DNA of 64,000 nt, taken from the IMG/VR virus record IMGVR_UViG_2703718772_000011; one strand, given 5' to 3'. Below the pieces are notes generated by a model. It worked only from the letters and a program-made list of their open reading frames with translations, did not search any database and had not been told where the DNA came from. This document shows, piece after piece, positions 1-64,000 of the stretch. The position numbers and the translations under genes were made by a program. The DNA comes from a virus. Its lineage: Duplodnaviria > Heunggongvirae > Uroviricota > Caudoviricetes. How positions within the stretch are numbered: the stretch's first letter is position 1; each line of letters begins with the position of its first letter.

Positions 1-202
1 TTGACGTAGTGAACGAGGACGTTTAGTTGCAGAAGTGAAATAGGTTTGACGTGCCATGTGGACTCCATCCAGTGTCAGAAAGAGTTGCGGCTGGCGATTG
101 CCAGCCGCCTTTCTCGTTCCATCCTGGAACTGTGTCTTACCGACACATTGTCATCCTGACGCCGATAAGATACATGATTTAAAATGATAGGTAAACACTT
201 AC

Positions 203-847
203 TTACTGCTTGTTGTAAACAAAACCAATATCTTTCTTGTGAGGCATATCTGCTGCGGAAAAAGCTGCGATCTTCGCGAGTCGATCACATATTTCATTTT
301 CACGATGCCCGGCGTGACCTTTAACCCACTTCCAGCGAACATTATGTCGACTTGCAGCCTCATCCAGACGCTTCCACAGATCAACATTCTTTACCGGTTT
401 TTTGTCAGAAGTCACCCATCCATTGCGTTTCCACCATTTCATCCACTGTGTCATGCCGTTTTTCAGATACTGGCTATCAGAGTGCAAAATAACGTTGCAT
501 GGATATTTCAAACGCTCCAGCCCGATAAGTGCCCCCATCATCTCCATGCGGTTATTGGTGGTGCTATGAAAACCATCTGAGAACTCGCGTTCCTCACCAC
601 GATACTGGAGAACTATACCGTAACCGCCCGGGCCACCCGGATTTTTAAGGCAAGAGCCATCACTGAAGATTTTCACGGTTTTAAGCTGGGGATTGAACTC
701 TACGACAGGCGTTGTGGAATTGGTGCGGGGAGAATTTTTGTTTTTGGCTTTTTTGCGAGTTTTTTCTTGCGATCGGGCTGGTGTCTTCGTCGTCATATAA
801 ACTCCTGAATCAAGCGCCGCGCCGATTTTTTCCTCGCGCGTGCGCAC
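203..847 (-). CDS. rnhA: Ribonuclease HI
   Basis: Translation closely parallels E. coli RNase HI ([51 protein letters not shown]). Basic N-terminal extension; true start may be the internal Met near 796. Confidence 0.9.
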
Positions 848-1379
848 ACGCGTGCGTGTTAATAATTATTAAAATAAACAAATTACTTCCCAGAACAGGT
901 TTTTATAAACCTGAACTGAACGAACGAAGTGAGTGAAGTTCACCTCGAACGAAGTGAGAGGTTGTCTTTTCAGGTAATACTCTCCCAGGGAGGTGAGTAT
1001 AAAAATCCCTCACCAACCTGGTCGTTTCATAACCTGAAAAGTTATGGCCTAAGTCTACTGCCAGCTTAGACTTGGGAAGTTATGGATGACAGCACCCCAG
1101 AACCGAGATCTTCCCACACTTTATGAAGGGGAGTACTGGATTCAACCTCTCGAAACACCCCAGACTCGACAATCATAAAGTGACCCTTGTCTCCGCTCAC
1201 TTTGGTTCCCCCTTCCCCGACACCTAAACGGCACCGGTTCTACGCTGGTAGTGAGCTTTTTTAAACCTGACGCCAGTGACGCTTACCCCCACCCATCAGG
1301 TCGAGTCTCCAGTCTACGACTGGAAACTATCAGATCTTAGCACTTACAATTCACTTTATGAATAGTTTGTACTTATCTA

Positions 1380-1634
1380 TCATTTCGATTGATTATTTTC
1401 TCGACCATGTAGTTGAACATTCAAGGCAAACACCTCGTTAATCAACTCACCTAAAAGCTGTTCAACAAGTTCGCGATGCTCCCCAAGATGCAAGCACTTA
1501 ATTGCCCATTCGTACAAGTTGAAAGCCTGCTCGCGATCTTTCATCATTTCACGGGCCTGGGCCAGAAAATCGCTCTCTACGAGCGCAACGACATTAGTCG
1601 GGTATGACATGTTAGTTTCCTTAAAGTGATTCAT
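1380..1634 (-). CDS. hypothetical protein (84 aa)
   Basis: ORF in co-directional gene array; no recognisable motif. Confidence 0.45.
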   Translation of the reverse strand: MNHFKETNMSYPTNVVALVESDFLAQAREMMKDREQAFNLYEWAIKCLHLGEHRELVEQLLGELINEVFALNVQLHGRENNQSK

Positions 1635-1715
1635 AAAATCGATTTTAAAGCGTCTGGGAAGGGGTTCTAGTGGATTCTGTAGTGATGTTCAGGTCTGGAG
1701 TCTCTGATACAAAAC

Positions 1716-1776
1716 AGCCTGCTTCCGTATATTAATAATTAATATGTAGTTATTTATATATATACAGAAGCAGGCT
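1716..1776. repeat. 17-bp inverted repeat with AT-rich loop (agcctgcttccgtatat ... atatacagaagcaggct), copy 1 of 2
   Basis: Read directly; arms near-identical to the element at 48093..48147. Confidence 0.8.
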
Positions 1777-1797
1777 AATTACAGACGCCAGAACAAA

Positions 1798-2391
1798 CTA
1801 AGCAGCCTTCTTTGATGGTCTTTTTTTCCTGATCACATTCGCAGGATCATACCCTCCCAGACTTTTCATGACGTCCAAAGGGATCTTGCTTATAGAGTGC
1901 CCAGCGTCCTGACAGAATCCTCGAAAAACAACGAGCATACTGCCACCTGGGTTGATGTTTACTTCTACCTGACCCAGATTGACGTCAGGCTCGACAAACG
2001 CTACGCGGCCACCAGACAGAATAATCGTCTCATTCGCACACTCTGTTGCACGCTCATACCACTTTGTATCTAGGGATTGAGGAATTAGCATCACTGTTGT
2101 AACTCCGCGAGCCTGCTCACGTATAGCCGCATCAATCCAGGGGGAGATTTTGGAGTAGGGGGGATTGAGGAAGGCAATTGTACCTGGCTGTCCCCATTCA
2201 GATTTCAAAGCATCACGCTCAACGCCTATGAAATTAGGCAGCTTTGCATTGTCCTTGTTGCAGGCAACGTCAACATCAAATGTCACCCCAAGATAACGTT
2301 GAATGGCAGAAAACAGCCAGTCAGGTGTTCTCCAGAGGTCACGAAGAGAGTTGTCGCGCTTTCGCTGTTTGATTTTTTCGGCTGCAATCAT
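1798..2391 (-). CDS. dam: DNA N6-adenine methyltransferase (phage Dam-like)
   Basis: FLNPPYS catalytic NPPY motif; size and layout typical of phage Dam-family MTases. Confidence 0.8.
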   Translation of the reverse strand: MIAAEKIKQRKRDNSLRDLWRTPDWLFSAIQRYLGVTFDVDVACNKDNAKLPNFIGVERDALKSEWGQPGTIAFLNPPYSKISPWIDAAIREQARGVTTVMLIPQSLDTKWYERATECANETIILSGGRVAFVEPDVNLGQVEVNINPGGSMLVVFRGFCQDAGHSISKIPLDVMKSLGGYDPANVIRKKRPSKKAA

Positions 2392-2574
2392 CTTCTTTCT
2401 CGATAGGTAAGTAAATACCTATTTTTGCATTTGATTTTATGTCTGGCAATCAAATAAAACGCGCCAGAAATGCAAACGAGAAGCTCTCTGGCGCGTTTTT
2501 GTGGTGCTGGGTATGTGATTGGCTTGCCCAGCACTATAAAGCTCTCTATGGGCTTTATTTTCAGTAGGGGAACG

Positions 2575-3384
2575 TCATCCAATAGTGTACTCCGCGACAA
2601 ACTTCTTAACGATCGGTGATTCTTCGTTCAATGTTAGATTTCCACCGTCTCTAACGGCAATTCCTGTCGCTGGAAATACAGCCATCATTTGCCCAGCCTG
2701 AGTTGACGCAGTGTTAAGCGGATACGGTTTTTCTGGATTGCTCATTAAAGCAATCTTAATACTATTACTTGTAGCCTTCTTTTCTGTGAGAAGGTGTCTC
2801 ATGGAAATTACCGTGTAAACACTAATATCTGGACCTCCGCTAAACCAATTAAGAAGGTTTAATATCTTATCCTTTGCTTTGACAGGCGCGTTATCGTAAG
2901 CGTCTAAGAAAATATCTTTTTCTAAGCCCGCTTTATTGAAAAACGAATCATCTTTATCACTTAAAGTAAAACGAGGACCTCTTGCAGTACGAGCTTTTTT
3001 ATTTGTATTGCTATCATTTGACTGTTGAACTTTTAATTCATCATTAACCTCAACACACTCTTCAACCTCAATAAATCCCAATTGTTCTGGCTCGTTTTCG
3101 GCAGCTTCAACACTTTCAGCGTTAATTACGTTTATAGGCTCATGCGCTAACTCCAACTCATTTAAAGCAGAGCTGAAATCACCTGCTTTTTCTTCATTGA
3201 ACAGTTCTTCGGCAACATCATCAGAACTCATGGCTACGCCAGCATCTAGGCCGAGCTGCAGATCGTCAATATCATCAGTATTTTCAACCTGTGCAGCTTT
3301 TTTTACTGGTTCATCAAGTGATTGCAACATGGCTGTCAGCTCGTCCAGATCATCATTTGTCATTACATTTTCAACCGAACTCAT
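2575..3384 (-). CDS. acidic hypothetical protein (269 aa)
   Basis: Long ORF with strongly acidic N-terminal half (D/E-rich); function unknown. Confidence 0.6.
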   Translation of the reverse strand: MSSVENVMTNDDLDELTAMLQSLDEPVKKAAQVENTDDIDDLQLGLDAGVAMSSDDVAEELFNEEKAGDFSSALNELELAHEPINVINAESVEAAENEPEQLGFIEVEECVEVNDELKVQQSNDSNTNKKARTARGPRFTLSDKDDSFFNKAGLEKDIFLDAYDNAPVKAKDKILNLLNWFSGGPDISVYTVISMRHLLTEKKATSNSIKIALMSNPEKPYPLNTASTQAGQMMAVFPATGIAVRDGGNLTLNEESPIVKKFVAEYTIG

Positions 3385-3542
3385 GTAAGTCTCCTTCTGT
3401 TTGGTTACATTTGCGTTTCGATGGCTACATTTTGACTAAACCTATCAGGCGGAAAAGTATTAAATACAGGCAGGAAATGATTGAAAGGCGACTGTTCTTT
3501 AAAAGAAAGCCTACTTTAAACTTTTTAAAGTAGGCTTTTGTT

Positions 3543-4100
3543 TTACACAATTTCAGAGGGTAATTTAAAAAATCCGTACTTATTACGTGCCTTAAAGAAG
3601 CATTGCATCATTAAGTTTGTGTCATATAAGGCACTATGTGCTTTGGCATGATCGTATATAAAGCCAAGAGAGAAGGCCAACTCTTCAAGGCGGGGACGTT
3701 TACCGTCTTCTGTGGCCCACAATCCCGATAACATAGTATCTATAACAGGAACTTCTGGCAGTCTTACTCCATACCCTGAAAACTCGTGTCGAATAAATGG
3801 TATATCAAATGCTTCGCCGTTATGAGCAACCCACACACTACATGCCCCCATATAAGCGCCAATTTCGCTGGCATGATTTGACAACAAAGGTTCAGCTGCG
3901 AGCTGTTCCAATGAAATGCCATGAACGGCTTGAGCTTTCGGATCTATGTTTCTGCGAGGGTTAAAACGCATCTCCAGACTATCAATATGTCTCTGTGTCT
4001 CCAGTTCATAGCGGGTAATTGCGATTTCAATAATTTTATGACCAGCAAGGAAATCCAGTCCCGTAGACTCGATATCGATGCCTGCAACAATCGTTGTCAT
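3543..4100 (-). CDS. DEDDh 3'-5' exonuclease (DnaQ/epsilon-like)
   Basis: Exo I motif GIDIESTGL, later H-x4-D (HSALYD); DnaQ-like fold expected. Confidence 0.8.
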   Translation of the reverse strand: MTTIVAGIDIESTGLDFLAGHKIIEIAITRYELETQRHIDSLEMRFNPRRNIDPKAQAVHGISLEQLAAEPLLSNHASEIGAYMGACSVWVAHNGEAFDIPFIRHEFSGYGVRLPEVPVIDTMLSGLWATEDGKRPRLEELAFSLGFIYDHAKAHSALYDTNLMMQCFFKARNKYGFFKLPSEIV

Positions 4101-4109
4101 CAGAACTCC

Positions 4110-4529
4110 TTACAACTTCTTAGCGCCCTTAAGTAGTGCGCTACGTACAAATTGAGCCGCTTTTTTCAAAGTTTCTTCACTGGTTTCACAGACAATCGGA
4201 TCTTTCCACTTACCTGACACAGTGTTGAGAATATTGATTTGGTTGCTATCCAGACAAACAGAGATATAAAGCACCGTGCCACCAGCCAGTATCAAATGCA
4301 TAGGAAACAGAGGCTTTTTACTGCCTTCACTGAACTGAGACATGGCGATGTTAATGGCTTCACCCACTTGTGTACCAACAAGCCCCTGCGCAGTTTCGAA
4401 TATGGCACGAATAGCCAGACGAGCCTCTCGATCGCTCATAAGCGACCGGGAATGTTCGTCCGCTACACGAATCAAAGCCTCTGTTGTTTTCCGATCCAGT
4501 TCATCTTCAAGCAACATTTCACTAAACAT
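4110..4529 (-). CDS. hypothetical protein (139 aa)
   Basis: ORF in operon context. Confidence 0.5.
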   Translation of the reverse strand: MFSEMLLEDELDRKTTEALIRVADEHSRSLMSDREARLAIRAIFETAQGLVGTQVGEAINIAMSQFSEGSKKPLFPMHLILAGGTVLYISVCLDSNQINILNTVSGKWKDPIVCETSEETLKKAAQFVRSALLKGAKKL

Positions 4530-4590
4530 TTTTTATCCTTAACCCATTTTGAGAGTTTTATTGTCGCAATGTCGAAGAGGCGAACAATTT

Positions 4591-5235
4591 CTAATGAACG
4601 GTCACTCGGCCACAGAACCGGTTTTCTATCTTTTCTACAGCGTTATCTAGCATTCTCATCACTGATCTGGCTCTTGCTTCAACCGTGCGATATCGGTTGG
4701 AAACGACGAAGGTTTGCAGATCTCCCCTTTGCGGATGCAGGTGAATTTTTGTCAGTTCCCCGCACATCAACGCATCAATACGAGCGACATACAGACGGTC
4801 TAATGATGCTCGTTGTGATCGCAAGTAATCTCGCTCTGAGAGAGCGACTCCCGGGCGTAAGCCAGCAATGGCGTTAAAGTTTGAAATAGCAGTTTTGTGG
4901 CAAAACTTTTCGATATCGAGGGCTAACTCAATACACCGATCTTCATTTGTATGGCCGACCAAATCCAACGTGTAGGCCATAACATCAGCAGGTGTGCGAT
5001 CGATAACAAAGCCTTCAACACCACGCGTAAGTAGCTCTATATGCTTTGCTATTTCCATTTGAATCTGAAGCCGCTCATATAGAGGCATAGAATCACCTAC
5101 TCGAACACCGAGGCGGCTCATCAAACTTCCGACACCAGCATCCACGTAAGGGATTCCGTAATGTTTGTCGATATATTTAGCCAGGGTTGTTTTCCCACTG
5201 CCCTGAGCACCAGTGATCCCAATCCGGTAATCCAT
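4591..5235 (-). CDS. P-loop nucleotide/nucleoside kinase-like protein (putative dNMP kinase)
   Basis: N-terminal Walker A GITGAQGSGKTT; sits among dNTP-synthesis genes. Confidence 0.55.
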   Translation of the reverse strand: MDYRIGITGAQGSGKTTLAKYIDKHYGIPYVDAGVGSLMSRLGVRVGDSMPLYERLQIQMEIAKHIELLTRGVEGFVIDRTPADVMAYTLDLVGHTNEDRCIELALDIEKFCHKTAISNFNAIAGLRPGVALSERDYLRSQRASLDRLYVARIDALMCGELTKIHLHPQRGDLQTFVVSNRYRTVEARARSVMRMLDNAVEKIENRFCGRVTVH

Positions 5236-5711
5236 TACGACCTTCTGTATACGATCTGCGAAAAGCCAGGCTCTTCCTCGCTGGCTCGTTGGGTATAAGC
5301 TGTTTCAACAGGCACAAAGCCTAAATTACGCATCATGCTTGCCGGGAAGAATGCATCGGCGTTTGGCACATCAACGCCGATGTGGGAGAGCCAAATCTCT
5401 TCAACATGCGGCATGAATAGCGAGTAAATTTGTTCCCCGCCAATCACCCACACAGGCTCTGGTAATCGCAACACATCATCCACACCAGCAGGATAGAATC
5501 CATTTGGTACAAAGCCATGAGAGCGCGTCAAAACGAGGTTATGACGCTCTGGAAGAGGGCGTTTGAGACTTTCCATCGTTTTACGCCCCATAACGACAGT
5601 GGCGTTTTTGGTGAGTCTCTTAAATAGCTTCAGATCGGTAGAACAACGCCAGGGCAGTTCGTTCGCTATGCCGATCTCATAGTTACGGCCAACAGCAGCT
5701 ATCATCTTCAT
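5235..5711 (-). CDS. folA: dihydrofolate reductase
   Basis: Collinear with E. coli FolA (IAAVGRNYEIG..LPW, VVMGRKT.ES, VIGGEQIY). Confidence 0.85.
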   Translation of the reverse strand: MKMIAAVGRNYEIGIANELPWRCSTDLKLFKRLTKNATVVMGRKTMESLKRPLPERHNLVLTRSHGFVPNGFYPAGVDDVLRLPEPVWVIGGEQIYSLFMPHVEEIWLSHIGVDVPNADAFFPASMMRNLGFVPVETAYTQRASEEEPGFSQIVYRRS

Positions 5712-6121
5712 TTGCTCACCTCATAGATGACCGGTCTATGATGAGAGTCAGCTAAAGCGGCACGGAGTCGAGGATCGTGCACCAGCGCAGCGATAAGCAG
5801 ATCGCCTTTATGCTCCGCTAATGTGCGCTTAATATGCTTCTCATAACTGGTGCCATTCGGTACGAGATGAAGCCAGTCATAATCAACGCCAAAATCTTTC
5901 AGCCATCGTTTAGTTGGCGCTTCAAGAGTTTCAGAGCGGCTACTGATAAGCACCACTTCAGCCCCTGAGCGAGCAAAACCACGCAACATACGGCTGGTGG
6001 GGAAAATGAGTTCATCACCGGCAATGAGCTGGCCTGCATCCGCGTCAGATACTGATTTACGATGGCTGGCATTTGCCAGCACACCTTCAATTTCGCATAA
6101 GACATACATACCTCTTGCCAT
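5708..6121 (-). CDS. hypothetical protein (possible HAD-like phosphatase)
   Basis: ORF between thyA and folA; start placed at the Met (MARGMYVLCEIEGVL) immediately after the thyA stop; motif only loosely HAD-like. Confidence 0.45.
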   Translation of the reverse strand: MARGMYVLCEIEGVLANASHRKSVSDADAGQLIAGDELIFPTSRMLRGFARSGAEVVLISSRSETLEAPTKRWLKDFGVDYDWLHLVPNGTSYEKHIKRTLAEHKGDLLIAALVHDPRLRAALADSHHRPVIYEVSK

Positions 6122-6122
6122 A

Positions 6123-7253
6123 TCACACCGCCACTGGAACCTTGATCCACGATAGAGGGTCATAGCCAAGAATTAAAACCTCGTCCCATTTGAAATCATC
6201 CAACTCTGACCATTCATGAGGGAAAATAACGACCGGATCTGAATGCTCTGGAGCCTGTCGTTTCATTAGCTCACACACACCTTCCATGTGGTTGTTGTAC
6301 AAATGCACGTCAAAGCCAAAATGCACAAATGCACCGGCCATGTGACCCGTAATCTTCGCGAGAAAATGAGTGAGAATGCCATAGCCAGCAATATTGAATG
6401 GCATACCAACAAAAGTGTCTACGCTACGCTGTACGAGGCAGGAGTTGAGGATGCGTTTGGGGATTCCAAGTTCATCCAGTTCAGCTTCAGTAACACTGCC
6501 GTCCATCTCCAGATCGTATAGCATCTTGGTGTAGATAGACTCGTAACCGAGGCGACTGTGTTGAAGACCAATGTCAGTTGCCATCGTTAAACGGGTTTCA
6601 AAATCCAGCTCACGACTCCACAAAGAGAAGACAAAGTGGCAAGGTGGCAGTTTCATATCCTCAAGCTCGCCTACGTTCCATGCGTTAAGCATGATGCGAC
6701 GATCGGTAGGGTTCGTGCGCAGTGTATCGACAATACGCTGTAGCTGATCGATTTCACGGGACAGCACTACGCGATCTTCACTGATACCCAGGTATCCCTC
6801 GACTTTGTACCCGCGTTCACGGAAAGTAGCGATCTTGCTCAGATATTCACTATGGCTCACGATGCGGGTATCTTCCCATCGACGCCACTGCTTACCGTAA
6901 ACCGGCCCCAAATCGCCATTCTCATCGGCCCATGCATCCCAAATCTTAACGCCGTTATCCTTGAGAAATTGGATGTTGCCCGTGCCTTTCAGATACCACT
7001 CAAGTTCGACAAGCAGTGGCTTAAGATTTACCGCCTTTCCAGAAATAAGCGGCACAGTCCCACCAGTAAGCATGTAGTAAGAGGGAACGTAGCAGGTGCT
7101 TAAAGTACCAGTGCCTGTGCGATCATCAGCCTGCACGCCGCTTTTAAGCACCGTCTCAATAACTTTTGCATACGATGCGTTTGTTACCTGACCGTTCGTA
7201 TGCTCACGATTCAAAAGGAGTGACACAAAAACCTCACAAAGATAAGTAACCAC
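6123..7253 (-). CDS. thyA: thymidylate synthase (ThyA family) with internal insertion
   Basis: DRTGTGT, WADENGDLGPVYGKQWR, LPPCH, MPFNIA motifs. About 45 extra residues between the PPCH and PFNIA motifs relative to E. coli ThyA. ORF begins with GTG; true start uncertain. Confidence 0.9.
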   Translation of the reverse strand: MVTYLCEVFVSLLLNREHTNGQVTNASYAKVIETVLKSGVQADDRTGTGTLSTCYVPSYYMLTGGTVPLISGKAVNLKPLLVELEWYLKGTGNIQFLKDNGVKIWDAWADENGDLGPVYGKQWRRWEDTRIVSHSEYLSKIATFRERGYKVEGYLGISEDRVVLSREIDQLQRIVDTLRTNPTDRRIMLNAWNVGELEDMKLPPCHFVFSLWSRELDFETRLTMATDIGLQHSRLGYESIYTKMLYDLEMDGSVTEAELDELGIPKRILNSCLVQRSVDTFVGMPFNIAGYGILTHFLAKITGHMAGAFVHFGFDVHLYNNHMEGVCELMKRQAPEHSDPVVIFPHEWSELDDFKWDEVLILGYDPLSWIKVPVAV

Positions 7254-7311
7254 TTATTCATTGCGTGAGTTTACATTTATTGAGAGAACAAGACCAGACA
7301 GATAAAAAAAT

Positions 7312-7345
7312 GGTGGCCATAGGCCACCAAAAACGAATAGTTGTT
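7312..7345. terminator. bidirectional rho-independent terminator (tggtggcc-ata-ggccacca flanked by A/T runs)
   Basis: Perfect 8-bp stem with A7 upstream and A-run downstream. Confidence 0.6.
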
Positions 7346-7397
7346 TCAGAAATTTAACGCGCCAACGCAATATACACAGATAGATAACTACCTACAA

Positions 7398-8267
7398 TTA
7401 TTTTTTGATCATTCCGTACATTGCTGAGGCTTTAGCTTGCTCAACAAAGGAGGATAAATCGACATCACTATAGGTTGGAGACTTCAGAATCTTTCCATCG
7501 GAAATTCGAAAACCGATCATCTTATCGGTGCCATCAGCATGGCGGAATCCCAGATCTGAAGAGTCGTATTTGCAGTTGGCCACAGCCTGGCGACGTTCCT
7601 CAACATCAGCAGGCCATAATTTTGTCATGTTAGACCGATGAATTTCGCCAACCAGCTCGACTACATTGATACCGAGGAAATCAGCCAGTCGATAGGTCAT
7701 CATGCACGCCACATAGATTTTGTTCATGACACGGCGCAGTTCCTGAATCAGCTCAGAATCCTTAACAGTCTTGTTCTCAAGTTTATCTGCCAGCTCTTCG
7801 AGCATACATGACGCCTCACGAGCTTCCTGAAATGGCATTGCCATATCATCGAAAACAGTGTTACCGGGCACAAAAATTGTCTGCATAAAGCGATCAATGC
7901 TCTGTTCCTGCGTGTAATAGGTCATGCCGGTAGAAATACCACCTTTGATGGCGACCATCGTACCAACACCAACGTATAAAAAGTCGGCCATTGCATCCAG
8001 CAGTTGCTCAATATCCCCATTCATTGCGGCTGGAATACCTTCCACTACAGCTTCTTCATGAATCAGGCTTGCACGGAGACGAAGCAGCTCTGGTGTCGGC
8101 ATAACGCGTCTCGGATGCTGGAAGAGTTCATGAAACTGATCGACCATCTTGTAAATACTTTCAGTAGCTACACCATGACCTTCATGCAACTCATATGGTT
8201 CTGGCTTAAATCCAATGAGACGATCGGTGGCAAGTTTCAGGTGGTCAGTCAGTTTGGTAAAGTTCAT
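7398..8267 (-). CDS. hypothetical protein (possibly all-alpha NTP pyrophosphohydrolase-like)
   Basis: Start moved to the internal Met (MNFTKLTDHL) preceded by an AGGAA RBS and lying after the nrdB stop; several E-x-x-E stretches; function unverified. Confidence 0.5.
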   Translation of the reverse strand: MNFTKLTDHLKLATDRLIGFKPEPYELHEGHGVATESIYKMVDQFHELFQHPRRVMPTPELLRLRASLIHEEAVVEGIPAAMNGDIEQLLDAMADFLYVGVGTMVAIKGGISTGMTYYTQEQSIDRFMQTIFVPGNTVFDDMAMPFQEAREASCMLEELADKLENKTVKDSELIQELRRVMNKIYVACMMTYRLADFLGINVVELVGEIHRSNMTKLWPADVEERRQAVANCKYDSSDLGFRHADGTDKMIGFRISDGKILKSPTYSDVDLSSFVEQAKASAMYGMIKK

Positions 8268-8344
8268 GCTAGTTTTGTTCCTTCTTAATTCTTGTGATCC
8301 ATTGTGGCCCAGCGTTGCCAGGCCACATAATGCTTTGTATCGGT

Positions 8345-9487
8345 TTACAGGTCTGCAAACTGGCTTAGAGAAGCCTTGTCCACGGTAGAATCGATCTGAC
8401 CTACCAGATATGTGCTTTGCTCTGCCTCTTGTGGTGCAATTTGCAGTGTGTCGGTTAACAACCACTTGTTCATCCAGACCAGCGGATCAGTGGTAACTTC
8501 TGGAAATAAAGCCTTCAGGCCAAGACGATTCATAGCCAGATTGGTGCGGTATTTTACATAGGTCTTCAGAATATCCGCGTTTAAACCAATCATCGAACCG
8601 TCTTTGAAGAGATAGTCTGCCCAGTTCATTTCTTGTTCGGCGACTGATTTCATGGTGTCGTAAATGACGTTTTCTTCATCAGCAGCAATCTCTTTCCACA
8701 ATAAACCTTCGCGACCGGTACGCATGAAGCGGATCATGCGTTCAGTTCCTTCGCAATGCAGAGCTTCATCACGGGCAATAAAGCGCATAATTTTGGTGTT
8801 ACCCTCAAGCAACTTCCGTTCGCCAAAGGCAAACGTACATGCAAAACTTACATAGAAACGGATCGCCTCAAGCGCATTAATGGACACCAACGTGCGGAAA
8901 AGCTGACGGTGCAAAGGGTATGGCTCCCAGCCATATTCATTTACGTACAGACGTTCAAACTCTTTCTCACCTAACGACTGGCGCTCGCAGGTCATCCCAT
9001 AAAGCCTGTCATATTCAGCAGAGATACTGATCGCTCGGTTGATGATTTCTTCATCCGTAACAATACCGTCAAAAACAATACTCGGATCGTCCACCATGCC
9101 ACGAATAATGTGGGTGTAGCTGCGGCTATGGATAGTCTCAGAGAAAGACCATGTTTCAACCCACGTTTCCAGTTCAGGAATAGAGATAAGCGGCAGAAGC
9201 GTTGCATTTGGGCTACGTCCCTGAACTGAATCGAGTAACGTTTGATAACGGAGATTGCTCAGAAAAATGTGACGTTCGTGGTCCCGCAGCTTCGTGTTGA
9301 AGTCGATACGATCACTCGAAATATCAACTTCTTCCGGCCGCCAGAAGAAAGACAATTGACGTTCAATCAACTTTTCAAAATCACGGTATTTTTGCTGATC
9401 GTAACGTGCCACGTTGACAGATTGTCCGAGGAACATAGGCTCTTTGGTTGCATCATTAGCACCCAAACGGAACGTTGAATATGACAT
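8345..9487 (-). CDS. nrdB: ribonucleotide reductase class Ia beta subunit
   Basis: Near-collinear with E. coli NrdB ([53 protein letters not shown]). Confidence 0.95.
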
Positions 9488-9587
9488 GTGTTTTTCCTTT
9501 TTTGATGTGTTTAAACAAGTTGTTATCTTATGTGTTTAAACAAGGCTTACAAATCAAAGATAAGGTGGGGATATACCCCACCATATG

Positions 9588-11903
9588 TCAGATTTTGCAG
9601 GCTCCGTCGCACTCATCTTCTGGCTCGACGGCTACAGCTTGCGTAAGTGGATTCTGCGCTTCGTCGTCATCACGCTTTCCTGCACCATCTCTGGTGTTGT
9701 GGTAGTAAAGCGTTTTAACTCCCATCTTGTAGGCGAGAAGCAAATCTGACAGTAGCGTCATCATTGGGACTTTATCGCCTTCAAAGCGAGAAGGGTCATA
9801 GTTGGTATTGGCTGAAATAGCCTGGTCAAAGAACTTCTGGATGATCGCCACCTTTGTCAGATAGCCGCGGTTGTCCGGCATATCCCACAGGTATTCATAC
9901 TGTTCCTTCAGTTTTTCAAACTCAGGCACGACCATCTTAACGATGCCGTCCTTAGAAGATTTCACCGACACCGGTCCACGAGGCGGTTCGATGCCGTTGG
10001 TGGAATTAGTGATCTGGCTGGAAGTCTCGCATGGCATTTGTGCCGTCAGTGTGGAGTTGCGAAGGCCGTATTTTGCAATACGTTCACGGAGTTCTTCCCA
10101 CGGCATCTTTAACTCAAAGTTGGTTTCGCCACTTTCGTCTAATGAAGAACGGTAATGGTCGATCGGCAACTGACCAATTGCGTACTTGGTCTGCTCAAAC
10201 CAGTCACACTCACCTTTTGCTTCAGCAAGTCGGCAGCTGGCATCAAGAAGGTAATACTGGATAGCTTCGAACGTTTCATGCACCAGTTTATTGCCAGCGG
10301 TATCAGAATAAAGAACGCCATTCTTTGCCAGGTAATAAGCAAAGTTGGTTACACCAATTCCCAAGCTACGACGAGCTTTGGCAGGCACTTCGGCTGCCTC
10401 CATCGGATAGTCTTGATAATCCAGTAACGAATCCAGTGCAGCAACGGCATAGAACGCCACCTCTTTAAGAGACTCCAGTGAACGGATGGCTCCGAGGTTA
10501 AAAGCGGATAAAGTGCATAGCGCGATCTCACCGTTCGGGTCGTCGGTAAATGCCAGTGGACGAGTGGGTAGAGTGATCTCCATGCACAGGTTTGACTGGC
10601 GAACAGGTGCAAGAGCAGGAATGAAAGCGCCATGCTCGTTAATATGATCGACGTTCGCAATATAAATTCGGCCCGTGGACGCTCGTTCCTGCATCAGAGA
10701 TGAGAACAGCTCAATGGCAGGTACTGACTTCTTGCGAATTGAATCATCGGCTTCGTATTTATGGTACAGCTTTTCAAACAGCTCCTGGTCTGTGAAGAAG
10801 GCTTCGTACATATCAGGCACATCATGCGGGCTGAACAGAGTGATGTTCTCGCTTCTGACGAGTCGACGGTACATTAGACGGTTACTCATGACGCCGTAAT
10901 CAAGATGGCGAACGCGGTTTTCATCAATACCACGGTTATTTTTCACCACCAGCAGACTTTCAACTTCAAGATGCCAGATCGGGTAAAACGCTGTTGCTGC
11001 GCCACCACGAACACCACCTTGCGAACAAGATTTAACAGCCGTCTGGAAATGCTTCAGGAATGGAATAACTCCAGTATGGGTGGCTTCACCATTGCGGATC
11101 TCGCTGCCCAGCGCACGGATACGGCCAAAACCAATACCAATTCCAGCACGACGTGAAACGTAGTCGATAATTGCGGCTGAAGCTGCACTAATCCCTTTCA
11201 GACTATCGCCAGACTCAATCAGCACACAACTGGAGAACTGACGGGTTGGAGTACGGACGCCGGCCATGATTGGTGTGGGCAGAGACAGTTTGAACGTACT
11301 TGTAACGTCATAGAAACCTTTGACCATCTCCATACGTGTTTTGCCAGCGCAGTCGTCTTCCCAATTCTGGAACAGACACATGCCTACCAGCATATAGATA
11401 TGTTGCGGCCCCTCATGAATCTCACCAGTAACACGGTTTTGAACGAGGTATTTGCTTTGCAACTGCACCGTAGCTGCATAGCCAAAAAGATCGTCACGTT
11501 TCGGCTTAATGTAATTGCCGAGTTCTTCGATCTCTTCAAACGAATAATGTGTCAGCAAATCCTTGTCATAAACGCCCTTGTTAACGTTCTTGACAATGTG
11601 TTGGTAGAAGTTCGGATAGTCGTAACGACCGAAGGCATCTTTGCGGATTTTAAAAATGTTCAGGCGGGCAGCCACCTGTGAGTAATTTGGTGCTTCTGGT
11701 GAGATCAAATCAGCGGCAGATTTAACCAAAGCCTCATGCAACTGGCTGGTGGTAATCCCATCAAAAATGCTGGCCGCAGCTCCCATTGCTACAGCGGATG
11801 CGCTTACACCACGAATGCCTTCTACGCCATACATTACGACGCGGTTGTATTTTTCTTCGGATAACGGCTCTGTTTGGCCGTTACGTTTTACGATGCTTAT
11901 CAT
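9588..11903 (-). CDS. nrdA: ribonucleotide reductase class Ia alpha subunit
   Basis: 771 aa, N-terminal ATP-cone (VKRNGQTEP), catalytic-core motifs (SNLCMEI); size matches NrdA. Confidence 0.95.
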   Translation of the reverse strand: MISIVKRNGQTEPLSEEKYNRVVMYGVEGIRGVSASAVAMGAAASIFDGITTSQLHEALVKSAADLISPEAPNYSQVAARLNIFKIRKDAFGRYDYPNFYQHIVKNVNKGVYDKDLLTHYSFEEIEELGNYIKPKRDDLFGYAATVQLQSKYLVQNRVTGEIHEGPQHIYMLVGMCLFQNWEDDCAGKTRMEMVKGFYDVTSTFKLSLPTPIMAGVRTPTRQFSSCVLIESGDSLKGISAASAAIIDYVSRRAGIGIGFGRIRALGSEIRNGEATHTGVIPFLKHFQTAVKSCSQGGVRGGAATAFYPIWHLEVESLLVVKNNRGIDENRVRHLDYGVMSNRLMYRRLVRSENITLFSPHDVPDMYEAFFTDQELFEKLYHKYEADDSIRKKSVPAIELFSSLMQERASTGRIYIANVDHINEHGAFIPALAPVRQSNLCMEITLPTRPLAFTDDPNGEIALCTLSAFNLGAIRSLESLKEVAFYAVAALDSLLDYQDYPMEAAEVPAKARRSLGIGVTNFAYYLAKNGVLYSDTAGNKLVHETFEAIQYYLLDASCRLAEAKGECDWFEQTKYAIGQLPIDHYRSSLDESGETNFELKMPWEELRERIAKYGLRNSTLTAQMPCETSSQITNSTNGIEPPRGPVSVKSSKDGIVKMVVPEFEKLKEQYEYLWDMPDNRGYLTKVAIIQKFFDQAISANTNYDPSRFEGDKVPMMTLLSDLLLAYKMGVKTLYYHNTRDGAGKRDDDEAQNPLTQAVAVEPEDECDGACKI

Positions 11904-11976
11904 GTATCACCAAATAAAGAGGGCCACTAAATATAGTGGCCCATGTTAATAGATAAGCACTTACCTATCAATGAAA

Positions 11977-12546
11977 TCAAATGAGAGACTTAAGAACATC
12001 GCGCACCTGGCGGAACTGATCTGTTTGCATACCGGTATGGATGGCAGCCACCGCATCAGCCAAATGTTCGTTTTTGTTCACGAGAACATCCTGTCCAGAT
12101 TGCTTACGACGCAGCCACGGTGCTTTAGGGTGTTTTTTCGTAGCCCACTGGATAATCTCTTCTTTCGATGTAGTAAGTTTATTGCCGACAAAATGCTTGA
12201 TTTCGTTTGGAGTGACCTGGATCAATGGCTTATCCACACACGCAAGTACACCGATACAAATACCGTAAGACGTCTGCGAACGAGAGTTTTGGCTCCCAAC
12301 CGGTAGTTCACAAAAAACCATATTCGCCTTATCAATGATTGGCTTCGCAACACGCCATATTTCACTGGCACGGCGCAGATCGTCACTGTTCACACGAACG
12401 GTCTTTTTGTTACTCCCCGCTTTAGTCTCAACAAGAGTAAGGCCGTGAATCTCAAGTTCGTCCGTCTCAAGGTCTAAAGTGCCCACAGCAAGCCCAAAGT
12501 TGCTCATTGAGGGATCAACACCAACTACGCTGATTTTTTTACTCAT
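11977..12546 (-). CDS. RuvC-like Holliday-junction resolvase (putative)
   Basis: N-terminal VVGVDPSMSNFGLAV and C-terminal HLADAVAA resemble RuvC catalytic motifs. Confidence 0.55.
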   Translation of the reverse strand: MSKKISVVGVDPSMSNFGLAVGTLDLETDELEIHGLTLVETKAGSNKKTVRVNSDDLRRASEIWRVAKPIIDKANMVFCELPVGSQNSRSQTSYGICIGVLACVDKPLIQVTPNEIKHFVGNKLTTSKEEIIQWATKKHPKAPWLRRKQSGQDVLVNKNEHLADAVAAIHTGMQTDQFRQVRDVLKSLI

Positions 12547-12555
12547 ATAGTCTCC

Positions 12556-13299
12556 TTACCATGTTCCCCATATAGGGTTTTCCAATAATCTCGCCTCCAA
12601 CGAATTGGCTACTATTGCCGTTTGCAACGTTGGTTGGGGATAGTTTGCAAAGTCTGAATACTCATTTTCCTGCGTGACACGTTTATCTACGGCATGTTTA
12701 ACGCCACTTGCTATGAAATGACGCATGATGCCCAACAGCCTCCGACTGTCTGCACTATCGTTTGCTAAAACATGAGGGAGCTGAAGTTCGATTTCTACCA
12801 TTTCTCCATACTTACCAACAAACTGTAGTTTGTCCGCACTGTACTTTTTATCCCTCCTTTGGATAAGGAAACCAGTAAAAGCATCACCTGGCGATGCCAA
12901 ACTATCCACCCGCTTATTGGCAAGTCGAATAAGGTTCGTGAAAGCCATACAGTGATGCGCACCCATTCCCCCAAAGAACCCTTCGCTATTAATGTTAAGA
13001 TCTTCAGTTTCATGGGATGCAATAAACCCAGGCCCGACGTTGGGAAGATATCCCCCCTCAACAAAAGGATTAATCAGGATCGGCGCAATACATCCAGGTG
13101 GTAGTGATTTCAAACTTTGCATCAATGGCGTCTCGGATATTAGACCAAGCAACGCGGCGAATTGTACTCCGTCAATATTGTTGCTGCCCCACAGAATACG
13201 TGGAGCCGCACCATTGGAAGTATGCCCATTGATCAGTTTTATCGACTGCATCACTGCAAATACCTGCAAAAACTGCGAGCGGCTTAATTTAAACGACAT
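12556..13299 (-). CDS. hypothetical protein (247 aa)
   Basis: ORF immediately downstream of the SbcC-like gene. Confidence 0.5.
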   Translation of the reverse strand: MSFKLSRSQFLQVFAVMQSIKLINGHTSNGAAPRILWGSNNIDGVQFAALLGLISETPLMQSLKSLPPGCIAPILINPFVEGGYLPNVGPGFIASHETEDLNINSEGFFGGMGAHHCMAFTNLIRLANKRVDSLASPGDAFTGFLIQRRDKKYSADKLQFVGKYGEMVEIELQLPHVLANDSADSRRLLGIMRHFIASGVKHAVDKRVTQENEYSDFANYPQPTLQTAIVANSLEARLLENPIWGTW

Positions 13300-15205
13300 A
13301 GCTGCGCCCCTCTTTAACTTCCAGCGTAATAGTTTCCCGGAACCATGACTTCATCTCTTTATGGGAGATAATCAGCACAGTACCTCGCTCGCGAGCTTTG
13401 GACTCCAGAATACCCATGAGGCGTTCAAGACCGGCTGTATCGAGTGCATCGTCAATTTCGTCGCCGATAAACAAATCGATGTTTTTACTCGCCCGGTTAC
13501 TAACCAGATCCTGCAATGCCAAAGAACACGCAATGCGAACCTTCCGCTTCTCACCACCAGAGAGGGTCTGGAACGACTTACTTGAACCTTTCTTCTGCAC
13601 ACTAATGTTGAATTTGTCGCGATACTCACCTTTTTTAGTGACATCCATCGTCGACCACTCAGCAGTAATATTCCCGTCAGACAACGTATTGAGATACTCG
13701 GCAGTGCGTGTATTCAGGAAAGGCGTAACAGACGTCAAAATATGAGAACGCACCCCGGCAGGAGAGTAGACCTGACGAGCTTTTTCCAATAGCAACGTTT
13801 GTTCCTGAATAGCCTTCAACTCATCTTTTAAGGACTTGAAGGTAGACTTACTGGATACCAGGTTATCTTCGTGTCTGGCGATAAGAGCAATAAACGGATT
13901 AATCTCTTTTGATATACGATCGACCTCAGTACGAGCACGAGTCACAAGAGACTCAATAGCAACAACCTCCTTCTCACGATGACGCAAAGATGAGAGTTGT
14001 TTCGTAAGCTCTTCAATCCGGGCAATGATAGCCGTTACATCAGGTGTCGTTTTAACAAGGGCAGACTCAATGCTTAACGCTTTCTCAAGATTCGTTTTGT
14101 GTTTAGCCATTGCCTCTGCAAGTGTCTTCGCCTGACCAATTTCCTGACGTGCTTGTTCAATGAAACTCTCCTTCACCGTTGATAGATCTTCTTCGCAGTA
14201 GGCTTTGCCACAAGTAGGGCATGGTGATCCCACTTTAGTACCAACCTCTTCTGCTTTGGTCTTAAAATTACGCGCGCGGTTCATTGCATCAGCCTGACTA
14301 TTTTCTGTAGCTTTGATGCTTGCCCGAATATCAGTTATCGCACCACGAACTTTGAGCAACTTGGCGTCATGTTCTTCTTTTGAGGCTAACTTTTTGCGCT
14401 CACTTTCGATTGCCTTCTCGGTATCACGTATCTGTTCGGGAAGAGTGCGGATCTCAAGTTCAACTTCCGTTAACTCAACTTCGGCACTGGCCAGCCCAGC
14501 CAGGGCATCGTCATAACGTTTAGAACGCTCTTGCTCCCATGATTCAGAGGAGGCTTTCGCTGACTCAATTTCTGACTGTGTTGCCTCAATGGTCGAGATT
14601 GTCGACTCCAATTTGGTTTTAACCACATCCATACGTGCGGCAGCTGCATTAGCTCGCTCACGAGCAATAGCGTAGGCGCGTGTCAGTCTGTCAACGCCAG
14701 CGGCTTCTTCTACGATGGTTTTGAGGTTTTTGTCGGACATTCCAGGTAAATCTGGCATAGCTTCTTGGCTCGCATAGATGGAAGCCATGAAAACCTCTTT
14801 AGATGCACCGATCAGACGCTCGACGAACTCCTGCGTCAGCGCATCTTTGCCTTTCGTCATATCGCCATCTTCACCACGAACGATAAGACGATTTTTGAAC
14901 TCTTTGTGTTTACGGTGACGAATGATTGCGTATCTCTTGCCTTCATCCTCGATGGTTACTGCAACACGACAGTTCTTTTCATGGTCGGTAGACAACACAT
15001 CGTCACCCTTCACACCATGAGCTGTTTCGCCATAAAGACACCACATCAGGCTATTCATTAGAGTTGACTTTCCAGAGCCATTACTTGATGCGGAACTATC
15101 ATCACTATTAACACCCTGAATAAGCACTAAACCACGCTGATCTAACTCGACCTCCGCGCTGGCGATAGCCATAAAATTCTCAACCTGGAGCTTTAAAAAC
15201 TTCAT
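13289..15205 (-). CDS. SbcC/Rad50-like recombination ATPase
   Basis: Walker A (SNGSGKST), long coiled-coil middle, ABC signature LSGGEKRK, Walker B LFIGDEID. Confidence 0.85.
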   Translation of the reverse strand: MKFLKLQVENFMAIASAEVELDQRGLVLIQGVNSDDSSASSNGSGKSTLMNSLMWCLYGETAHGVKGDDVLSTDHEKNCRVAVTIEDEGKRYAIIRHRKHKEFKNRLIVRGEDGDMTKGKDALTQEFVERLIGASKEVFMASIYASQEAMPDLPGMSDKNLKTIVEEAAGVDRLTRAYAIARERANAAAARMDVVKTKLESTISTIEATQSEIESAKASSESWEQERSKRYDDALAGLASAEVELTEVELEIRTLPEQIRDTEKAIESERKKLASKEEHDAKLLKVRGAITDIRASIKATENSQADAMNRARNFKTKAEEVGTKVGSPCPTCGKAYCEEDLSTVKESFIEQARQEIGQAKTLAEAMAKHKTNLEKALSIESALVKTTPDVTAIIARIEELTKQLSSLRHREKEVVAIESLVTRARTEVDRISKEINPFIALIARHEDNLVSSKSTFKSLKDELKAIQEQTLLLEKARQVYSPAGVRSHILTSVTPFLNTRTAEYLNTLSDGNITAEWSTMDVTKKGEYRDKFNISVQKKGSSKSFQTLSGGEKRKVRIACSLALQDLVSNRASKNIDLFIGDEIDDALDTAGLERLMGILESKARERGTVLIISHKEMKSWFRETITLEVKEGRSYVV

Positions 15206-15434
15206 ATAACACCTCTGATACCGTGTGTTAGCTTTTGGCCTTCTTTCAATCTGAACTCCGTATGCGCCGGGAAGGATCTGCGCCTCAATACGCCTTTTCT
15301 TGTTAACCTTCCAAGATAAAACGCTACGGGATTTCCTTGTGGCGGGTAGGGCTTGTGAAACATCACCGTCTGGCCTCGTTCAAGTCTTTTCATCGTGATG
15401 GCAAAGTCTCGAAAGCTCCCATAACGACTTTGCT

Positions 15435-16520
15435 TCACACAGCCTCCGAACTCTCCGCTTCGGTGAGGATTTCCTGACACAAAATATCCAATTTGCTCAG
15501 ATCAAATCCGCCGTCAGTATCGTGGACAATCTTGCAATAAGCAGATACCGACGCTCCCAGGCTATCGATTTTGCTGGTTTCAGTTGTGCTGGCTGTACCT
15601 TCCATCATTGATGACTTACGGATGAAGTTGCACACGACACCTTTTGCACCCATTGTTTTGAGGATGTTCTGGTACTTAATGCCTTCTTCATCGTTCTCAA
15701 TTACGGCGCGGAAACGCACGTAGTTGCCGCGAATTTGGTCATCAGCAACATCATCTTCCAGGTTAATGAATTTAGGCGCACTGGTTTCGTAGTGACTGAA
15801 ACTGCCGTCCGGGTTTACGATCATGTAGCCCGCCAGAGATCCAACATCTCCCCAATTTTGATGAGTCAGTGCACCGACACTGATAACTCCAGGAATGACC
15901 TCTTTGTGGTTGTGGTAATGCCCACTAAGCACGAGACGAAAGCCGATATCCTTTAACTCCTGCGCATCGATACCGACGTCAGGCATTGTTGGAATGGCTT
16001 TGTTAATGGATGTATGGATAACAACGTCATGATTATCACCTTCTACGCTCTTACGTAATGCTTTCAGATCGCTGATAAGCTCCGCATGATTGTTACGCCA
16101 GCTAATCAGGTGGACAGTCACATCGCCAATTTTTATTGAGTGTGGGCGCTTGCCACATACGATTACCACGCCGATAGAACTCAGCGATGCTGCTGCGTTG
16201 GCGCTATATACTGAATCGTTGGTTTCAAGATCGTGATTACCGGCCAGCATTACTACTGTCAGATCAAGCTCGTTGATAATCCACTTGTACGTTTCAGTTA
16301 CGTAATGCAAAACAGAAGGGGACACAGTTCCTCGGACGTGAAATGTATCACCGGCAACCAACATGTACTTACAACCGGCCTTCTTCATGGCGATGGCTGC
16401 TTCTTTCGTTGCTTCCAACTGTATTTCAAGTATGGAGTTAAGCCCCTCAGCGTTCGTCGTGGAGAACGCATCCCATTTATGGTAGTGGCAGTCAGAAATG
16501 ACGCCGTATGGCAAAGTCAT
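15435..16520 (-). CDS. SbcD/Mre11-like nuclease
   Basis: Calcineurin-like phosphoesterase motifs (SDCHYH, AGDTFH, GNHD). Confidence 0.85.
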   Translation of the reverse strand: MTLPYGVISDCHYHKWDAFSTTNAEGLNSILEIQLEATKEAAIAMKKAGCKYMLVAGDTFHVRGTVSPSVLHYVTETYKWIINELDLTVVMLAGNHDLETNDSVYSANAAASLSSIGVVIVCGKRPHSIKIGDVTVHLISWRNNHAELISDLKALRKSVEGDNHDVVIHTSINKAIPTMPDVGIDAQELKDIGFRLVLSGHYHNHKEVIPGVISVGALTHQNWGDVGSLAGYMIVNPDGSFSHYETSAPKFINLEDDVADDQIRGNYVRFRAVIENDEEGIKYQNILKTMGAKGVVCNFIRKSSMMEGTASTTETSKIDSLGASVSAYCKIVHDTDGGFDLSKLDILCQEILTEAESSEAV

Positions 16521-16774
16521 GTGTTTTTCCTTTGTGGTTATTTTGATACAAATTCTAAGAGCAATGAGGAGGTAAACAACTATGCATAACGGTATGTTAG
16601 GAATGAAACGAGCGCCTTAATATACAAAATTTATAAGTAAGTATATACCTATTTATCGTGGCGCAACTTTGCTTGTCTGTATGACTAAAAATAAGACAGG
16701 ATCACTGTAGAACGCTATGAGAGCTATTTTGAGGGGGCGTAGATTCTATCTACGCCAATATACGATCTGGAGGG

Positions 16775-17419
16775 TTACAGCGCGTCAGTGGGCTTTTTAC
16801 GCGCTGCATTTATGCTTATGACGCCAGCTTTAGGACGTGGATCGACAAGGTTCAGTTCTTCTTCGCTATGGTATTCAAGGTCGAACTCACGTTTTACATG
16901 TCTGATGTAGATTGCAGTGAGCAGGCTATCTTTGGTCAGGAAGTGTCCGTAGGATTTGCGGATCACTTCTTCAACCTTCTCGATTTTCTCACCACCCATG
17001 CAGAGGTGATTAAACCGGCTGTGTTTCCGCAACATCTCGTCAACTGGGCCTGAGTAAACCTTGTCTACTTTCCCAAAACGAATGATTTTTCCTGTATCTG
17101 CGGATACAAGGCAAATCAGTTTGTCTGGTGATAAACGATCTCGCCACGTTACTCCTGAACGGAGTGTGTTGAAGTAGGGCGCATCCAATCCGATGATCGG
17201 TTTACGAAATGCGAGCAATGGAACGTACCTGATACAACTATTCAAATGAAAGTTCACACCAGCCTTATCAAGTTTAATTCTGGTTTCGTAGATCGGGCAC
17301 TTCGCCGCTATACCGCAGATATCACAAAGTAACTTCTGCTTATTCAGGTTGGAATTTGATTCGATAGTGTAGGAGCCGTCCTCAAGACGACGAACCCAGC
17401 GCGTGCGTTTTAGATCCAT
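16775..17419 (-). CDS. hypothetical Cys-containing protein (214 aa)
   Basis: ORF; CDICG...C cluster; no confident family. Confidence 0.5.
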   Translation of the reverse strand: MDLKRTRWVRRLEDGSYTIESNSNLNKQKLLCDICGIAAKCPIYETRIKLDKAGVNFHLNSCIRYVPLLAFRKPIIGLDAPYFNTLRSGVTWRDRLSPDKLICLVSADTGKIIRFGKVDKVYSGPVDEMLRKHSRFNHLCMGGEKIEKVEEVIRKSYGHFLTKDSLLTAIYIRHVKREFDLEYHSEEELNLVDPRPKAGVISINAARKKPTDAL

Positions 17420-17520
17420 AATCGTTTTTTCAGTAGTTATTGGCCGATGCTACGATAACTCATTAGGCATACCTTAATCTGCATTTGCCTGTTTTACTTA
17501 TCCCAGTTATCCACTGGATA

Positions 17521-17578
17521 GATCCAAATAAGAGATCCCAAGTAAGATCAAATAGAAGATCCAAAGAGATCCCCGATC
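17521..17578. promoter_or_regulatory. cluster of six GATC sites in about 12-bp AGATCC(A) repeats
   Basis: GATC at 17521, 17534, 17546, 17558, 17568, 17575; resembles Dam-methylatable heptamer repeats of P1 oriR. Confidence 0.6.
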
Positions 17579-17617
17579 GCCTCTAGCCGTTGCGGTTACT
17601 GGTCTGAAAGGGTGTTG

Positions 17618-17725
17618 CCATCCACTATGGAGAGCAAAGAAACCTCTGTAGAGAGCTGAATAACCGCTATGAAGAGTAAAACAACCACTCTGGAGAGCTG
17701 TATATATCCACTGTAGAGAGTAGAG
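17618..17725 (+). repeat. iteron array A: five direct repeats (consensus aaCCACTATAGAGAGc) at 21-22 bp period
   Basis: Repeats at 17621, 17643, 17663, 17685, 17707. Confidence 0.8.
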
Positions 17726-17879
17726 CACATTGTCTTTTATGGATAACTTAATGACTTAATTCTTCATTAACATACTGATATACATAGATATATTTTAAAC
17801 TCTACTCTTAGTCATGATTCTTATGTCCTTAAATATCCACAGAAGAGTAGAGTTACCTGTTCTTGAAATCCTCTGATTT

Positions 17880-17888
17880 TTATCCACA
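17880..17888 (+). promoter_or_regulatory. consensus DnaA box TTATCCACA
   Basis: Exact 9-mer; one-mismatch copy ATATCCACA at 17833..17841; inside AT-rich segment 17730..17880 followed by GATC sites at 17894, 17908, 17949, 17994. Confidence 0.55.
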
Positions 17889-18000
17889 GGCCCGATCCAG
17901 TAATTCAGATCACAAAGAGAACCAAAGAGACCCATAAAGACCCAATAAGATCCCCGCCCACCTCAAACCGTTGTGCCATCTGCCTTCAGACATGATCGAT

Positions 18001-18122
18001 ATCCACTATAGAGAGCGAATAATCCACTATAGGGAGCAAAGCAACCACTATAGAGAGGAGAAAAACCACTATAGACGGTAGGATAACCGCTGTGATGAGT
18101 GCTACTATCCACTGTAATCAGC
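18001..18122 (+). repeat. iteron array B: six direct repeats immediately upstream of the rep gene
   Basis: atccactatagagagc-type units at 18001, 18022, 18043, 18064, 18085, 18107. Confidence 0.8.
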
Positions 18123-18162
18123 AAAGGCCACCAAAGCCGTCGAATAACAAGAGACATTTGGA

Positions 18163-19218
18163 ATGAGCGAAAACGGCAATAAAAACATAGCGATCGTTGA
18201 AGCATTTTCAGAAACAGATAAAAAGACAGGCGAAGTTGTTACGTTGGTTCCTAACACTAATAACACTGTTCAGCCTGTTGCTTTGATGCGTCTGGGCCTC
18301 TTCGTTCCGACGCTGAAATCGACATCCAGAGGAAGAAAGGGGCAAATGGTCTCTATGGATGCCTCTGCTGAACTCAAACAGCTGTCTCTGGCAAAAGCCG
18401 AAGGGTACGAAGACATAAGGATCTCTGGCCTTCGGCTTGATATGGATAACGACTTTAAAACGTGGGTGGGAATAATCCACGCGTTTGCCAAACACAAGGT
18501 TGTTGGCGATACTGTCACGTTGCCGTTCGTTGAGTTTGTAAGGCTGTGTGGCATTCCGACCGCCAGGTCATCAGCGAAGTTACGCAAACGCCTGGACAGT
18601 TCGCTAAGCCGTATTGCCACAAATACCATCTCGTTCCGTAGCAAAGGCTCTGATGAGTTTTACGTAACGCATCTTGTGCAAACGGCAAAATATAGTGTCA
18701 AGCACGATACGGTCGAACTGAAAGCAGATCCCAAGATTTTCGAACTCTACCAGTTCGACAAAAAGGTTCTTCTGCAACTCCGGGCTATAAACGAACTCTC
18801 AAGAAAAGAATCCGCTCAGGCGCTTTATACTTTTATTGAAAGTTTGCCGCCTGATCCGGCACCAATATCACTAGCCCGTTTACGCGCCAGACTTAATCTG
18901 ACAAGTCGCACTATTACTCAGAATGCGACGGTAAGAAAGGCTATGGAACAGCTGCGAGAGATAGGATATCTCGATTACACGGAAGTTAAGCGCGGAAACT
19001 CGGTCTACTTCGTCATCCACTATAGGCGGCCAAAGTTACGCCAGGCACAAATATCAACAAAAATCGATAATGATGAGACGGAATATAGCCTCCCAGATGA
19101 GAATCAAGATGACATTATCGACGTTGTGCCTGACGAAAAAGAAGGCAAAATGGTCATGTTGAGTAAAGAAGAACTGGCGCTTCTCGAAGAGTTGCGCAAG
19201 GCAAAGACTCGCAAATAG
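18163..19218 (+). CDS. repA: iteron-binding replication initiator (RepA-like)
   Basis: Only plus-strand gene in this region, flanked on both sides by iteron arrays with origin-like elements upstream; P1 oriR-repA-incA-like layout. Assignment by context. Confidence 0.6.
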
Positions 19219-19219
19219 C

Positions 19220-19703
19220 CCAACCACTGTAGTTAGTAGTAAGGCTCACTATCCACTGTAGTGAGCCTTACTTATATCTGTAATTCGCTATCCACTATAG
19301 TGAGTATCGTTATCTGTTGATAACCACTGTAGGCAGTAGAATGCAAATACTGAATTAAATGTTAGTGATCACTAACACTGATGAAACAAGGGCTGCGAGG
19401 TTAGTGGTCACTGGGTATCTTGGAAAATTTACTGTCTATAGTGGTTGTTGTCGCCCTCATCTTTGAGCGTATCCACTGTGGCGAGTGGATATCCACTGAA
19501 AACAGCAAAGGCTTACTCACCATAGTGGATACCCGCTGGACATCTCACTCCAATACTCACCATAGTGGTTGTTTGATGCGAATGAAAGGCTGTCTACTCG
19601 CTACAGTGGTTAGCAGATATGTAGGAAGGTTTTGTTACTGACTACAGTGGATAATGAGCTGGATACGAATGCGGTGAGCAGACTACTCACCGCAGTGGTT
19701 GGT
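19220..19703. repeat. iteron array C: about 12 CCACTRTAG-type iterons in both orientations downstream of the rep gene
   Basis: Direct copies near 19225-19335 and inverted copies (CTAYAGTGG) near 19432-19703. Confidence 0.75.
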
Positions 19704-19707
19704 GCTA

Positions 19708-19920
19708 TTAGTGTATTTTCTTCAACAGACCCCAAAGTGTTCCGGCTTTTGTAGTCAGTTTTCCTGTTTCTGGATCGTACATACGCCATTCACGCCGCTG
19801 GTGGACGATATACCCATCTTCACGTTCCAGACGCTCAAGAATGCCAGGCTGCTTGAAACCCTTAGCACGCCAGTAGCCGCTTGTTTTCTCGATTTCCAGA
19901 CCTGCCAGTGTTAATGCCAT
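19708..19920 (-). CDS. hypothetical protein (70 aa)
   Basis: Small ORF, start overlaps the stop of the upstream gene. Confidence 0.4.
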   Translation of the reverse strand: MALTLAGLEIEKTSGYWRAKGFKQPGILERLEREDGYIVHQRREWRMYDPETGKLTTKAGTLWGLLKKIH

Positions 19921-20255
19921 TATCCAACCTCCTTGCAGTCATCGAAAAGGTAGCTTTGCTGAGAAGCGTGAACGCCATAGAAGCCCTTGTATTTGTTGTA
20001 TACGAAGTGGTCTTCTCCGACGCCGGTTAATTTGCCATTACGATTTGTGAGATATGGGGATGACAACACTCGATCGTCACGCACAACATAGAACTGGTCG
20101 CCGCTGTCTACGACCATCGCTCCATATGGTGCTTTTATGACGTCGGTAAGAGCGCCATTCTTAACGTCGGCTACAGACATTTCACACTGATAAACAGTGG
20201 TGTCGGCCACAACGATCGAAGAAAGGAACAACAGCGCGAATGGGATGGCCTTCAT
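19920..20255 (-). CDS. predicted secreted protein (111 aa)
   Basis: N-terminal signal-peptide-like segment MKAIPFALLFLSSIVVA. Confidence 0.5.
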   Translation of the reverse strand: MKAIPFALLFLSSIVVADTTVYQCEMSVADVKNGALTDVIKAPYGAMVVDSGDQFYVVRDDRVLSSPYLTNRNGKLTGVGEDHFVYNKYKGFYGVHASQQSYLFDDCKEVG

Positions 20256-20431
20256 GCTGCCACCTCTTTGATTACATCAAATGCTGAATTAAATACGAGC
20301 ACGATAGCCAAAGCGTTTATGACTACGTCGTGCACCGGGGAAAAGACTTTACGAATGACACCAGTGAAAATGCAGTCGATGACAAAAGCTATTGAAACGA
20401 TGAGTAACAAGTATTCAATAAAAATCTTCAT
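20252..20431 (-). CDS. small membrane protein (59 aa; below the ORF-track cutoff)
   Basis: Hand translation MKIFIEYLLLIVSIAFVIDC...; two hydrophobic segments; stop overlaps next start as ATGA. Confidence 0.3.
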   Translation of the reverse strand: MKIFIEYLLLIVSIAFVIDCIFTGVIRKVFSPVHDVVINALAIVLVFNSAFDVIKEVAA

Positions 20432-20470
20432 GATAGGTAGATACTAACTTATATAAATTTTACTGTAAAC

Positions 20471-20746
20471 TCACTCAAAAGTGCTGATGCTTAAAATACG
20501 CTCAAGATGTTCGGCATCTTCATCACTGATTTGTTGAGTCTCTTCTACGTACCAACAGTTGCCGTTATGCCAACAAACACCATCATCATCAACCATCACT
20601 GAATCAGCGTCATGACCTGTATATTCAACGAGAATACGCTGGATCAGCGCGTCAGTTTCTTCGTCGTTAAGGCCATCGGCTTTGACCATAAAAAGCGGAA
20701 ACACGTCATAGACAGTGCTGGTAACGATTCGAACTAAAACTCTCAT
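20471..20746 (-). CDS. hypothetical acidic protein (91 aa)
   Basis: ORF preceded by the conserved initiation motif. Confidence 0.5.
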   Translation of the reverse strand: MRVLVRIVTSTVYDVFPLFMVKADGLNDEETDALIQRILVEYTGHDADSVMVDDDGVCWHNGNCWYVEETQQISDEDAEHLERILSISTFE

Positions 20747-20801
20747 GTGTTTTTCCTTTTGTGGTTAGTGTTTACTTATTTTGTTAGTTATGAATAGGCG
20801 A

Positions 20802-21227
20802 TCAATCTTCTTGTTTAGGGAAAAACTGTTCAATAACTCTGTCAACGGCTGTGTCTATATGGAGTAGATGCCACACAACCATATCTTTGCTTCCCATGCC
20901 TTGTGTGAATATCACGTCATACTTACGCCATGCGCAGTGGAACCAATATGCTGAGTCATCAATTGGTAAATCCTCTCCCGCCTCTTTGAAGTATTTCAGC
21001 AGCATTGCCTGCTCTGCCGTTGGCGTTGGACCTATTTCCTGAGCGTACATACGGATGAATCGCTGCCAGTCTGTCTCGTCGGGGGTTGGATCTGGTGGGG
21101 TCATTTCTGCGATAGCGTTTCGTAGCTGATGCGCCCAATCAGGTTCAGGAAAGCCTTTTGCTACTTCATCATCAATAACATCCAGAGCCACGTTTGCGGC
21201 ATCGTAGAGTTTCTTAATAGCTGTCAT
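20802..21227 (-). CDS. hypothetical protein (141 aa)
   Basis: ORF; TTAAACAAATTGTTT palindrome just upstream. Confidence 0.5.
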   Translation of the reverse strand: MTAIKKLYDAANVALDVIDDEVAKGFPEPDWAHQLRNAIAEMTPPDPTPDETDWQRFIRMYAQEIGPTPTAEQAMLLKYFKEAGEDLPIDDSAYWFHCAWRKYDVIFTQGMGSKDMVVWHLLHIDTAVDRVIEQFFPKQED

Positions 21228-21275
21228 GTTTTCTTATCCTTTTAAACAAATTGTTTTCTTAATAAGATAATTGCG

Positions 21276-21301
21276 ATAAAAAAGGCGTCCAACTGGACGC
21301 C
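21276..21301 (-). terminator. rho-independent terminator (ggcgtcc-aact-ggacgcc plus T-run on minus strand)
   Basis: Stem-loop followed by T-run after the SPFH gene; same stem sequence as terminators at 22416 and 26022. Confidence 0.7.
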
Positions 21302-21318
21302 TGAACTTTTTAGGGGAG

Positions 21319-22149
21319 TTATTTCACTGTAATGAAAGGAGTGTTAGCCCCTTGAGTCATGTACTGCGGTAACTGGCCATTCCATTTATTGATGGCTTCC
21401 AGTTCCATAACGTTCGGGTTTTGACGCAGAGCTTCACCGCGCAGACGAATGGCGTCTGCTTCTGCTTGCGCACGAGCACGGATAGCATCAGCTTCACCAT
21501 TAGCCTGTTCACGTAGCATATTCGCCTCAGCTTTACGTTGTTCAACTTCCTGCTGACGTTGCAGAGTACGCTGGTTAGCCGTTACTTTGGCGTTAATAGA
21601 TTCAATGACAGTTTTTGGGTAATCAGGCTTTCCAACCCATGACAGGCTCAGTACCTCAATACCAACCGGAGACATCTCTTTCTGAATATCTTTCAGTGCG
21701 TTGTCCAGCAATTGTGCCTTACCACCGTCGATAAATGAGTCAGTGGTCATACGGCTGGCCAAACGGTTTAGAGAGTCGGCAATTTTCTGACGCAGATCTG
21801 ATTCGGTGATATCGTCTACGCCTTTGCGATAGGTCTGGAACACCGTCGTTACCTTGTCACGATTAACCAGATACGCAACGCCAATTTTGTGACCAATAGC
21901 AGTACCGTCACTCATCTGGAATGTGAACGGCTCGTCGTAGGTCTTCATTTGTTTGAAGGTCGGGAATACGTAAAGTTCGGTGTTAAGACCTGTCCATTGG
22001 CGACCAACGCCAACCACTTCACCAATCCCTTTGTCTTCACCTAATTTGTTTACTTTGATGCCAACGTATCCAGGCTCCACGCGATCACAGCCAGTAAGAC
22101 CCATTGTGCAAATAGCCGCCAGAGCAACTGCAAGTAAACCTTTCTTCAT
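21319..22149 (-). CDS. SPFH/band-7 domain lipoprotein
   Basis: Lipobox LTGC after signal peptide; prohibitin/HflC-like core; C-terminal coiled coil (EADAIRARAQAEADAIR). Confidence 0.7.
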   Translation of the reverse strand: MKKGLLAVALAAICTMGLTGCDRVEPGYVGIKVNKLGEDKGIGEVVGVGRQWTGLNTELYVFPTFKQMKTYDEPFTFQMSDGTAIGHKIGVAYLVNRDKVTTVFQTYRKGVDDITESDLRQKIADSLNRLASRMTTDSFIDGGKAQLLDNALKDIQKEMSPVGIEVLSLSWVGKPDYPKTVIESINAKVTANQRTLQRQQEVEQRKAEANMLREQANGEADAIRARAQAEADAIRLRGEALRQNPNVMELEAINKWNGQLPQYMTQGANTPFITVK

Positions 22150-22152
22150 TAC

Positions 22153-22353
22153 TTATTTCCCCTTTGCTTTGATTAATGAGTTGATAAACTTACGACCAGC
22201 AATAAGACCGATTACAGGAGCACCAAAACCAACGATAACTCCAAACATGACGGCTAAATCACTCTTGGTAGAAATCAGCGACGGAACCAGTAAACCGTAG
22301 ATGAGAGCCACTGAAAGGCCTGTGGCTACTGCCAATAGATAGATTTTGATCAT
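22153..22353 (-). CDS. small membrane protein (66 aa)
   Basis: Two hydrophobic helices; immediately upstream of the SPFH gene. Confidence 0.5.
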   Translation of the reverse strand: MIKIYLLAVATGLSVALIYGLLVPSLISTKSDLAVMFGVIVGFGAPVIGLIAGRKFINSLIKAKGK

Positions 22354-22415
22354 GTGTTTTCCTATGTGGTTGTTATGCGAAAATAATAAGTAAGTACTTA
22401 TATATTTTCAAGAGA

Positions 22416-22440
22416 TAAAAAAGGCGTCCTGTGGACGCCT
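22416..22440 (-). terminator. rho-independent terminator (ggcgtcc-tgt-ggacgcc plus T-run)
   Basis: Directly after the recA-like gene stop. Confidence 0.7.
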
Positions 22441-22445
22441 TGTGT

Positions 22446-24785
22446 TTACTCTTCTACTGACTCGGTGGGGTTGTCTTTTGCTCTTCGGTCGTCGATTGCC
22501 TGCAAAGCCGCAATGATTTCAGCCAGTGGCTTCTCCCGATACATCTCGACGATCTGCGATTTGGTGTATTTCTTGTCACCAATTTCAACTCGCCCGCTGG
22601 CGTTCTTTGGCAGGTATCCTTCTTCCAGCATGTACTCGACGAGCGATTCGATAACGTCGAGGCCACGAGTAGGATCGAAGTAGAATTTCCAGGTGCATTT
22701 GCCATACGGTGGTGCAACTTTGTTTTTGATGCATTCTGCGCCTACGTCCTGGCCGATCTTCTCTTTACCATCCTTCATCACCGATGCACCAAGACGGATA
22801 CGTACAGAAGCGTAGAACTTCGGTGAATCTCCACCTGGCGACGTAGTAGGGTCGCCAAACATTACACCGATTTTTGTGCGAACCTGATTCAAGAAGATGA
22901 TGCAGGCGTTGTATTTGCGTGCCCACAAAGCCAGAGTAGGGAAGTTCGCACTCGTCGCACGAGCCAGTGCCGTATTGTCGTTCATGTTTAGCTGATCTTT
23001 GTCTTTGGCAGTGCCTTCAGCCATCTTTTCGAACTTCTCGGCTTTGGAGTTCGGAACCATAGACGCAAGAGAGTCAGCCACGATACAGATTGGTGCTGAT
23101 TCGGGGATAAGCTCTTCATCACGAACCAATTTAAGTATTGTGCCGATCAACTCTACAGAGTCTTCGAAGGTATCTGGCTGCTTGTATACCCACTGACCGT
23201 CATCCTCATCTGCGTTCAGGCCATTGGCTACAGCCAGGCCAACGTCAAAACTGTTTTCATGATCGAGGAATACCGCCAGACCATCTTGTTTTTGAGCGGA
23301 GATCATCGCTGCTGTTGCAAGGAATGTGTTGTGGCTGATAATCCCGTTAGACCAGAAAGAGTGTGTTTCCGGCATCGCTACGTCGAACGTTGGCGCTTCA
23401 CCTTCCTCAATAGCCACGACTTCGTCGTAGAACAAGTTAGAGCCAATTACCGCTGCCAGTTGTGCAAACAGATGCTCGTTAAAACGATTCTTTCTGCCAA
23501 TGAAGGAGACATAGATTTCTCGCAGTTTGTCTATTCCGACACGATCGCCGCGGCCAATAACGTGGTCTACCAGAGCGTAGTCTTCACGGGTGGTCTTGGT
23601 GAGCGACTCGTAGAGTGATTTCACTAAGCCGCTGATGTGCGGAACATAGCCTGAGTAAGTGCGGTCAAAACCAATGTCCCGTTTGGTTGCCACTGATAAA
23701 CGTGCCGGAGATTCGAAACCAATCGTTGACAGAAAAAGGTCGTAATTAGAGCCACTGAATGACAGCCGGTAATATGTATTTTCATAACCCGCGACGTGTT
23801 TTTCAGAGATAGTTGACGTAATCCCCAGATTCAGGAGCATGAGGCGAATTTGCTGTAGCAGCAGCCCACTCGCGCTCACAACCTCAATGCAGCGACCATC
23901 ATTGACGTGGCATTCCAGCTCAAAGTAGCCGCGAAGGAATGCAATTTGAGCCTCGCTATTGGCGCGACGCACACTCAACGGAACCTGCTTGCCAGCAGCT
24001 TTCTCATACTCCAGACCATATTCTTTAAAAAGCAGCGAACGCACCTCTTTGCTAAACAGCACATGGTCTTCCGAGCCGTTATGTTTTCTCGTAACTGGCA
24101 TCTTGTCTGATACCAGCGAAATGAGGCGGTAGTACTCATCCTTGATGAAAGGATCTGTGTTAGAAAAATTCACTGAATTTTCAGAGGCCACGTATCCGTC
24201 AGCAATTAAATAGCCCATCAGTTTTGCGATATTGGCATCCAGGTGCTGATCGCCGAATTGATGTGTGCCAACCATTGAAGGAATCGTGTCGCCTACACTG
24301 ATTTTTTCAGCATGTCGCCAGACGACATTACCTAAGTCGTCAACCACACGGATTGGGTGACGGAACGTAGCCTCGATATAACCGCCTGATGCCAGCTTAA
24401 TACGCTTGAATTTGCGACGGTTGTTCCATGTCAGGTGTGAGGTCTTCTCTATCACGCCATTTTCATTGATGAGTCCAACGTTATGCTCTACATCGCGAGT
24501 AGTGCATGTCGCTTTGTACCCTTCAATCTCAAACAACTCTTTCACTGTTACCATTCCACGCTCCGTCAGCAGCATGGTGTCTGCGGTAACACATTTCCCC
24601 GCACTTGGAGGACCGAATACTTCGACGATACGACCACATGGGAAGCCGCCATCGTAACGACCAGAAATAGCTTTGTTTAACGGTGGAAAGCCTGTATCAA
24701 TCCAATGAGTTACTTTCTGAATTTCGTCGTTGCTACCGATTTTCTTTTTCAGAGCAAGTGCCAGTGCGGATTTTCCTTTTGCCAT
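22446..24785 (-). CDS. recA: RecA-family recombinase interrupted by an intein
   Basis: Exteins (about 357 aa) align with E. coli RecA (GRIVEVFGPPSAGK / TFLATAAMISAQ..., IIFLNQVRTKIGVMFGDPTTSPGGDSPKFYASVRIRLG). A 422-aa insert splits the Walker A loop. Confidence 0.85.
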   Translation of the reverse strand: MAKGKSALALALKKKIGSNDEIQKVTHWIDTGFPPLNKAISGRYDGGFPCGRIVEVFGPPSAGKCVTADTMLLTERGMVTVKELFEIEGYKATCTTRDVEHNVGLINENGVIEKTSHLTWNNRRKFKRIKLASGGYIEATFRHPIRVVDDLGNVVWRHAEKISVGDTIPSMVGTHQFGDQHLDANIAKLMGYLIADGYVASENSVNFSNTDPFIKDEYYRLISLVSDKMPVTRKHNGSEDHVLFSKEVRSLLFKEYGLEYEKAAGKQVPLSVRRANSEAQIAFLRGYFELECHVNDGRCIEVVSASGLLLQQIRLMLLNLGITSTISEKHVAGYENTYYRLSFSGSNYDLFLSTIGFESPARLSVATKRDIGFDRTYSGYVPHISGLVKSLYESLTKTTREDYALVDHVIGRGDRVGIDKLREIYVSFIGRKNRFNEHLFAQLAAVIGSNLFYDEVVAIEEGEAPTFDVAMPETHSFWSNGIISHNTFLATAAMISAQKQDGLAVFLDHENSFDVGLAVANGLNADEDDGQWVYKQPDTFEDSVELIGTILKLVRDEELIPESAPICIVADSLASMVPNSKAEKFEKMAEGTAKDKDQLNMNDNTALARATSANFPTLALWARKYNACIIFLNQVRTKIGVMFGDPTTSPGGDSPKFYASVRIRLGASVMKDGKEKIGQDVGAECIKNKVAPPYGKCTWKFYFDPTRGLDVIESLVEYMLEEGYLPKNASGRVEIGDKKYTKSQIVEMYREKPLAEIIAALQAIDDRRAKDNPTESVEE
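23328..24593 (-). mobile_element. intein with LAGLIDADG homing-endonuclease domain inside recA P-loop
   Basis: Starts with Cys right after GPPSAGK, ends His-Asn followed by Thr (+1); internal KLMGYLIADGYV and FLRGYFELECHVNDG blocks. Confidence 0.8.
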
Positions 24786-24787
24786 GA

Positions 24788-25060
24788 TCAGGCTCCTTTT
24801 GTTTCGTTGATTCGTTTTAAAGCGGCGGATTCGTCGAATACAATCGCATCGTGATTAAGGAGTCTGGATACACGAGCGAGGATTTTTACGACCTGCTCGC
24901 TGACTAATCCAAACTCGCGATCTGTCGCTTTCATTCCGGCAGCGCCTAGAATTGACGGCAGTGCGATGACAGCGTACTCACCGTGATAAAAGACAATCTC
25001 TTTTGCCAGTTGGGTGGGGGTGGTTGTAGCGCCATTAATAATCGATTTAAGCATTAGCAA
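24788..25060 (-). CDS. hypothetical protein (90 aa)
   Basis: ORF between FEN and recA genes. Confidence 0.45.
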   Translation of the reverse strand: MLMLKSIINGATTTPTQLAKEIVFYHGEYAVIALPSILGAAGMKATDREFGLVSEQVVKILARVSRLLNHDAIVFDESAALKRINETKGA

Positions 25061-26049
25061 TACCTTTCGAATGGAAGAACAAACACTTCAAGGTCTTCAA
25101 GGAACGAACGGAAATTCAGCTCGTAGCACAGTTGCTCGAATGCTTTCACGTCACGATTGCCTTTGATTGTTTCGATTTCGGTAGGCGGAAACTTCGTCTC
25201 AATCAGGTTCATTAGCGTGATGTTTCTCTTGAACGCTTCGAGCATTCGACAGCCTGTTTTCTCGTTGAAGGCATTCTTCGCTAGTTTGTTGAAGGCGGTC
25301 TTATGACGCCCTTTATTAACCACGATTGAGCCGTCGTTGATGCCGCGTACCATCGTTGCGACACTTCCCCATTCATGCAGCAGCTCTTTCGCACCGCCAG
25401 CACCAATGCCACCAACACCGCTAATGTTGTCCGAGTTATCGCCTTGTAATGCTTTTGCTTCCAAAAATGCGCGAGGCGTGGCGAATCCTGTCAGCTCCGC
25501 AAATTGCTCAAAATTAACCTGCTTGTTTTTGGCGTCTTCACGCAGGCTTACCCAGCTTACGTTTTCACGAACTAACTGAAGCCAGTCGCTATCGCCTGTT
25601 AACAGATAGATGTGTTCAACGGTTGGCTGCGGTGCCATGCGGGATACCAGCAGCCCGGCCAGATCATCCGCTTCTGCATCTTTTGCAATGAGTTGGGTAA
25701 CTCCAAGCGCGGTCATCATTTTGAGGATGTATGGCTTCTGGATAGCAAAGCCTTCCTTCATCTTTTTCATATCAGGATCGTCGTCGCGATTTGCTTTGTA
25801 GTCCGGGTAAAAGTCGCGACGCTTGTCACTAAATCCATCCCAAAGAATCATAGGTCGGGCATGGAGGATGGAGGCATAACGACGGACGTTCTTAACAAAG
25901 CCGAAAGCAGCCTGTACTTCCATTTCGCCGTTGTGCAATTTGTCAGATTGTTGGTGGTAATAACCCAGGCTATTGCCATCTACGAAGAGATAATTCACCG
26001 GTACATTCCTTCCAAAAAGTAAGGCGTCCGTAGACGCCTTACTGGTCAC
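25054..26049 (-). CDS. 5'-3' exonuclease / flap endonuclease
   Basis: YLFVDGNSLGYYH, LTGDSDWLQLV, GDNSDNISGVGGIG motifs of the Pol I 5'-nuclease/FEN family. Confidence 0.85.
   Translation of the reverse strand: MTSKASTDALLFGRNVPVNYLFVDGNSLGYYHQQSDKLHNGEMEVQAAFGFVKNVRRYASILHARPMILWDGFSDKRRDFYPDYKANRDDDPDMKKMKEGFAIQKPYILKMMTALGVTQLIAKDAEADDLAGLLVSRMAPQPTVEHIYLLTGDSDWLQLVRENVSWVSLREDAKNKQVNFEQFAELTGFATPRAFLEAKALQGDNSDNISGVGGIGAGGAKELLHEWGSVATMVRGINDGSIVVNKGRHKTAFNKLAKNAFNEKTGCRMLEAFKRNITLMNLIETKFPPTEIETIKGNRDVKAFEQLCYELNFRSFLEDLEVFVLPFERYC
26022..26047 (-). terminator. rho-independent terminator (ggcgtc-cgta-gacgcc plus T-run)
   Basis: Directly after the SSB-like gene stop. Confidence 0.65.
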
Positions 26050-26058
26050 GTAATGGGA

Positions 26059-27087
26059 TTACAGAGAGTCCAGCTCTCTCAGTAGGTCATCCAGACCTTC
26101 ATCTTCCGTCGCAGATGCGGCTGCTACAGATGTCGCTGCGACTGCTTCAGACTCTTTGACTGATACGGCAACGGCAGCGGAACTTGCTTCTGGTTTAAAT
26201 TCAGTTTCAACGGCACGGAGGATTTCTTCATCAACCAGACTGGTTGGTTCAGAAGCTGGGGTGTGAGCGGTTGCTACAGCAGTCGCACCCTCCGTATGAC
26301 CAGTGACAGAGCCAAATCCAGGTAGTGCCGCAGCCGATGTTTTCGCGGTTGAGGAAATTGCTGGTGCAGATGCTGCGGCAGTTGGTGCAGCGATGCCAAT
26401 CAGACGACCCATAGTGCGAACTGTCGACAGAAGACGAGTTTCATCAGCCTGATTTGCGTATGCGATCAGATCATGCTGGGTGTTCCAGAATTTATCTTCG
26501 ATATCGCCTTTGTAGACTTTACGCTTAGGCGAGACGTCATATTTGGTATCGCGACCAGAGCCAGTACGTTTAATCAGGAATGCGTAGCCTTCCTCTTTGC
26601 TCAGTGGATTGCCGATATCATCAGCGATGTCTTCGGTGATTGCTTTGCAGATATCATCGAATACAGTAGACGGCAGCTCGATTAACTGGCATTTCTCAGC
26701 ATCTGCGAAATCCTCACGAGCAGAAAGAATGCCGTTGACCAGGTAGCGAGGAGTGGCACGCATTTGACCGATGCGTTCTTCCATTGCTTTGTTACCCTTG
26801 TGACGAGCGCGACCTTCCATCACCATTTCGCATAGCTGACAAGCGCGACCGTGAGTATGTTGCTCACAAATATAAGCGTTGGTTGCTTCTTTACCTTCCT
26901 CGTTCTGATACTTAACGTAGTGCATACCGAAAGTCTGGAAGAACTTACCGTTTGGGTCGTCTTTATTCGGGAAGATGCGGATATAGTTGACGCCGTCTTT
27001 TAAGCGAGTCAGATCAACGTTGTTGCCACGTTTGGCGGCAATGTCTTCACGAGTTTTGTTAAGCAAATCAAGTAATGTCTTAGACAT
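26059..27087 (-). CDS. single-stranded DNA-binding protein (T4 gp32-like, putative)
   Basis: His/Cys spacing H56..C74..C83..C86 like the gp32 zinc site, Ala/Ser linker, acidic C-terminal tail EDEGLDDLLRELDSL. Confidence 0.55.
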   Translation of the reverse strand: MSKTLLDLLNKTREDIAAKRGNNVDLTRLKDGVNYIRIFPNKDDPNGKFFQTFGMHYVKYQNEEGKEATNAYICEQHTHGRACQLCEMVMEGRARHKGNKAMEERIGQMRATPRYLVNGILSAREDFADAEKCQLIELPSTVFDDICKAITEDIADDIGNPLSKEEGYAFLIKRTGSGRDTKYDVSPKRKVYKGDIEDKFWNTQHDLIAYANQADETRLLSTVRTMGRLIGIAAPTAAASAPAISSTAKTSAAALPGFGSVTGHTEGATAVATAHTPASEPTSLVDEEILRAVETEFKPEASSAAVAVSVKESEAVAATSVAAASATEDEGLDDLLRELDSL

Positions 27088-27204
27088 GTGTTTCTCCTTG
27101 TTGTGATTTGGCCGATGGCGCTATGCGCGTTGGGCTTTCGTTCATTCGTGGCTCTTTCGAGCTGTTAAATGATAGATCAGTACTTACTTATTATCTATCA
27201 AAAA

Positions 27205-27636
27205 TCAACGGGGAGTAATAAAGCGTTCAGAGCCTAATCGCTCTAATTCAACGATGGCCATCTTTGACGCCTGAACGATCATGTCTCGGCGATGCGAAAA
27301 GGCGGCGACAGCATGTTTGTATATGTCTGCGATGTGCCGTGCTTCATCCAACTTCTGCCGTTTAGACAGATACTGTGGGTTTGTTTTAACCTTAGCGTCC
27401 AGTACAGACTCGTTGAACTTAATGCCGTTCATACTCAAGTTCTTACGCTCTGTGTCGTATAGCTTTGCTTCAACAGCTTCAAGGTTAAGTTTTGCCTCTG
27501 CGACATCTCGATCTGCCTGCGCTAGTTTTGACCCATACTCCATTAAAAGCCGTGGCTGTTTACGCCATACTTCCTCAAGGTTGTCGCGGTCGAACTCCAG
27601 ATCGGCCATGATTTTAGAAAAAATATCAGTGTTCAC
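27205..27636 (-). CDS. hypothetical protein (possible UvsY-like recombination mediator)
   Basis: 143 aa coiled-coil protein next to SSB and RecA-like genes; similarity to UvsY is only by size and context. Confidence 0.4.
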   Translation of the reverse strand: MNTDIFSKIMADLEFDRDNLEEVWRKQPRLLMEYGSKLAQADRDVAEAKLNLEAVEAKLYDTERKNLSMNGIKFNESVLDAKVKTNPQYLSKRQKLDEARHIADIYKHAVAAFSHRRDMIVQASKMAIVELERLGSERFITPR

Positions 27637-27844
27637 TCTAATAGGTTCCTACTTATAAAATCTGTATCAATTATATCAAACAGAGAACGGGTTTATGGCG
27701 TCATGTCAACTTTGTTCAGGGGAAAATATTGAGATCACCGAAGATAATTAGTTGTCTTATTTTGGTAAGCTGTGCTGACCATCTTTAGGTCACATACATG
27801 AGATGGATGGGGGTGTGGCATGAACGGATGAAATTCAGTCGCCG

Positions 27845-27873
27845 TTGACAGATGTCAACACTGTGAATAGAAT
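27845..27873 (+). promoter_or_regulatory. consensus sigma70 promoter (TTGACA-17-TAGAAT) with overlapping palindrome TTGACAgaTGTCAA
   Basis: Hexamers at 27845..27850 and 27868..27873; GGAGG RBS at 27883; ATG at 27891. Confidence 0.7.
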
Positions 27874-27890
27874 ACTATTATCGGAGGCGA

Positions 27891-28115
27891 ATGAAGCAAC
27901 ATCCGAATAAGCATATTCAAGCAGCCATTGACTATGCATTAAGTAAAGGCTGGATCTGGGTAGCAGCTGGTGGTGCTGCACATTGTTTTTGCAGACTGCG
28001 ATGCGGTAATCCAGAAGGTGAACACAAAACTCACCAAATGAGCGTATGGTCGACTCCGGGTAATCCCGAAAACCATGCCAAACAGATCAAACGAATGGTT
28101 GATCGTTGTAAATGA
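27891..28115 (+). CDS. small His/Cys-rich protein (74 aa; HicA-like toxin candidate, unverified)
   Basis: First gene after the promoter; KGW...GGAAH pattern loosely HicA-like. Confidence 0.5.
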   Translation: MKQHPNKHIQAAIDYALSKGWIWVAAGGAAHCFCRLRCGNPEGEHKTHQMSVWSTPGNPENHAKQIKRMVDRCK

Positions 28116-28175
28116 TTTCAAGGCGGCATTAGCCGCCTTTTGCAGAAACTGTCCAACTATCTTCAAAGGAAAACT

Positions 28176-28739
28176 ATGGCGCTTTATAACTTCACTCTGA
28201 CGCTCTCAGGCGTATCGTATGAGACGGAAGGACTGGAAGACGCGCTGTACCAAAACGGCTGTGACGATGCGCTAATTTGCGCATATGGAAACTCCGTCTA
28301 TGTAGAATTTGACCGCGAAGCACAATCACTTGATGCAGCTATCGCATCTGCGGTCGACAATATTGAATCAGCCGGTATCGGTGCAATTGTTGAATCCGTC
28401 GACTCGGCTCTTGTGGGCTTAAGCGATATCGCGGAACTGACAGACCTGTCTCGCCAGGCAGTGGCGTTGCTCAAAGACGGTAAGCGCGGAAGCGGCGACT
28501 TCCCTTGCCCTGTACAACGCATAAAAGGCCAGTCTCCTCTCTGGGATTGGGCTGATGTGGCTGAATGGCTCATGAATAACGGACGACTTAAAGAGGGCGA
28601 TCAAATTGTCCAAAATGCCCGAACTTTGAGTAAATGGAATCTGGCGCTTCGAAACAGCGTCTCGAAAGATTTCAACGAAATAGAGCAAATTGCGGAGAAA
28701 CTGATTAAACGCCGCAAAGATATTGCGAAATGCGCATAA
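28176..28739 (+). CDS. HTH-containing protein (187 aa; HicB-like antitoxin candidate, unverified)
   Basis: AAGGA RBS then Met at 28176; helix-turn-helix-like LSDIAELTDLSRQAVALLKDG. Confidence 0.5.
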   Translation: MALYNFTLTLSGVSYETEGLEDALYQNGCDDALICAYGNSVYVEFDREAQSLDAAIASAVDNIESAGIGAIVESVDSALVGLSDIAELTDLSRQAVALLKDGKRGSGDFPCPVQRIKGQSPLWDWADVAEWLMNNGRLKEGDQIVQNARTLSKWNLALRNSVSKDFNEIEQIAEKLIKRRKDIAKCA

Positions 28740-28740
28740 T

Positions 28741-28772
28741 GATGCCCGCCAATTGGCGGGCATCTGTTCTCT
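28741..28772 (+). terminator. hairpin terminator (gatgcccgcc-aatt-ggcgggcatc)
   Basis: Perfect 10-bp stem 2 nt after the stop; weak T-tract. Confidence 0.5.
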
Positions 28773-28855
28773 GTAAAGGTGTCTGGCATCGTCTGGTTCG
28801 TTAACGTTTACTAAACCAATGGTGACAAAAATTAGTTATCTTTGAAAAATAAAGG

Positions 28856-28884
28856 TTGCATGAAAAGAAGGGGTATGCGTTAAT
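28856..28884 (+). promoter_or_regulatory. candidate cspA-type promoter (TTGCAT-17-GTTAAT) with AT-rich upstream element
   Basis: Hexamers resemble the E. coli cspA promoter as I recall it; would give a 5' UTR of about 180 nt. Confidence 0.4.
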
Positions 28885-29068
28885 AGCATCGTTGGTTTGC
28901 AAGACAGACCTTATGTAAGCAGTTTTAGTAAAGCAGTCTCAGTTCAGTGTTATCTTCTGATTTCCCTTCTTCGTGAGTCTCCTCCTTAAGTGCCTAAGTA
29001 AGTCCCAATCTATACAGATCAAATTCTCGCCGCACTATGTGGCTCACAAAATTAAGAAGGTAATATCT

Positions 29069-29284
29069 ATGTCTAATAAAATGACTGGTTTAGTAAAATG
29101 GTTTAACTCTGATAAAGGCTTTGGCTTTATTTCTCCTGCTGATGGCAGTAAAGATGTTTTTGTACATTTTTCGGCAATTCAGAGTAATAATTTCCGCACT
29201 TTGGAAGAAGGCCAGCAGGTCGAATTCTCTATCGAGAATGGTGCTAAAGGCCCAGCAGCAGCAAATGTCGTTGCTCTAAGCTGA
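29069..29284 (+). CDS. cspA: cold-shock protein CspA family
   Basis: [38 protein letters not shown]..., near-identical in pattern to E. coli CspA; start at the internal Met preceded by AAGAAGG. Confidence 0.9.
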
Positions 29285-29559
29285 TTCAACGCTGATGATC
29301 CTCATTTCTACAATAACGAAGACGGTGTAAGCCTGAGTGGATAGATTTGTAGGATTGTACAAGTTGAATAAATTAGCATGGTAAGGCCATGCTAATTAAA
29401 TCGACACAACGGCCAGTTTATTCCATAAAAGTGAATTGCCCATTGTGGCGAAATGCGGGGTTGCCGCATGAATAGTCAAAGGCAGAAGCTAACTGCCGGC
29501 ATGGCAAAACAAAGTGCGTAAGAGGAGTGACTTCCTCAACAAGCGCCATAATTCTTTAT

Positions 29560-29587
29560 AAACCCGCCAACAGGCGGGTTTTCTTTA
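29560..29587. terminator. terminator hairpin (cccgcc-aaca-ggcggg-ttttcttt), probably bidirectional
   Basis: Between convergent cspA island and dnaE stop. Confidence 0.6.
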
Positions 29588-32500
29588 TTACTTATTTATT
29601 GTCTCCGCGATATCAGCCAGAATGGCCTCCAGTCGCTCTCCTTCTTCCGGTCGGAAGTACAGGATATTCGGGTTAAATCCGTAGAAGACGGTTGCATCAA
29701 GCTCTGGGAAGTACTCCTTACGACCAATCAGATCTGATGGTTTACTCTTATTGTTAAATAGTGCGGTTGAACGACTACCACACGTCAAAATGTAGGTCGG
29801 ACGCACCAGATTGATCTCTTCACGTATAAAGTCGGTGAACTGGCCGATCTCGTCTTTGGTATAGTCTTTCTCTTTGTCCTTAACCTTCTTACAAACACCC
29901 GTGACATAAAGATCGCCCATGCGCAGATCTCCAACTGTCAGTAGTTTTGCCTTAAAGTCGTCGTATCCGTTCTCCATGAAGTAGCCGGTACGAGCGTCAT
30001 TGCCGTTCGCATTGTCCAGAATGATCATGATTTTGGGTTTAATACCAATAGTCGGGCGTATCAACTCCTCACCCAAGCCCATTTCAGCCGCCATACGTGT
30101 CATGAGTACGTTGATTTCGGCAGAACGCTTAGGATTCATTTCGAACGGACGTGATGCTTTAACAGCGTCAATGATGAGATTGCCCATCAGCTCAGCTTGG
30201 TCGCGCAGTCGTTCAGGATCAGTTGCTGGCAGACTGCCTGGCTCAATTGACGCAAAAGCCCCTACTTTATGAAGCGACTCGCGTACACGACTGTTACATG
30301 CACGCTTCTCGACCGCTTCATCGAATTGTGCCACTGACTCGAATTTGCCACCAACTTTCTCACGCGCACGCATAATTGCCTGACAACCATTTTCAGAACA
30401 GCCTTTCACAGCAGAGAATGGCGCATACAGTGCCTGACTGCCGTCTTCGAGTGTGCGGATCTCAATTCGGTTAGATGACACATTAACGTCTGGTGGCAAT
30501 ACGCGAATGCCATAGGTCAGCGCATCCTTCACCAGCCCCTGATGCTTATCCTCGCCCAGAATGGTGAGCGCAGCTGCGAAGAACTCAGCAGGGTAGTGCG
30601 TCTTTAGCCACATAGACTGATAACTGATTAAAGAATAAGCAACGGAGTGTGATTTATTGAACTGATAGGCTCCGTTTTTCTCAAATGCGGTCCAGATCTC
30701 CTTCGCTTTCATCTCTGATAGCCCTGGATGTGACGCTGTAACGCGTACTGCGTTTATAGGTAGTTTTGCGCCGTGCTCAAGTGCCTCTTCGACAGTTTTC
30801 AGAGTTCCGTCTTCGCATTTAAAATGTTCCGCACGGTGAATGCGCTGTGTAGTGCCATCTTCCAGCTCAACGTCTATCCAGCCAGCTTGAGCCTGAACGA
30901 TGAACTTCTCGCCCATGCTCTTCATTTTTTCCATGTTCTTCTTACCGATTGCGGAACGCACAGCGTCAGCTTCAGCCATTGTGAAGCCGGCAAGCAATCG
31001 AGTCGCGTTCATCGTCTGTTCCTGATAGAGAATCACGCCATTTGTTTCCGCGGTAAGTTCATCAAGAACGGGGTGTAATGATTCCGGCGTCATAAAGCCT
31101 TTGGCGACAGAAACATAGTCATCCAACATGCCTGATTGAATTGGCCCCGGCCGGAAGAGCGCAGTTGTAGCGACGACCGTTTTAAAGCTCATTGGCTCAA
31201 TTCCACCACCTAAATCTTTAAGCAGCTTGCGCATTGGGCCTGATTCAAGCTGGAAAACACCTTGAGTGTACCCAGCAGCAAAACCATCCAGCACCTTGCG
31301 ATCTTCAAGAGAAATGGCATCAAGATTGATATCTTCACCTGTGTTCTCTTTTATGTAGCGTTTTGCACTATCGAGCAAATCGAGAGTTGCCAGGCCAAGC
31401 ACGTCCAGCTTAATTAGGCCCATAGCCTCGCAGTAACGCTTGTCAAATGCGATACAACGCGCGTCACCACGGCGCTCAACCGGTGTACGTTCTGTCAGAG
31501 GAACACCTGCTACGATCATCCCTGCCGCATGTCTACCAAAGCCACGCATAAGGCTTTGTAACTTGCAGGCTGCATTGAATGCATCAGGATATTTTGTTGC
31601 GTATTTGTCGAGACTTGCCAGTTGTTCGCGCAGTTCTTCCAATGGAAGGCTATCATCCTCAGCGTTCTTCAGTTCTTTTGATACCGCCATATCTGCGGAC
31701 TCCACACCATAAATACGAGCGGTATCACGTAGTGCAGAGGCTGCGCCCAGGTAGGTGAAGTTCGGAATACCCGCAACGTAATCTTCGCCGTAGCGTTCAT
31801 TCAGATACTCGATCACCTCATGGCGACGTGCCTGGCTGAAGTCCAAGTCCGCATCCGGCAAGTCGAGACGCTCAGGGTTGATGAAACGCTCAAACAGAAG
31901 ACCGTGACGGATTGGGTCGACGTTGGTTATGCCTATGCACCACGCCACCAGAGAACCGGCAGAGGAACCACGACCAGGCCCAACGGGAATGCCAGTTTCA
32001 CGACTATGATTCATCAGATCGCGTACCATCAGGAAGTAACCACAAAATCCCAGGCGAGTCAGCGTGTCCATTTCGTACTTTAGCCGCTCAACATAAACCC
32101 TGTTCTCTGAAGCAGGTGGTGTGTATCCAAACTCTTTTGTGGTAAGACGTTTACGCAGCCCTGCAACAGCCAGTTTCATAAGCGTTGCAGGCTCGTCGTC
32201 TGCCATCTTTGGCAGTGCTGGCGGCAATTCATGCCAGCGCCATGTGCAGGCATCGATAATGGTATCCTGCGTTGTTGAGGCCATTGCAGCTGTTACCGGC
32301 ACATCCATGCGAACGGAGAAGGCTTTAAGCGCCTCAAGGAGATGGCGGCGACCATTGACGGCGTTATCTCGCTGGTGGGGGATACGCAGACGATGCGGCT
32401 GGTCGATTTTGATGTTGTTCGTAACCATGTGCGCAATGTCTTTAATGTCTGCATCGTCGATCGATTCGTAATAAGCGGGATAGAACGCCACTGGCTCTAT

Positions 32501-33106
32501 TTTCAATGCGCTGGCGACTTTCATCGCCCGGACGTTAATCTGGTCGTAGAATGGGGTAGGATGCGGATAAACCACACTATAGAAGTTGTCTTTTCCACCC
32601 GCTGTAATCAGTGTGCTTATGATTTTTGCAAAATCGTTGCGTTGGAACACGCTACCGATGTCGGAAGTAAGCAGGATGATGTTGCCTTTGGCATATGTAG
32701 AAACCAACTGTTCGAGCGAGAGACGCGGTACAAAGTAGAACTGTTCTCGTGTGTTGGCCACCGTCATTAGTTCGCAGATGTCGCGATATCCTTGCTCATT
32801 TTTAATTAGAGCGGTAAACGAGTAGTTACGTCCCCGCTCTAATGATTCCATACATCTCATAGATTCTTTAGCAAGTTTAGCCCGGTGCTCGTATGTGGGA
32901 TCATCAACGATATTTAGTTTCACACCACAAATAACCGCCATGTCGTCACCAGCGGCACGTTGTAGTGGAATAACACTCGCAATATTCATGCTATCTGCTG
33001 AAATTACAGCGGTGTAGCCAGCTTCTCTGGCAATCTTCACCGCGTTTTCTGCTTTTAGAGCCGACTCCCCAAGTGAGAAGTCAGTTCGAACCATCAGTGC
33101 TTTCAT
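29588..33106 (-). CDS. dnaE: DNA polymerase III alpha-type replicative polymerase (DnaE family)
   Basis: 1172 aa; GYFLMVRD..GIPVGPGRGSSAGSLVAW...LLFERFINPER and FNKSHSVAYSLISYQSMWLKTHYPAEF match DnaE catalytic-core blocks. Confidence 0.95.
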   Translation of the reverse strand: MKALMVRTDFSLGESALKAENAVKIAREAGYTAVISADSMNIASVIPLQRAAGDDMAVICGVKLNIVDDPTYEHRAKLAKESMRCMESLERGRNYSFTALIKNEQGYRDICELMTVANTREQFYFVPRLSLEQLVSTYAKGNIILLTSDIGSVFQRNDFAKIISTLITAGGKDNFYSVVYPHPTPFYDQINVRAMKVASALKIEPVAFYPAYYESIDDADIKDIAHMVTNNIKIDQPHRLRIPHQRDNAVNGRRHLLEALKAFSVRMDVPVTAAMASTTQDTIIDACTWRWHELPPALPKMADDEPATLMKLAVAGLRKRLTTKEFGYTPPASENRVYVERLKYEMDTLTRLGFCGYFLMVRDLMNHSRETGIPVGPGRGSSAGSLVAWCIGITNVDPIRHGLLFERFINPERLDLPDADLDFSQARRHEVIEYLNERYGEDYVAGIPNFTYLGAASALRDTARIYGVESADMAVSKELKNAEDDSLPLEELREQLASLDKYATKYPDAFNAACKLQSLMRGFGRHAAGMIVAGVPLTERTPVERRGDARCIAFDKRYCEAMGLIKLDVLGLATLDLLDSAKRYIKENTGEDINLDAISLEDRKVLDGFAAGYTQGVFQLESGPMRKLLKDLGGGIEPMSFKTVVATTALFRPGPIQSGMLDDYVSVAKGFMTPESLHPVLDELTAETNGVILYQEQTMNATRLLAGFTMAEADAVRSAIGKKNMEKMKSMGEKFIVQAQAGWIDVELEDGTTQRIHRAEHFKCEDGTLKTVEEALEHGAKLPINAVRVTASHPGLSEMKAKEIWTAFEKNGAYQFNKSHSVAYSLISYQSMWLKTHYPAEFFAAALTILGEDKHQGLVKDALTYGIRVLPPDVNVSSNRIEIRTLEDGSQALYAPFSAVKGCSENGCQAIMRAREKVGGKFESVAQFDEAVEKRACNSRVRESLHKVGAFASIEPGSLPATDPERLRDQAELMGNLIIDAVKASRPFEMNPKRSAEINVLMTRMAAEMGLGEELIRPTIGIKPKIMIILDNANGNDARTGYFMENGYDDFKAKLLTVGDLRMGDLYVTGVCKKVKDKEKDYTKDEIGQFTDFIREEINLVRPTYILTCGSRSTALFNNKSKPSDLIGRKEYFPELDATVFYGFNPNILYFRPEEGERLEAILADIAETINK

Positions 33107-33285
33107 GTGTTTTTACCTTTATGGTTTTTTTTGATTTTGTCATTGGGGAAGCCTACGAACTTCCCATACATCGAAATCGCAACTTCTTTTGCTGATTGGT
33201 GACAATCGGGCTTGTCTGGACACCCCAGACAAGCCTTGCCAGTTTCAGAAGCAGCGATAAGAGAGCCGAAACATCCTTTACGCAC
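33103..33285 (-). CDS. small Cys-rich protein (60 aa)
   Basis: Tightly packed between AAA+ gene and dnaE; four Cys. Confidence 0.35.
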   Translation of the reverse strand: MRKGCFGSLIAASETGKACLGCPDKPDCHQSAKEVAISMYGKFVGFPNDKIKKNHKGKNT

Positions 33286-33287
33286 GA

Positions 33288-34523
33288 TTAACCAAATATT
33301 TTTTGAACAACTTCACGAGCCGCTTGCGCAGAAGCTGAAGGGAGTTTGTTAATGAAAGAACGCTCAATACCTGTCACAAAGTCGCCTCGCATCATTCCAA
33401 TCTTGGCCGACAACAAAAGTTCACGAGGGCCAATTGGCTGACTGATAAGGTGTTCTTCGTATCCATCGCGAACGATACCGGCAAACTTAACCATCTTTTC
33501 TGCGTATTCATCCACGATACCGGCATTTATCAACATGTTGATCTCTGCCTCTTTGCTCATGTATTTCACATTCGAAACGATGCCAAAACGCGAAAAGTTC
33601 GCGGCGTTCTGGATGTTTGTACCCTGGTACAAGCCGGTTTCATCACCAGATCCGTTCGTGTTGCCAGTGCCAATGAAAGCAAACCGTTCATGCGGAGTAA
33701 TGCGACGCCATTCTGGAGTCGCCTCTTTGATGACCAACGCTTCACCTTCCAGCACTGGCTGATACACGCCAAGAATCTGTGGAAACGCAAAGTCGTATTC
33801 ATCCGCGAGGTAAACCCAGCCATGCTTCATTGCGAGCGCAAGCAAGCCAGGCTCGAAATACGTAGAGCCATCACGCGCCAGAATTTGCCCCGTAACATGT
33901 GCCTCTTCCATTGATGCTGTATGTTGGGCACGGATCAACGGACGATTGAGCAAAGCACATAGTTGTGTAGGCAATGACGATTTGCCTGTTCCTGCATGAC
34001 CCCACAAATAGCCAGGTATGCCAAGTTCAAGCATCATGAAAATGTCTTTGATCAGTTCGAAGTCGCCATATACGTAGCCCTTCTTCACTTCTGGAACGAA
34101 CTCTGGAAACAGCGTATTGACGTTGACGCTAACCATGAGCGGCGTCCCACGTTTTGTTCCGAGTTCTTTCACCGTTACATTTAGCAGTTCGTGAGCTGCG
34201 ACCAGATCTGTCTTGTACTCAACTGTGCCTGTGTAGCCTGGGCTACTGGTCACGCCAGATGATTTGGTCATTTCGCTTTTTTGCTCGGCACGTTTAGCTT
34301 GAATTGCATCAAGTGCCTTTTTCGATAGCGTTGGCTCATCTGGAAACTGTGTTGTGTACATTTTCAGTACGGTGTCAGGATCGGCATCTTTTACTGACTC
34401 AGGAATGCCCTCGCAATTACCATTGGCAACATGGGACTTAAAATAGTGAAATGATTTTCCGCACCACTTGCAAACAAGGTAATCAGAAGGATTTTTTTCA
34501 TTTTGCAGTGCAGTAGTAGTCAT
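33288..34523 (-). CDS. MoxR/CobS-like AAA+ ATPase with N-terminal zinc ribbon
   Basis: CKWCGKSF..C ribbon; Walker A GHAGTGKSS; Walker B LADEYD. Confidence 0.7.
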   Translation of the reverse strand: MTTTALQNEKNPSDYLVCKWCGKSFHYFKSHVANGNCEGIPESVKDADPDTVLKMYTTQFPDEPTLSKKALDAIQAKRAEQKSEMTKSSGVTSSPGYTGTVEYKTDLVAAHELLNVTVKELGTKRGTPLMVSVNVNTLFPEFVPEVKKGYVYGDFELIKDIFMMLELGIPGYLWGHAGTGKSSLPTQLCALLNRPLIRAQHTASMEEAHVTGQILARDGSTYFEPGLLALAMKHGWVYLADEYDFAFPQILGVYQPVLEGEALVIKEATPEWRRITPHERFAFIGTGNTNGSGDETGLYQGTNIQNAANFSRFGIVSNVKYMSKEAEINMLINAGIVDEYAEKMVKFAGIVRDGYEEHLISQPIGPRELLLSAKIGMMRGDFVTGIERSFINKLPSASAQAAREVVQKIFG

Positions 34524-34618
34524 GCGTTTTTCCTTTGTTTTCTAATGAGCGTTCAACTTCTTATATAAATATATCATTATCTATCGTAAGTGGTTACTTA
34601 TCGTTAAGGCTGTTTTGT

Positions 34619-36727
34619 TCACTTTAAAATGATACGAGATAGTTCAGTAACTACAGATGAACCAAGACTATCAACGCTCGTTACCAGGGCATGATTTGAG
34701 TAAAATCTCTCCGGTGCGTCAGTCATGATGCCAATTGCCATCAAATCAATGTCAGTCTGCGTTTCAATTTGCTTCGCAACCGAACGCAAATGAGCGTCAA
34801 AACCTCTCCCAACAGCCCACGGCGCGCCATCGCTCAGAACAAGCATGATCTTCCTGTCCTCCAAGCGACCGGAAAATAACGATGCAAGGCTGGCTATGCT
34901 TTCACCATCCACGTTATTAAGAAGTGGGAATGTGTAGCCTACGCACCCCATACGTGAGCGAACTTCGCGAGAATTTACCTTTTCATTCCAATTTTTGATG
35001 ATAGGTAGCATTAAAGATTCAAAGCGAGAGAACTCATACTTGACAGCCTTAAGTTCTCCTGCCGCCATATGACTACCAAATGTAGTGAAGCCGGTGATAA
35101 TGTTGGGAACATTTATTCGATCAAGGGCATCGGCGATGGTATATGCACTTGCAAGAGCTAGTTTTATCGTTTCGCCACTCATTGAACCTGATAAATCAAT
35201 CACTTGCTGAACACAGGCGTTAACGGCTTTAGATTCTTCTTTTTTACGAAACACGCGATCATCATTCATTGCTAATCTGTAGATACTAGAACCATGAATG
35301 CGCCCCCGACGCTGGCCCGGTATAAACTGAACTCTGTTTCTGCTTGCTATTGCTCGCTCCAGGTCTTTTGCCAGCGTCGACGAAACACCTGACGAAAGAT
35401 GCTTTTCAATATATTTGTCGAAGAGCTGGTTGCCTTCAGGAACGATGCGATAGCGGCTGATTGGACATCCTCCTAAATCAATATCGGAGAATGTTTTAAT
35501 AAGCCGTTTGATATGGGCTTCTGCCTGATCAATCGAGCCGATGAAGTCGTATGAGCGATTGTATGGCCTGTATTCGCTTTTCGAGCTTTCTGTTAACTCG
35601 CTTTTAATCGTTTCGGATAGCGCATCTTCTGTCATGCCTCCGACTTCATCTTCCATGCTATCCAACTCCTCTAAAGCCTCTTCCAGACTCATTTTTGACG
35701 GAGTTGGAATGTCTGAAGAGCCGTCTTCTGTCGTTTTTCTTTTTTCGTGGTCAGCGGTTAATGATTCTGACGCCGCGTTATCAGAAGCATCAGAATCTGA
35801 TACCGCTTTATCATTTTCTGTATCATCGAATATTGTTTCTGATGATTCAGGATTATCTGAATCATCACTGTCATTATTATCATGTTTGTGCTTATTGTGT
35901 GATTCTGATTTGATAGATTTGTGATTATCTAACGCTGAGGGTGTCTCATGATCTTCGTTATCTTCATTGTTTTCTCCAGAGGCATCCGTCTGGTCAGCGT
36001 CTGAAGGATCGGAAGTTTTTCCCGGAGCTGACTCCTTACCTTTGCTTTCACTTTCAGTGTCTTTGAGGATCTTAGCTATGGTCGCAGCCACCTTTACACA
36101 ATCCTCGGTGCAAGACATGTTACGCACGGCCACATCGATACCATGTTCTTTTAATAATGAAATTGGTTTCTCAATGACAGGCCAATATTCATCCATGAAA
36201 TCTACGAACGGTGCTTGGCCATCCCAGGCTCTTACAACCGGACAGAGAAAGAAGTTTAGAAAAAGCGCGCGCTGATCTTTGCCACAATAAGCAATAGCCT
36301 CTGAAGCCTTTGGTTTAAAGACTTTTTCGATTATAAGGCGCTGAGTTGCCATCAGATTACGTCTTGTTCCGTTAAAGACCTGACCCATTTTTCGCTCGAT
36401 GAACACGTCTTCTAAGGCATTCCATAGCGACCAGGAAGGAACGCGTCCTTTTTCTCTCATTTTGTTGGACACACGAATATCGGTAAACAAAATGTGAGCA
36501 ACCTCATGATCGAGAAATCCGCGCACAGCATTCATCAATGCCGGTGTTGCGTTATCCGGGATTGATGGGATGTTTACGAGAATTGGCTCTCCATCATCGT
36601 TATAGCGTACATAAGCGTCGTCCCCTCGTTCTGCAACAGGGATGTTTTTACCTGAAAGGAGAGCGACTACTCGTTTTACACTGTCACGGAAGTCCTGAAC
36701 CTCTTTGATGGAACGTTTTTTAGACAT
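34619..36727 (-). CDS. von Willebrand factor A domain protein (CobT-like partner)
   Basis: C-terminal VWA with MIDAS motif DLSGSMSG; central about 150-aa acidic Ser/Asp-rich low-complexity insert. Confidence 0.7.
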   Translation of the reverse strand: MSKKRSIKEVQDFRDSVKRVVALLSGKNIPVAERGDDAYVRYNDDGEPILVNIPSIPDNATPALMNAVRGFLDHEVAHILFTDIRVSNKMREKGRVPSWSLWNALEDVFIERKMGQVFNGTRRNLMATQRLIIEKVFKPKASEAIAYCGKDQRALFLNFFLCPVVRAWDGQAPFVDFMDEYWPVIEKPISLLKEHGIDVAVRNMSCTEDCVKVAATIAKILKDTESESKGKESAPGKTSDPSDADQTDASGENNEDNEDHETPSALDNHKSIKSESHNKHKHDNNDSDDSDNPESSETIFDDTENDKAVSDSDASDNAASESLTADHEKRKTTEDGSSDIPTPSKMSLEEALEELDSMEDEVGGMTEDALSETIKSELTESSKSEYRPYNRSYDFIGSIDQAEAHIKRLIKTFSDIDLGGCPISRYRIVPEGNQLFDKYIEKHLSSGVSSTLAKDLERAIASRNRVQFIPGQRRGRIHGSSIYRLAMNDDRVFRKKEESKAVNACVQQVIDLSGSMSGETIKLALASAYTIADALDRINVPNIITGFTTFGSHMAAGELKAVKYEFSRFESLMLPIIKNWNEKVNSREVRSRMGCVGYTFPLLNNVDGESIASLASLFSGRLEDRKIMLVLSDGAPWAVGRGFDAHLRSVAKQIETQTDIDLMAIGIMTDAPERFYSNHALVTSVDSLGSSVVTELSRIILK

Positions 36728-36825
36728 GGCTAATCCTTTGTTATGAAAACAAATTATTTACTAGTGTGTTTAATGTAGCACTGCGCGAACAGGGAACTAA
36801 GCCATTCGCGCAGGGAGAAGAGGGG

Positions 36826-37038
36826 TTAACAGATTCTGACGGCTAAAGACCCGGAGCCGGTATTGAGAAGCGTGAAGCGTTTGTTGTTAAGTTCGAATAT
36901 AAATCCAGTTGTGTCATTCACACCAACCTGAATCTGCTCATTCGGTAGATCGGTGAGGATGTCAGCTACACACTCATCAACTAATTTCTGTACGTGTCCG
37001 ATCTCAAGAGCGATTAGGCTGGAAATAGTGGTGTTCAT
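36826..37038 (-). CDS. hypothetical protein (70 aa)
   Basis: Small ORF. Confidence 0.4.
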   Translation of the reverse strand: MNTTISSLIALEIGHVQKLVDECVADILTDLPNEQIQVGVNDTTGFIFELNNKRFTLLNTGSGSLAVRIC

Positions 37039-37289
37039 TCAATCAATCCATTCTAACTTATACTATGGTAAGGAATACTACTAAAATTTGTATCAATACT
37101 GAATACATTCATATCATATGCAAGTTGATTTTCTTACCTATTTTTGGCTAATTTTTCTCCGTGCAATGGCCTTTAACCGGTCTTTTAAGTGCCTATCGAA
37201 AAAAATGATAATAGCTTTACAACCCTAACCTTTGATGTAATATCGGTAAGCACTTACCAGAGAGAATTGAACGCGCAAAGGTTGTAACC

Positions 37290-37676
37290 ATGTCTGATAA
37301 CAAGATTGAATTTATAGAAAGTCGCTACGCTGCTTTTATCGCAGGGTTGATTGAATCCTCACCTATGAGCCAGGCCCAGATAGCCAAAACAATTGGGTAT
37401 AAAAACGCCAACAACCTTTCTTTAATTAAAAGCGGCAAAATTCCTTTGCCTATCGATAAGGTTCGTCCGCTGGCGCTGGCACTGGGTATTGAGCCAAGTC
37501 GTCTTATGATGATGGTGCTGGAAGAACGCCAACCCGAACTCGCAGCATTTTTATACAAAGAAGGCACTGCTCCTCTTAACGAGGACGAAAAACAGGTTCT
37601 TGCTGCATATAACGAGCGATTCGGTAAAGAGAAAGGCGCATCACAAAAGGTTGTTGAGGCCATAAAGTCTCTATGA
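37290..37676 (+). CDS. XRE-like helix-turn-helix transcriptional regulator
   Basis: HTH segment SQAQIAKTIGYKNANNLSLIKSGK; palindrome GGTAAGcacTTACC about 30 bp upstream of its start. Confidence 0.6.
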   Translation: MSDNKIEFIESRYAAFIAGLIESSPMSQAQIAKTIGYKNANNLSLIKSGKIPLPIDKVRPLALALGIEPSRLMMMVLEERQPELAAFLYKEGTAPLNEDEKQVLAAYNERFGKEKGASQKVVEAIKSL

Positions 37677-38774
37677 AAAATTTACACGAATAAGCTCTGT
37701 TGATAGACGATCTCCCTTAAATTTGTGGTCAATTTCGTCTAAATCGGGTTGCTCTACGATTGATGCGATGTACGTCGAGAAACTTTCTAAGGCGTCTCGC
37801 ATCTCGTCCATATAATCGTGCCGGTCGTAGACCCGATCTATCCCCTCAAGACTGTGGTTCATGATTTTACGTGATACCTCCTGGCTTATGCCTAATGCTG
37901 GGAAGTAACTACGCGCAGTACGGCGCAAATCTCGGGGTGTAAATGGCTCAAGCTCCATCAGTTCTGGTCGTTCCAGAATACGACGTAATGCCTGGGCTAT
38001 TGCCACTTTAGACATAGGAAGGTCTTTCCCGATTTTTTTATTCGAAGGCACGAGCCACTGGCTGTCTTTACCATATTCGAACAACTCTTCAATACAAGTG
38101 CGCATTAATGAGCTTAAAGGCAGAGAATGCTCACGGGCAGATTTGTTCCTCTTGCCTTGATTCCAAACCCCACGCTTAAGATTGAACTCACTTTTTTTAG
38201 CACGCAGTACTTCGTCAGGTCGTCTTGCTGATACAAGACACAGTCTGGCCGCCCATTTTGTACCAGCGCACACATTGAAGTAGTCCCATATATTCCAGAA
38301 CACCCATACCTCTGCGTCAGTCAGCTTCCGCTCGCGGGGCGTGGGCTTTGCGCCACCGGCAACTTTGTTAAGTGACATATCGTTTAACGGTGACACGTCT
38401 ATCATCCCCTGGAAGGCGCACCAGCTAAGGAACTGCTTCATCAGAGAGAAAACGCGGCGGCCCATAACAATTTTGCCATCCAGTATTAGTGGGTTGACCA
38501 GTTGGTTCACCATGAACCTATTAATATCACTTACTTTTACATCGGCAATGTGCGGCAAAACATGTATCAAAATACAATGAACAGCGATCTCTGGCCGACG
38601 TCTGGTTATCAGCAGAGATAAGCGAGTGAATAACATGAATGCGTCCGAGAATCTCATGTCATTGCTGACCTGTGAGATCATAACGGCCTGCATTTGAGAT
38701 GCTCTTTCGAGATACTCTATCGCCTCTTTTGAGGTGTTCTCCGCAGCGCGTGCTCTGTCAAAGCTATTTTTCAT
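37671..38774 (-). CDS. tyrosine site-specific recombinase
   Basis: C-terminal box II-like TPRDLRRTARSYF...MNHS...RVYDRHDY with candidate catalytic Tyr. Confidence 0.6.
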   Translation of the reverse strand: MKNSFDRARAAENTSKEAIEYLERASQMQAVMISQVSNDMRFSDAFMLFTRLSLLITRRRPEIAVHCILIHVLPHIADVKVSDINRFMVNQLVNPLILDGKIVMGRRVFSLMKQFLSWCAFQGMIDVSPLNDMSLNKVAGGAKPTPRERKLTDAEVWVFWNIWDYFNVCAGTKWAARLCLVSARRPDEVLRAKKSEFNLKRGVWNQGKRNKSAREHSLPLSSLMRTCIEELFEYGKDSQWLVPSNKKIGKDLPMSKVAIAQALRRILERPELMELEPFTPRDLRRTARSYFPALGISQEVSRKIMNHSLEGIDRVYDRHDYMDEMRDALESFSTYIASIVEQPDLDEIDHKFKGDRLSTELIRVNFS

Positions 38775-38872
38775 ATGACAATCACCGAGTTACGCCGATG
38801 TACTGTATAAGTAAACAGTATATTAGGCATAGATTCTTATAGGATCAAGAGTAAAAGTAACTCATTTTTACT

Positions 38873-38905
38873 AATGATTCCATACATAGTAGGTATGGAA
38901 TCATT
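38873..38905. promoter_or_regulatory. lox/dif-like site: perfect 13-bp inverted repeats flanking a 7-bp asymmetric spacer (aatgattccatac-atagtag-gtatggaatcatt)
   Basis: About 100 bp upstream of the recombinase start codon. Confidence 0.5.
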
Positions 38906-38954
38906 TTGACGTTGTTTTTTGAATTTTAAGGGAAACGGGAGTGAGTTTGGTGGG

Positions 38955-38984
38955 AATAAAAACGGCTCCTGTGAGCCGTTAAAA
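38955..38984 (-). terminator. rho-independent terminator (acggctc-ctgt-gagccgt plus T-run on minus strand)
   Basis: Directly downstream of the glutaredoxin stop. Confidence 0.6.
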
Positions 38985-39230
38985 TCAGAGGGTGCTGACG
39001 TATGCAGCCAGTTCTGTGTATCCGCCAATCGGTTGGCCATCGATCAGCACTTGGGGGATAGTCTCTACCGGTTTACCAACAATTTCACTTAGTTTTTCCT
39101 TGTCGATACCGGCAGTGGTGATGTCGATGTACTCATAATCACCGTAGCCATGTCCCTTTAGTTGCTTCGCCAGCTCGACCGCACGTTTGCAGTATGAGCA
39201 GTTATCTCGTCCGTAGATAGTGATCGTCAT
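38985..39230 (-). CDS. grxA: glutaredoxin
   Basis: CSYC active site; GKPVETIPQVLIDGQPIGGYTELAAYV parallels E. coli Grx1. Confidence 0.9.
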   Translation of the reverse strand: MTITIYGRDNCSYCKRAVELAKQLKGHGYGDYEYIDITTAGIDKEKLSEIVGKPVETIPQVLIDGQPIGGYTELAAYVSTL

Positions 39231-39577
39231 TGCTTTGCCTCATGCCACTTTTGCTTCAGGAGATAGCCTTCCAGGGGCCAGATTTGATCGATAGCATCTT
39301 TTCGAGCGTACTCGCGACCAACATCAAAGTTGAAGATTTCTGGTCTTACGCACGCAGATTTTCCCGTTACGGTATATCCATTTTTGAGAACCATAACGCA
39401 GAACGTTAAGAGTTTTAACGACTCATGACATTTGTCGATATCTGTTTTTGAATTGTAAACGGAGATGAAGTTATCCCCGTGGCTGGCATCATATGCAGTG
39501 AAATAATGTTCACTTTGAATGAGTTGTTCAATGTGTTCAGGGGTGACTTTTAGTGGTGTGTTATCTTTGCTGGTCAT
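39227..39577 (-). CDS. hypothetical protein (116 aa)
   Basis: ORF overlapping the grx start. Confidence 0.5.
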   Translation of the reverse strand: MTSKDNTPLKVTPEHIEQLIQSEHYFTAYDASHGDNFISVYNSKTDIDKCHESLKLLTFCVMVLKNGYTVTGKSACVRPEIFNFDVGREYARKDAIDQIWPLEGYLLKQKWHEAKQ

Positions 39578-39619
39578 TATTTCTTCCTACAAAGTTCGTA
39601 GACTTGACTCTTTCAGTTG

Positions 39620-39650
39620 CAAAAAAGGGGCCGAAGCCCCTTTGAATTTT
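39620..39650. terminator. bidirectional terminator (aaaaaa-ggggc-cgaa-gcccc-tttgaatttt)
   Basis: GC stem flanked by A6 and T-rich tract; ends the tRNA/hairpin transcription unit. Confidence 0.7.
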
Positions 39651-39718
39651 GCGCTGAAAAAAAGTGTTGCTAGGATGTTAGCAAGCTATGGTTAAGAACG
39701 TCTGCCGTAATTGTCTAT

Positions 39719-39796
39719 CACAGCGTTGAGCGGTCTGGTTTATGTTAGCGGAGTCTTAATCTGGGTGATTAAAAGGCCAAACCGCTCAACGCTGTG
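39719..39796. ncRNA. tRNA-sized stem-loop element 1 (16-bp stem cacagcgttgagcggt / accgctcaacgctgtg)
   Basis: Related stem sequence recurs at 39986, 40116 and 40727. Confidence 0.35.
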
Positions 39797-39798
39797 TC

Positions 39799-39885
39799 TG
39801 GCGGAGAGTAATGGAATCGAACCATCATCGCTTGCGCAATGGGACGGTTTTCAAGACCGCTTGAGCACCATGCTCCCTACTCTCC
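39799..39885 (-). tRNA. tRNA-Ser (anticodon TGA), class II with long variable arm
   Basis: Hand-folded: acceptor ggagagt/actctcc, anticodon loop cttgaaa, T-loop ttcgatt, ends GCCA; D-arm somewhat atypical. Confidence 0.65.
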
Positions 39886-39985
39886 GGCTATTGTGATGGT
39901 CGGTGCTGAACTCCGACACAGGGTTGTAGCAAGCCCCGCAAAGCGCGCACTACTGTAGTTGCGGCACATCAGCCTGTGCATTCAT

Positions 39986-40064
39986 CACAACGGTAAGATC
40001 ACTACCTTTCGACCAGTCATTGTGCACATGAACGACGATTAACCGTAATGATCTTATCGTTGTG
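39986..40064. ncRNA. tRNA-sized stem-loop element 2 (cacaacggtaagatc / gatcttatcgttgtg)
   Basis: Paralogous to elements at 39719, 40116, 40727. Confidence 0.3.
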
Positions 40065-40115
40065 TTGTGAAGCCAGATGCTTATCTTCTGGTTGCTTCAA
40101 AGAGCTGCACTTCCT

Positions 40116-40204
40116 CACAACGGTAAGAGCACTGGTCTGACTCTATCGATTTACGGGCTTGTGGGTCAGTATCGCCGATTCGCCCAATGCTCTTACCTGT
40201 TGTG
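40116..40204. ncRNA. tRNA-sized stem-loop element 3 (cacaacggtaagagc / gctcttacctgttgtg)
   Basis: Abuts tRNA-Thr; no canonical T-loop found. Confidence 0.3.
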
Positions 40205-40205
40205 T

Positions 40206-40282
40206 TGGTGCCGGTTAACGGGATCGAACCGCTGACATCCTGCTTACAAGGCAGACGCTCTACCAACTGAGCTAAACCGGCA
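40206..40282 (-). tRNA. tRNA-Thr (anticodon TGT)
   Basis: Acceptor tgccggt/accggca, D-arm agctcagttggtagagc, anticodon loop cttgtaa, T-loop ttcgatc, CCA encoded. Confidence 0.85.
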
Positions 40283-40285
40283 ATT

Positions 40286-40372
40286 TGGTGGGGAGTGATG
40301 GAGTCGAACCACCCGAGTCGCAATGACAGTAGATTTACAGTCTACCCCGCTGCCCCTACGGACTAACTCCCC
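40286..40372 (-). tRNA. tRNA-Tyr (anticodon GTA), long variable arm
   Basis: Acceptor ggggagt/actcccc, anticodon arm gtaga-ctgtaaa-tctac, T-loop ttcgact, CCA encoded. Confidence 0.8.
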
Positions 40373-40377
40373 TAAAT

Positions 40378-40452
40378 TGGCGATGGTGGGTGGATTCGAA
40401 CCACCGACCAGTTGGTTAACAGCCAACTGCTCTACCGCTGAGCTACACCATC
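40378..40452 (-). tRNA. tRNA-Asn (anticodon GTT)
   Basis: Acceptor gatggtg/caccatc, D-arm gctc-agcggta-gagc, anticodon arm gttgg-ctgttaa-ccaac, T-arm ggtgg-ttcgaat-ccacc, CCA encoded. Confidence 0.9.
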
Positions 40453-40726
40453 AATTCAGCACTGCCAGTATTTATTACTCAACAGTGCCAATCGCGACGG
40501 TTTAGTTTCTGCCAGGAAACGCACCGCTACTTGCACTTTTCGTTAGTGCCAGACGCTTTCGACTTCGCTCAATAGTAGAAGGCAAAATCTTTAAGTAGAT
40601 GATGTTTCTGAGGACAGCACCTACTTTGTAATTTATACAATGTGATATATGGAATCATTTGTTGTGAAAACAGGCACCAATGGCAACAGTGGTTAAACCT
40701 ACACAACAATCCCGTCTTCACAACGT

Positions 40727-40841
40727 TGAGGCCACTACTCCGATTGAATGTTTGCCCAACATGTTACATATCAACGCTCGCCGGTATCTCTGTGAATAGA
40801 ACCTTAGAATTGATAAAAATGTAATGGCCTCAACGTTGTGT
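40727..40841. ncRNA. long stem-loop element 4 (cacaacgttgaggcc / ggcctcaacgttgtg)
   Basis: 15-bp perfect arms about 85 nt apart inside a 700-bp ORF-free region that also holds hairpins at 40921..40994 and 41003..41026. Confidence 0.3.
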
Positions 40842-41230
40842 GCTGGCTAACCATACCAGCCGGGCTACGTCGCCGCTTTTTAACCCAGTATAAACGACAT
40901 AATTGAACAAAATGACGTAACAGAATGGGCGGTCAGTGGCTAAGAATCCGGGAGTCATATGGAGTTGAAAATATACCAACCGCCCATTCTGTTACTTCAT
41001 CGGAGGGAACATGAATGTTCCCTCCTGCGTTCTGCAATCACACTCGCTCAGTGTGTCCCATTTCGGTAACGAGGCTGGAAACTGACCTCGCTGGTGTTTG
41101 GCTTATTAGGCTACTGCCAGATAGACTTCTTCGTTTGCACTTGTATTTAAGTTCAAACAGTCGCGTCTCAACGAAAACAAAGTCATCTTATACATAAAAG
41201 ATAAGTAAGTAAATACTTATCATGATGTTT

Positions 41231-41521
41231 TTATTCGGTTGTGACTTTTTTGATCAAGGCCACTCTACGACTAGGTGTTCTTGTGATGGTGGCAGTGAAT
41301 CGTTTCGCCTGGATAGTAATGGTTTCGTTCTCCTTAAGTTGCCCGTAGCGAGTTTCCACCAGGGTGCCAAGACGCCACAGACCATCATCGATACGTTTAT
41401 GACTAGCAAATTTAATCAGCAACAGTTTTACGACTAACTGACCTACGTAAAAGGCGAATGCGACTCCGGCCGCTAAGAAATAGGTGGCCAACCACCAGTC
41501 CCAAGAAGTTAAATTGCTCAT
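41231..41521 (-). CDS. membrane protein (96 aa)
   Basis: N-terminal transmembrane segment WWLATYFLAAGVAFAFYVGQLVV. Confidence 0.5.
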   Translation of the reverse strand: MSNLTSWDWWLATYFLAAGVAFAFYVGQLVVKLLLIKFASHKRIDDGLWRLGTLVETRYGQLKENETITIQAKRFTATITRTPSRRVALIKKVTTE

Positions 41522-41670
41522 TTTCTAACCTTTGTTTCATGAACTACCCGATACACACGCTTTCCGATGCACAGTGTTTTGGTTTTAAGTTCCTGCTTAA
41601 TTAAATCACGACAGATGCCGAAGCCGATAAGGAAGCCACCCATAAAAGCTAATGAGATGTATGGAATCAT
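41518..41670 (-). CDS. small membrane protein (50 aa; below ORF-track cutoff)
   Basis: Hand translation MIPYISLAFMGGFLIGFGIC...; stop overlaps next start (ATGA). Confidence 0.3.
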   Translation of the reverse strand: MIPYISLAFMGGFLIGFGICRDLIKQELKTKTLCIGKRVYRVVHETKVRK

Positions 41671-41882
41671 TTTAACACTCCTGATTCTACTAATTGCTGT
41701 AGCAATACTTTCCCTTTATCAGTTAACTGGTAGTTGGCCGAGCACCACGTTTCAGAAACGTTTGCAACCAACCCTAAACGCTCTAACTTAGCTCGCGTTT
41801 TAGGCTTCCAGTACTCAGGGAACTCCGGCCACTTACTGATTTCATGAAGCGTTTCTTTCTCCCTTTTACTTAATACGATCAT
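41667..41882 (-). CDS. hypothetical protein (71 aa)
   Basis: Small ORF overlapping ligase stop. Confidence 0.45.
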   Translation of the reverse strand: MIVLSKREKETLHEISKWPEFPEYWKPKTRAKLERLGLVANVSETWCSANYQLTDKGKVLLQQLVESGVLK

Positions 41883-43201
41883 TCTTTATCTCCGATTCGA
41901 TCTTCGGTATCGCGTAAGCAACGCGGCCATTTCAGTCGTGGGTGGCGTAAGCTGCCGTCCGGTGTTTTCTCGTGACAATGAACCTCGACAATACGACCAC
42001 GGTACTTCTCTTTGTTGTTCCAGATCTCGTCCAGATATTTATGCTTAATGCCGCTCGCACGAACGATGACGCCGTTTTCAAGACGAATAACAATTTTTCC
42101 AAGTGTGTTGGCAAAACCAGAGTCCGGGTCGCCCGGCTCAAAGTCGATAATTTCACCATCTTCTGAATCTTCGTCTTTTAACTTCCACCAGCTGCGGGTA
42201 CGTTTAAACTCGTAAACAGAGTTCGGATCTTTGCCCATCTCCCCTTCTTCGTTATCGTCCAGGCGTTTCATGAAGCGTTCGATGAAGTCTTCGTGGCTAT
42301 GGATGATGTAGAACGGATGCAGGTGAATGTCTCGTGCGTAGCCTTCACTGCGATCGTTTTTGAACAACGCCACGAGCATAGCCAGGCGCTCTTTCAGCTT
42401 CATACCTGTCTTTGCATACTCTTTGGATTTAGCCTGTGCCCGCCATTCCGGTAGGAAGAAGTCGAAAACATGATAAATAGCGCCAATTGCCTGCACGTTC
42501 TTTTTGCGCAATGCAGATACGGACTGGTTAAATGAACCGGCTGTTCCTTCACCATCGAAGAAGATGTGTTTGTGGCCTGAAAGTTTGCCTAATTCGAGCA
42601 TTGCTGGCTTTAGGTGATCGAGAGACGTGATTGGATTACCAGTACGAGAAAGGAAGTTAACCTCTTCCTCGTCAACAATAACCTCGCAAATTACTCGCAA
42701 ACCATCGAGCTTAAGACTGCCAATCATCGGCCATTTTGCTTTAGGATTTGGCTTGAAGGGGTATTTGTCGCCTTTTTCTTTATACGGTGACGCCAGCTGC
42801 ACCTCGAATTTCGGAATGGGATTTTCAAAAACCTTGTTGCATAGGCTAATCCCAACACCTGCTTTCGGGTCTTTTAAGAGGAAACGACGGAACACGTCCT
42901 GCCCATCGGCGCACATTGACGCCACGATAGACTCAACAGCTGCTATTGCTGCGTTCCCCGTCAGCTCGCGAGAGGCCAGCTTATTCAGTACATCAATGGC
43001 TTTTTCGTCACTTGGGACGGACTCACTAAGCGGCTCTGCCACTTTGTATTTCTTTACCCCAAAACGGATGAAAGGGTTGAGCATCAATGAAACCATGCTT
43101 TGTTCAAAGTCATCCATGTTGGCCAATGCCTCTTTTTTTGCATTGGTTCCCATAGCTTTCATTTCGTCCAGCTTATGCTTAAGTGCGATCAACTTTTTCA
43201 T
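41879..43201 (-). CDS. ATP-dependent DNA ligase-like nucleotidyltransferase
   Basis: Motif I KLDGLR (K-x-D-G-x-R); 440 aa. An RNA-ligase identity cannot be excluded by eye. Confidence 0.7.
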   Translation of the reverse strand: MKKLIALKHKLDEMKAMGTNAKKEALANMDDFEQSMVSLMLNPFIRFGVKKYKVAEPLSESVPSDEKAIDVLNKLASRELTGNAAIAAVESIVASMCADGQDVFRRFLLKDPKAGVGISLCNKVFENPIPKFEVQLASPYKEKGDKYPFKPNPKAKWPMIGSLKLDGLRVICEVIVDEEEVNFLSRTGNPITSLDHLKPAMLELGKLSGHKHIFFDGEGTAGSFNQSVSALRKKNVQAIGAIYHVFDFFLPEWRAQAKSKEYAKTGMKLKERLAMLVALFKNDRSEGYARDIHLHPFYIIHSHEDFIERFMKRLDDNEEGEMGKDPNSVYEFKRTRSWWKLKDEDSEDGEIIDFEPGDPDSGFANTLGKIVIRLENGVIVRASGIKHKYLDEIWNNKEKYRGRIVEVHCHEKTPDGSLRHPRLKWPRCLRDTEDRIGDKE

Positions 43202-43680
43202 TGTTGTTTTGCCTCCATATGTTGATCGATTTGCTCATGTGTTTCTTTTGTTGTTTCTTCAAGCAACGCCGCATACACGTCAGTGATCGCTGTTTGTGAT
43301 GTGGCGCTCTTCTTAACCATGCTATTAATCGTTACACTGTCACGTTTTCGTTTTATAGTTCTGGCTTGTTTATTCCGTTCTTCAACCTCCTTAATGAGTG
43401 CGGTCATATCTTCGAAATACAGAGATTCTCCTTTACGAATCTCTTCAACCATCATTTTTAACGCCTTGCATTTGCCTGCTTTGATAGCGGTTGCGCACGA
43501 CTGGAATGAAGTTCGAGGAAGACGGTTTTCTTTGAAGGCAAGAATGGTGTGCTGGCAAACGGAGTAGCTGCAATATGCCGACTCACCGTTTATCTTTACT
43601 TCCTCACAACGAAGTGAATAACCATTATTTCCTGAAATAGAGGGGATTTTTGACAAATCAGCTTTCACAACTACCGCCAT
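43198..43680 (-). CDS. hypothetical protein (160 aa)
   Basis: ORF. Confidence 0.5.
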   Translation of the reverse strand: MAVVVKADLSKIPSISGNNGYSLRCEEVKINGESAYCSYSVCQHTILAFKENRLPRTSFQSCATAIKAGKCKALKMMVEEIRKGESLYFEDMTALIKEVEERNKQARTIKRKRDSVTINSMVKKSATSQTAITDVYAALLEETTKETHEQIDQHMEAKQQ

Positions 43681-43735
43681 AAATAATCTTGTACTTACCT
43701 ATCGTTATTTGCGTAAAAAACGACGCGCGGAGAGA

Positions 43736-44512
43736 TTACCAACTTCCCCAGCTAATCATCTTGCGCTGATTGCTTTCTAAGCGATAGGGGGCAAGAAGCT
43801 CTGTGACATGATTGGTGGCGTATGATTTAGCCTCTTGCTCTATCATCGGTAATTCGTTAGCAATCCTGACCACCTTCCAAGCAAATTCCGCCATTACGCC
43901 ATCACATGCCTTCCCAGCATCAATAACGATATGCACCAGATCCAACTGGCTTTTGCACATGTCGCAAAGAGACGCATACTCACTCTCTCTGATTACATTT
44001 ACGGCATCATTAGCCCCTTTATTAAGCAAGACTTCCAACAGATTTTTCGGGGTAACGAAATCTGCTTTCAGAGATAATGTCTTTTCACCACTTATCGAAC
44101 GCAAGTACTCTTCGTAGTTATTCTTCATCAAACCGCTGCTGCGCATTGCTAGAACTGCTTCTTGAATGGCCGCTTCAATAGTTTCGTCGTTTGAAAGACA
44201 AAAAACGGTATTTGTGTAGATCACTCTGCCATCAAGCCATGCTCCAACCTGCACTTTAAGACTGAGCGGGTTTTCTTTGCTAATAAAAACAACTAATGCA
44301 GAACGTCGTGCACAAGAAGGTTCACCCCATACGTGTAACTTAACCTTCAGATAAGGTAGCCCCGGTAGCGGGATCTCGACCAAACGAGTGGCGATATGAT
44401 CCATTGCTGTTTTTACCGCTTTTTCAATGATGTCTAGTCGATTGCTCTCGCTGATTTCTAAACCAGTTTTATCAATGATGTCGCAGGCTAATTTCTGAAT
44501 TTCGTCTTTCAT
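43736..44512 (-). CDS. hypothetical protein (258 aa)
   Basis: ORF. Confidence 0.5.
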   Translation of the reverse strand: MKDEIQKLACDIIDKTGLEISESNRLDIIEKAVKTAMDHIATRLVEIPLPGLPYLKVKLHVWGEPSCARRSALVVFISKENPLSLKVQVGAWLDGRVIYTNTVFCLSNDETIEAAIQEAVLAMRSSGLMKNNYEEYLRSISGEKTLSLKADFVTPKNLLEVLLNKGANDAVNVIRESEYASLCDMCKSQLDLVHIVIDAGKACDGVMAEFAWKVVRIANELPMIEQEAKSYATNHVTELLAPYRLESNQRKMISWGSW

Positions 44513-44587
44513 ACCAACTCCTAGCTAACAGATGAAAGTATTCTTACAGAAAGATAAGTAATCATCTACTTATTTTAGCGGCACTTG

Positions 44588-45769
44588 TTACGATAGCGCC
44601 TTAATGCCCAAAACCTTGCTTTGCAACTCCAACTGTTTGGTATACGGTTTTGCCCGATAATAGGCTTTGATAATTTGTTCTGGCGTTGCATCGCCTGGGT
44701 CGAGTCCTTCCTCGCCCAAACATGCTACTTTGACATTAAGACCAATACTGGTCAGTCGCCTGGCTGCGGCCATAGTGTTGCGTATAGCTTGCTTTTCACT
44801 ATCCCACATCATGATCACATTACGTAATCCACGCGCCTTGAGCGTCAGGAACGCGCCCAACTGATCTTCTGCATCCTGAGTGGTGTTACCAGATAGATGC
44901 ATCCCGAACGTTCCTATCGGTTCCACGTAGTCACGTAATGTTTCTTCATCAAAAATAGCTCGTTTAACTCCCATAACATCGAACGCCCCCTCACAGACAA
45001 CTACAGTCTGTTTGCCGACCGCATTATGGCCGTTGTAGAGAAACTTACCTGAAGCTGGAAGCTGCATAGGAAAGAGGTAGCGACGTTCAGCTGTACCGGT
45101 AATGTCTCGCCCCTGAAATGTCTTCATTACCCCATCCAGATCGTAAACCGGTATCAGTATTCGCATATCGAATATCTGTCCTTTAACCTGATCTGTATAC
45201 GGATCTACATAAGCGTGCTTGCCTTCGACGCAGTATCGTAGGTCAAAATACTTTGCCATTTCAGGCGATATGTTTCGTTCAACCAGATAGTCTGGAAGAC
45301 GGCCATCTATAGGAAGTTCGTAATGACGAGGGAGTGCAAGTGGTCCCTCTAACTCGACTGTGCTTGCAAGCACTATCTCTTCTTTCTTTGGTGCCCACCC
45401 CTGGGAAAGAAGGGCGTTCTGCACATATTCCTCGAACTGTCGTCGTGATTTGCCGCTGTAGTGCTTGAGGAAGACCAGCTTATTGAACTGAATCTCTTCG
45501 GGATGATCACCAGCGAAGCATTTACCGACGCCACTGGTCAGATTGAAATATACCTTCCAGTTGGAGCTGCCACATACCGGACACTCCTTGATATTCACTT
45601 CACGACCGCGAGTACTCACGCCTCCACGTCGATAAACGATACCTTCAGTATCCAACCATTGTTCAAAATCTAATTCGGTAATTAGCTCTTTCAGCTCGCT
45701 CACGATAATTCCACTTTTAACAGGCAATATTGTGACCAACCTAAATGTTGATATAACATAAAGGCTCAT
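44588..45769 (-). CDS. DNA primase (zinc-ribbon plus TOPRIM, DnaG-like)
   Basis: CPVCGSS...C zinc ribbon; TOPRIM blocks VVVCEGAFDVMG and MMWDSE. Start reset to the Met preceded by the conserved AAAGAAAAACACATG motif. Confidence 0.75.
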   Translation of the reverse strand: MSLYVISTFRLVTILPVKSGIIVSELKELITELDFEQWLDTEGIVYRRGGVSTRGREVNIKECPVCGSSNWKVYFNLTSGVGKCFAGDHPEEIQFNKLVFLKHYSGKSRRQFEEYVQNALLSQGWAPKKEEIVLASTVELEGPLALPRHYELPIDGRLPDYLVERNISPEMAKYFDLRYCVEGKHAYVDPYTDQVKGQIFDMRILIPVYDLDGVMKTFQGRDITGTAERRYLFPMQLPASGKFLYNGHNAVGKQTVVVCEGAFDVMGVKRAIFDEETLRDYVEPIGTFGMHLSGNTTQDAEDQLGAFLTLKARGLRNVIMMWDSEKQAIRNTMAAARRLTSIGLNVKVACLGEEGLDPGDATPEQIIKAYYRAKPYTKQLELQSKVLGIKALS

Positions 45770-45807
45770 GTGTTTTTCTTTTGTGGTTTGGCAAAAGAAA
45801 AGTTGTT

Positions 45808-45840
45808 TCACCAATGAATCAAGCGTGGAGGTGTTCTCCA
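45808..45840 (+). terminator. hairpin with plus-strand T-run (gcgtggag-gtgtt-ctccacgc-ttatttttt)
   Basis: Between two minus-strand genes; may terminate antisense transcription. Confidence 0.4.
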
Positions 45841-45850
45841 CGCTTATTTT

Positions 45851-47191
45851 TTAGGTAACGTCTAAGATTCGCTCAATGAAGCGCATTTGTTCGAGGTTTT
45901 GTTTAACACGAATGCTGATCCCTCCCTGCTGGTTACGTGAACCAGCAAAGTAGAGACGAGCCTCTCCTTTCGCTTCTTCTTCTTCGGTTTTGTTGATCGT
46001 TATTACCAGGTCAGCAATACGTACTTTTTCGATGTTGTCGGCAGCGTGCATCATTGTGGCAACTTCTGACGCGCCACCTTCACGGTTTGTCTGCGATGCC
46101 GTGATCCCAGCAACGTTATGCTTGTCATAAAGAGCACGTAAATCGGTGTAGATACTACGAATGTTGGCGCGATCATCACGAAGGTCATAACTGGCACGCA
46201 TCAAATCTGCGTAGTCGACAACAACCATGTCAGGCACCATGCCGTTGGCTTTCATGCTGTTAAGCATACGGTCCAGATCTGCCGGTGACATACTTCCTGA
46301 CGGACGCTCAACCACCCACAAACTACCAATCCCCTTCGTGGCTCCCAACTCTGCCAACTTACGATGAACCTCATCGCGCCGTTCCACCAGCTTGGACATT
46401 TCTGTCTCCGACAATCTTGCATCAAAACGGTCGGATAAAATGGTGGTGTGAACCTCCAGCGAGAGATACAGAACATTGTAGCCAGCAAGCGTTGCGTTTA
46501 TGGAAAACTCACCCATTGCGGTCGATTTACCGGATTTAGCGAACCCCATGAAGAGCACCATTTCGCGCTTTGCCCAGCCTTTTTGGTACAGCAACCTATC
46601 GAGAAGAGGGAGTCCAGTTGTAATACTGTTTGGTACATACTCCTCTGAAGCCTCATATTCACGCGCTTTCAATCGCTCACTTGCGGAGGTGTAGTAGTCA
46701 TAGATTCCGGTCGCTTCGTTCGATCCAATCTGCTGAACCTTGGCCATGATTGCCATCGCCCCCTGAAAGTCGCCCTTCTCTTTCAGTTCAGCAGCCTTAA
46801 TCAGAGCATCATCAAACGCTACGCTTTTTGCGAAGGTTGATACCTGGTCAACCATGTACGAGGTATCGGACAATTTTTCTGCAAGAATGCGCTTAAACGC
46901 AGCAACAACATCGGCGAATAGTTCCTCACGGATAGTCTTATCGCGTTTCGCACGCTTAAGCATATCCAGAATCGCAGATGAAGAGGGCGCGCTCTTGTAC
47001 ATACGGTAATAGCCCGAAACCATATTAACCAATATGGCATTGGCCGCATTGGCAAATTGGCTAGGTACAACCAGATCTCCAGCACGAGTAAGAAACTCGT
47101 GATCACGACAAAAATAGGCCGTCAATCTGTTCTGAAAATCTTCATCAAACTCTTCGGACAGCCCGCGTCCTGTATGGCAAAGTTCGGTCAT
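45851..47191 (-). CDS. replicative DNA helicase (DnaB family)
   Basis: GLPLLDRLL, Walker A GFAKSGKST, DYADLM, ASQTNRE blocks. Confidence 0.8.
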   Translation of the reverse strand: MTELCHTGRGLSEEFDEDFQNRLTAYFCRDHEFLTRAGDLVVPSQFANAANAILVNMVSGYYRMYKSAPSSSAILDMLKRAKRDKTIREELFADVVAAFKRILAEKLSDTSYMVDQVSTFAKSVAFDDALIKAAELKEKGDFQGAMAIMAKVQQIGSNEATGIYDYYTSASERLKAREYEASEEYVPNSITTGLPLLDRLLYQKGWAKREMVLFMGFAKSGKSTAMGEFSINATLAGYNVLYLSLEVHTTILSDRFDARLSETEMSKLVERRDEVHRKLAELGATKGIGSLWVVERPSGSMSPADLDRMLNSMKANGMVPDMVVVDYADLMRASYDLRDDRANIRSIYTDLRALYDKHNVAGITASQTNREGGASEVATMMHAADNIEKVRIADLVITINKTEEEEAKGEARLYFAGSRNQQGGISIRVKQNLEQMRFIERILDVT

Positions 47192-47234
47192 GTGCTTTCC
47201 TTTGTTTTTTAAACAAATTGTTTTCTAGTATTAG

Positions 47235-47984
47235 TTAATTAGATAGGGGATCAATAAACCGCCGTGCTTCTTCCAGTTCTTCTGGAAAGTGGGCGGAAAT
47301 AAGGCGCTCTGGAACGATTTCCATTAGCCAGATAGCGGAGAAAATTGTGCGTATGCGCTTGCTGCGAGGGATGGTGCGCAAACGCTCCAGAATCCACTCA
47401 AAATAGCTTTCCTGAATCGGGTTGAACTGCATGTCTCCCATATGCTTAAAGCTAACAAGAGAGTCATCCAGACGGGTTGTTGCGCGTCTGGCTAATTTCT
47501 CTTCAAATATCTCAATCAGTTCTGGCTGCCACAAATGCTGTGGGCGCGGCAGCTTGTCCCACAGCCGTCGTGCAGCTGCGGAAAGAACGGTGGAGATAAA
47601 GTAGTCGTATGAGCAGCAATAGCGATCCGCAAACTGGCGTGCTTTCCATAGCGACGTTTTATTGGCAGTCGACAACTCCTGATAAGGCAGACGTTTTAAC
47701 CCGGTGGTGAACGGAGCTGTTTCAAAGTGTTCGCGACCGTGCGTCAGCATGATATTTGAGTACTGACGTTTGTATGCCTCCGTAAAAAGACAGGTGGCCA
47801 TGAGAGGATGCATGTCGCGGTAATCAAACCACTTCGTCTCGAAGAGTTCAGCCTCGTCTTTACAGCGCGACAAACCAATGTTTTCAGCGACCCACTTGTC
47901 CATAACAGCGGTATTCCACTCTGTCATGAAGTCGTACTGGTCGTTGTCGATGGTATCGAAAAAGATTTGGCTCATGTGGCTCAC
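47235..47984 (-). CDS. hypothetical protein (249 aa)
   Basis: ORF upstream of the helicase gene. Confidence 0.5.
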   Translation of the reverse strand: MSHMSQIFFDTIDNDQYDFMTEWNTAVMDKWVAENIGLSRCKDEAELFETKWFDYRDMHPLMATCLFTEAYKRQYSNIMLTHGREHFETAPFTTGLKRLPYQELSTANKTSLWKARQFADRYCCSYDYFISTVLSAAARRLWDKLPRPQHLWQPELIEIFEEKLARRATTRLDDSLVSFKHMGDMQFNPIQESYFEWILERLRTIPRSKRIRTIFSAIWLMEIVPERLISAHFPEELEEARRFIDPLSN

Positions 47985-48092
47985 CTGGTAGGTAGTTACT
48001 TACTTATCACAATGAGCGGATGATAGCGACTGGTGGCAGTTTTTGGAAGTGGAAACGGAAGGGAGTTGTTCTGGTGGTGTCTTTTTAAAAGA

Positions 48093-48147
48093 CCTGCTTC
48101 TGTATATATTTAATAAGTTACTTATTATTTATATATACAGAAGCAGG
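48093..48147. repeat. 17-bp perfect inverted repeat (cctgcttctgtatatat / atatatacagaagcagg) with 21-nt AT-rich loop, copy 2 of 2
   Basis: Arms match the element at 1716..1776; loop contains AATAAGTTACTTATT. Confidence 0.8.
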
Positions 48148-48258
48148 CATAACTTGTCGTCTTAGACGCCCAGAAGCTCTACACTTTGAGCCTGTTAAAT
48201 TGATTAAAAACTTATGTGTAAAATAGAACGCATTAGTCAGTAGCTAAGAGATGCAATA

Positions 48259-49026
48259 ATGGACGATTTATCGGTATACGCGAGATCATTGGATAAGGCT
48301 AAATACTATGTTTACTGTCTCTATGATACAGAAGACAAGATGAAAAGACCGTTTTACATAGGAAAAGGCAAATCGACTCGTTGTCTCGATCACATCAAGT
48401 ATCCCGATGACTCTCCCAAATCCATGCGGATCAAAGAACTTTTGGCTAATAAAAAATTAGGCATAGATATACTTCGTCATGGTATGGATGAAACCACAGC
48501 CAAACTTGTTGAGGCGACATGCATCGACCTTATGGGGGTCGGAGAGCTTACGAATAAGGTACGAGGAAGTGGTTCCATGATGGGCAGAATATCACTGGAC
48601 GCCTACCATCACTTAGTGCTGCAAGAGGAAACTGAAATTGCTCCTGAGCACGCCGGTCTTGCCTTCCTGCTAAACAGCACCTACAAGTCAGGAATGTCCG
48701 CTCTGGCATTATATGAAGCTACGCGTGGCGTATGGGCAAAGGTTCCAAGAGACGAGAATCTCAAATATGCCTACGCTACATATGGTGGGCTGATAATGGA
48801 AGTTTATCAGATTGAATGCTGGGTCAAAGCCGGTTCTCAGCAGTACTTTACAAGGGATATAGCTCTTGGCCCCGACACAAAACGTTATGAATTTGTTGGC
48901 AGAATAGCCGATGAGCATATTAGAAAACTGTATGTAGGCAAATTAATCAAGAAGCCACCAAGCTACGGTAGCCCTTTTGTGAAGGTTGGGGTGGTTAGGA
49001 CTGAACATAGTGTTAGCGCGGCATAA
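48259..49026 (+). CDS. GIY-YIG nuclease domain protein
   Basis: N-terminal YYVYCLYDTEDKMKRPFYIGKGKSTRCLDH fits the GIY-(x10-11)-YIG...R...H pattern. Confidence 0.6.
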   Translation: MDDLSVYARSLDKAKYYVYCLYDTEDKMKRPFYIGKGKSTRCLDHIKYPDDSPKSMRIKELLANKKLGIDILRHGMDETTAKLVEATCIDLMGVGELTNKVRGSGSMMGRISLDAYHHLVLQEETEIAPEHAGLAFLLNSTYKSGMSALALYEATRGVWAKVPRDENLKYAYATYGGLIMEVYQIECWVKAGSQQYFTRDIALGPDTKRYEFVGRIADEHIRKLYVGKLIKKPPSYGSPFVKVGVVRTEHSVSAA

Positions 49027-49078
49027 AGCTGACACTGTAGTTATGCATTGGCGCAATGTACGCGCCAATGCATGATTT

Positions 49079-49438
49079 TTAACCTTTCTTCATCAACTCT
49101 CGTTTGATTTCATCGGTACGCATCGTGACATCGGCAGCGGTGATCGCCTCATTCAATTTCACGATGTCCTCGATTTCCTGCGGTGACTTCTCTGCCAGAT
49201 GGAAAATGGCTGCTCGAATCACGTCAGAACGAGTGAACTTCTCGAAGCGAGGGATGAACTTCATCATCTCCAGCAGTTCGAAGTATTCGTCCTCCAGTGA
49301 CATTGTGCGGCTTTTAATTTTCTCTTTGCCACGAGTCGGGCGTCCCTGTGGTCTGACTGGTTGGCGCAAAGGAGTTGTGTTCTTAGCCGGTGCATCAGGC
49401 TCTTTGCGCTTTGCTAGGTCACCCATTTTCATGGACAT
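49079..49438 (-). CDS. putative partition adaptor / centromere-binding protein (ParG/ParB-like)
   Basis: Small basic protein immediately downstream of parA; assignment by context only. Confidence 0.4.
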   Translation of the reverse strand: MSMKMGDLAKRKEPDAPAKNTTPLRQPVRPQGRPTRGKEKIKSRTMSLEDEYFELLEMMKFIPRFEKFTRSDVIRAAIFHLAEKSPQEIEDIVKLNEAITAADVTMRTDEIKRELMKKG

Positions 49439-50106
49439 TATTCTTCTTCCTCCAGACTCAACAGATAATCTACAAATTCTTCAAACTCGGCTTCCGCCTT
49501 CTTGTCGCGTTCGCTACCGGTCATTTCAAAGATAGAACGACCTGACTCTTCCGCATCATCGTAGACGTTGCGGTTATATAGATTGACTGGCGCAGACTCG
49601 ATGCCGAACGTCTCGACAATCTCTTTAGCCGCCAGAATGCGAGACACTTGTGATGGCAAAGCCGGGCACTGGTTCATGACCGCGCGGACCTTCACTTTAT
49701 CGTTTACATTGCGAACATTGTCGATAATAGGATCGATGTCACGTAAAGATTTCAAATCACGACGCTTAGGACGCAGCGGGATAATGATAACGTCAGCCAT
49801 CAGCATCGCTTGTCGCTGAATTTCGGAGTCGAAGCCACCAGCATCTACCACTACAAACTCAGCTCTACCCTGAAGCGATTTTAGGTGCTTAATGATGTCA
49901 TCCTGAACGTATGCAAAAGGAATCAGCTCAAGGTCTTCGTTCTGTCGACGGTCTTCACACCAGCTCGTTGTCGTGCGCTGAATATCTATATCGGTAATAT
50001 AAACCTTCTTCTTCTTTTTGACTTTCAGGCAAACGGCAATTTGCTGGGCAACGGTGGATTTGCCAGGCCCGCCCTTTGTGCCGCCAACCACAAAGATCTT
50101 GGTCAT
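49438..50106 (-). CDS. parA: ParA/ParF-type partition ATPase
   Basis: Deviant Walker A GGTKGGPGKST; 222 aa small ParA. Confidence 0.85.
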   Translation of the reverse strand: MTKIFVVGGTKGGPGKSTVAQQIAVCLKVKKKKKVYITDIDIQRTTTSWCEDRRQNEDLELIPFAYVQDDIIKHLKSLQGRAEFVVVDAGGFDSEIQRQAMLMADVIIIPLRPKRRDLKSLRDIDPIIDNVRNVNDKVKVRAVMNQCPALPSQVSRILAAKEIVETFGIESAPVNLYNRNVYDDAEESGRSIFEMTGSERDKKAEAEFEEFVDYLLSLEEEE

Positions 50107-50424
50107 TGGAGAGTTCCCTTTGCGTATATAATTATCGTCTGAAACAACTTGTTTTCTTATATGTGATATAGCCTAAATGCCTACGGCTGCGGTGTAAAGG
50201 TTAAATGGTAGGTTGTGATTAACAATTGGCAATCATAGCTTGTATTTGTCTGTTGAAAAAAGTAACAATGACCTCTATATTACAAGTACGGTGATATGCC
50301 GTACACAATTTGATAATGCACACGTAATGGGCTATAGCCTTTTAAAGTAATTTTTGAGTCGAAAACTCAGTTTGAACAGAGGAGATTGATGGCCTTCCTT
50401 CATCACGGCCATCAGGAGGAATAC

Positions 50425-50694
50425 ATGTCAGCACTAAAAAAGCAGCGCATCGATTTGAGATTAACCGATGACGATAAAAGCATCATCGAGGAAGCTGCCG
50501 CAATGTCTAACCAGAGCATTACTCAGTTTATGGTTAGCAGTGCATCTGAACGTGCCGTGAAAGTTATAGAGCAACACCGTAGACTAGTTCTGAATGAAGA
50601 ATCCTGGAATCTGGTTATGGACGCTATAAGCAATCCTCCGGCACCGAACGACAAGCTGAAACGAGCTGCTGATCGTCTGAAAAGCATGGAGTAG
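50425..50694 (+). CDS. DUF1778-type antitoxin (TacA/AtaR-like)
   Basis: Start at Met after AGGAGG RBS; RLTDDDKSIIEEAAAMSNQSITQFMVSSA...EQHRRLVL typical of antitoxins paired with GNAT toxins. Confidence 0.75.
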   Translation: MSALKKQRIDLRLTDDDKSIIEEAAAMSNQSITQFMVSSASERAVKVIEQHRRLVLNEESWNLVMDAISNPPAPNDKLKRAADRLKSME

Positions 50695-50701
50695 TTTACT
50701 C

Positions 50702-51223
50702 GTGAGCAATACAACGATAGAGATTTTCTCTGGAGAGAAAGATTATGATCTAAACGGTTTTGATTGCGGCGAAGAGTCACTAAACGCCTTTTTAGCCAAC
50801 CACTTAAAAAGGCAGCATGAGGGAAAAATTCTTCGTGCTTATGTGCTTTGCACTCAAGAAGAAAGGCCAAAAGTGTTAGGATATTACACTTTGTCAGGTA
50901 GTTGTTTTGAAAAGGAGTCCTTACCTTCAAGAAGCAAACAAAAGAAGGTTCCTTATCGGAATGTTCCAAGTGTTACTTTGGGTAGGCTGGCTTTGGACAA
51001 GTCCCTTCAAGGTCAAGGATTTGGCTCAATGCTTGTAACACATGCAATGCGCGTTGTGTACAATGCATCTCTTGCTGTAGGCATTCATGGACTTTTCGTT
51101 GAGGCGTTAAATGACAAAGCCAAGGCGTTTTATAAAAGTTTAGGCTTTATCCAGCTGGTTGGTAACAACGAGCGTTCTTTGTTCTATCCTACAAAATCTA
51201 TCGAAAAATTGTTCGAAGAATAA
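50702..51223 (+). CDS. GNAT-family acetyltransferase toxin (TacT/AtaT-like)
   Basis: GTG start 8 nt after antitoxin stop; FDCG motif and GNAT core (QGQGFGSMLV). Confidence 0.75.
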   Translation: MSNTTIEIFSGEKDYDLNGFDCGEESLNAFLANHLKRQHEGKILRAYVLCTQEERPKVLGYYTLSGSCFEKESLPSRSKQKKVPYRNVPSVTLGRLALDKSLQGQGFGSMLVTHAMRVVYNASLAVGIHGLFVEALNDKAKAFYKSLGFIQLVGNNERSLFYPTKSIEKLFEE

Positions 51224-51255
51224 TGTGTTCCCCTCATTTGAGGGGAACTTCGACA

Positions 51256-51471
51256 TCACCAACCACAAACCCTCTCTCCCATCGTATTGTGAAAAAGGAT
51301 TTGGCGTTCGGTTTCTTCAGTCATTACATCATTATTGCTGATATAGATAGGCTCAGCCCCATCGCAGAACAACACGCTGGCTGTTTGTGGTTTAATGACG
51401 CACCCACTTATCATACAACTCACGATGAACGGCAGAAGCATCTTTCTGACGTATTTTACTGCTCGTCTCAT
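51256..51471 (-). CDS. o-spanin (outer-membrane lipoprotein, Rz1-like)
   Basis: Signal peptide plus lipobox MISGC; C-terminal Cys; embedded in alternate frame overlapping the i-spanin gene. Confidence 0.6.
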   Translation of the reverse strand: MRRAVKYVRKMLLPFIVSCMISGCVIKPQTASVLFCDGAEPIYISNNDVMTEETERQILFHNTMGERVCGW

Positions 51472-51643
51472 TCACCACTTTCACTGTGTTTTGAAGTCGT
51501 TTTCTGTCTTCCTGTTTTGCCTTCTCTTCCATTGCTCGTCGCGCCGCATTCCCGCCCATCGTGTAAGCGCCGACAAGAACGAAAAGAACGGCAGCCAGCG
51601 TAATCAAAGCAACTTTTAGCTTTGTCATCAGGCTGCCTAGCAT
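51392..51643 (-). CDS. i-spanin (Rz-like)
   Basis: N-terminal TM helix then charged helical region; overlaps o-spanin ORF by 80 nt. Confidence 0.6.
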   Translation of the reverse strand: MLGSLMTKLKVALITLAAVLFVLVGAYTMGGNAARRAMEEKAKQEDRKRLQNTVKVVNETSSKIRQKDASAVHRELYDKWVRH

Positions 51644-51644
51644 A

Positions 51645-52364
51645 TTAGACCATCCCTTTCTGGTGTTTTCTTACCTGCGACCAGGCAATGAATCCTGCCA
51701 CAACAATAGTGGCAATACCGAAGATGATGCGTACTGTATCCCCGCTAGAGATATGACCTTGTGCTTTATCCATAGCAGCGGAAACCTGCGGCATAACATC
51801 GGCCAGCTGCGCCAGACCAATACCTGCTGTAACAGTTGCGCCTGCGGTTTCTTTAGTTACAGGAACAGCCTTCACGGTTTTCACCGGCTTAACAACGCCA
51901 GCTCGACGCAGACCTTCCTCAATAACTTCTGCCGCATACCAGGTGTTCAGCGTTTTTAGCGGGCCTCGGCCATTCTCGTGGCGAATGATTGCCTCAACCA
52001 AAGGTCGAAGGATGTCGTAATCATGCAGATCGATGATCATGTCTGCGGTTACACCAACGGCTTTAGACACCTCATTAATGTAGGCGTCAGTATTGTTTTC
52101 ATTCGGCGGTGCCCAGCGTTCAATAACTTCACGAATGGTATCGATACTTGTGCCGTCTTTTGCGCGACGTTTATCGTGGTAGGTAATTAGAGTCACCGCC
52201 AGCGCACGAATCCCCCAAACAGGGTCTTTAAACGTGCAAAAGCGCGGTTCGTCTGGATTCGCAACCAGACCTTGCCACGGTGATCCTTTATCAAGATTAC
52301 CGGGGTTATTATTACGAATGCCTCTCGGAGTCTTCATCCTTGATCTCCTGTTATTGCAGTCCAC
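51645..52364 (-). CDS. lysis-cassette protein with C-terminal TM anchor (candidate muralytic enzyme)
   Basis: GIRNNNPGNL motif near N-terminus, C-terminal hydrophobic helix; function inferred from position. Confidence 0.45.
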   Translation of the reverse strand: MDCNNRRSRMKTPRGIRNNNPGNLDKGSPWQGLVANPDEPRFCTFKDPVWGIRALAVTLITYHDKRRAKDGTSIDTIREVIERWAPPNENNTDAYINEVSKAVGVTADMIIDLHDYDILRPLVEAIIRHENGRGPLKTLNTWYAAEVIEEGLRRAGVVKPVKTVKAVPVTKETAGATVTAGIGLAQLADVMPQVSAAMDKAQGHISSGDTVRIIFGIATIVVAGFIAWSQVRKHQKGMV

Positions 52365-52686
52365 TTTTTACGCCATACGCGGCTAACCCCAAAAGCAGTG
52401 CGGTAATAATGAACGACGTTATTTTAGAAACAATGCCGCCAAAGAACCCACTTGAGATGGAATCTAACCGGTTAAGGAGTTTGTCCAGATTGGAGTGTTG
52501 AATACTATGTTGCGCCGGGGTCATATCACCAAAGTAGGTTTTCAGCTGATCATTGACCTCCTGGCCAATTTCTTCACGTAGCTCTTTACCTAATTTGCCA
52601 ACAACCTCCCGAGCAACGATCGCGGCAATACGCTCAACTTGCTCTGTTGTAACGCCCGCCATCTCGTTCGACATGTTTTCCTCCAT
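52351..52686 (-). CDS. membrane protein (holin candidate)
   Basis: 111 aa with C-terminal TM helix, first gene of the lysis cluster. Confidence 0.4.
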   Translation of the reverse strand: MEENMSNEMAGVTTEQVERIAAIVAREVVGKLGKELREEIGQEVNDQLKTYFGDMTPAQHSIQHSNLDKLLNRLDSISSGFFGGIVSKITSFIITALLLGLAAYGVKSGLQ

Positions 52687-52876
52687 GAAAAGTCAAATCG
52701 GGATGGCGGATTTATATCACACTTCCCCTTTCAATTATAGGTATATACTTACCTATCTATGCATATACCGTTTAACGGCTGTTCAAATTCGTATCTAGTA
52801 ACTCACTAATATATCCCTATGATTGCGGCTGTGAGATCGCATTTTAAACCTCACAGCCATATAAATAATGTCTAAA

Positions 52877-53119
52877 TCAGTTACTTGTTGCCCCAACAGT
52901 ACCTGCAAATTTCAGCCATTGACCTGACGGACTTCTATTACTACGGTAGTGATAAACGAGGATTGCGTTTGTAACTCCACCGTAGTCAGCTTTATGTGAC
53001 GTTGTTAAACGAATTGTATAATCACCGTTAGGTAGATTAAAAACTTCGATTATAGATTCTGCTAATTCTACAGCACCAAATCCCGTTATATTGTTGATAC
53101 TGCCAGCATTGAATCCCAT
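52877..53119 (-). CDS. small beta-rich protein downstream of tail fibre (possible fibre accessory protein)
   Basis: 80 aa ORF in the position of lambda tfa; weak RBS. Confidence 0.4.
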   Translation of the reverse strand: MGFNAGSINNITGFGAVELAESIIEVFNLPNGDYTIRLTTSHKADYGGVTNAILVYHYRSNRSPSGQWLKFAGTVGATSN

Positions 53120-53150
53120 AGCATCGCCAAAGCCAATCCAATAACTTTTG

Positions 53151-56100
53151 CTAAACGCCCCATTTGATTTTAGGTGGGGATATGGACAAACTCATGCCCA
53201 TATCCCCACCTGAAACAGAGGAAGTTCGCACAGTCATGCTTGGAAGAGCACTGCTCTTCACATAGGAACTTAGAAGGTTTGTTACCTCTGTTTTCGTATA
53301 AGCATTAACATTAGCCGCAGTCAAAGTTATATCGGCAGAGCCATCAAACGCCACACCAGCAATTTTCCTTGCTGTCTGCAATTTTGTGGCGGTGGCAGCA
53401 TTACCAGTAGTGTTCTGATTACCGGTTGTATTCACACCAGGTATTGAATCCTTAGCGGTATATACCTGCGCCCACGCTGACCATTCCGAACCTACGGTAT
53501 CTCTTCGTGAGCGAATGAAAACTGGCGCATGTGCACCGCTCGTACCACTCCAGCCAATAAGCAACTCTCCCTCACCAGAAGCACTCGCACCTTTCATGTG
53601 CAATACGTTGCCATACATGGTCGGGTAGCTATTGTTGTACGCCTCATACATTTGAATGCCAGCAGTGCCTTGAGTAGAGCCGCTTAACGCCGTAACTCGG
53701 CCACGAGATACCAATGTATTAATATTGATATCGCCTGAACCATCAAACTTAACACCATTGATGTTTCTCGCTGTTTGCAACTTCGTAGCTGTTGAAGCAT
53801 TACCGTTCAAACTACCATTTACGCCACCAGTAACATTTAGTCCATTACCAATGGACACAGCACCGCTGGTATTATTAATTATAATAGGTCGCAAACCGTT
53901 CCATGAACCTAATGTGTTTCCTGATGCTGTTAGCATGAAATATGTGTTCGATCCATCATTACGGATAAAGAACCCAAAGCTACCGTAAGCAATGCGGAAA
54001 CCATTTGCATATTTTGAAACGATCTCACCAGAAGACGTTAATCCGCCAGTTAACGCTCCTCCAGATAGTGGTAAAGCTCCGACATCAGCCGCAGTAGGCT
54101 TGTTTTTAGTGTTATACGCTCTGCGCCATCCTGGTGAATAGCTCGTCCCGTTAAATACATAGATAAACTCCGCATTAGTGAGAGCACCAGAGACACTCGT
54201 CGTTGTGGCCGTTGTTATTCGAATGGTGTAATAAGTTGCACTGTGGCTGAATACTTCTATCACCGCCCCCGCAAGTGGAATAACGCCACAACCAGTTTCA
54301 CTATTTGGTATGGTTGCGCTATTGGCATAGGCCCACGCACATCGAGCAATCCATGACTTTGTGTTAAATGCTCCATTATTTTGCAATAACGTCACTAACT
54401 GTGCTGTTGTTATTGCTCCGCCATTACTTCCTGTAGTTAACCAACCAGTAGGAGATGCCGGGCAACCTATATTTGTTGGCGACAAGGAAATATTTGCCGA
54501 GCCGTCAAACGACACCCCATTGATAGTACGCGCAGTCTGCAACTTCGTAGCAGTAGCCGCGTTGCCCGTTGTATTCTGATTACCAGTCGTATTAACACCT
54601 GGCAAATTAATATTCGCAGTACCATCAAAGCTCACGCCGCCGATAGTTCTTGCCGTCTGAAGTTTTGTAGCAGTTGCAGCATTACCAGTGGTGTTCTGAT
54701 TACCCGTAGTATTTACACCTGGAAGGTTGATATTTGCAGAACCGTCGAAACCAACTCCACCGATAGATCTTGCCGTCTGCAATTTCGTTGCTGTACTCGC
54801 ATTGCCATTCAATGAACCAGTTAATCCACCAGTAACAGACAACGGACCTGAAACCGTCCCTCCTGATGTTGATAATGCACCTATATCCGATGGCGTAGGT
54901 TTGTATTTTGTATTGTAGTCTCGTCGCCAGCCAGGAGCGTAAGCATCACCATGATTAATATAAGTGAATTGAGCGTTAGTGATTCCGCCATCGACGGAAG
55001 TGCTTGGTGTTGTTACACGGATGGTCATGGCACCTTTATGGCCCATAACTTCAATAACGCAACCCGCAAGGTGAATAAGTCCACATCCGGTGTCAGTAAT
55101 AATTTTATTATTGCCGTATGACCATGAGCATTTACACATCCAGTATGGATGATTGAAGGCCCACTGAGATTCCAGCCATTCAATAAATTGCGCCGTCGTC
55201 CAGTTTCCTGCACCTGTGCTAATAGAGCCATGAAAAGAGCGGCAAGCACCTATTGTTTGCGTAAATTTATCTTTGTTTGGAATATCTGCGCCATTCTGAT
55301 TCTTCGCCAATCGGCTATTCGCATTGTCATTCGCAGCTTTAACTGCCTTTGGAGTTGCAGCCAGTGATTCGCTGGTGCTATCGACAGCACTGCTAAGTTT
55401 CACAACACCTTTAGTTGTAAGGCTTGCGTCTTCCATCGCAACTGCACCGGCAATCTCTTCAGCACGATCAGCGGCAGCTTCTGCACGGGTCGCAGCGGAT
55501 TCAGCAGCAGTTTTGCTCTGAGATGCAGCCGTCGCACTGCCTGCCGCCTCTGTTGCTTTCGTGGATGCCGCCGTGGCGCTGCCCTTCGCTGCTGACGCCT
55601 GTCTGGTCGCCTCATCTTTTGAAGCAGACGCAGATGATGCCGATGACGCTGCCGAACTGGCGGACGATGCGGCTGCCGTTTTTGAGGATTCTGCACGGGT
55701 TTCCGACGCTTTCGCGTTCGTTTCGGATGTCTTCGCTGCGGAAGCAGACCTCGCTGCTGCGCTGGCCTGTTCAGTGGCTTGGCCAGCCTTCGTTGTGGCT
55801 GTTGAAGCAGACGATGCGGCACTTTCTGCCGATTTTCCGGCGGCGGTGGCACTGGCTGAGGCCTGCCCGGCACTTGTTGACGCGGCACTGGCAGACGACG
55901 CAGCCGCTGTTTTTGAGCCTGCCGCAGCCGAGGCACTCTGTCCCGCTGCCGTTTCAGAAGACCTGGCGTTCGTCTCGGACGTTTTTGCCGCCTTCGCGGA
56001 ATTTCCTGCCGCCGTTGCCGAGGAAGCGGCATTACTGGCGCTCGAGGCTGCGCTCGTTTCTGATGATTTCGCTGCCTCTTTTGAGGCCGCCGCATCCCGG

Positions 56101-56798
56101 GCTGAGGTGGCAGCTTCTGACGCCTTCGTGGTCGCGGTGGATGCAGAAGTGGCTGCAGATTTTTGTGACGCTGCAGCATTCGTTTCAGATTTTTTCGCAG
56201 CAGTTGCACTCGCACTTGCGGCACTTTGTGAGGATGCCGCAGCGGATGCACTTTGAGACGCTTGAGAGGCTTTTTCTCCAGCGGCATTGGCGCTTTTTGC
56301 TGCTGCGGCAGCACTGGCCGCCGCCTCACGAGCTTTGTCGCCAGCAGCATCAATCGCGTCAGTGTTATTTTTATACCACTCAACGTTTTCGTTGTGCTCG
56401 TTGACGATCTGCATTAGCGGCTTAACGGTCACTTCTGTACCGTCTTCACGCTCGATTGTCACCTCATCCAGCGCAGTCAACCAACTGCGCATGGACTTGG
56501 AATCAGCCGACATACGCGACATTAGCGCAGTAAAGCGCGCGCTAAACTGTGTTAAGTCGCCTTCATAGGTCGTAATGATTCGGCACGGAACTTCAGACTG
56601 AGTTTCGCCGGTATAAGGTTCTGAGAGAACAATATTCGTATCGCTTGTTACGCGCTTGATCTCATACAGCTTATTGTCGGGGCCAATGACGATCATCCCC
56701 GGCAACACACCATTAGCTGTTACGTTCCAGGCTGTCCCTGCCCCAACCAGAGTATTGCTACCCTGTGTAAATGTGATAGTACCTTCCCTGTACCACAT
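53151..56798 (-). CDS. tail fibre protein
   Basis: 1215 aa; Ala/Ser-rich low-complexity region, repeated NAATATKLQTAR-I-GV-FDGSANI units; follows the J-like gene as in lambda. Confidence 0.85.
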   Translation of the reverse strand: MWYREGTITFTQGSNTLVGAGTAWNVTANGVLPGMIVIGPDNKLYEIKRVTSDTNIVLSEPYTGETQSEVPCRIITTYEGDLTQFSARFTALMSRMSADSKSMRSWLTALDEVTIEREDGTEVTVKPLMQIVNEHNENVEWYKNNTDAIDAAGDKAREAAASAAAAAKSANAAGEKASQASQSASAAASSQSAASASATAAKKSETNAAASQKSAATSASTATTKASEAATSARDAAASKEAAKSSETSAASSASNAASSATAAGNSAKAAKTSETNARSSETAAGQSASAAAGSKTAAASSASAASTSAGQASASATAAGKSAESAASSASTATTKAGQATEQASAAARSASAAKTSETNAKASETRAESSKTAAASSASSAASSASSASASKDEATRQASAAKGSATAASTKATEAAGSATAASQSKTAAESAATRAEAAADRAEEIAGAVAMEDASLTTKGVVKLSSAVDSTSESLAATPKAVKAANDNANSRLAKNQNGADIPNKDKFTQTIGACRSFHGSISTGAGNWTTAQFIEWLESQWAFNHPYWMCKCSWSYGNNKIITDTGCGLIHLAGCVIEVMGHKGAMTIRVTTPSTSVDGGITNAQFTYINHGDAYAPGWRRDYNTKYKPTPSDIGALSTSGGTVSGPLSVTGGLTGSLNGNASTATKLQTARSIGGVGFDGSANINLPGVNTTGNQNTTGNAATATKLQTARTIGGVSFDGTANINLPGVNTTGNQNTTGNAATATKLQTARTINGVSFDGSANISLSPTNIGCPASPTGWLTTGSNGGAITTAQLVTLLQNNGAFNTKSWIARCAWAYANSATIPNSETGCGVIPLAGAVIEVFSHSATYYTIRITTATTTSVSGALTNAEFIYVFNGTSYSPGWRRAYNTKNKPTAADVGALPLSGGALTGGLTSSGEIVSKYANGFRIAYGSFGFFIRNDGSNTYFMLTASGNTLGSWNGLRPIIINNTSGAVSIGNGLNVTGGVNGSLNGNASTATKLQTARNINGVKFDGSGDININTLVSRGRVTALSGSTQGTAGIQMYEAYNNSYPTMYGNVLHMKGASASGEGELLIGWSGTSGAHAPVFIRSRRDTVGSEWSAWAQVYTAKDSIPGVNTTGNQNTTGNAATATKLQTARKIAGVAFDGSADITLTAANVNAYTKTEVTNLLSSYVKSSALPSMTVRTSSVSGGDMGMSLSISPPKIKWGV
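53172..53211. repeat. perfect 14-bp inverted repeat inside the last 20 codons of the tail-fibre gene (aggtggggatatgg-N12-ccatatccccacct)
   Basis: Read directly; encodes GDMGMSLSISPP. Confidence 0.8.
55388..56363 (-). repeat. GC-rich low-complexity coding repeat (Ala/Ser/Thr-rich segment of tail fibre)
   Basis: Generates long spurious ORFs in other frames on both strands. Confidence 0.8.
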
Positions 56799-56891
56799 GT
56801 TGAATATGCTCCTTGATTTGGCGGGCTATCCTTGCCCGCCATTAAGTAATTACTTACCTATTTTTACCGATATAAAATTTTTTTTCCACCA

Positions 56892-59800
56892 TCACAGACG
56901 GCCAATTCTTACTCGTAAGACGTTGTTATCGTCATAAACGTCAATCCGCTGACCATTTATAACCAATCGCCCATTGCCGCCGCTATTACCGTTGATCTCA
57001 AGCGTTCCATTTTTGCCGAACCGCCATCCAGATCTACCGCTAACAAAATTGGTAGATTGCAGATCGCCTACTTTTGCATTGGTGATTGTGCCATCCTTGA
57101 TATACGCTCCATTCATATAGGCGATACTGTTTTCGATAACAAATGGCGTTGTGATCTTCCCGTTAACAGAGTTGACCAAACCAAACCTGTCCGCCTGAAC
57201 CAAAAACTGAGATAGCCCAGTGGTGTCAATACCAAGCGCAATACCGGCAACATACTTCTGCCCTCCGCTCGTTGAAGTCTCCATTTTCAACGTCCACGCG
57301 GTTGACACTTTTTTGTTGGTATCAGCAATAGCTGTTGCCTGCTGTTGAATTGTCGCGGTATTTCCATCCACCTCTGCTTTCAGAGTATCGATTCGCCCAC
57401 TCAGAGCATTATCTGCCTGCGTTCTCGCTGTCGTTTCAGTTGTTACCGCCGCGGAAATGTTGGCTGCCGTTTGAGACTCTAAGTTTGTGATTTGAGTCGC
57501 CAGTGCCGCATCTTGCTCTGTACGCGTTTTCGTTTCGGTTGCTACAGCCGCTTTAATATCCTCTTTGTATTGAGAGGTCAGCTTGGTGATCTGAGACGAC
57601 AACGCCGAGTCAGCATCAGTTCGAGCCTGCGTTTCAACTGCAACGGCCGCACTAATATCTTTCGCAGTCTGTGCTTTTAAACTTGAAACCTCTTTTGTTA
57701 AAGCGGTATCACCATCTGCACGAGCCGTTGTTTCTCTGGCAAGAGATGCCTCAAGATCATTAGCTTTTGCTGTAAGAGACGTAATCTGAGTGGACAATGC
57801 ACTATCGGCATCAGTCCTTGCCTTTGTCTCTACAGCAACCGCTGCGGCAATATCAGTTCCGGTCTGTGCTCGCAGGCTGTTAATTTCTCGTGAGAGCGCC
57901 TGGTCAGCACTTGCCCTGGCCTCCTGCTCCTGAGTGATGGCAGCGGATATATCACCGTCAACCTTTGACTGAAGCTGGTTTATTTGTTTGGCTAACGCAG
58001 AGTCCCCGCTTGCTCGAGCCTCCTGCTCACTACGTATTGCAGCAGAAATATCATCATCAACCTTTGCCTGAAGTTGGGTGATCTGGCTTGCCAGAGCCGA
58101 ATCTTCCGTTGCTCGGGCTTCTTGCTCTTCCTTAATAGCTGCGACGATATCGTTGCTTACTTTCGACTCAAGCTGAGTGATCTGTGTCGTCAGAGCTTCA
58201 TCGGCAGATGTACGAGCCTCCTGCTCTGTACTAATCGCCGCGCTGATATCTCCTTCAAACTTAGATTGCAGCTGAGTGACACGCTTTGCCAACGCTTCAT
58301 CGCCATCGGCACGAGCGGTGGACTCTTCCAGAATACTGGCCTTAATGTCTTCGCCAATTTCTACGCGAATTTCCTCAACCTTCGTGGCCATTGCAGACAT
58401 ATCATCAGCAAAGGTTTTCTGTGTTGTTGCGATCTTCGCGTTATTGACCATCTGCTTGTGCTGGTCTTCATCTTGACGAAGAGCCAGGTCAATATTTGTT
58501 TTGGCTAACGCCTCAATGTTCGTAGTCAGTTCTGCACTGGCACGATCGACCTCTGCAACCGTCTTTTTCATTTCTTCAACGGCAGCGGAGCTTTCCTCTA
58601 CCGTTGACTGCAACACTTCCAGTTGTTTAGCGTTTGCAGCATCGCCTTCAACACGAGCCTCGCTTTCCTTAGCAATAAGAGCCGCCGCTTCATCTCTTGC
58701 AGCCTTTATTGCCTCGACTGTATTAGCGAGAGCTTTATCGTGTTCAGATACGGTGTTTTCGATTTCAACAATTGCAGCATCAGTAGCATCAATTTTTTCA
58801 AACGCTTCATTGACCTTGTCGATCGTTGCCGAAACCTCACCTTTAAGCTCGGTTTGTGCGTTCTCCAAAGCATCGCTACGCTCGTTGAATTTTATTTCAA
58901 AATCCGCGAGGTTATCGCTGAACTGCTTATCTAATTCAGCTATATCTTCCTTAACGTCGTTTACCGCCCCCTCCAAAGATTCGACGCTCTGGTTGATATG
59001 CTCATTTAACTCGTCAACTGCTTCTTGAGAGGCTTTGCTGTTGATGTCCTCAAGCAGAGCCTGACCAAGCTCGGAAGATGTAATTTTGCCAGTCAGGAAC
59101 GACAGTACATCGCGAGTTGTCGCCTCTGTACCCAAGTTTGAGTTCGGAGGACTTAACATACCTCGCTTGTTCGATGCTCGAACCCAGTAATACCACGTTT
59201 CGCTATCCCCAAGACCAGCATGTGTAAAGGTGGTGCTTGCAGACTCTGCGATCAGTTTCGCCGTATCCAGATTGTTGGTCTGGGATGCGTAAACATTAAT
59301 GTGATCAAGGTCTACCGAATCTGGATTAACCCAATTCAGTATCACATTACGATAGTCTCCAACGGCCGTTAATGACGTTGGGGCATCCGGCGGTGTCATT
59401 GTGCCCAACACCTGATAAACGGTACTGATAATCTCTGTTTTTTTACCGTTGAATGAAACCGCATACAGCTGGAAGTCGTAGCGTCCATTCTCCGCGACAT
59501 TAACGATTTCGTATTGCTCTTCGGTTACACGCGCCGATTGCCAGTTCGATACATTGTTTTCATCAGAACGTCGCCAACTGATCCAATACTCTGGAGATTT
59601 CCCTTCCCATGTTGCAGTCAGTTTTACTGACAGGTTGCCCGGGCTTGAGAGATAAGTCCCTTCAGTGATTTGTAGATTAGATGGCTTGGAGTAAGTTGGG
59701 TCCAATACCGTCGTATTCTGCGGGATCAGCGTTGCACCATTGTCGATTGCCTCATATTTAGACGGATTGTTCTCAACAGCGGTGATGTCAAAGCTACCCG

Positions 59801-61625
59801 GCGTTTCCCCCTGCGCGATGTTAACGATGCGAACGCGCATAGGTTCGAGGTCTGGTTCTGTAATAGTCCAGACGCCGTTCAAAACAGGCGTTTCAGCCGA
59901 AGACAGGGCTTTTGAAAACGTAACTTTTGTTATATTTTCGCCAGTTTCAAGAACATCGCGTTCAACGATTTTGCCTTCCTGATTCAGTATTCGAATAAAG
60001 CAGCCGCCTTTGGCTAACGACACAGGCGCATCGAGTGTGACGCTGTTTTTGGTAAACGCCACAATTCGACCTGAGTTACGTTTGCCTGCGCGATATTTGT
60101 TCTGAATCAGAACGGTTTCACCAGGCATCAGAAATGACGCGTCTAAGCCGGCAGTAAATGTAATTACATCCGACTCCATTCTGGCGGTATATAAAAGCCA
60201 CAAACCAACTCGGTGAGCCTGCCCTCGGCTTGTACAGCCAAATGCTACGACTTCTGTTTTACGCTCACCATAACGGCGCATTGCGTCCTGATCTTCGACG
60301 TACTCGATGTTTTGCTTATAACCGTCCTCCTTGTTGTTGTAGGTTACGAGCGCAACGGATGGGCGATCTTTACGCGCAGAACCTTTATAGGTAAACAATC
60401 CATCTTTGACGTTAGAGTTGGTAAACATCATTACCGGATCTGATGGGCTATCCTGCATGATGTTAACCATCCCACCAGCCCAAAACACCATGCCGCGGAA
60501 TGCTCCGGCAATATCCTGAATTAGCCGGTATGCGTCCTGTCGACTGGTGATCTGCGTATTGATTGCAAAGCGTTTCTCTTTGCCACCAAAGCCATCATCG
60601 ACCTCTTCGTCACAATATCGACCAATCTGGTACAACTGGCCAAGGTCAATCATAGATTCCGACACATACTGACCAAGGCCATATCGAGCATTGGTAAGCA
60701 AATCAAAGAGAATCCACGCGGGGTTTGAAGAAGACAACAGCTTAAAAGTGCCATCCCATACACCATCATAAGTGTTGCTGGCCTCGTTGTAGTTTGACGG
60801 CACGCGAATTTTTAATCCACGTACCAAATACGAACGAGATGGCATGGTGCTACCAAACTGCTCAGAATTAACCTTCAGACCCACCAGCACAGAGTTTGGG
60901 TAGTTCATCGGTGTATCTACAATCTCACCTATTGAGTCCACCCATGTATCGTTATAGAGATACTGGCTTCTGTTATCATCGGTAATACGGACTACACGAA
61001 CCTTGTACGCGCGTCCAGGCTTAGGCAGCTTCAGCTCATAGCTACGGTAATAAACACCTGTCTTCTTTGCTGTTAGCTTAATGCCAACGCTTTTTTCACC
61101 TTCTGCGACCACATCTACAAATGTTGAGTCGCCATTTGCTATCTGGAACTTGTACTCAACGGTTGTACCGTTCGTGTCACCAGTTTTTTTATCTATGCTT
61201 CGCAAAGAAGGAAACTTCATGATGACACGAACCCGATCAGCTTCATCGTTATCGATTGAAACCGTTACATAATGTGTTTTTTTTAACTGGATATTGACGG
61301 ATTTAGGCGTTTCAACGAAATCAAAGCCAGACATTGGAGTCTGGTCTTGCGAACCGTCGCGAAAATCCCATGTGATTCCGCTGAAGTTGGAGGAACCGTC
61401 TTCATTTACAATCGGCAGATCGTCGACAAAAATAGATCTTGCGCCATTTACCAAGCCGCCAATTACACCTTCCCCAAGAAGATCGAGGATAGCGGCCATT
61501 GCACGAGAATTTACGGTATCGTCGGCTTCAACCGGTGTACGGCTAGAGCTTTTGCTGCTTTTTTTACCACCCGCACCTGCAATAAACAGCGGTAACTTTT
61601 TCTTCTTGAACTGTTCCATGTTCAA
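56892..61625 (-). CDS. central tail fibre / host-specificity protein (lambda gpJ-like)
   Basis: YPNSVLVGLKVNSEQFGST..RSYLVRGLKIRVPSNYN..YDGVWDGTFK matches the conserved gpJ block; 1577 aa. Confidence 0.9.
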   Translation of the reverse strand: MNMEQFKKKKLPLFIAGAGGKKSSKSSSRTPVEADDTVNSRAMAAILDLLGEGVIGGLVNGARSIFVDDLPIVNEDGSSNFSGITWDFRDGSQDQTPMSGFDFVETPKSVNIQLKKTHYVTVSIDNDEADRVRVIMKFPSLRSIDKKTGDTNGTTVEYKFQIANGDSTFVDVVAEGEKSVGIKLTAKKTGVYYRSYELKLPKPGRAYKVRVVRITDDNRSQYLYNDTWVDSIGEIVDTPMNYPNSVLVGLKVNSEQFGSTMPSRSYLVRGLKIRVPSNYNEASNTYDGVWDGTFKLLSSSNPAWILFDLLTNARYGLGQYVSESMIDLGQLYQIGRYCDEEVDDGFGGKEKRFAINTQITSRQDAYRLIQDIAGAFRGMVFWAGGMVNIMQDSPSDPVMMFTNSNVKDGLFTYKGSARKDRPSVALVTYNNKEDGYKQNIEYVEDQDAMRRYGERKTEVVAFGCTSRGQAHRVGLWLLYTARMESDVITFTAGLDASFLMPGETVLIQNKYRAGKRNSGRIVAFTKNSVTLDAPVSLAKGGCFIRILNQEGKIVERDVLETGENITKVTFSKALSSAETPVLNGVWTITEPDLEPMRVRIVNIAQGETPGSFDITAVENNPSKYEAIDNGATLIPQNTTVLDPTYSKPSNLQITEGTYLSSPGNLSVKLTATWEGKSPEYWISWRRSDENNVSNWQSARVTEEQYEIVNVAENGRYDFQLYAVSFNGKKTEIISTVYQVLGTMTPPDAPTSLTAVGDYRNVILNWVNPDSVDLDHINVYASQTNNLDTAKLIAESASTTFTHAGLGDSETWYYWVRASNKRGMLSPPNSNLGTEATTRDVLSFLTGKITSSELGQALLEDINSKASQEAVDELNEHINQSVESLEGAVNDVKEDIAELDKQFSDNLADFEIKFNERSDALENAQTELKGEVSATIDKVNEAFEKIDATDAAIVEIENTVSEHDKALANTVEAIKAARDEAAALIAKESEARVEGDAANAKQLEVLQSTVEESSAAVEEMKKTVAEVDRASAELTTNIEALAKTNIDLALRQDEDQHKQMVNNAKIATTQKTFADDMSAMATKVEEIRVEIGEDIKASILEESTARADGDEALAKRVTQLQSKFEGDISAAISTEQEARTSADEALTTQITQLESKVSNDIVAAIKEEQEARATEDSALASQITQLQAKVDDDISAAIRSEQEARASGDSALAKQINQLQSKVDGDISAAITQEQEARASADQALSREINSLRAQTGTDIAAAVAVETKARTDADSALSTQITSLTAKANDLEASLARETTARADGDTALTKEVSSLKAQTAKDISAAVAVETQARTDADSALSSQITKLTSQYKEDIKAAVATETKTRTEQDAALATQITNLESQTAANISAAVTTETTARTQADNALSGRIDTLKAEVDGNTATIQQQATAIADTNKKVSTAWTLKMETSTSGGQKYVAGIALGIDTTGLSQFLVQADRFGLVNSVNGKITTPFVIENSIAYMNGAYIKDGTITNAKVGDLQSTNFVSGRSGWRFGKNGTLEINGNSGGNGRLVINGQRIDVYDDNNVLRVRIGRL
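57275..58330 (-). repeat. about 10 tandem 99-nt (33-aa) coiled-coil repeats inside the J-like gene
   Basis: Repeated DISAAI..EQEAR...D.AL..QI.QL..KV units. Confidence 0.8.
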
Positions 61626-61637
61626 AAAAATCCTTGT

Positions 61638-62231
61638 TTACATTAGCTGGTCAATCGTGATTGAAGAACTCACAACCTGTGAGCCAACCAGAATTTCCTC
61701 GCCATAGATAAGTTGTACTGGGTTGCCCTGGTTTTCTGTATTTTGAGGGCCGTCGAAATAATAAGAGTTCGAGTTATCTGCCTGTCTCACACTTTCGTTA
61801 GTGGCTTGCGGCGATATGATTTGTGATATGCCGCCCATCATCAGTGACAAACCGAGAGGTGCTAAAGCAGGCATCACTACCGCCGATACAACCAACAAAG
61901 CGGCCCCTACTACCGTCTGAAACCACCCAAAAGCAGATCCACCGCTTCCTCGCGGAACAGGTGTAATGCGGATTTTGGCAATGTTGTCAGACTGCCCCAT
62001 CATCTGATATTCACTTTCGTCAACAGACCACTTGTGGCCCTGTTTATTGGTGATCTGGATGTGGTAACGGTCATAGGTTTTGATATTGCGCTTCATCCAT
62101 GCTTTAAACCCAGGCTTGTTGGCCTCAATTAAATCCAGAGCCTGTTTTGTATTGCGCACCTTTAGATGCCAGTGGCGGCCAAAATGTTTGGCCATAGGGC
62201 CGCCAAGCTGCACATGAACTAACTCAGACAC
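61638..62231 (-). CDS. tail assembly protein (lambda gpI-like)
   Basis: IYGEEILVGSQVVSS and hydrophobic Gly-rich middle parallel gpI. Confidence 0.8.
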   Translation of the reverse strand: MSELVHVQLGGPMAKHFGRHWHLKVRNTKQALDLIEANKPGFKAWMKRNIKTYDRYHIQITNKQGHKWSVDESEYQMMGQSDNIAKIRITPVPRGSGGSAFGWFQTVVGAALLVVSAVVMPALAPLGLSLMMGGISQIISPQATNESVRQADNSNSYYFDGPQNTENQGNPVQLIYGEEILVGSQVVSSSITIDQLM

Positions 62232-63043
62232 GTCTCATCTCCCTTGAGCAAGTCTCTGTGACGCAAGTGATGCGTCGTATGTTTCTGATACATTCCGCCG
62301 TAATAAGCACGACAACTAAGACGGTCGATCTGGTGATGAAGAATCATTCCATCGCCGATATAAACCGCGCAGTGATCTGGCATTTTCCCGTATTGAATAA
62401 AGAAGACGTCCCCACGTTGAGGCTCTGTTCCAGGTGCAAGCCGTACCAATCCCTCGTTTCGGTAGTTCTGGTCGAGAATGTCGTTATCGCCGGTGTACCA
62501 CGATGGAATATGCAGGTGTGCGTTCGGGTTAAGCTCGACGTTAAACTCACGCTTCAAATAGTCCCGACACAACATCCAGCAATCGAATACGCCAAATACA
62601 TACGGTCTACCCAGGTATGGCATTTCGAAACCATCAGGTGTGATCACATTCATCTCGCTAAAATGGAAAGGGGCATCTCCCTCAACATTCTTGCGAATAG
62701 CCAGAATCATCCACGGAACTTCCGTCGCTTCACAGCCTGCACGATCGGCATCAGATGCTTCTGCTGATTCATCAGTATGTGAATGCCAGATTGCGATTAC
62801 GTCACCCGCATCCTCTGCCGCCATAATGTCGTCAACGTGCATTACAAAAGTGTTCTGCGGGTTCTCCGAAACATTCCGCGCTTCCATAAAGCGATATTTG
62901 TCGCCATTAGTTCTAACCAGAAAGCCACACGCTTCATTAGGGTAGCGATTTATGGCGCAGAGATAGATTTGCTGCATAACGTCAGAGCCAAGCTCAGGGA
63001 TTGCTTTATTACCCATACCGCGTAGCTCCAATAAATCCGCCAA
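62219..63043 (-). CDS. tail assembly protein (lambda gpK-like; JAMM/MPN plus NlpC/P60)
   Basis: JAMM motif HSHTDESAEASDAD; C-terminal Cys/His papain-like domain. Alternative start at 63016 overlaps the L stop. Confidence 0.85.
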   Translation of the reverse strand: MADLLELRGMGNKAIPELGSDVMQQIYLCAINRYPNEACGFLVRTNGDKYRFMEARNVSENPQNTFVMHVDDIMAAEDAGDVIAIWHSHTDESAEASDADRAGCEATEVPWMILAIRKNVEGDAPFHFSEMNVITPDGFEMPYLGRPYVFGVFDCWMLCRDYLKREFNVELNPNAHLHIPSWYTGDNDILDQNYRNEGLVRLAPGTEPQRGDVFFIQYGKMPDHCAVYIGDGMILHHQIDRLSCRAYYGGMYQKHTTHHLRHRDLLKGDETCLS

Positions 63044-63740
63044 AATGGATCACACCGTCGGCAAAATAATTCCGACGCGCATTACAGGCGTCATAACGTT
63101 TTGTGCAGTAATCCGCACCAGACATAGACGTCTGCTGGTTATTTTTGTCGAAATATGGACCGGTATAGCCGCATTCTGGCCCTCGGTATTTCCACGGGCA
63201 GGTGTTTTTAATGATCTGACGATACGGCAGTTGCACCCCCATCAAATCGAACACACTGGACAATTCAAACTCGACAACCTGATGAGTTTCGAGAGTTTTC
63301 TGTTCGATAAACCACATTTCATCCGGGAAATGTTGGTTTGGATCTGCTGTTGGGTTGCCGTCTTTAAAATTAACGGCATCGAGGAAGCGAGCCAGCGTCA
63401 TCTTGCGAATAATGCGGCAGCCAACAAGATCGTCGTTTGCCTGAACTTCCGCAGAGACAGTTCCGGCAAAGTTCGATACCTGAATTTTTGGACGTGGCAA
63501 CGTTCCCTGGCCCGTTTTGTCAAAGCCTGATGCTTTGATTGGCCACGGCTCGTATGTCACTCCTTGCCAGACGACCGGTTGCATCAGTTCGTTTGTTCCG
63601 GCGTGGAAGAATAACTTCCCCCCTGAAGTTGTGTTCGACATATCCAGTACGAACAACTCAATGAGTGCAGAGGGAGATAAGCTCTGAATATCAGCTTTAA
63701 TTCCCATTGTTTCATCCTTGAAATAAGTAGGCGCTAACAT
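63009..63740 (-). CDS. minor tail protein (lambda gpL-like)
   Basis: WQGVTYEPWPIKASGFD, ARFLDAVNF, NTCPWKYRGPECGYTGP and C-terminal Cys cluster parallel gpL. Confidence 0.85.
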   Translation of the reverse strand: MLAPTYFKDETMGIKADIQSLSPSALIELFVLDMSNTTSGGKLFFHAGTNELMQPVVWQGVTYEPWPIKASGFDKTGQGTLPRPKIQVSNFAGTVSAEVQANDDLVGCRIIRKMTLARFLDAVNFKDGNPTADPNQHFPDEMWFIEQKTLETHQVVEFELSSVFDLMGVQLPYRQIIKNTCPWKYRGPECGYTGPYFDKNNQQTSMSGADYCTKRYDACNARRNYFADGVIHFGGFIGATRYG

Positions 63741-63789
63741 CCTGTCAGCGCCACAATGATAGTAAATTAGTACTTACTTATCCAGATAC

Positions 63790-64000
63790 TTAAGCCTCAA
63801 ATACTTGTCTGAATGTAGCAGTTAAGACACAGTACCCCTGATATCGCTTGACCGTATGACTGTCACATACAACTACAATCCGTTTTCCTCTTGGATTAAC
63901 CCAATAGAACGACTCAACGCCTGCTCGCTCAGTCAGGAAGTCATCGATTGCATTAATTTCGTTGTATGATCTGGTTGAACCGCCCCGGAAATCCTGGAGA
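63790..64000 (-). CDS. partial CDS, 3' end only (minor tail protein, gpM position)
   Basis: Frame open for 69 codons to the window edge, ending TAA at 63790..63792. Confidence 0.4.
   Translation of the reverse strand, partial: LQDFRGGSTRSYNEINAIDDFLTERAGVESFYWVNPRGKRIVVVCDSHTVKRYQGYCVLTATFRQVFEA

Follow-up and report, generated by a model that had tools for sequence, protein, structure and literature searches.

A probable P1/RepFIB-type replicon with a doubled origin module in an SSU5-like phage-plasmid

Within the stretch of DNA analysed here – 64,000 nucleotides in full, hereafter the window – a gene for a Rep_3-family initiator lies between iterons on both sides: two successive modules of DnaA boxes, GATC heptamers and direct iterons upstream, and an array of iterons in both orientations downstream. 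The iteron arrays, the DnaA box, the six GATC sites in 17521-17578 and the rep gene listed in a preliminary description of this DNA were all recovered where it had placed them. The features are as follows.

17498-17720: distal module as a whole, with 6 GATC sites and 5 iterons
17498-17515, plus strand: distal pair of DnaA boxes, the degenerate TTATCCCAG and then TTATCCACT, which is exactly the second P1 box
17519-17580: distal heptamer cluster, five AGATCNN plus CGATCG (6 Dam sites), homologous to P1 Dam sites 1-5
17581-17619: G+C-rich spacer from heptamers to iterons (GC 0.54), aligning with the P1, Klebsiella and F spacers
17620-17720, plus strand: distal iteron array, 5 direct iterons at 17620, 17641, 17662, 17683 and 17706 (spacing 21, 21, 21, 23)
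17725-17867: inter-module spacer, 29% GC (0.24-0.35), holding ATATCCACA at 17833-17841
17738-17746, minus strand: TTATCCATA, resembling a DnaA box, immediately right of the distal iterons
17880-18121: proximal module as a whole, with an exact DnaA box, 3 GATC and 3 degenerate heptamers, and 6 iterons
17880-17888, plus strand: proximal DnaA box, exact TTATCCACA, the only exact box in the window's replicon
17892-17955: proximal heptamer cluster, GATC at 17894, 17908 and 17949; degenerate AGAACC, AGACCC and AGACCC
18001-18121, plus strand: proximal iteron array, 6 direct iterons at 18001, 18022, 18043, 18064, 18085 and 18107 (spacing 21, 21, 21, 21, 22)
18163-19218, plus strand: repA, 351 aa, Rep_3-family initiator, ATG start
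19222-19700, both strands: incA-like control array of 12 iterons, those on the plus strand at 19222, 19251, 19290, 19322, 19471 and 19491
19432, 19516, 19556, 19597, 19638 and 19686, minus strand: the control iterons in the opposite orientation
19238-19272, plus strand: terminator-like hairpin 3' of repA, 15-bp stem, with iteron 19251 embedded
19361-19415: conserved non-iteron element within the control array, GTTAGTGATCACTAAC and GGTTAGTGGTCACTGGG

A profile search of the 351-residue protein against initiator families agrees with its proposed role. Both winged-helix domains (WH1 and WH2) of the Rep_3 initiators (PF01051 and PF21205) were detected, Rep3_N at 42.2 bits (cut-off 22.4; 1.3e-10) and Rep3_C at 22.6 bits (cut-off 21.1; 1.3e-4), each above its Pfam cut-off. 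The protein is 60% identical to the Rep of F RepFIB over 329 residues (E 5e-143), the acidic C-terminal tail included, and 49% identical to P1 RepA over 267 residues (E 5e-93); a tblastn search matched P1 and P7 at 1e-71. By sequence, the closest characterised relative is the RepFIB of F/P307/pO157. Identity rises to 91% with SSU5 and pMT1 and stands at 51% with the RepA of a Klebsiella SSU5-like plasmid, and the gene, which is intact, is labelled RepA in the Cyrano and plasmid records. A search of PDB sequences returned no relative at E<=1, and an NCBIfam scan gave chance-level matches only. The description of repA as the only plus-strand gene holds locally, over about 1-27.8 kb, but not window-wide: hicAB, a tacAT-like pair and a few others also lie on the plus strand.

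The proximal iteron array, which adjoins repA, is probably the repA operator, although the promoter assignment is one that we infer. TAGGAT at 18079-18084, between proximal iterons 4 and 5, is the same hexamer as the -10 of PrepA in the P1 annotation; no good -35 was seen near it and a consensus scan reported no promoter there. That scan, for sigma-70 promoters and terminators, produced 8 promoter-like sites against 4.2 expected, none of them conserved or convincingly placed for repA, and its best match (17767-17794) falls inside the non-conserved inter-module spacer.

Iterons are concentrated at this locus. When the motif AWCCACTRTAGWGAG was scanned over the window with up to 3 mismatches, 32 matches were found against 6.8 expected, a number reached by none of 100 shuffles; 25 of the 32 lie in 17509-19700, of which the one at 17509 represents a DnaA box and no iteron. 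The notion that iteron-like repeats occur genome-wide can be rejected, since outside the replicon there are only 7 weak matches (2-3 mismatches), about what chance would give. The six GATC sites in 17521-17578 form the densest cluster in the window, and just 0.1% of 20,000 random placements of the window's 273 GATC sites reach 6 within 58 bp. For DnaA boxes the window yields 19 matches at <=1 mismatch against 14.7 expected, and an exact box alone is not significant; the meaning of the box at 17880 stems from its homology with the P1 boxes and not from match statistics.

That homology extends over the whole DnaA/GATC/spacer block, which in nucleotide sequence is related to the oriR annotated in P1 and to the origins of F RepFIB, Klebsiella and Pantoea. 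Modules of this kind (oriR-left) were counted with an nhmmer profile, replacing regex heptamer counts, and both copies were found by it, the distal at E 7e-30 and the proximal at E 4e-22. In the window and its relatives the module runs directly into an iteron track with a period of 21-22 nt. The distal DnaA pair aligns with the annotated P1 DnaA site (positions 2128-2145 of the P1 record, L003) and scored as an 8/9 box match in the scan; relatives carry TTATTCACA at this position, and at the proximal one TTATACACA. All six GATC sites of the distal cluster are invariant across six lineages, as is the sequence TGGATAACT of the 17738-17746 site. Box-like sites to the right of the iterons also occur in P1 and in the Klebsiella replicon. 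Beyond the window's proximal iterons, on their right, the scan found no DnaA-like box, and the distal copy alone is flanked by such boxes at either end. The distal iteron array is comparable to P1 incC.

In the proximal module the heptamers show the same half-degenerate state in six of six lineages, and the three GATC heptamers are invariant. The second GATC cluster of the preliminary description stands as far as these three true heptamers (17894, 17908 and 17949) are concerned; the three others are degenerate, and there is one more GATC at 17994. The AT-rich segment that it reported is likewise present, at 29% GC over 17725-17867, but it is a feature of this lineage only – relatives have 40-44% GC here – and forms the least conserved block, for which reasons it was rejected as a conserved unwinding element.

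The anatomy of the downstream array matches incA. Its first iteron begins 4 bp past the repA stop codon and spacing is 20-48 bp, save for one 110-bp non-iteron gap; the earlier estimate of about 12 iterons in both orientations proved accurate (12 in 19222-19700, 6 plus and 6 minus), and P1 incA holds 3 + 6 iterons in the two orientations. The array is kept in relatives, with the number of iterons shifting by whole units. By analogy it is predicted to act in copy-number control. In FIB replicons the downstream iterons alone displace a plasmid, and the upstream iterons are associated with the origin (PMC11983097). Two further elements lie within the array. The hairpin at 19238-19272 has a predicted RNA fold of -29.5 kcal/mol (z -5.0), and relatives keep its stem, in which pMT1 and E. 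ludwigii show a G-U-compatible change; the conserved non-iteron palindrome may bring in a further regulator. An Rfam scan of 17300-19900 found no match and so lends no support to a known antisense or regulatory RNA, and GC skew over the window, which tracks transcription direction with no switch at the origin, was uninformative.

RepA is predicted to bind all three arrays, in which case the iterons would be expected to co-evolve with the initiator. A Pantoea plasmid (L012) is instructive: all three of its arrays carry one lineage-specific variant (..TAGCGAG) of the window's iteron, which suggests that they are bound by the same protein, as expected under such co-evolution.

Escherichia phage Cyrano (pLF82) is 99.9% identical to the window over the whole query and SSU5 83% identical. 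Circular plasmids from E. coli and E. albertii, about 107 kb in size, match it at 100% identity and have IncFIB as their sole typed replicon (MOB-suite). The annotation of the window includes tail, lysis, RecA, ribonucleotide reductase, Pol III and cobalamin-synthesis genes in an SSU5/pHCM2/Cyrano-like order, as in an SSU5-like phage-plasmid. The accessory functions suggested beforehand are also there: a Dam-like methylase, the ORF at 1798-2391 on the minus strand (Pfam PF05869 'Dam' methyltransferase, 2.5e-38); ParA, an ATPase at 49438-50106 on the minus strand; and a toxin-antitoxin module, the TacA/GNAT pair at 50386-51223. The proposed extrachromosomal plasmid lifestyle is borne out by Cyrano, which persists as a plasmid with some 5.5 copies in each cell and also forms virions (PMC9928086), and by the identical circular plasmids typed as IncFIB only. 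A copy number of 5.5 is above expectation for a tightly handcuffed P1-type replicon. Replicons of the SSU5 group are IncFIB by typing (PMC7969092; bioRxiv 10.1101/2025.09.12.675607).

Our data thus point to 17498-19700 as the replicon that serves the plasmid prophage of an SSU5-like phage-plasmid, a P1/RepFIB-type theta replicon under iteron control in which oriR is doubled and the two copies appear to divide the labour; we place the probability of this reading at roughly 0.85. It is conceivable that the repeats and repA are instead a decayed or silent remnant and that the element is maintained by integration or by phage replication genes: among its genes are those for an integrase, helicase, primase and Pol III alpha subunit, and F's own FIB replicon is partially defective (PMC11983097). 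Yet repA is intact and strongly conserved (91% to SSU5 and pMT1), all arrays are conserved, hundreds of circular plasmids have this as their sole typed replicon, and Cyrano is extrachromosomal. We consider a remnant highly improbable.

The replicon is already known, and its design is the ordinary IncFIB/P1-type one with a single less familiar trait, the doubled origin module. Direct comparison with the annotated P1 record upheld the oriR-repA-incA layout that the preliminary description had proposed. The initiator is homologous; the tandem DnaA boxes, the five or six GATC heptamers and the G+C-rich spacer are alike in nucleotides; five iterons follow at 21-bp phasing; the control array has a direct and an inverted set of iterons; and P1, too, is a phage living as a low-copy plasmid. 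There are also differences. The iteron here is ATCCACTATAGAGAG and that of P1 GATGTGTGCTGGAGGGAAA; the two are unrelated, and specificity and incompatibility differ as a consequence. P1 has one origin module against two here, and 9 control iterons against 12; the RepA described here is longer by 27 residues at the N-terminus and by about 58 at the C-terminus; the par locus adjoins incA in P1 but lies some 30 kb off in this element; and P1 has a myovirus backbone whereas the present one is that of an SSU5-like siphovirus. Judged by its components the replicon works like P1, yet it falls outside IncY, given that the iterons differ and that identical plasmids are typed IncFIB.

RepFIB is itself a P1-type replicon. 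In F/P307/pO157 rep likewise lies between upstream origin-associated and downstream control iterons (PMC11983097), a homologous DnaA-box/GATC-heptamer block stands upstream, and the typing label, IncFIB, is the same. RepFIB of F differs in having only one DnaA/GATC module (-378 to -260), after which come irregularly spaced iterons (B, C, D, D', D'') of other sequence, and in a rep start codon that is CTG where ours is ATG; no 21-nt periodic track was detected upstream of F RepFIB rep. Upstream of rep, F RepFIB has repeats (e.g. ATAAGCTGTGGCA) unlike the iterons of the window, so that the two replicons do not share the iterons on which incompatibility would turn, and cross-incompatibility with F/P307 RepFIB is unlikely.

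SSU5, pHCM2 and pMT1 carry the same replicon: RepA is 91% identical, identity over the 716 bp upstream, both modules included, is about 81%, and the downstream array has been kept. They depart from it in details, in that the inter-module spacer is AT-rich in the window's lineage only and their distal DnaA boxes are off by 1-3 bases; SSU5, pMT1 and other relatives have up to three more whole downstream iteron units than the window's 12. The Klebsiella pKpn-type elements (e.g. pF138_1) share phage backbone and gene neighbourhood, and their left half matches the distal copy of the window at 82% identity, but they have a single origin module, as in P1, and unrelated iterons, TATGCTGTCAGCGGT. More distant are mini-F ori2/RepE/incC and V. 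cholerae Chr2 ori2/RctB, which resemble the present system in their iteron-bound initiator, autorepression and handcuffing (PMC6090056; PMC11983097). These are analogues only, no close sequence kinship having been seen. Initiation at Chr2 is Dam-dependent and its origin is sequestered by SeqA (PMC6090056; PMC11983097), although its Dam sites lie within the iterons and not in separate heptamers.

By homology with P1 and RepFIB, the replicon can be expected to operate as follows. RepA monomers would bind the 21-bp-phased iterons upstream of repA and, together with host DnaA at the flanking boxes, would open the adjacent GATC-heptamer region. This region would need Dam methylation for initiation and, hemimethylated after replication, would be open to sequestration by SeqA. 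RepA on the repA-proximal iterons would repress its own promoter, and the 12 downstream iterons would titrate RepA and handcuff the origin iterons, resulting in low copy number and incompatibility. Host Dam would suffice for methylation of the origin. In Y. pestis pMT1, whose origin is 81% identical, the origin GATC sites are outside the four under-methylated loci (PMC13321490), which argues that they are methylated in vivo. A clade-specific division may be superimposed on this scheme, in which the distal module – with DnaA boxes at both ends, 6 GATC sites that do not vary, and 5 iterons – would be the methylation-dependent core, and the proximal module – with one DnaA box, half-decayed heptamers and 6 iterons by repA – would serve as operator and pairing array.

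The history of the two modules bears on this suggestion. Of 80 related loci, about half have the oriR module in tandem (from the SSU5/pHCM2/pMT1 group, Rahnella, Erwinia and Pantoea); P1, F RepFIB and the Klebsiella relatives lack the doubling. Orthology links the copies across lineages – the nearest neighbour is of the same copy type in 24 of 26 cases – and the duplication persists over Escherichia, Salmonella, Yersinia, Rahnella, Erwinia and Pantoea; the sequence comparisons thus indicate that the doubling is old. Among 44 double-module loci the distal copy has 5-6 GATC sites in all but one (L060, where the decay pattern is the opposite), and the proximal copy 3-5. The proximal left half is lost, and its iteron track kept, in three loci (L048, L059 and L067), and is partial in another two (L064 and L066). 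Conservation between plasmids is 0.68 for the distal against 0.62 for the proximal copy, and when the window's two copies are compared with the single modules of P1, Klebsiella and the Pantoea LPP-like replicons, the distal one scores higher (0.67-0.71) than the proximal one (0.49-0.62). It is these deeper comparisons that favour the distal copy in a division of labour, for within the close SSU5/pHCM2/pMT1 group the left halves are about equally conserved (0.90 vs 0.90). That the distal copy keeps its GATC sites while the proximal decays leads us to infer that the distal is the Dam-dependent origin core, and the proximal mainly the repA operator and an extra pairing array.

The same data can be read the other way, with the proximal module (17880-18121) as the active origin and the distal one as an accessory incompatibility or titration locus, or an initiation enhancer. 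The proximal module does hold the sole exact DnaA box (17880), sits where P1, Klebsiella and the Pantoea LPP-like replicons have their single oriR (-260 to -145 from the rep start), and has six well-phased iterons and three GATC heptamers invariant in six lineages, and in the close group its left half is conserved as well as the distal one. Its heptamers, however, are half degenerate in all close relatives and decayed further or gone in deeper ones, whereas the distal copy keeps 5-6 GATC sites in every double-module locus but one; conservation between plasmids is also lower for proximal copies, and that of the window resembles the single-module outgroups less and has no DnaA-like box right of its iterons. 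We therefore think this assignment unlikely.

A somewhat smaller chance attaches to both modules being functional origins, redundant or conditional. A GATC-poor proximal copy might, for example, escape SeqA or work in dam-deficient or heterologous hosts, and such a conditional origin, if real, would mean higher copy number or broader host range. DnaA boxes, heptamers and phased iterons are found in both copies, each with a clear oriR-left match (E 7e-30 and 4e-22), the duplication has persisted across genera with its copies orthologous (24/26 nearest neighbours), and the 5.5 copies of Cyrano exceed the unit copy of a P1-like replicon. But the latter estimate may include induced cells, and several lineages have progressively lost the proximal left half, which argues that its origin function is dispensable.

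Returning to the distal copy as origin core, we tentatively propose, at a little under even odds, that an old orthologous duplication has sub-functionalised, giving a three-array handcuffing circuit of distal origin, proximal operator and downstream array. The distal copy would then still be the site whose opening depends on Dam, SeqA and DnaA, and the proximal copy, with at least half of its methylatable heptamers lost, would be the repA operator and a third partner in pairing. To our knowledge such a circuit is undescribed for P1 or F RepFIB. We found no accessible description of the origin anatomy of SSU5-like replicons, though a prior mention of a doubled origin for pMT1 is possible.

The practical value of these findings is modest and current understanding of iteron replicons is unchanged. 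SSU5-like phage-plasmids are nevertheless common in clinical E. coli, Salmonella Typhi, Shigella and Klebsiella and increasingly carry resistance genes, the group includes pMT1, a virulence plasmid of Y. pestis, and the replicon itself serves typing (IncFIB). The base-level map gives exact targets for curing cassettes, the downstream iterons being the effective part in FIB replicons, and it explains how the label 'IncFIB' comes to span replicons with different iterons that are probably mutually compatible. Finally, proximal copies that range from intact to vanished provide a natural series in which the parts of a P1-type origin concerned with firing may be told from those concerned with control.

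The 351-aa product of repA, for which the preliminary description had suggested a profile search, proves to be a Rep initiator: it scores above the cut-offs for both Pfam Rep3_N (42.2 bits; cut-off 22.4) and Rep3_C (22.6 bits; cut-off 21.1), is 60% identical to the RepFIB Rep of plasmid F over 329 residues (E 5e-143), and 49% identical to P1 RepA over 267 residues (E 5e-93), the latter being matched also by tblastn. Relative to P1 RepA, the protein is extended at the N-terminus and ends in an acidic tail of ~58 residues; this tail (residues 294-351) is common to the F RepFIB Rep and lacking from P1 RepA, and gives a weak, sub-threshold Pfam match to T4_y05I_C. The annotated P1 record aligns with the locus, as expected from the original reading of the raw sequence as a P1-like oriR-repA-incA replicon, and we assign 17498-19700 to the P1/RepFIB type with high confidence. 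Its parts are as follows.

Features of the replicon
17498-17720: distal oriR copy (profile of the DnaA/heptamer/spacer block, E 7e-30)
17620-17720: distal iteron array, upstream of repA; 5 iterons, spacing 21, 21, 21, 23
17880: exact DnaA box, in the proximal copy
17880-18121: proximal oriR copy (same profile, E 4e-22)
18001-18121: proximal iteron array, upstream of repA; 6 iterons, spacing 21, 21, 21, 21, 22
18163-19218 (+): repA
19222-19700: downstream array; 12 iterons, 6 per orientation

The P1 record runs in the order oriR DnaA site, five Dam sites, five incC iterons containing PrepA, repA, and nine incA iterons (three direct, six inverted). Across the DnaA boxes and heptamers the distal block of the window aligns base for base with P1 (window, ACTTATCCCAGTTATCCACTGGATAGATCCAAATAAGAGATCCC...; P1, ACTTATCCACATTATCCACTGGATAGATCCAATAATCAGGTCC...), and homologues of this block can be recognised in F RepFIB, a Klebsiella SSU5-like phage-plasmid and a Pantoea plasmid. 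The iterons that follow it differ – ATCCACTATAGAGAG in the window, GATGTGTGCTGGAGGG in P1, TATGCTGTCAGCGGT in Klebsiella. The origin thus keeps its host-factor half across these replicons, whereas the half specific to the initiator has diverged as the initiator has. In the Klebsiella plasmid pF138_1 (L011) the deposited 'RepB family' CDS (2671-3888, 405 aa) starts inside the iteron array, so that its start is probably placed too far upstream; homology to RepA sets in near 2791.

The repeats are confined to the replicon locus: the motif AWCCACTRTAGWGAG, at up to three mismatches, has 32 matches in the window against 6.8 expected (0 of 100 shuffles reach 32), 25 of which lie within 17509-19700. 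Both upstream arrays, the dozen further iterons in mixed orientation and the exact DnaA box had been correctly recognised, as had the six GATC sites in 17521-17578, the densest such cluster of the window; when the window's 273 GATC sites are placed at random, 0.1% of placements give six within 58 bp. Other details stand in part. A second GATC cluster exists, but only three of its heptamers are true GATC heptamers and three are degenerate; the AT-rich segment is present (17725-17867), although as a lineage-specific feature; and repA is alone on the plus strand locally, but not over the window as a whole. Between 17620 and 19700, some half of the iterons start with (T)ATCCAC, which agrees with the DnaA box TTATCCACA at 7-8 of its 9 positions, so that the sequence spaces of DnaA and RepA sites overlap here. 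Sites scoring as DnaA boxes include 17833 and 19646.

The oriR module is single in P1, F RepFIB and the Klebsiella relative, whereas the window replicon has two in tandem. We scanned 1300 nt upstream of rep in 80 loci encoding RepA relatives, one genome per species; over these and ten reference replicons, two modules were found in 44 and one in 44, every module being followed directly by an iteron track of 21-22-nt period. Double modules occur in the clade with RepA at least ~67% identical to that of the window – SSU5/pHCM2/pMT1, Kluyvera, Buttiauxella, Rahnella, Erwinia and mid-size Pantoea plasmids – with the large Pantoea plasmids, F, Klebsiella and P1 as single-module outgroups. In 24 of 26 modules, the closest match in another lineage is of the same copy type: distal copies are orthologous with one another across lineages, as are proximal ones. 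From sequence comparison, a single old duplication is favoured over repeated events or gene conversion. We found no description of the doubled oriR, its age or the asymmetric decay of its copies in the literature, the 1998 pMT1 papers lying outside that search; the doubling is at most a variant of a well-known kind of replicon, and we claim no priority.

Given the replicon assignment, we put at roughly 0.6 the probability that the distal copy is the origin core, the proximal copy serving as operator and pairing array. The six distal GATC sites do not vary among six lineages, in all of which the proximal heptamers are likewise constant, three intact and three degenerate. GATC sites number 5-6 in the distal and 3-5 in the proximal copy of the double-module loci, the sole exception being locus L060, whose reverse decay pattern speaks for the proximal copy as the origin. 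The proximal left half (boxes, heptamers and spacer) is undetectable or partial in some lineages that keep the iteron track beside rep (L048, L059, L067), and is partial in L064 and L066; in the closest relatives, to the advantage of a proximal origin, both left halves are equally conserved. Conservation between plasmids is 0.68 for the distal and 0.62 for the proximal copy, and against the single modules of the outgroups the window copies reach 0.67-0.71 and 0.49-0.62, respectively. A conserved DnaA-like box beyond the iterons (17738-17746, invariant in six lineages) belongs to the distal copy only; the only exact DnaA box, however, is proximal, and it is the proximal copy that sits at the position of P1's origin. 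It is the weight of these opposing points that holds the distal origin to the figure given.

The downstream array resembles P1 incA in where it lies, in its mixed orientation and in its irregular spacing. Close relatives differ in it by whole iteron units, with up to three more than the window's 12 in SSU5, pMT1 and others, a pattern that suits a putative titration and pairing locus. In experiments on FIB replicons the upstream iterons are associated with the origin, and the downstream block alone displaces a plasmid, consistent with handcuffing (PMC11983097). Mid-array, at 19361-19415, lie two copies of a non-iteron motif, GTTAGTG-NN-CACT, one of them a perfect 16-bp palindrome with a central GATC. 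SSU5, pMT1, pHCM2, Kluyvera and Buttiauxella all carry its 29-nt core unchanged, and a similar sequence is found downstream of rep in Pantoea coffeiphila and in a Klebsiella replicon whose iterons are unrelated; P1 lacks the motif, and Rfam gave no match. The motif may be bound by a factor other than RepA.

Directly 3' of repA, a hairpin with a 15-bp stem and an embedded iteron (19238-19272, z -5.0) looks like the repA terminator. The repA promoter was not located: TAGGAT, the hexamer serving as -10 in the P1 annotation, is present between the fourth and fifth proximal iterons, but no good -35 element accompanies it. Within repA, an iteron-like site at 19015-19029 (ATCCACTATAGGCGG, 3 mismatches) encodes an I-H-Y-R-R motif conserved in F RepFIB Rep, and could be coincidence or an internal RepA site. 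Divergently transcribed from the origin is a conserved 214-aa ORF (16775-17419, minus strand), whose counterparts in SSU5, pHCM2, E. ludwigii, E. coli S56 and Klebsiella elements are placed alike; the Cyrano annotation names it an ASCH-domain protein, and it had no Pfam match in our analysis.

The stretch 17400-19800 matches Escherichia phage Cyrano (OV696614) from end to end at 99.9% identity; identity is 83% with Salmonella phage SSU5 and 100% with a series of circular plasmids (~107-126 kb) from E. coli and E. albertii, in one of which MOB-suite types IncFIB as the sole replicon. The adherent-invasive E. coli strain LF82 harbours Cyrano as the phage-plasmid pLF82, which is maintained as a plasmid at ~5.5 copies per cell and produces siphovirus particles (PMC9928086), in keeping with the extrachromosomal lifestyle originally proposed. 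IncFIB typing of SSU5-group elements has been reported (PMC7969092; bioRxiv 10.1101/2025.09.12.675607). The element, its repA and its Inc type are thus in public records and papers, and the replicon finding as stated was already known.

Over the window the Cyrano annotation lists tail and lysis genes, RecA, SbcCD, ribonucleotide reductase, Pol III alpha, helicase, primase, ParA, several toxin-antitoxin pairs (hicAB among its annotations), an adenine methyltransferase and a 'RepA replication initiation protein'. The predicted ParA is a small Walker-type protein (49438-50106, minus strand), and the predicted toxin-antitoxin module a TacA-antitoxin/GNAT-toxin pair (50386-51223); unlike in P1, the partition locus lies ~30 kb away from the replicon. 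Directly downstream of ParA, with a one-base overlap, is a 119-aa ORF (49079-49438, minus strand) annotated in Cyrano as 'RelE/ParE putative toxin' and without Pfam match; its position suggests a centromere-binding partner of ParA rather than a toxin. The RecA gene (22446-24785, minus strand, 779 aa; Pfam RecA 3e-36) is interrupted at the P-loop (GPPSAGKC...) by an intein (Intein_splicing 2e-11) with a LAGLIDADG homing endonuclease (LAGLIDADG_3 2e-17).

The mechanism of the P1 replicon is known from the work of Abeles, Austin, Chattoraj, Wickner and colleagues. The comparisons made here establish that the initiator and the left half of the origin are homologous to replicons characterised by experiment, and further the layout, phasing, conservation and unit-wise variation of the three iteron arrays and the element's plasmid state; the mechanism is inferred from what is known of P1 and RepFIB. 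By homology, RepA monomers would bind the iterons and DnaA the boxes, strands would open at the methylated heptamers, and SeqA would sequester hemimethylated origins; RepA would repress its own promoter, placed within the repA-proximal iterons, and the downstream array would titrate RepA and handcuff the origin. These steps draw on the P1 GenBank annotation, on that body of work and, for FIB, on PMC11983097. The Dam-like methylase of the preliminary description (1798-2391, minus strand) does fall in Pfam family PF05869 'Dam' (2.5e-38), its GATC specificity being putative; host Dam would be enough for methylation of the origin. Indirect evidence on methylation comes from Y. pestis, where the GATC sites of pMT1 are methylated except at four loci elsewhere (PMC13321490); the origin sites homologous to those here are thus modified by Dam in vivo.

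Follow-up and report, generated by a model that had tools for sequence, protein, structure and literature searches.

The 64-kb stretch of DNA analysed here, referred to below as the window, is by its sequence a phage-plasmid of the SSU5/pMT1 type. Its minus strand carries two adjacent ORFs in a single frame, one for a 66-aa membrane protein and one for a 276-aa lipoprotein of the SPFH/band-7 class, separated by TAA and one further codon (Table 1). The pair lies about 2 kb from repA and adjoins an intein-containing recA-like gene, an exonuclease gene, an SSB-like gene and dnaE. A first-pass annotation of the window had proposed here a two-gene unit, composed of an SPFH/band-7 lipoprotein of the prohibitin/HflC superfamily and a 66-aa membrane protein and bracketed by terminators sharing a GGCGTCC-type stem. 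Both ORFs are indeed found on the minus strand between two such terminators, and the description of the two proteins agrees with the profile and structural matches given below.

Table 1. Features of the two-gene unit and its borders, in window coordinates
Feature	Position	Strand	Remarks
Upstream intrinsic terminator	22421..22441	minus	ends the recA-like gene; hairpin AAGGCGTCC-ACA-GGACGCCUU then UUUUUU
16-bp direct repeat, right copy	22414..22429	plus	GATAAAAAAGGCGTCC; bounds the 1139-bp unit
Sigma-70-type promoter	22383..22411	minus	TTGAAA-17-TATTAT; 10/12 match
Operator-like 13-mer	22386..22398	plus	ATAAGTAAGTACT; inside promoter spacer and -10 region
Partner gene, 66-aa two-helix membrane protein	22353..22153	minus	ORF call
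SPFH/band-7 lipoprotein gene, 276 aa	22149..21319	minus	ORF call
Downstream intrinsic terminator of the unit	21283..21302	minus	hairpin AGGCGUCC-AGUU-GGACGCCU then UUUUUU
16-bp direct repeat, left copy	21275..21290	plus	GATAAAAAAGGCGTCC; bounds the 1139-bp unit

The two genes and their signals form a self-contained transcription unit, in the order promoter, 66-aa protein, 276-aa lipoprotein and terminator. The promoter, which does not appear in the first-pass annotation, lies directly 5′ of the 66-aa ORF and is the top sigma-70 match across the 19-26 kb region. Both terminators are strong. The upstream hairpin folds at -14.7 kcal/mol (z about -6.9 against shuffles) and the downstream one at -15.1 kcal/mol (z -4.2), and neither was equalled in folding by any shuffled sequence. 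The stem GGCGTCC-N3-4-GGACGCC occurs at 2 sites in the 64-kb window, against 0 expected, and both are the terminators of the unit. Therefore, the "shared type" is common to these two terminators alone and is not a window-wide feature. The promoter and both terminators are kept in phage Cyrano, SSU5 and Yersinia pestis pMT1, despite the divergence of the small gene to 59-73% amino-acid identity across these genomes. In pMT1, the upstream stem has undergone a compensatory double change, to GGCGCCC/GGGCGCC.

The operator-like 13-mer within the promoter is present in 6 copies in the window, against 0.27 expected. All copies lie in intergenic promoter regions, and five further promoters of the element thus share this motif with the promoter of the unit. 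Its presence at six promoters suggests that the unit may be controlled by the element's own regulator instead of being constitutively expressed. The sequence ATARGTAAGTRCT is a putative target of a regulator protein.

Over the region of the unit, the window is matched at 100% identity by E. coli plasmids such as NZ_CP104844 and pTHO-010-2; the identity is 99% with "Escherichia phage CMS-2020a" and 94% with phage Cyrano. Two plasmids, pCUPF07B and E. coli D9 plasmid A, are otherwise near-identical and lack exactly the 1139 bp that lie between the two copies of GATAAAAAAGGCGTCC, with one terminator left. In the plasmids without the unit, the flanks are joined within the 16-bp repeat. The empty sites are most simply read as recent deletions between the repeated terminator sequences, since the unit occupies the equivalent site in SSU5, pMT1 and many Salmonella and Enterobacter relatives. 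A compositional sign of recent insertion was sought by GC content, and none was seen (0.454 in the unit, 0.449-0.470 in the flanks and 0.462 in the window). Synonymous divergence among SSU5-type alleles amounts to 0.44-0.82 within the unit, versus 0.01-0.09 in the flanks. Moreover, the SPFH protein of the window is identical to that of Cyrano, and the small gene differs strongly (dN 0.145, dS 0.63). This pattern indicates that the unit has been exchanged by recombination, and its two genes even independently of each other. The unit resembles a moron in having a promoter and a terminator of its own and in being present or absent between near-identical genomes. The distinct base composition that is another mark of morons is not seen.

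The 276-aa protein matches Band_7 (PF01145) over residues 23-209 with an E value of 2.6e-30 (106.2 bits, cut-off 23.6). Its sole other Pfam match, Flot, is under the cut-off of that family. It also matches PHROG 200 ("lipoprotein", 3e-108), and the 66-aa protein matches PHROG 1130 ("membrane protein", about 2e-25). These matches place the two-gene unit in the SPFH superfamily and in PHROG 200/1130. In a Pfam search, the partner matched zero families at E<=0.1, hence no holin, superinfection-immunity or NfeD family, and the PADLOC defence models gave zero matches to either protein. Against the NCBIfam equivalogs, the 276-aa protein scored 30.2 bits for HflC (TIGR01932, cut-off 134.4) and 18.7 bits for HflK (TIGR01933, cut-off 159.4). 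An identity with HflK or HflC was rejected, as these scores are far under the cut-offs and the type of anchor does not agree. In a profile search of PDB sequences, the best matches were prohibitin-2 (7e-8), prohibitin (9e-7), HflC (4e-6), HflK (1e-5) and QmcA (1e-5). Their close ranking indicates that the phage protein is a separate SPFH branch, orthologous to none of these proteins.

The N-terminus of the 276-aa protein, MKKGLLAVALAAICTMGLTG-C, contains MKK, a hydrophobic stretch and the canonical lipobox LTGC (Cys21), followed by Asp22 and Arg23. After the signal peptide come the SPFH domain (about residues 23-178) and a helix of 65 residues (179-243), and the chain ends with a short C-terminal segment. 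In the AlphaFold model (pLDDT 77.7, with the last 12 residues of the monomer under 50), strands fall within residues 20-95 and 164-176 and helices within 97-162, followed by the single helix at 179-243. Its full-length Foldseek matches, at E values of 1e-12 to 1e-13, are HflC/HflK (7vhq), erlin, prohibitin, stomatin and flotillin, with an identity of 15-19% to the HflK/HflC structures. All these proteins form membrane-attached cages. The cage-type architecture, namely an SPFH domain, a long helix and a C-terminal segment, is present in the model of the 276-aa protein.

In the partner, a short polar turn joins two hydrophobic helices and the C-terminal tail is basic; both ends of the protein are predicted to be cytoplasmic. 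The turn, which would be periplasmic, carries the motif P-x-[LM]-[IV]-[SN]-x-[KD]-[SD]-[TS], represented here by VPSLISTKSD. Among 111 distinct partners, Pro is conserved in 99% and Ser/Asn in 100%, followed by x, [KD], [SD] and [TS]; a Gly in helix 2 is conserved too. Such conservation of the turn suggests a specific protein contact.

The association of the two genes extends far beyond the SSU5-type elements. Manual inspection showed a small membrane ORF just 5′ of the SPFH gene in every phage examined in this way, often unannotated (for example, in phiP27). An HMM was built from these hand-found ORFs and run on stop-to-stop segments. It detected a partner homologue in the 2.5-kb flank, on the strand of the SPFH gene, in all 80 close and all 80 distant IMG/VR loci (160/160), which represent 84 distinct SPFH sequences, and it gave no match on the opposite strand in these flanks. 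A tblastn search with the 66-aa protein reached SSU5-type relatives only, because the query is short and hydrophobic. The start codon of the SPFH gene overlaps the stop codon of the partner as NTGA in 104 of 157 loci, which is the usual sign of translational coupling. Furthermore, the two proteins are fused in 16 of the best 150 representatives of 50%-identity clusters. Each fusion is a single ORF that begins with the partner and continues through a linker and the signal peptide with its lipobox to the SPFH domain. The fused arrangement was also found in one Deltaproteobacteria contig, and a separate pair is present in a Leptospira chromosome. Among the matches listed in a scan of genome contigs, most were coiled-coil-only, and the Leptospira, Deltaproteobacteria and Caulobacter loci were the informative ones; the scan carries little weight for the spread outside phages. 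One apparent C-terminal fusion (P0163, SPFH then partner) was left out of the count as a likely frameshift or read-through artefact, since the normal SPFH C-terminus is replaced in it.

In the current dataset, the SPFH protein was found by tblastn in 413 of 50,697 phage records. Its temperate carriers include phiP27, Stx2a phages, P88 and elements of P1 size and SSU5 size. The virulent carriers include N4-like phages (KpCHEMY26, AlfredRasser, Moo19), rV5-like phages (PVP-SE1, 4MG), LUZ24-like TL, FelixO1-like phiEa104, phiCbK, and the Lak and crAss-like phages. The phage SPFH gene is likewise carried by 291 of the 5,426 complete E. coli genomes, by Y. pestis pMT1 and by phage-plasmids of the SSU5 type in Salmonella, Klebsiella and Enterobacter. 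Among 1.84 billion cluster representatives, 326 clusters at 50% identity were matched at E<=1e-30. The range runs from enterobacterial phages to those of Pseudomonas, Burkholderia, Leptospira, Caulobacter and Prevotella. The dN/dS values of 0.03 for the SPFH gene and 0.22 for the partner gene indicate that both are under purifying selection. Taken together, the comparisons identify the pair as an ancient, conserved and obligately paired phage module of PHROG 1130 and PHROG 200, of which the copy in the window is an ordinary member.

Several features of the family point to the location of the lipoprotein. With the pattern [LVI][ASTVI][GAS]C, 62 of the 71 distinct N-termini from SPFH relatives scored as having a lipobox. 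Among the 9 relatives scored without one, several were missed only through the narrowness of the pattern, and one subclade is truly Cys-free; this subclade keeps an uncleaved hydrophobic anchor. Asp at position +2, which is an established inner-membrane retention signal in E. coli, is kept in all enterobacterial temperate and N4-like members and also in Burkholderia phages. The domain order of the fusions implies that the partner is N-in/C-in and that the SPFH domain lies outside. The Asp+2 residue, the subclade with an uncleaved anchor and the order of domains in the fusions all point to a predicted location of the SPFH lipoprotein on the periplasmic face of the inner membrane. The residue at +2 is Glu in the rV5-like members, whose hosts are E. 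coli and Salmonella, and Ser in many others. Under the E. coli rule neither would give inner-membrane retention, and the location may vary by lineage. Separately, the Arg at +3 (Arg23) may weaken inner-membrane retention.

The genomic context bears on the time of action. In P88 the pair is located in the early operon, between a cox-type gene and replication gene A, and in phiP27 it belongs to the leftward operon leading into xis-int. In the N4-like, rV5-like, LUZ24-like and FelixO1-like phages and in phiCbK, it lies amid genes of replication and nucleotide metabolism (polymerase, ligase, dUTPase, exonuclease), and the neighbors in the window, recA, exonuclease, SSB, dnaE and repA, are of this kind. 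Among the phages inspected, no pair was found in a lysis cassette; the pairs were in early, replication or recombination blocks instead. Judged by this placement, virulent and temperate phages alike use the pair in their early programme.

Comparison with known systems may provide some clues regarding the function of the pair. The E. coli HflK/HflC-FtsH complex (PDB 7VHP/7VHQ/7WI3/9CZ2) shares with the phage protein the SPFH fold with its long helix and C-terminal segment, and provides the best structural matches over the full length of the chain. Its SPFH domains are on the periplasmic side of the inner membrane, as predicted here for the phage protein. However, the phage protein is predicted to be lipid-anchored through a Cys, whereas HflK and HflC are anchored by an N-terminal transmembrane helix, and the phage unit has a single SPFH gene, whose product is presumably a homo-oligomer, in place of a hetero-pair. 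The phage link to which HflK and HflC owe their names is lambda lysogenisation, through FtsH. The SPFH-NfeD operons (E. coli QmcA-YbbJ, PDB 8Z5G) likewise combine an SPFH protein with a small membrane partner, which is located at the cage, and fusions occur in both systems. In contrast to YbbJ, the phage partner is a two-helix hairpin without the NfeD (PF01957) OB-fold domain, for which reason an SPFH-NfeD identity was rejected. QmcA also faces the cytoplasm, whereas the phage SPFH protein is predicted to be exported. Finally, the mitochondrial prohibitins PHB1/PHB2 are the closest PDB sequences by profile and are similar in length (about 272-299 aa). They are located on the trans side of an energy-transducing membrane, where prohibitin cages the FtsH-family m-AAA protease. 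Unlike the phage pair, they are eukaryotic and hetero-oligomeric, are anchored by a transmembrane helix and lack a small partner.

The reading that we favor, and to which we give about equal parts of belief and doubt, is that the pair builds a fenced microdomain in the inner membrane early in infection, made of a lipid-anchored SPFH cage and the hairpins of the partner. The lipoprotein would be exported and acylated at Cys21, and Asp at +2 would hold it at the periplasmic face of the inner membrane. Its 65-residue helix would drive oligomerisation into a dome or cage, as in HflK/C, prohibitin, erlin and stomatin. The partner, made in step with the lipoprotein through adjacent or overlapping stop and start codons, would give in trans the transmembrane hairpins that HflK/C have in cis, and would contact the cage via its conserved periplasmic turn. 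Cage and partner together would then fence off a patch of the inner membrane, and the module would be active in the early, replicative part of infection. The early use in virulent and temperate phages, the breadth of distribution and the strong conservation make a conserved host client probable. This client would probably be a conserved inner-membrane machine, the preferred candidate being the quality-control protease FtsH.

FtsH is put first because HflK/C and prohibitin face an FtsH-type protease from the same side, and because phages neutralise AAA+ proteases early. For example, lambda CIII inhibits FtsH and T4 PinA inhibits Lon, both being early phage gene products directed against host AAA+ proteases. 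The cIII gene is located in the lambda pL operon, the equivalent of the leftward operon of phiP27. The phage pair has no sequence or structural relation to CIII or PinA, and the parallel with them is a functional analogy only. Among the computed results there is no link specific to FtsH, the HflC and HflK equivalogs scoring 30 vs 134 and 19 vs 159 bits, and by analogy with the cages above FtsH is a possible client, on the doubtful side. The hosts have HflK/C of their own, which counts against the proposal of a cage around FtsH. A contact between HflK Arg191 and FtsH is reported in an excerpt of the structural literature. A fuller version of the proposal is that the pair is a phage-built mimic of HflKC/prohibitin, with the separate two-helix protein as a transmembrane palisade, and that, early in infection, it traps or re-programmes either FtsH or some other universal machine of the inner membrane. 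We regard this version as speculative and rather unlikely.

Alternatively, the cage may stabilise the inner membrane and the proton-motive force of the infected cell. The threats to be met would be damage from phage entry, the load of phage membrane proteins, premature triggering of holins, or depolarising abortive-infection effectors. The module is common in large virulent phages, amid other small membrane-protein genes, which is consistent with such a role. So are excerpts of published work that tie bacterial SPFH proteins to tolerance of membrane stress, namely HflKC to aminoglycoside and oxidative stress and YdjI to PspA. However, the strictly conserved turn of the partner, which suggests a specific protein contact, is left unexplained by general membrane maintenance, and we consider this alternative improbable.

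Only slightly different in standing, and again improbable, is superinfection exclusion at the inner membrane, which the first-pass annotation had suggested along with lysis timing. Here the cage and the partner would occupy or alter the periplasmic face and block incoming DNA or ejection proteins, as do T4 Imm, Sp and P22 SieA. The parallel with T4 Imm/Sp, P22 SieA and T5 Llp is that these too are early small phage membrane proteins or lipoproteins at the envelope. A periplasmic lipoprotein with a small two-helix protein in the size class of T4 Imm would suit this role, as would the early expression inferred from gene placement and, in the phage-plasmid, a unit with its own promoter that is gained and lost as a block. 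An excerpt on a Vi01-like phage also places the SPFH gene beside an annotated superinfection exclusion gene. However, no homology to the known exclusion proteins was detected with Pfam or PADLOC: the partner has no Pfam match of any kind, superinfection-immunity and holin families included, and neither protein matches PADLOC. Exclusion genes are usually narrowly distributed and fast-evolving, whereas this module is broad and highly conserved, with a dN/dS of 0.03 for the SPFH gene and a spread from enterobacterial phages to the Pseudomonas, Burkholderia, Leptospira, Caulobacter and Prevotella phages. Such deep conservation across very different hosts fits a conserved target better than a receptor-specific device. 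Moreover, the pairs of P88 and phiP27 are located in operons that are repressed in lysogens. The own promoter of the unit in the window may nevertheless let it act in the carrier state, which would suit exclusion or a benefit to the host and is a point against the early cage.

A benefit to the host is the essence of another explanation, in which the unit is moron cargo that favors its bacterial host, for instance by giving the cell an extra HflKC-like complex and with it more tolerance of stress or antibiotics, and has no role in the phage cycle. The own promoter and terminator, the presence/absence polymorphism, and the carriage by Y. pestis pMT1 and by SSU5-type phage-plasmids that persist in pathogens all agree with it. 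Nonetheless, it is very unlikely, given that strictly virulent phages, for which a carrier state does not exist, conserve the pair too, that the base composition of the unit is like that of the flanks, and that the operator-like motif common to the unit promoter and five other promoters of the element suggests control by the phage programme. Least probable of all is lysis timing, with the partner as a class II holin-like or antiholin-like protein restrained or scheduled by the SPFH cage: the partner is holin-like in build (about 60-70 aa, two helices, N-in/C-in, basic C-terminal tail), but zero Pfam holin families match it, the pair is grouped with early and replication genes and has no lysis-cassette location in the inspected phages, natural deletions exist in otherwise near-identical elements, and a lethal pore-former would not be tolerated under a near-consensus sigma-70 promoter on a stably kept plasmid prophage. 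Neither function suggested in the first-pass annotation is thus favored, in view of the missing PADLOC and Pfam matches, the placement outside lysis cassettes in the phages examined and the broad conservation.

The genes of the module are routinely annotated. In the literature searched (SPFH, HflK/C or prohibitin in phages, SSU5, pMT1), we found no functional study of any member. In the published excerpts that name the SPFH gene, the labels are only "lipoprotein", "serine protease" and "SPFH protein". An excerpt of a 2026 paper states that the reason for its presence in phages "remains unclear" and offers "adsorption or DNA entry" as a guess, and an excerpt of another paper gives "possibly inhibiting proteolysis". 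Within the literature searched, the combination of a lipid anchor, a periplasmic orientation, a dedicated two-helix partner and carriage by phages appears to be undescribed as a system.

SPFH cages, among them those of HflK/C, prohibitin, erlin, stomatin and flotillin, are at present a subject of structural study. The constant and specific partner, the fusions in some lineages and the early use in virulent and temperate phages turn what was an annotation into a testable two-component system, and the family of SPFH pairs is a good and tractable problem. If FtsH or another core membrane machine is the client, the pair would be a compact natural probe of SPFH cage function. If the pair is indeed a mimic of HflKC/prohibitin, it would represent a general host-takeover device of virulent and temperate phages in many diderm bacteria.

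The two genes of the SPFH unit differ in their relationship to phage Cyrano. Between the unit at 21319-22353 of the window and its counterpart at 6120-7154 of the Cyrano locus, the SPFH proteins are identical (dS 0.005); the small gene, encoding the 66-aa two-helix membrane protein, shows dN 0.145 and dS 0.63 in the same comparison. As read from these sequences, a recombination breakpoint between the window and Cyrano is located between the SPFH gene and the small gene. Among SSU5-type elements, synonymous divergence of the whole unit is 5-50 times the flank value. In pMT1 of Y. pestis CO92 (2565-2685 of its locus vs window 22340-22460), the stem of the upstream terminator is changed from GGCGTCC/GGACGCC to GGCGCCC/GGGCGCC. 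This double substitution is compensatory and therefore supports a functional upstream hairpin.

Gene content also varies among relatives at the spot 3′ of recA. A DUF2591 gene is found there in SSU5, pMT1 and Enterobacter relatives, with the SPFH unit present or absent, and is replaced by a DUF7238 gene in E. coli elements. In relatives, the annotation of the recA-like recombinase (779 aa in the window) includes an intein and a LAGLIDADG homing endonuclease; the version in SSU5 and Y. pestis pMT1 is 358 aa long and carries no insert. The match of pTHO-010-2, a phage-plasmid of the same type, to the window at 100% identity covers only window 21250-22450. At 19148-23813 of its locus, this plasmid carries a chaperone-usher fimbrial operon composed of usher, chaperone, fimbrial subunit and PapB-type regulator genes.

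The 13-mer ATARGTAAGTRCT occurs in six copies in the whole window, compared with 0.27 expected (at most one mismatch), and each copy occupies an intergenic promoter region directly 5′ of a minus-strand operon. The copy in the SPFH unit is inverted and covers part of the promoter spacer and the −10 region. ATARGTAAGTRCT is probably the operator for a phage-plasmid regulator.

Coordinates of the 13-mer copies, the recA-like gene and the variable spot
Feature	Sequence	Position	Strand
ATARGTAAGTRCT copy	window	11956-11968	-
ATARGTAAGTRCT copy, in SPFH unit	window	22386-22398	+
ATARGTAAGTRCT copy	window	27179-27191	-
ATARGTAAGTRCT copy	window	43690-43702	-
ATARGTAAGTRCT copy	window	56849-56861	-
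ATARGTAAGTRCT copy	window	63769-63781	-
recA-like recombinase gene	window	22446-24785	-
Variable spot 3′ of recA	L011 (Enterobacter plasmid)	1164-1535	
Variable spot 3′ of recA	L224 (Y. pestis CO92 pMT1)	1020-1391	
Variable spot 3′ of recA	L225 (relative's locus)	3699-4070	

The partner gene carries no annotation in the phiP27 RefSeq record (2316-2504 of that locus). An obvious ATG start is missing from the gene in Burkholderia phages of high GC content (for example in L124, ending at 2504), and these loci keep the conserved reading frame and motif. Sixteen natural fusions of the two proteins are encoded as single ORFs (P0157, P0164, P0165, P0174, P0178, P0181, P0183, P0188, P0194, P0201, P0206, P0209, P0223, P0227, P0247 and P0267), with the partner first, then a linker, the signal peptide/lipobox and finally the SPFH domain. 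If signal peptidase II processes the internal lipobox of the fusion, cleavage would give the same pair of proteins that the split genes yield.

What the first reader, a model, noticed from the sequence alone, without database searches (positions are those of the whole stretch)
23328..24593. Intein with homing-endonuclease domain splitting the Walker A loop of a phage-plasmid RecA-like recombinase
The 779-aa ORF is RecA-like on both sides of a 422-aa insert. The insert begins with Cys immediately after GPPSAGK, ends with His-Asn, and is followed by Thr, the canonical intein junction chemistry. It contains two LAGLIDADG-like blocks (KLMGYLIADGYV, FLRGYFELECHVNDG). Exteins sum to about 357 aa, the size of a normal RecA. 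An intein sitting in the ATP-binding loop would make recombinase activity depend on splicing.
Basis: partly seen in the sequence, partly recalled or inferred. Interest (0 to 1): 0.8.

Follow-up and report, generated by a model that had tools for sequence, protein, structure and literature searches.

The report
Known RecA intein on a phage-plasmid
The recombinase gene of this E. coli phage-plasmid is interrupted in its ATP-binding loop by a real self-splicing, mobile protein element (an intein with a homing endonuclease), but this same intein was catalogued in 2015 and is already labelled in public annotation, so it is a correct but not a new finding.

Summary
ORF 22446..24785 (-) encodes a 779-aa RecA-family protein. 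Its Walker A loop (GPPSAGK|T) is split by a 422-aa insert (window 23328..24593) that starts with Cys, ends with His-Asn and is followed by Thr. Curated intein and LAGLIDADG profiles are passed, all class-1 splicing residues and both endonuclease acidic residues are present, and an AlphaFold model (pLDDT 82) matches solved intein endonucleases. An intein-less allele in phage CMS-2020a encodes a protein identical to the predicted spliced product.

The element is an SSU5/pHCM2-type phage-plasmid. The intein occupies 248 of 736 related plasmid records. In complete E. coli genomes it is found in 120 of 5,426, always on plasmids. Intein DNA is 97-99.8% identical between lineages whose exteins are only 78-85% identical. 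All intein-bearing alleles compared share two synonymous flank markers (-7, +3), and the endonuclease core has dN/dS of about 0.1. Together these indicate recent homing.

It is not new. Topilina et al. 2015 list this RecA intein as "c2 (65-486)" in E. coli, Enterobacter and Salmonella, and PGAP names some copies "intein-containing recombinase RecA". What is added here is the exclusive phage-plasmid location and the population evidence for homing. Splicing and cleavage remain untested.

The parts
22446..24785 (-). Precursor ORF: 779 aa (86.5 kDa), an intein-containing RecA-family recombinase
   Evidence: PHROG 9666 matches end to end
24594..24785 (-). N-extein, aa 1-64, ending in the Walker A residues GPPSAGK
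   Evidence: aligned to E. coli RecA GPESSGK
23328..24593 (-). Intein, aa 65-486 of the precursor (422 aa, 47.5 kDa)
24258..24593 (-). N-terminal Hint (splicing) part, intein residues 1-112, including Cys1 (block A)
   Evidence: TIGR01445 matches intein 1-83; beta-rich in the model; dN/dS 0.03-0.08
24357..24368 (-). Block B T76-F-R-H79 (TxxH)
   Evidence: alignment A1; invariant in six copies
23694..24257 (-). LAGLIDADG homing-endonuclease core, intein residues 113-300
   Evidence: PF14528 at 2.4e-17; matches to VMA and PI-PkoII endonuclease domains; dN/dS 0.09-0.12
24189..24224 (-). LAGLIDADG motif 1 (KLMGYLIADGYV), acidic residue D132 of the intein
   Evidence: aligned to the catalytic Asp/Glu of the VMA and PI-PkoII inteins
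23895..23939 (-). LAGLIDADG motif 2 (FLRGYFELECHVNDG), acidic residue E227 of the intein
   Evidence: aligned to the Asp of the second motif in the VMA and PI-PkoII inteins
23418..23693 (-). Helical region after the endonuclease core, intein residues 301-392 (less constrained, dN/dS 0.3-0.4; possibly extra DNA-contact or linker region)
23328..23417 (-). C-terminal Hint part, intein residues 393-422, with blocks F and G (D404, H411, H421, N422)
   Evidence: TIGR01443; alignment A1
22446..23327 (-). C-extein, aa 487-779 plus the stop codon, beginning with Thr+1 of Walker A and carrying Walker B and the L2 loop
24600..24600 (-). Intein-linked synonymous marker at -7 (third base of GCG). It is G in all six intein-bearing alleles and A, C or T in the three empty alleles.
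23325..23325 (-). Intein-linked synonymous marker at +3 (third base of the Thr+1 codon ACA). It is A in all six intein-bearing alleles and G or C in the empty alleles.

Best explanation
This is a canonical class-1 intein with a nested double-motif LAGLIDADG homing endonuclease. It sits between Lys64 and Thr of the Walker A loop of the RecA-family recombinase of an SSU5/pHCM2-type phage-plasmid. The gene is translated as an 86.5-kDa precursor whose ATP-binding loop is split, so it should be inactive as a recombinase (inferred). Cys1 would start an N-S acyl shift, and Thr+1 would take over the N-extein by transesterification. Asn422 would then cyclise, assisted by His421, His411 and Asp404, releasing the 47.5-kDa intein. 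The exteins would be rejoined into a 39.0-kDa recombinase identical to the one encoded by intein-less alleles. These chemical steps are inferred from residue conservation, while the identity of the product is shown. The released intein would act as a site-specific endonuclease on intein-less recA alleles of related phage-plasmids in the same cell. Repair of that break from the intein-bearing copy would copy the intein in (homing). The population pattern expected from homing is shown here, but cleavage itself is not. It is the same intein published as RecA 'c2 (65-486)'.
For: Profiles pass their curated cut-offs: PF14890, PF14528, TIGR01445 and TIGR01443. C1, T76xxH79, D404, H411, H421, N422, T+1, D132 and E227 are all present and invariant in six copies. 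The AF2 model has pLDDT 82 and pTM 0.86. Its best structural matches are the TliVMA intein (TM 0.68, E 2e-19), PI-PkoII, PI-PfuI and PI-SceI. The empty allele in phage CMS-2020a encodes a 357-aa protein identical to the joined exteins, with 10 synonymous differences. The intein is polymorphic: it is in 248 of 736 related plasmid records. Intein dS is 0.003-0.10 between lineages whose extein dS is 1.2-2.1, and each lineage has an empty allele 97-99% identical in the exteins. Two synonymous flank markers (-7 G, +3 A) are shared by all six intein-bearing alleles and absent from all three empty alleles. dN/dS is 0.09-0.12 in the endonuclease core. Isolated phages PhiR41_1 and Cyrano carry the intein-bearing gene. 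The published entry is 'c2 (65-486)' in E. coli, Enterobacter and Salmonella RecA. Strain MS 145-7 from that table carries this intein at 99.9% identity on a plasmid.
Against: No splicing or cleavage experiment on this intein was found in the searchable literature. The co-conversion inference rests on six intein-bearing and three empty alleles. The marker tract is very short (-7 to +3). The E227 and Cys228 arrangement replaces the usual Asp-Gly of motif 2. Some copies are decaying: one has an insertion and others are truncated.
Confidence: 0.88

Rival explanations
1. The intein still splices, but its endonuclease is no longer active. In that case the intein moves between lineages only by ordinary homologous recombination between co-resident phage-plasmids.
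For: SSU5-like elements carry their own recombination module next to the gene: RecA, a 5'-3' exonuclease and a gp32-like SSB. A mosaic intein (MG904996) shows that recombination occurs inside the intein. Motif 2 reads ELEC rather than the usual xDG.
Against: The endonuclease core is under purifying selection, with dN/dS of about 0.1. Both acidic residues are retained in every copy examined. In the E. coli and Klebsiella pairs, the only differences from the nearest empty allele within about 150 nt of the junction are -7, -4 and +3. That fits repair started at the insertion point better than random crossovers.
Confidence: 0.1
2. Splicing is conditional, so the intein has been co-opted as a post-translational switch. 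The phage-plasmid recombinase would become active only under certain conditions, such as DNA damage, ssDNA, redox state or temperature, as shown for the Pyrococcus horikoshii RadA intein at the same P-loop point. This is compatible with the best explanation rather than opposed to it.
For: The insertion point is the same as the Pho RadA intein, whose splicing is controlled by its native exteins (PMC4513877). Diverged inteins (46-48% identical) occupy the same site in the closest RecA relatives, P0030 and P0031, which suggests long residence. The intein has four Cys residues.
Against: Nothing in the sequence demonstrates regulation. About two-thirds of related plasmids do without the intein, so it is dispensable. 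Topilina et al. report that Pho-like extein-intein contacts could not be modelled for the E. coli precursor.
Confidence: 0.15
3. The insert does not splice at all. The gene would then be an inactivated recombinase that is merely tolerated, or the insert would be a free-standing endonuclease fused by chance.
For: PGAP often labels the whole ORF only 'LAGLIDADG family homing endonuclease'.
Against: The reading frame is intact in about 240 records. All splicing residues are conserved. Exteins of intein-bearing alleles are under very strong purifying selection, with dN/dS of about 0.01. The insert boundaries coincide to the residue with the empty allele.
Confidence: 0.02

Closest known systems
RecA intein at insertion point c2 (65-486) of E. 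coli, Enterobacter cloacae and Salmonella enterica (Topilina et al. 2015, NAR, PMC4513877)
   Same: The host protein, insertion point and residue numbers (65-486) are the same. Strain MS 145-7 from that table carries this intein at 99.9% DNA identity. It is the same entity.
   Different: The paper treats it as a bacterial 'E. coli RecA' intein and never uses the word 'phage'. Here it is found only on SSU5-type phage-plasmids: 121 of 121 places in complete E. coli genomes are on plasmids. The host protein falls short of the bacterial RecA equivalog cut-off. The paper reports no splicing or homing data for it.
Pyrococcus horikoshii RadA mini-intein (insertion point c1)
   Same: It occupies the same point at the end of the P-loop of a RecA/RadA-family ATPase. 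It is also a class-1 intein, and the structural match covers the Hint fold only (4e2t).
   Different: The Pho intein lacks an endonuclease domain. Topilina et al. judged the sequences unrelated beyond the Hint fold and inferred independent invasion. Its conditional splicing is demonstrated, whereas nothing has been tested here.
Archaeal LAGLIDADG inteins with solved structures: TliVMA/PhoVMA (7qss, 7qsu, 7qst), PI-PkoII (2cw7), PI-PfuI (1dq3); also yeast PI-SceI
   Same: They share the two-domain architecture of a Hint splicing domain with a nested double-motif LAGLIDADG endonuclease. TM-scores are 0.61-0.68 and the catalytic acidic residues align.
   Different: Sequence identity is only 15-21%, and the host proteins and insertion sites differ. 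The element here is bacterial, mesophilic and phage-plasmid borne.
Mycobacterium tuberculosis and M. leprae RecA inteins (sites a and b)
   Same: These are inteins in RecA, and the Mtu intein also carries a LAGLIDADG endonuclease.
   Different: Their insertion points are at the monomer-monomer interface, not the P-loop. Only weak Hint-level structural similarity is seen (2in9, 2imz).
'Classic' P-loop (GK|T/S) inteins of other ATPases: DnaB-b, MCM-a, RFC-a and mycobacteriophage TerL1-a
   Same: The insertion lies between the invariant Lys and the nucleophilic Thr/Ser (PMC4760082; PMC5050341). Among the top relatives found here, 130 of 143 N-junctions read GK|C and 142 of 145 C-junctions read HN|T or HN|S.
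   Different: The host proteins differ. 101 of the 156 closest relatives are in RecA-like proteins.

Membership tests
Class-1 intein (Hint splicing domain) | Nucleophile (Cys/Ser) at intein position 1 | tested here: met
   Cys65 of the precursor directly follows GPPSAGK and is invariant in six copies.
Class-1 intein (Hint splicing domain) | Block B TxxH | tested here: met
   T76-F-R-H79 is conserved in relatives and lies inside the TIGR01445 match.
Class-1 intein (Hint splicing domain) | Blocks F and G: Asp and His of block F, a penultimate His and a terminal Asn | tested here: met
   D404, H411, H421 and N422 are present. TIGR01443 scores 17.8 bits against a cut-off of 15.6.
Class-1 intein (Hint splicing domain) | Cys/Ser/Thr at +1 of the C-extein | tested here: met
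   Thr487, which is the Walker A Thr.
Class-1 intein (Hint splicing domain) | Curated profile match and Hint fold | tested here: met
   PF14890 scores 44.3 bits against a cut-off of 35.8. The AF2 model matches solved inteins at E 2e-19.
Class-1 intein (Hint splicing domain) | In-frame insertion absent from otherwise near-identical alleles | tested here: met
   The CMS-2020a allele is 357 aa and identical to the joined exteins. Empty alleles also exist in the Klebsiella and SSU5 lineages.
Class-1 intein (Hint splicing domain) | Autocatalytic protein splicing that yields ligated exteins | not testable with these tools
   This needs expression and a western blot or mass spectrometry. No published test was found.
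LAGLIDADG homing endonuclease (double-motif, intein-nested) | Two LAGLIDADG motifs, each with a catalytic acidic residue | tested here: met
   D132 and E227 align to the catalytic Asp/Glu of the VMA and PI-PkoII inteins. PF14528 scores 63.4 bits against a cut-off of 22.5.
LAGLIDADG homing endonuclease (double-motif, intein-nested) | Site-specific cleavage of the intein-less allele and homing | tested here: inconclusive
   Cleavage could not be tested. The population signature of homing is present: intein dS is 0.003-0.10 against extein dS of 1.2-2.1, flank markers at -7 and +3 are shared, and the intein is polymorphic.
RecA insertion point c2 intein (Topilina et al. 2015) | Located between Lys and Thr of the RecA P-loop, at residues 65-486, in Enterobacteriaceae | tested here: met
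   The coordinates are identical. The plasmid copy in strain MS 145-7 is 99.9% identical.
RecA-family recombinase (host protein) | RecA profile match, with Walker A, Walker B and the L2 loop | tested here: met
   PF00154 scores 145.8 bits against a cut-off of 27 on the joined exteins. The alignment to E. coli RecA 3cmu covers GPPSAGKT, IVADSLASM and NQVRTKIGVMFGDPTTSPGG.
Bacterial RecA equivalog (TIGR02012) | Score above the equivalog cut-off | tested here: not met
   The score is 153.7 bits against a cut-off of 325.3. PHROG 97 'UvsX-like recombinase' matches at 1e-91. The host protein is therefore a phage-type RecA homologue, not the cellular RecA.
SSU5/pHCM2-type phage-plasmid | Near-identity to known members, with a plasmid replication initiator and phage structural genes on one replicon | tested here: met
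   Searches give the similarity. A Rep3 initiator lies at 18163..19218. Tail genes are present in the collinear record.

The most novel reading that the evidence does not exclude
The only intein catalogued for E. coli is in fact a currently active homing element. It circulates among SSU5-type phage-plasmids of Escherichia, Klebsiella, Enterobacter and Citrobacter, and its splicing may gate the element's own recombinase. If so, it would give the field a native intein system in a fully tractable host in which to test whether P-loop inteins are regulators or purely selfish.
Probability: 0.3. Interest if true: 0.5.

Novelty: already known. Interest (0 to 1): 0.25.

Why it matters
As a discovery it adds little. 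It is a textbook intein at the textbook P-loop site, and this exact one is already listed in the literature and in RefSeq product names.

Two modest points are still useful. First, the so-called E. coli RecA intein does not belong to the cell. It belongs to a widespread family of phage-plasmids, some of which carry resistance genes, and RefSeq often names the whole recombinase 'LAGLIDADG family homing endonuclease', which hides the recombinase. Second, the intein is polymorphic (about one third of related plasmids carry it) and shows clear signs of recent spread between genera. That makes it a convenient natural system for measuring intein homing and possible conditional splicing in E. coli itself. 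[quoted passage not shown]

Tried and rejected
- **Papers linking an intein to this element type.** I searched for intein plus SSU5 (no papers), phage-plasmid (7 papers) and pHCM2 (1 paper), and none of the hits appears to concern this intein. I opened only the Klebsiella CG147 paper, which mentions inteins only in a reference.
- **Experimental work on the enterobacterial RecA intein.** Three searches found only the 2015 catalogue entry. A CASP14 paper that matched the terms concerns an unrelated BIL2 domain.
- **Ordinary RecA domain or free-standing endonuclease fusion.** I rejected both because the boundaries coincide exactly with an empty allele and the Hint blocks are complete.
- **A second intein elsewhere in the window (dnaE, nrdA, helicase, primase).** A phmmer search of all 180 ORFs of 80 aa or more found only this one.
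- **Sequence search of solved structures.** It gave only weak matches (E about 1e-7), so I relied on a fold comparison instead.
- **The word-indexed homologue search.** It returned only 14 hits, so the exhaustive representative search was needed to see the family.
- **The E. albertii C-extein.** This copy is truncated and its tail is out of frame. Its extein dN/dS values are therefore meaningless and were ignored.
Full report
**Observation**

The minus-strand ORF at 22446..24785 encodes 779 aa. GPPSAGK occupies residues 58-64. The next residue is Cys65, residues 485-486 are His-Asn, and residue 487 is Thr. The joined exteins are 357 aa. The two quoted LAGLIDADG-like blocks are at aa 188-199 and 283-297.

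**Is it an intein?**

- **Profiles.** Pfam finds RecA in two pieces around the insert (3.3e-36), LAGLIDADG_3 (2.4e-17) and Intein_splicing (44.3 bits, cut-off 35.8). With the insert removed, RecA becomes one continuous and stronger match (2.2e-42). NCBIfam's intein N-terminal and C-terminal splicing models both pass their cut-offs.
- **Splicing residues.** An alignment with relatives shows the full set of class-1 residues: C1, T76-x-x-H79 (block B), D404 and H411 (block F), H421-N422 (block G) and Thr+1. They are invariant in the six copies I compared.
- **Endonuclease residues.** The acidic residues of the two LAGLIDADG motifs, D132 and E227, align with the catalytic Asp/Glu of the VMA and PI-PkoII inteins.
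- **Fold.** An AlphaFold2 model (pLDDT 82.1, pTM 0.86) matches solved bifunctional inteins: TliVMA (E 2e-19, TM 0.68), PI-PkoII, PI-PfuI and PI-SceI. Mini-inteins and I-DmoI match the separate domains.

**Host protein and replicon**

The joined exteins align with E. coli RecA across Walker A, Walker B and the L2 loop. They fall short of the bacterial RecA equivalog cut-off (153.7 against 325.3 bits) and match PHROG 97 'UvsX-like recombinase'. The host protein is therefore a phage-type RecA homologue.

The window is 97-99% identical and largely collinear with E. coli plasmids of the SSU5/pHCM2 phage-plasmid type. It carries a Rep3-type initiator (18163..19218), a 5'-3' exonuclease (25054..26049) and a gp32-like SSB (26059..27087). 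The collinear record also annotates nrdAB, thyA, dnaE, ligase, primase, helicase and phage tail genes. No other intein is present in the window.

**Empty site**

Escherichia phage CMS-2020a has a 1074-nt allele of the gene. Its product is identical to the predicted spliced protein, and it differs from the joined extein DNA at 10 synonymous positions. SSU5 and Klebsiella phage vB_Kpn_1825-KPC53 also have empty alleles.

**Distribution**

| Collection | Records with the gene | Records with the intein |
|---|---|---|
| All plasmid records | 736 | 248 (34%) |
| Escherichia | 229 | 123 |
| Klebsiella | 269 | 71 |
| Enterobacter | 91 | 41 |
| Citrobacter | 21 | 6 |
| Salmonella | 42 | 1 |
| Yersinia | 63 | 0 |

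In 5,426 complete E. coli genomes the intein is present in 120. All 121 copies are on plasmids and none is chromosomal. Two isolated phages, PhiR41_1 and Cyrano, carry the intein-bearing gene.

**Evidence for recent homing**

- **Discordant divergence.** Intein DNA is 96.8-99.8% identical among the E. coli, Klebsiella and Enterobacter lineages, while their exteins are only 78-85% identical. Each lineage has an empty allele 97-99% identical in the exteins.
- **Synonymous divergence.** It is 0.003-0.10 in the intein against 1.2-2.1 in the exteins.
- **Flank markers.** All six intein-bearing alleles read GCG GGG AAA | intein | ACA TTC CT. The three empty alleles each use other synonymous codons. 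Positions -7 and +3 are the only flank positions within 60 nt that are fixed in all intein-bearing alleles and absent from all empty ones. In the E. coli and Klebsiella pairs, the only differences within about 150 nt of the junction are -7, -4 and +3. This is what a very short co-conversion tract from double-strand-break repair would leave.
- **Selection.** dN/dS is 0.03-0.08 in the N-terminal splicing part, 0.09-0.12 in the endonuclease core and 0.3-0.4 in the helical region after it.
- **Decay.** Decaying copies exist too: one interrupted by an insertion and several truncated. This fits the usual gain-and-loss cycle of homing elements.

**Wider family**

An exhaustive search found 4,662 representative proteins at E <= 1e-3 and 189 at E <= 1e-30. 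I analysed the listed hits plus nine from the word-indexed search, 156 proteins in all:

- 101 have RecA-like exteins.
- 130 of 143 N-junctions read GK|C.
- 142 of 145 C-junctions read HN|T or HN|S.

The nearest RecA relatives, P0030 and P0031, carry inteins only 46-48% identical at the same point. P0007 is a RecA with the canonical GPESSGK|TTL Walker A from a 550-kb contig and has a related intein there too. A RuvB (P0014) has a mini-intein in its P-loop.

**What is already known**

Topilina et al. 2015 (PMC4513877) mined RadA and RecA inteins. Their Table 1 lists 'c2 (65-486)' for E. coli (eight strains, including MS 145-7), Enterobacter cloacae, Enterobacter sp. and Salmonella enterica. [quoted passage not shown] The complete genome of strain MS 145-7 carries this intein at 99.9% identity on a plasmid, so it is the same element.

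That paper never mentions phage. [quoted passage not shown] PGAP names copies variously 'LAGLIDADG family homing endonuclease', 'hint domain-containing protein', 'recombinase RecA' or 'intein-containing recombinase RecA'. P-loop GK|T insertions are described as the classic and commonest intein site (PMC4760082; PMC5050341). I found no experimental test of splicing or cleavage for this intein.

**Mechanism**

Shown here:
- the anatomy of the intein and the conserved catalytic residues;
- the identity of the predicted product with a natural allele;
- the polymorphism and the discordant divergence;
- the flank markers and the purifying selection.

Inferred:
- The precursor is inactive because Walker A is split. 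For Pho RadA, ATPase activity is compromised before splicing, as summarised in PMC8529194.
- Splicing follows the four-step class-1 pathway.
- The free intein cuts empty alleles in co-resident phage-plasmids and is copied in by repair.

Conditional splicing is possible but has no support here. About two-thirds of related plasmids lack the intein, so it is dispensable.

**Verdict**

The novelty class is 'already known'. What this analysis adds is the exclusive phage-plasmid location and the population-genetic evidence for recent homing across genera. Interest is low to moderate.

Noticed in passing
window 28891-29309 (+), ORF frame 28973..29284: A full-length cspA thermoregulator RNA (RF01766, 187.6 bits) lies with a CspA-like cold-shock ORF ([23 protein letters not shown]...) on the phage-plasmid. 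It sits between two small plus-strand ORFs without Pfam matches (27891..28115 and 28140..28739) and dnaE. This segment does not align with the otherwise collinear plasmid NZ_CP027358.1: window 27615-29622 has no alignment to that plasmid.
   Followed up: partly
window 39799-40452 (-): A cluster of four tRNA genes: Ser(tga), Thr(tgt), Tyr(gta) and Asn(gtt). Rfam confirms three of them.
   Followed up: no
L010 (NZ_MG904996.1), intein region: This intein is a mosaic. It has the Klebsiella/Enterobacter-type substitutions Y26H, V90I, H94Y and N142H in the N-terminal part and the window-type sequence in the rest, which indicates recombination between intein variants.
   Followed up: partly
L011 (CP059946.1), locus 1501-3545: In this E. 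coli plasmid the intein is interrupted after ...NSVNFS by an insertion of about 780 bp, and the ORF terminates early. This is a decaying copy. The nature of the insertion was not examined.
   Followed up: partly
L008 (CP043255.1, E. albertii, 62-kb plasmid): This is the most diverged intein copy (94.0% identical). It is intact, but the C-extein is truncated after FEKMAE on a much-reduced plasmid. The intein therefore outlives its host gene in a deleted derivative.
   Followed up: partly
window 17608-19689: The replication-initiator region does not align with the otherwise collinear plasmid NZ_CP027358.1, which has a RepB-family initiator there. The window instead has a Rep3-type initiator (18163..19218; PF01051 1.3e-10), so the replicon module appears to have been swapped between related phage-plasmids.
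   Followed up: partly
window 24788-27087 (-): Directly upstream of the recombinase gene are a 90-aa ORF with no Pfam match (24788..25060), a 5'-3' exonuclease (25054..26049) and a gp32-like SSB (26059..27087). With the recombinase they form a compact phage-type recombination module.
   Followed up: partly
P0014 (RuvB-like protein from a metagenome): A related mini-intein sits at GPPGLGK|C...HN|TTLG in the Walker A loop of RuvB. Other relatives sit at GK|C in non-RecA P-loop proteins. This intein lineage has therefore jumped between different P-loop hosts.
   Followed up: no

What the first reader, a model, noticed from the sequence alone, without database searches (positions are those of the whole stretch)
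27845..28772. Plus-strand cassette under a consensus sigma70 promoter with palindromic operator: candidate toxin-antitoxin or regulator pair
Amid minus-strand genes, a textbook host promoter (TTGACA-17-TAGAAT) whose -35 is embedded in the palindrome TTGACAgaTGTCAA drives a 74-aa His/Cys-rich protein and a 187-aa protein with an HTH, ending in a hairpin terminator. Gene sizes, order and the autoregulation-like operator fit a HicA/HicB-type module, but similarity to HicA/HicB is weak by eye. It could be a different, uncharacterised small-protein/regulator pair expressed from the resident element.
Basis: inference. Interest (0 to 1): 0.7.

Follow-up and report, generated by a model that had tools for sequence, protein, structure and literature searches.

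The report
Self-repressed toxin–antitoxin-like pair on phage-plasmid
A real, widely conserved two-gene cassette on an E. coli phage-plasmid looks built like a self-repressing toxin–antitoxin or phage-defence module, but it is already catalogued as an untested candidate and is only loosely HicA-like, not a true HicAB.

Summary
The window is an SSU5/pMT1-type phage-plasmid, 99.7% identical to Escherichia phage Cyrano, whose record already labels the genes HicA/HicB and whose paper shows them expressed in the lysogen. Neither protein hits Pfam or NCBIfam. Both hit PADLOC's untested defence candidate PDC-M06 (A and B).

- **ORF2 (187 aa):** not HicB. It has an acidic ferredoxin-like N-domain, an AlpA/excisionase-type winged HTH and a helical tail.
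- **Pairing:** the genes are adjacent in 79 of 80 loci across several phyla.
- **Operator:** GTTGAC-N4-GTCAAC over the −35 occurs in 48 of 52 loci whose ORF2 has the HTH, and in 0 of 26 without it. Its half-site co-varies with the recognition helix.
- **Decay pattern:** ORF1 is broken in several loci that keep ORF2, and never the reverse.

Best reading: an autorepressed type II toxin–antitoxin-like or defence module, a new variant of a known kind. Toxicity, binding and defence are all untested.

The parts
27844..27859 (+). Operator: 16-bp palindrome GTTGACAgaTGTCAAC. Half-sites are 10 bp centre to centre and the palindrome overlaps the -35.
   Evidence: Read directly. It is the only perfect GTTGAC-N4-GTCAAC in the window. 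It is present in 48/52 loci with an HTH-bearing ORF2, 0/26 loci without the HTH, and 2/3950 background windows. There are 33 different central tetramers among 49 sites. The result is replicated in viral contigs.
27845..27873 (+). Sigma-70 promoter TTGACA-17-TAGAAT (-35 at 27845-27850, -10 at 27868-27873).
   Evidence: An equivalent promoter is found at the same position in related loci. Both genes are transcribed above prophage background in strain LF82.
27883..27887 (+). Shine-Dalgarno GGAGG of ORF1, 3 nt before the ATG.
   Evidence: Read directly. GGAGG is conserved in enterobacterial loci.
27891..28115 (+). ORF1, 74 aa. Basic (pI 9.5) with a predicted alpha-beta-beta-beta-alpha fold. Putative effector/toxin, matching PADLOC PDC-M06A.
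28120..28139 (+). Intercistronic GC hairpin AAGGCGGC-auua-GCCGCCUU followed by UU. Possible partial terminator or mRNA-stability element.
   Evidence: dG -14.8, z -3.2. The hairpin is conserved as a structure with differing sequence in about 20 of 22 enterobacterial loci with a spacer of at least 50 nt, and in SSU5.
28166..28170 (+). Shine-Dalgarno AAGGA of ORF2, 5 nt before the ATG.
   Evidence: Read directly.
28176..28406 (+). ORF2 N-terminal domain (aa 1-77). Acidic (pI 4.05, net -13), ferredoxin-like beta-alpha-beta-beta-alpha-beta. Putative ORF1-neutralising domain.
   Evidence: It is the only part of ORF2 conserved next to ORF1 in all clades.
28407..28580 (+). ORF2 winged helix-turn-helix (aa 78-135), AlpA/excisionase type. 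Recognition helix LSRQAVALL.
28596..28739 (+). ORF2 C-terminal helical hairpin (aa 141-187, basic) and stop codon. Found only in the roughly 185-aa enterobacterial class.
28741..28764 (+). Terminator hairpin GATGCCCGCC-aatt-GGCGGGCATC.
   Evidence: Similarity to related plasmids ends here in some variants (hits covering query positions 1-1161).

Best explanation
The cassette is an autonomous, self-repressed two-gene module of the type II toxin-antitoxin / abortive-infection kind. It is the same cassette PADLOC lists as the untested defence candidate PDC-M06. The phage-plasmid carries it as cargo expressed during lysogeny.

Shown or strongly supported in silico:
- One sigma-70 promoter drives ORF1 then ORF2.
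- ORF2's AlpA/excisionase-type winged HTH recognises the palindrome GTTGAC-N4-GTCAAC, presumably as a dimer. The palindrome covers the -35, so ORF2 represses its own operon.

Inferred:
- ORF1 is the effector. It is a small basic protein with a HicA-like alpha-beta-beta-beta-alpha fold, held by a Cys38 / Cys-or-His48 / Cys73 metal (probably Zn) site at one pole.
- An invariant His4 / Lys7 / His31 / His62 cluster sits at the other pole. It most likely binds or cleaves RNA as HicA does.
- ORF2's strongly acidic ferredoxin-like N-domain binds and neutralises ORF1.
- Loss of the plasmid, or phage-induced shut-off or antitoxin turnover, would free ORF1 and arrest the cell. That would stabilise the phage-plasmid and/or abort infection by other phages.
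- The conserved hairpin between the genes tunes the ORF1:ORF2 transcript ratio.
For: - **Pairing:** ORF1 is followed at once by a homologue of the ORF2 N-domain in 79 of 80 genome loci, from Enterobacterales to Planctomycetota, and in 29 of 29 distinct viral loci. Stop and start often overlap as ATGA.
- **Operator:** it is present in 48/52 loci where ORF2 has the HTH, 0/26 where it lacks it, and 2/3950 background windows. The arms are fixed and the centre is free. [ST]RQ helices go with GTTGAC and [ST][RK]A helices with GTTTAC. The window holds a single site.
- **Charge:** ORF1 pI is 9.5 and the ORF2 N-domain pI is 4.05, family-wide.
- **Conserved residues:** Cys38 94/96, Cys/His48 91/96, Cys73 94/96, His4 96/96, His31 91/96.
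- **Asymmetric decay:** ORF1 carries a nonsense or frameshift mutation with ORF2 intact in L018, L055, L059 and L080. No locus has an intact ORF1 without the ORF2 N-domain.
- **Context:** the pair sits in mobile-element cargo next to other TA pairs, or as an isolated two-gene islet in unrelated chromosomal neighbourhoods.
- **PADLOC:** hits are PDC-M06A at 1.2e-19 and PDC-M06B at 1.3e-32. This candidate was derived from genes embedded in BREX/DISARM/type I RM systems.
- **Expression:** both genes are transcribed 30x and 14x above prophage background in the LF82 lysogen.
Against: - No toxicity, neutralisation, DNA-binding or defence experiment exists for this family. The PDCs are explicitly untested.
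- A terminator-like hairpin upstream of the supposed antitoxin, with ORF1 mRNA about twice ORF2 mRNA, is an odd arrangement for a toxin.
- Many family members have an ORF2 with no DNA-binding domain at all.
- The pMT1-type operator is degenerate even though the HTH is intact.
- The metal site and the active-site cluster are deduced from conservation and secondary-structure positions. I had no model coordinates and no metal data.
Confidence: 0.6

Rival explanations
1. It is a canonical HicAB type II toxin-antitoxin system, as annotated in the Cyrano GenBank record. ORF1 would be a HicA mRNA interferase and ORF2 a HicB antitoxin.
Confidence: 0.1
2. It is a non-toxic regulatory pair. ORF1 is a small metal- or redox-sensing co-factor, suggested by its Cys/His-rich site. 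It binds the ORF2 N-domain, which resembles ACT/RAM/HMA ligand-binding domains, and so modulates ORF2's binding to the operator. No killing is involved.
For: The ORF2 N-domain is structurally closest to HMA, ACT and AsnC-RAM sensor domains. ORF1 has conserved Cys/His residues. ORF1 mRNA exceeds ORF2 mRNA and a hairpin precedes ORF2. In SSU5-type phage-plasmids the pair holds a fixed position among replication and recombination genes.
Against: The window holds one operator, at the pair's own promoter, so there is no regulon to control. About a third of family members have an ORF2 without any DNA-binding domain yet keep ORF1. The scattered islet-like and mobile-element distribution and the asymmetric loss of ORF1 are typical of selfish or defence modules. 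The cassette is also embedded in restriction and BREX loci.
Confidence: 0.2
3. ORF2 is an excisionase or recombination directionality factor, as PHROG 2620 is labelled, and ORF1 is an unrelated small phage protein.
Against: In E. coli the element is always an extrachromosomal plasmid. No integrase lies within the surrounding 17 kb. The target site is a palindrome on the pair's own promoter. The pairing with ORF1 is obligate, and forms lacking the HTH exist.
Confidence: 0.03

Closest known systems
HicAB type II toxin-antitoxin systems (E. coli K-12 hicAB; structures 6g26, 4p78, 5yrz, 1whz)
   Different: No sequence or profile similarity passes any threshold and there is no Foldseek support. ORF1 has an extra conserved N-terminal HPxK motif, an insert between beta2 and beta3, and a Cys/Cys-or-His/Cys triad. 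The ORF2 N-domain is ferredoxin-like rather than the HicB fold, and its DNA-binding domain is AlpA/excisionase-type rather than RHH or XRE.
PADLOC-DB v2 phage defence candidate PDC-M06 (Payne et al., bioRxiv 10.1101/2024.01.29.577857; cassette CAS_00046)
   Same: Both proteins match its two HMM sets in the right order, A then B, at E 1.2e-19 and 1.3e-32. This is the same family.
   Different: PDC-M06 is only a catalogue entry, with 497 RefSeq instances, chosen because some copy is embedded in a BREX, DISARM or type I RM locus. No function, fold, operator or mechanism is given for it in the paper text or the supplements I could read, and it was not tested.
AlpA / excisionase-family winged-helix regulators (Pfam HTH_17/Phage_AlpA; e.g. 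PDB 8c3t)
   Same: ORF2 residues about 78-135 have this fold, with the motifs 'FP.P' and 'W.W..V..W'. RefSeq sometimes names ORF2 'AlpA family transcriptional regulator'.
   Different: Here the domain is fused behind a conserved acidic ferredoxin-like domain and ahead of a helical hairpin. It is tied to a palindromic operator on its own promoter and always sits next to ORF1. Pfam scores are below threshold.

Membership tests
HicA toxin (Pfam PF07927 HicA_toxin) | Significant match to the family HMM or profile | tested here: not met
   There is no hit at E<=1 for ORF1 or for any of 96 relatives. Profiles A1 and A3 against PDB sequences find no HicA chain. hhalign against a true HicA alignment gives only a 16-21 column non-collinear local match; the collinear alignment has probability 0.2%.
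HicA toxin (Pfam PF07927 HicA_toxin) | dsRBD-like alpha1-beta1-beta2-beta3-alpha2 fold | tested here: inconclusive
HicA toxin (Pfam PF07927 HicA_toxin) | Conserved catalytic His after a Gly-rich beta1-beta2 loop | tested here: inconclusive
   His31 is conserved in 91/96 members, sits at the start of beta2 and follows the pattern GxSxH. The equivalence to HicA His23 rests on secondary-structure position and on an insignificant alignment.
HicA toxin (Pfam PF07927 HicA_toxin) | mRNA interferase activity and toxicity relieved by the partner | not testable with these tools
   This needs expression and RNase assays.
HicB antitoxin | N-terminal HicB fold (partial RNase-H-like, beta-beta-beta-alpha-beta; Pfam HicB / HicB_lk_antitox / UPF0150) | tested here: not met
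HicB antitoxin | C-terminal RHH or XRE-type HTH DNA-binding domain | tested here: not met
   The DNA-binding domain is an AlpA/excisionase-type winged helix.
Type II toxin-antitoxin module (generic) | Two small co-oriented, tightly linked genes that are inherited together | tested here: met
   The genes are adjacent in 79/80 genome loci and 29/29 distinct viral loci, with many 4-nt overlaps.
Type II toxin-antitoxin module (generic) | Antitoxin with a DNA-binding domain that autoregulates through an operator in the promoter | tested here: met
   This is in-silico evidence only. The palindrome over the -35 tracks the presence of the HTH (48/52 against 0/26) and co-varies with the recognition helix. 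Binding itself was not tested.
Type II toxin-antitoxin module (generic) | Toxicity of one partner and neutralisation by direct binding of the other | not testable with these tools
   Indirect support only: the partners have opposite charge, and ORF1-only pseudogenes exist in 4-5 loci against none for ORF2 N-domain only.
PADLOC PDC-M06 (phage defence candidate) | Both component HMMs hit adjacent genes in the order A then B | tested here: met
   PDC-M06A at 1.2e-19 covers ORF1 residues 2-74. PDC-M06B at 1.3e-32 covers ORF2 residues 3-161.
PADLOC PDC-M06 (phage defence candidate) | Anti-phage activity | not testable with these tools
   The source states that the 145 PDCs are untested.
Excisionase / recombination directionality factor (PHROG 2620 label) | Works with an integrase of the same element at att sites | tested here: not met
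   No integrase lies among the 17 genes around the cassette. In E. coli the cassette is on plasmids in 110 of 110 genomes. The only matching site in the window is the pair's own promoter.

The most novel reading that the evidence does not exclude
ORF1 founds a new metal-stabilised toxin family of about 700 clusters at 50% identity, from Enterobacterales to Planctomycetota. Its resemblance to HicA is either extremely remote or convergent. It is neutralised by a previously undescribed acidic ferredoxin-like antitoxin domain. The pair acts as an abortive-infection defence and addiction module carried by SSU5-type phage-plasmids, including Yersinia pestis pMT1. The conserved intercistronic hairpin sets a deliberate toxin-over-antitoxin transcript ratio.
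Probability: 0.3. Interest if true: 0.6.

Novelty: new variant of a known kind. Interest (0 to 1): 0.4.

Why it matters
If ORF1 is a toxin, this adds a new toxin family and a new antitoxin domain to the type II toxin-antitoxin and defence repertoire. The family has about 700 sequence clusters across several phyla. It would also give a function to a gene pair that sits at a fixed position in SSU5-type phage-plasmids, including Y. pestis pMT1 and about 2% of complete E. coli genomes. Those elements matter for plasmid persistence and for phage therapy. The comparative work here supplies ready-made experiments: a defined 16-bp operator with a predicted base-to-residue specificity pair (Gln with G, Ala with T), candidate catalytic and metal-ligand residues, and the domain expected to neutralise ORF1. 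The value is limited, because the cassette is already catalogued as PDC-M06, is already annotated as a toxin-antitoxin pair in Cyrano, and its architecture is conventional.

Tried and rejected
- Pfam, NCBIfam and PDB sequence searches found nothing meaningful. I ran them with single sequences and with family profiles for ORF1, ORF2 and the ORF2 N-domain.
- Foldseek of the ORF1 model against the PDB gave no significant hit.
- The afdb50 library was unavailable.
- hhalign of the ORF1 family against a true HicA alignment gave only a short non-collinear match, and -glob and -alt runs did not rescue a collinear one.
- I looked for further operator copies in the window to test for a wider regulon. 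There are none beyond chance.
- Rfam found no known RNA within the cassette, only the downstream cspA leader.
- The literature holds no functional study. 'PDC-M06' returns no paper, and HicA+SSU5 returns only the LF82/Cyrano annotation and transcriptome.
- A complex prediction for ORF1:ORF2 and inspection of model coordinates for the putative metal site were not possible with the tools.

Full report
**What the window is.** The region is 99.7% identical to Escherichia phage Cyrano (OV696614), the SSU5-like phage-plasmid of E. coli LF82, and 100% identical to several E. coli plasmids of about 110 kb. The cassette lies on the plus strand between minus-strand replication and recombination genes. 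These are a 5'-3' exonuclease, a gp32-like SSB, a UvsY-like gene and DNA polymerase III alpha. The same position is occupied by the same pair in Y. pestis pMT1, a Salmonella plasmid and phage SSU5. In complete E. coli genomes the cassette is present in 110 of 5,426, once each, always on a plasmid.

**Checking the observation.** All the reported features are there.
- The promoter is TTGACA-17-TAGAAT at 27845-27873, matching 11 of 12 positions. It is the only such match in the 64 kb, but chance expectation is 0.37, so it is not decisive alone.
- The palindrome is GTTGACAgaTGTCAAC at 27844-27859.
- ORF1 is 27891-28115 (74 aa, 6 His, 4 Cys) and ORF2 is 28176-28739 (187 aa).
- A strong terminator hairpin lies at 28741-28764.

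**Is the promoter used?** A published transcriptome of the LF82 lysogen lists CYRAN_51 (ORF1) at 30x and CYRAN_50 (ORF2) at 14x the local prophage background. The authors class both genes among the element's 'morons' (PMC9928086).

**The proteins.** Neither protein matches any Pfam or NCBIfam model. PHROGs places ORF1 in an unknown-function family and ORF2 in a family labelled 'excisionase and transcriptional regulator'.
- **Against a HicA assignment.** Foldseek finds nothing significant. Profiles of the family find no HicA chain among PDB sequences. None of 96 relatives touches Pfam HicA_toxin. hhalign against a genuine HicA alignment gives only a short non-collinear match.
- **ORF1 conservation.** The family is sizeable, with 718 clusters at 50% identity. 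His4 is invariant. His31, Cys38, Thr55, Pro56, Ala63 and Cys73 are at least 90% conserved. Position 48 is Cys in 79 and His in 12 of 96 members. A Cys-to-His exchange at a conserved site points to a metal ligand.
- **Two poles (my inference).** From their places in the secondary structure, Cys38, residue 48 and Cys73 would lie at one pole, and His4, Lys7, His31 and His62 at the other. I could not inspect coordinates.
- **ORF2.** The model has pLDDT 90.5. It has a beta-alpha-beta-beta-alpha-beta N-domain whose nearest structures are generic ferredoxin-like modules (HMA, ACT, AsnC-RAM). A winged HTH follows, closest to AlpA/excisionase and small-terminase HTHs, and then two long helices. No HicB chain appears in the top 60. 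So ORF2 is not HicB.

**Comparative genomics.** This carries most of the argument.
- **Pairing.** A scan of one genome per species found 192 loci, of which I kept 80. They come from Enterobacterales, Pasteurellaceae, Neisseria, Acinetobacter, Planctomycetota, Latescibacterota and others. In 79 of the 80, ORF1 is followed at once by a homologue of the ORF2 N-domain, often with an ATGA overlap.
- **ORF2 length classes.** About 185 aa has the N-domain, HTH and tail. About 147 aa has the N-domain and HTH. About 84-98 aa has the N-domain only. The N-domain is therefore the constant partner of ORF1. It is acidic (median pI 4.1) while ORF1 is basic (median pI 9.5).
- **Operator.** GTT[G/T]AC-N4-GT[C/A]AAC lies over the -35, mostly 43-57 nt before the ATG. 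It occurs in 48 of 52 loci with an HTH-bearing ORF2, in none of 26 with a short ORF2, and in 2 of 3,950 background windows. The 49 sites show 33 different central tetramers. The pattern recurs in an independent set of viral contigs.
- **Specificity co-variation.** Recognition helices reading [ST]RQ go with GTTGAC and those reading [ST][RK]A go with GTTTAC. There is one hybrid locus and one exception. This probably reflects few evolutionary events.
- **Exceptions and regulon.** The pMT1-type operator has a degenerate right arm. The window has no second operator.

**Signs of a selfish or defensive module.**
- ORF1 carries nonsense or frameshift mutations while ORF2 stays intact in L018, L055, L059 and L080. 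L043 and L074 show further decay. No locus keeps ORF1 without the ORF2 N-domain.
- Contexts are unrelated to one another. They include a P4-like island beside a RelE pair, a P2-like prophage beside a YoeB pair, an integrase islet, and bare chromosomal sites.
- Both proteins hit PADLOC's PDC-M06A/B. That cassette has 497 RefSeq instances and was nominated because copies are embedded in BREX, DISARM or type I RM loci. It is explicitly untested.

**An oddity.** In about 20 of 22 enterobacterial loci with a spacer of at least 50 nt, and in SSU5, the spacer holds a GC hairpin followed by U residues. The sequence differs between loci but the structure is kept. This fits the twofold drop in RNA from ORF1 to ORF2. 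A partial terminator ahead of an antitoxin gene is unexpected, and it keeps a non-toxic regulatory reading alive.

**Verdict.** The cassette is a real, self-contained and very probably self-repressed module. Its architecture and evolutionary behaviour are those of a type II toxin-antitoxin or abortive-infection system. It is not a HicAB member: HicA membership fails on sequence and is inconclusive on fold, and HicB membership fails on both defining features. It may still work like one. It is already in public catalogues (the Cyrano annotation and PDC-M06), so the novelty is that of an uncharacterised variant, not a new kind of system.

Noticed in passing
window 28891-29309 (+); CDS 29069-29284; terminator 29560-29581: A complete cspA-type cold-shock gene with its thermoregulator 5'UTR lies just downstream of the cassette (Rfam RF01766, 187.6 bits; Pfam CSD 1.4e-33). 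It is a second plus-strand cargo gene. The 99.7%-identical Cyrano record annotates nothing here, and pMT1 and SSU5 carry a minus-strand 141-aa ORF instead.
   Followed up: partly
window 28120-28139 (+), and the equivalent spacers in L002-L048 and L088: The GC hairpin plus U-run between ORF1 and ORF2 is conserved as a structure with differing sequences in most enterobacterial loci. It is absent where the genes overlap. It fits the 30x against 14x RNA levels in LF82. It could be a partial terminator or a stability element.
   Followed up: partly
L002/L003/L013 (Y. pestis pMT1 and a Salmonella plasmid), upstream of ORF1; also L126 and L132: The pMT1-type copies keep the promoter and an intact SRQ recognition helix, but the right operator arm is degenerate (GTTGACacgcGCTCAC). 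This suggests relaxed or altered autoregulation in that lineage.
   Followed up: no
L018, L055, L059 (Providencia), L080 (Planctomycetia), L043 (Cardiobacteriaceae), L074 (Pectobacterium): ORF1 is a pseudogene (nonsense or frameshift) in these genomes. ORF2 and usually the operator are retained in the first four. In L074 the whole module has decayed.
   Followed up: yes
ORF1 residues 4-10 and 58-65 (window 27900-27920 and 28062-28085): There is an internal echo of a helix-capping motif: HPNKHIQ before helix 1 and NPENHAKQ before helix 2. hhalign aligns the first of these with the HicA PRHPxxEI motif that precedes HicA's last helix.
   Followed up: partly
P0039 (Shewanella homologue of ORF1): One NCBI record names an ORF1 homologue 'ribulose bisphosphate carboxylase small subunit'. 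Weak sub-threshold RuBisCO_small hits recur in 12 of 96 family members, so this is probably a misannotation.
   Followed up: partly
window 25054-27636 (-) and 29588-33106 (-): The phage-plasmid carries T4-like recombination genes (a gp32-like SSB with Pfam gp32 at 1.7e-66, and a UvsY-like gene as annotated in Cyrano). It also carries a 5'-3' exonuclease and its own DNA polymerase III alpha subunit, all flanking the cassette.
   Followed up: no
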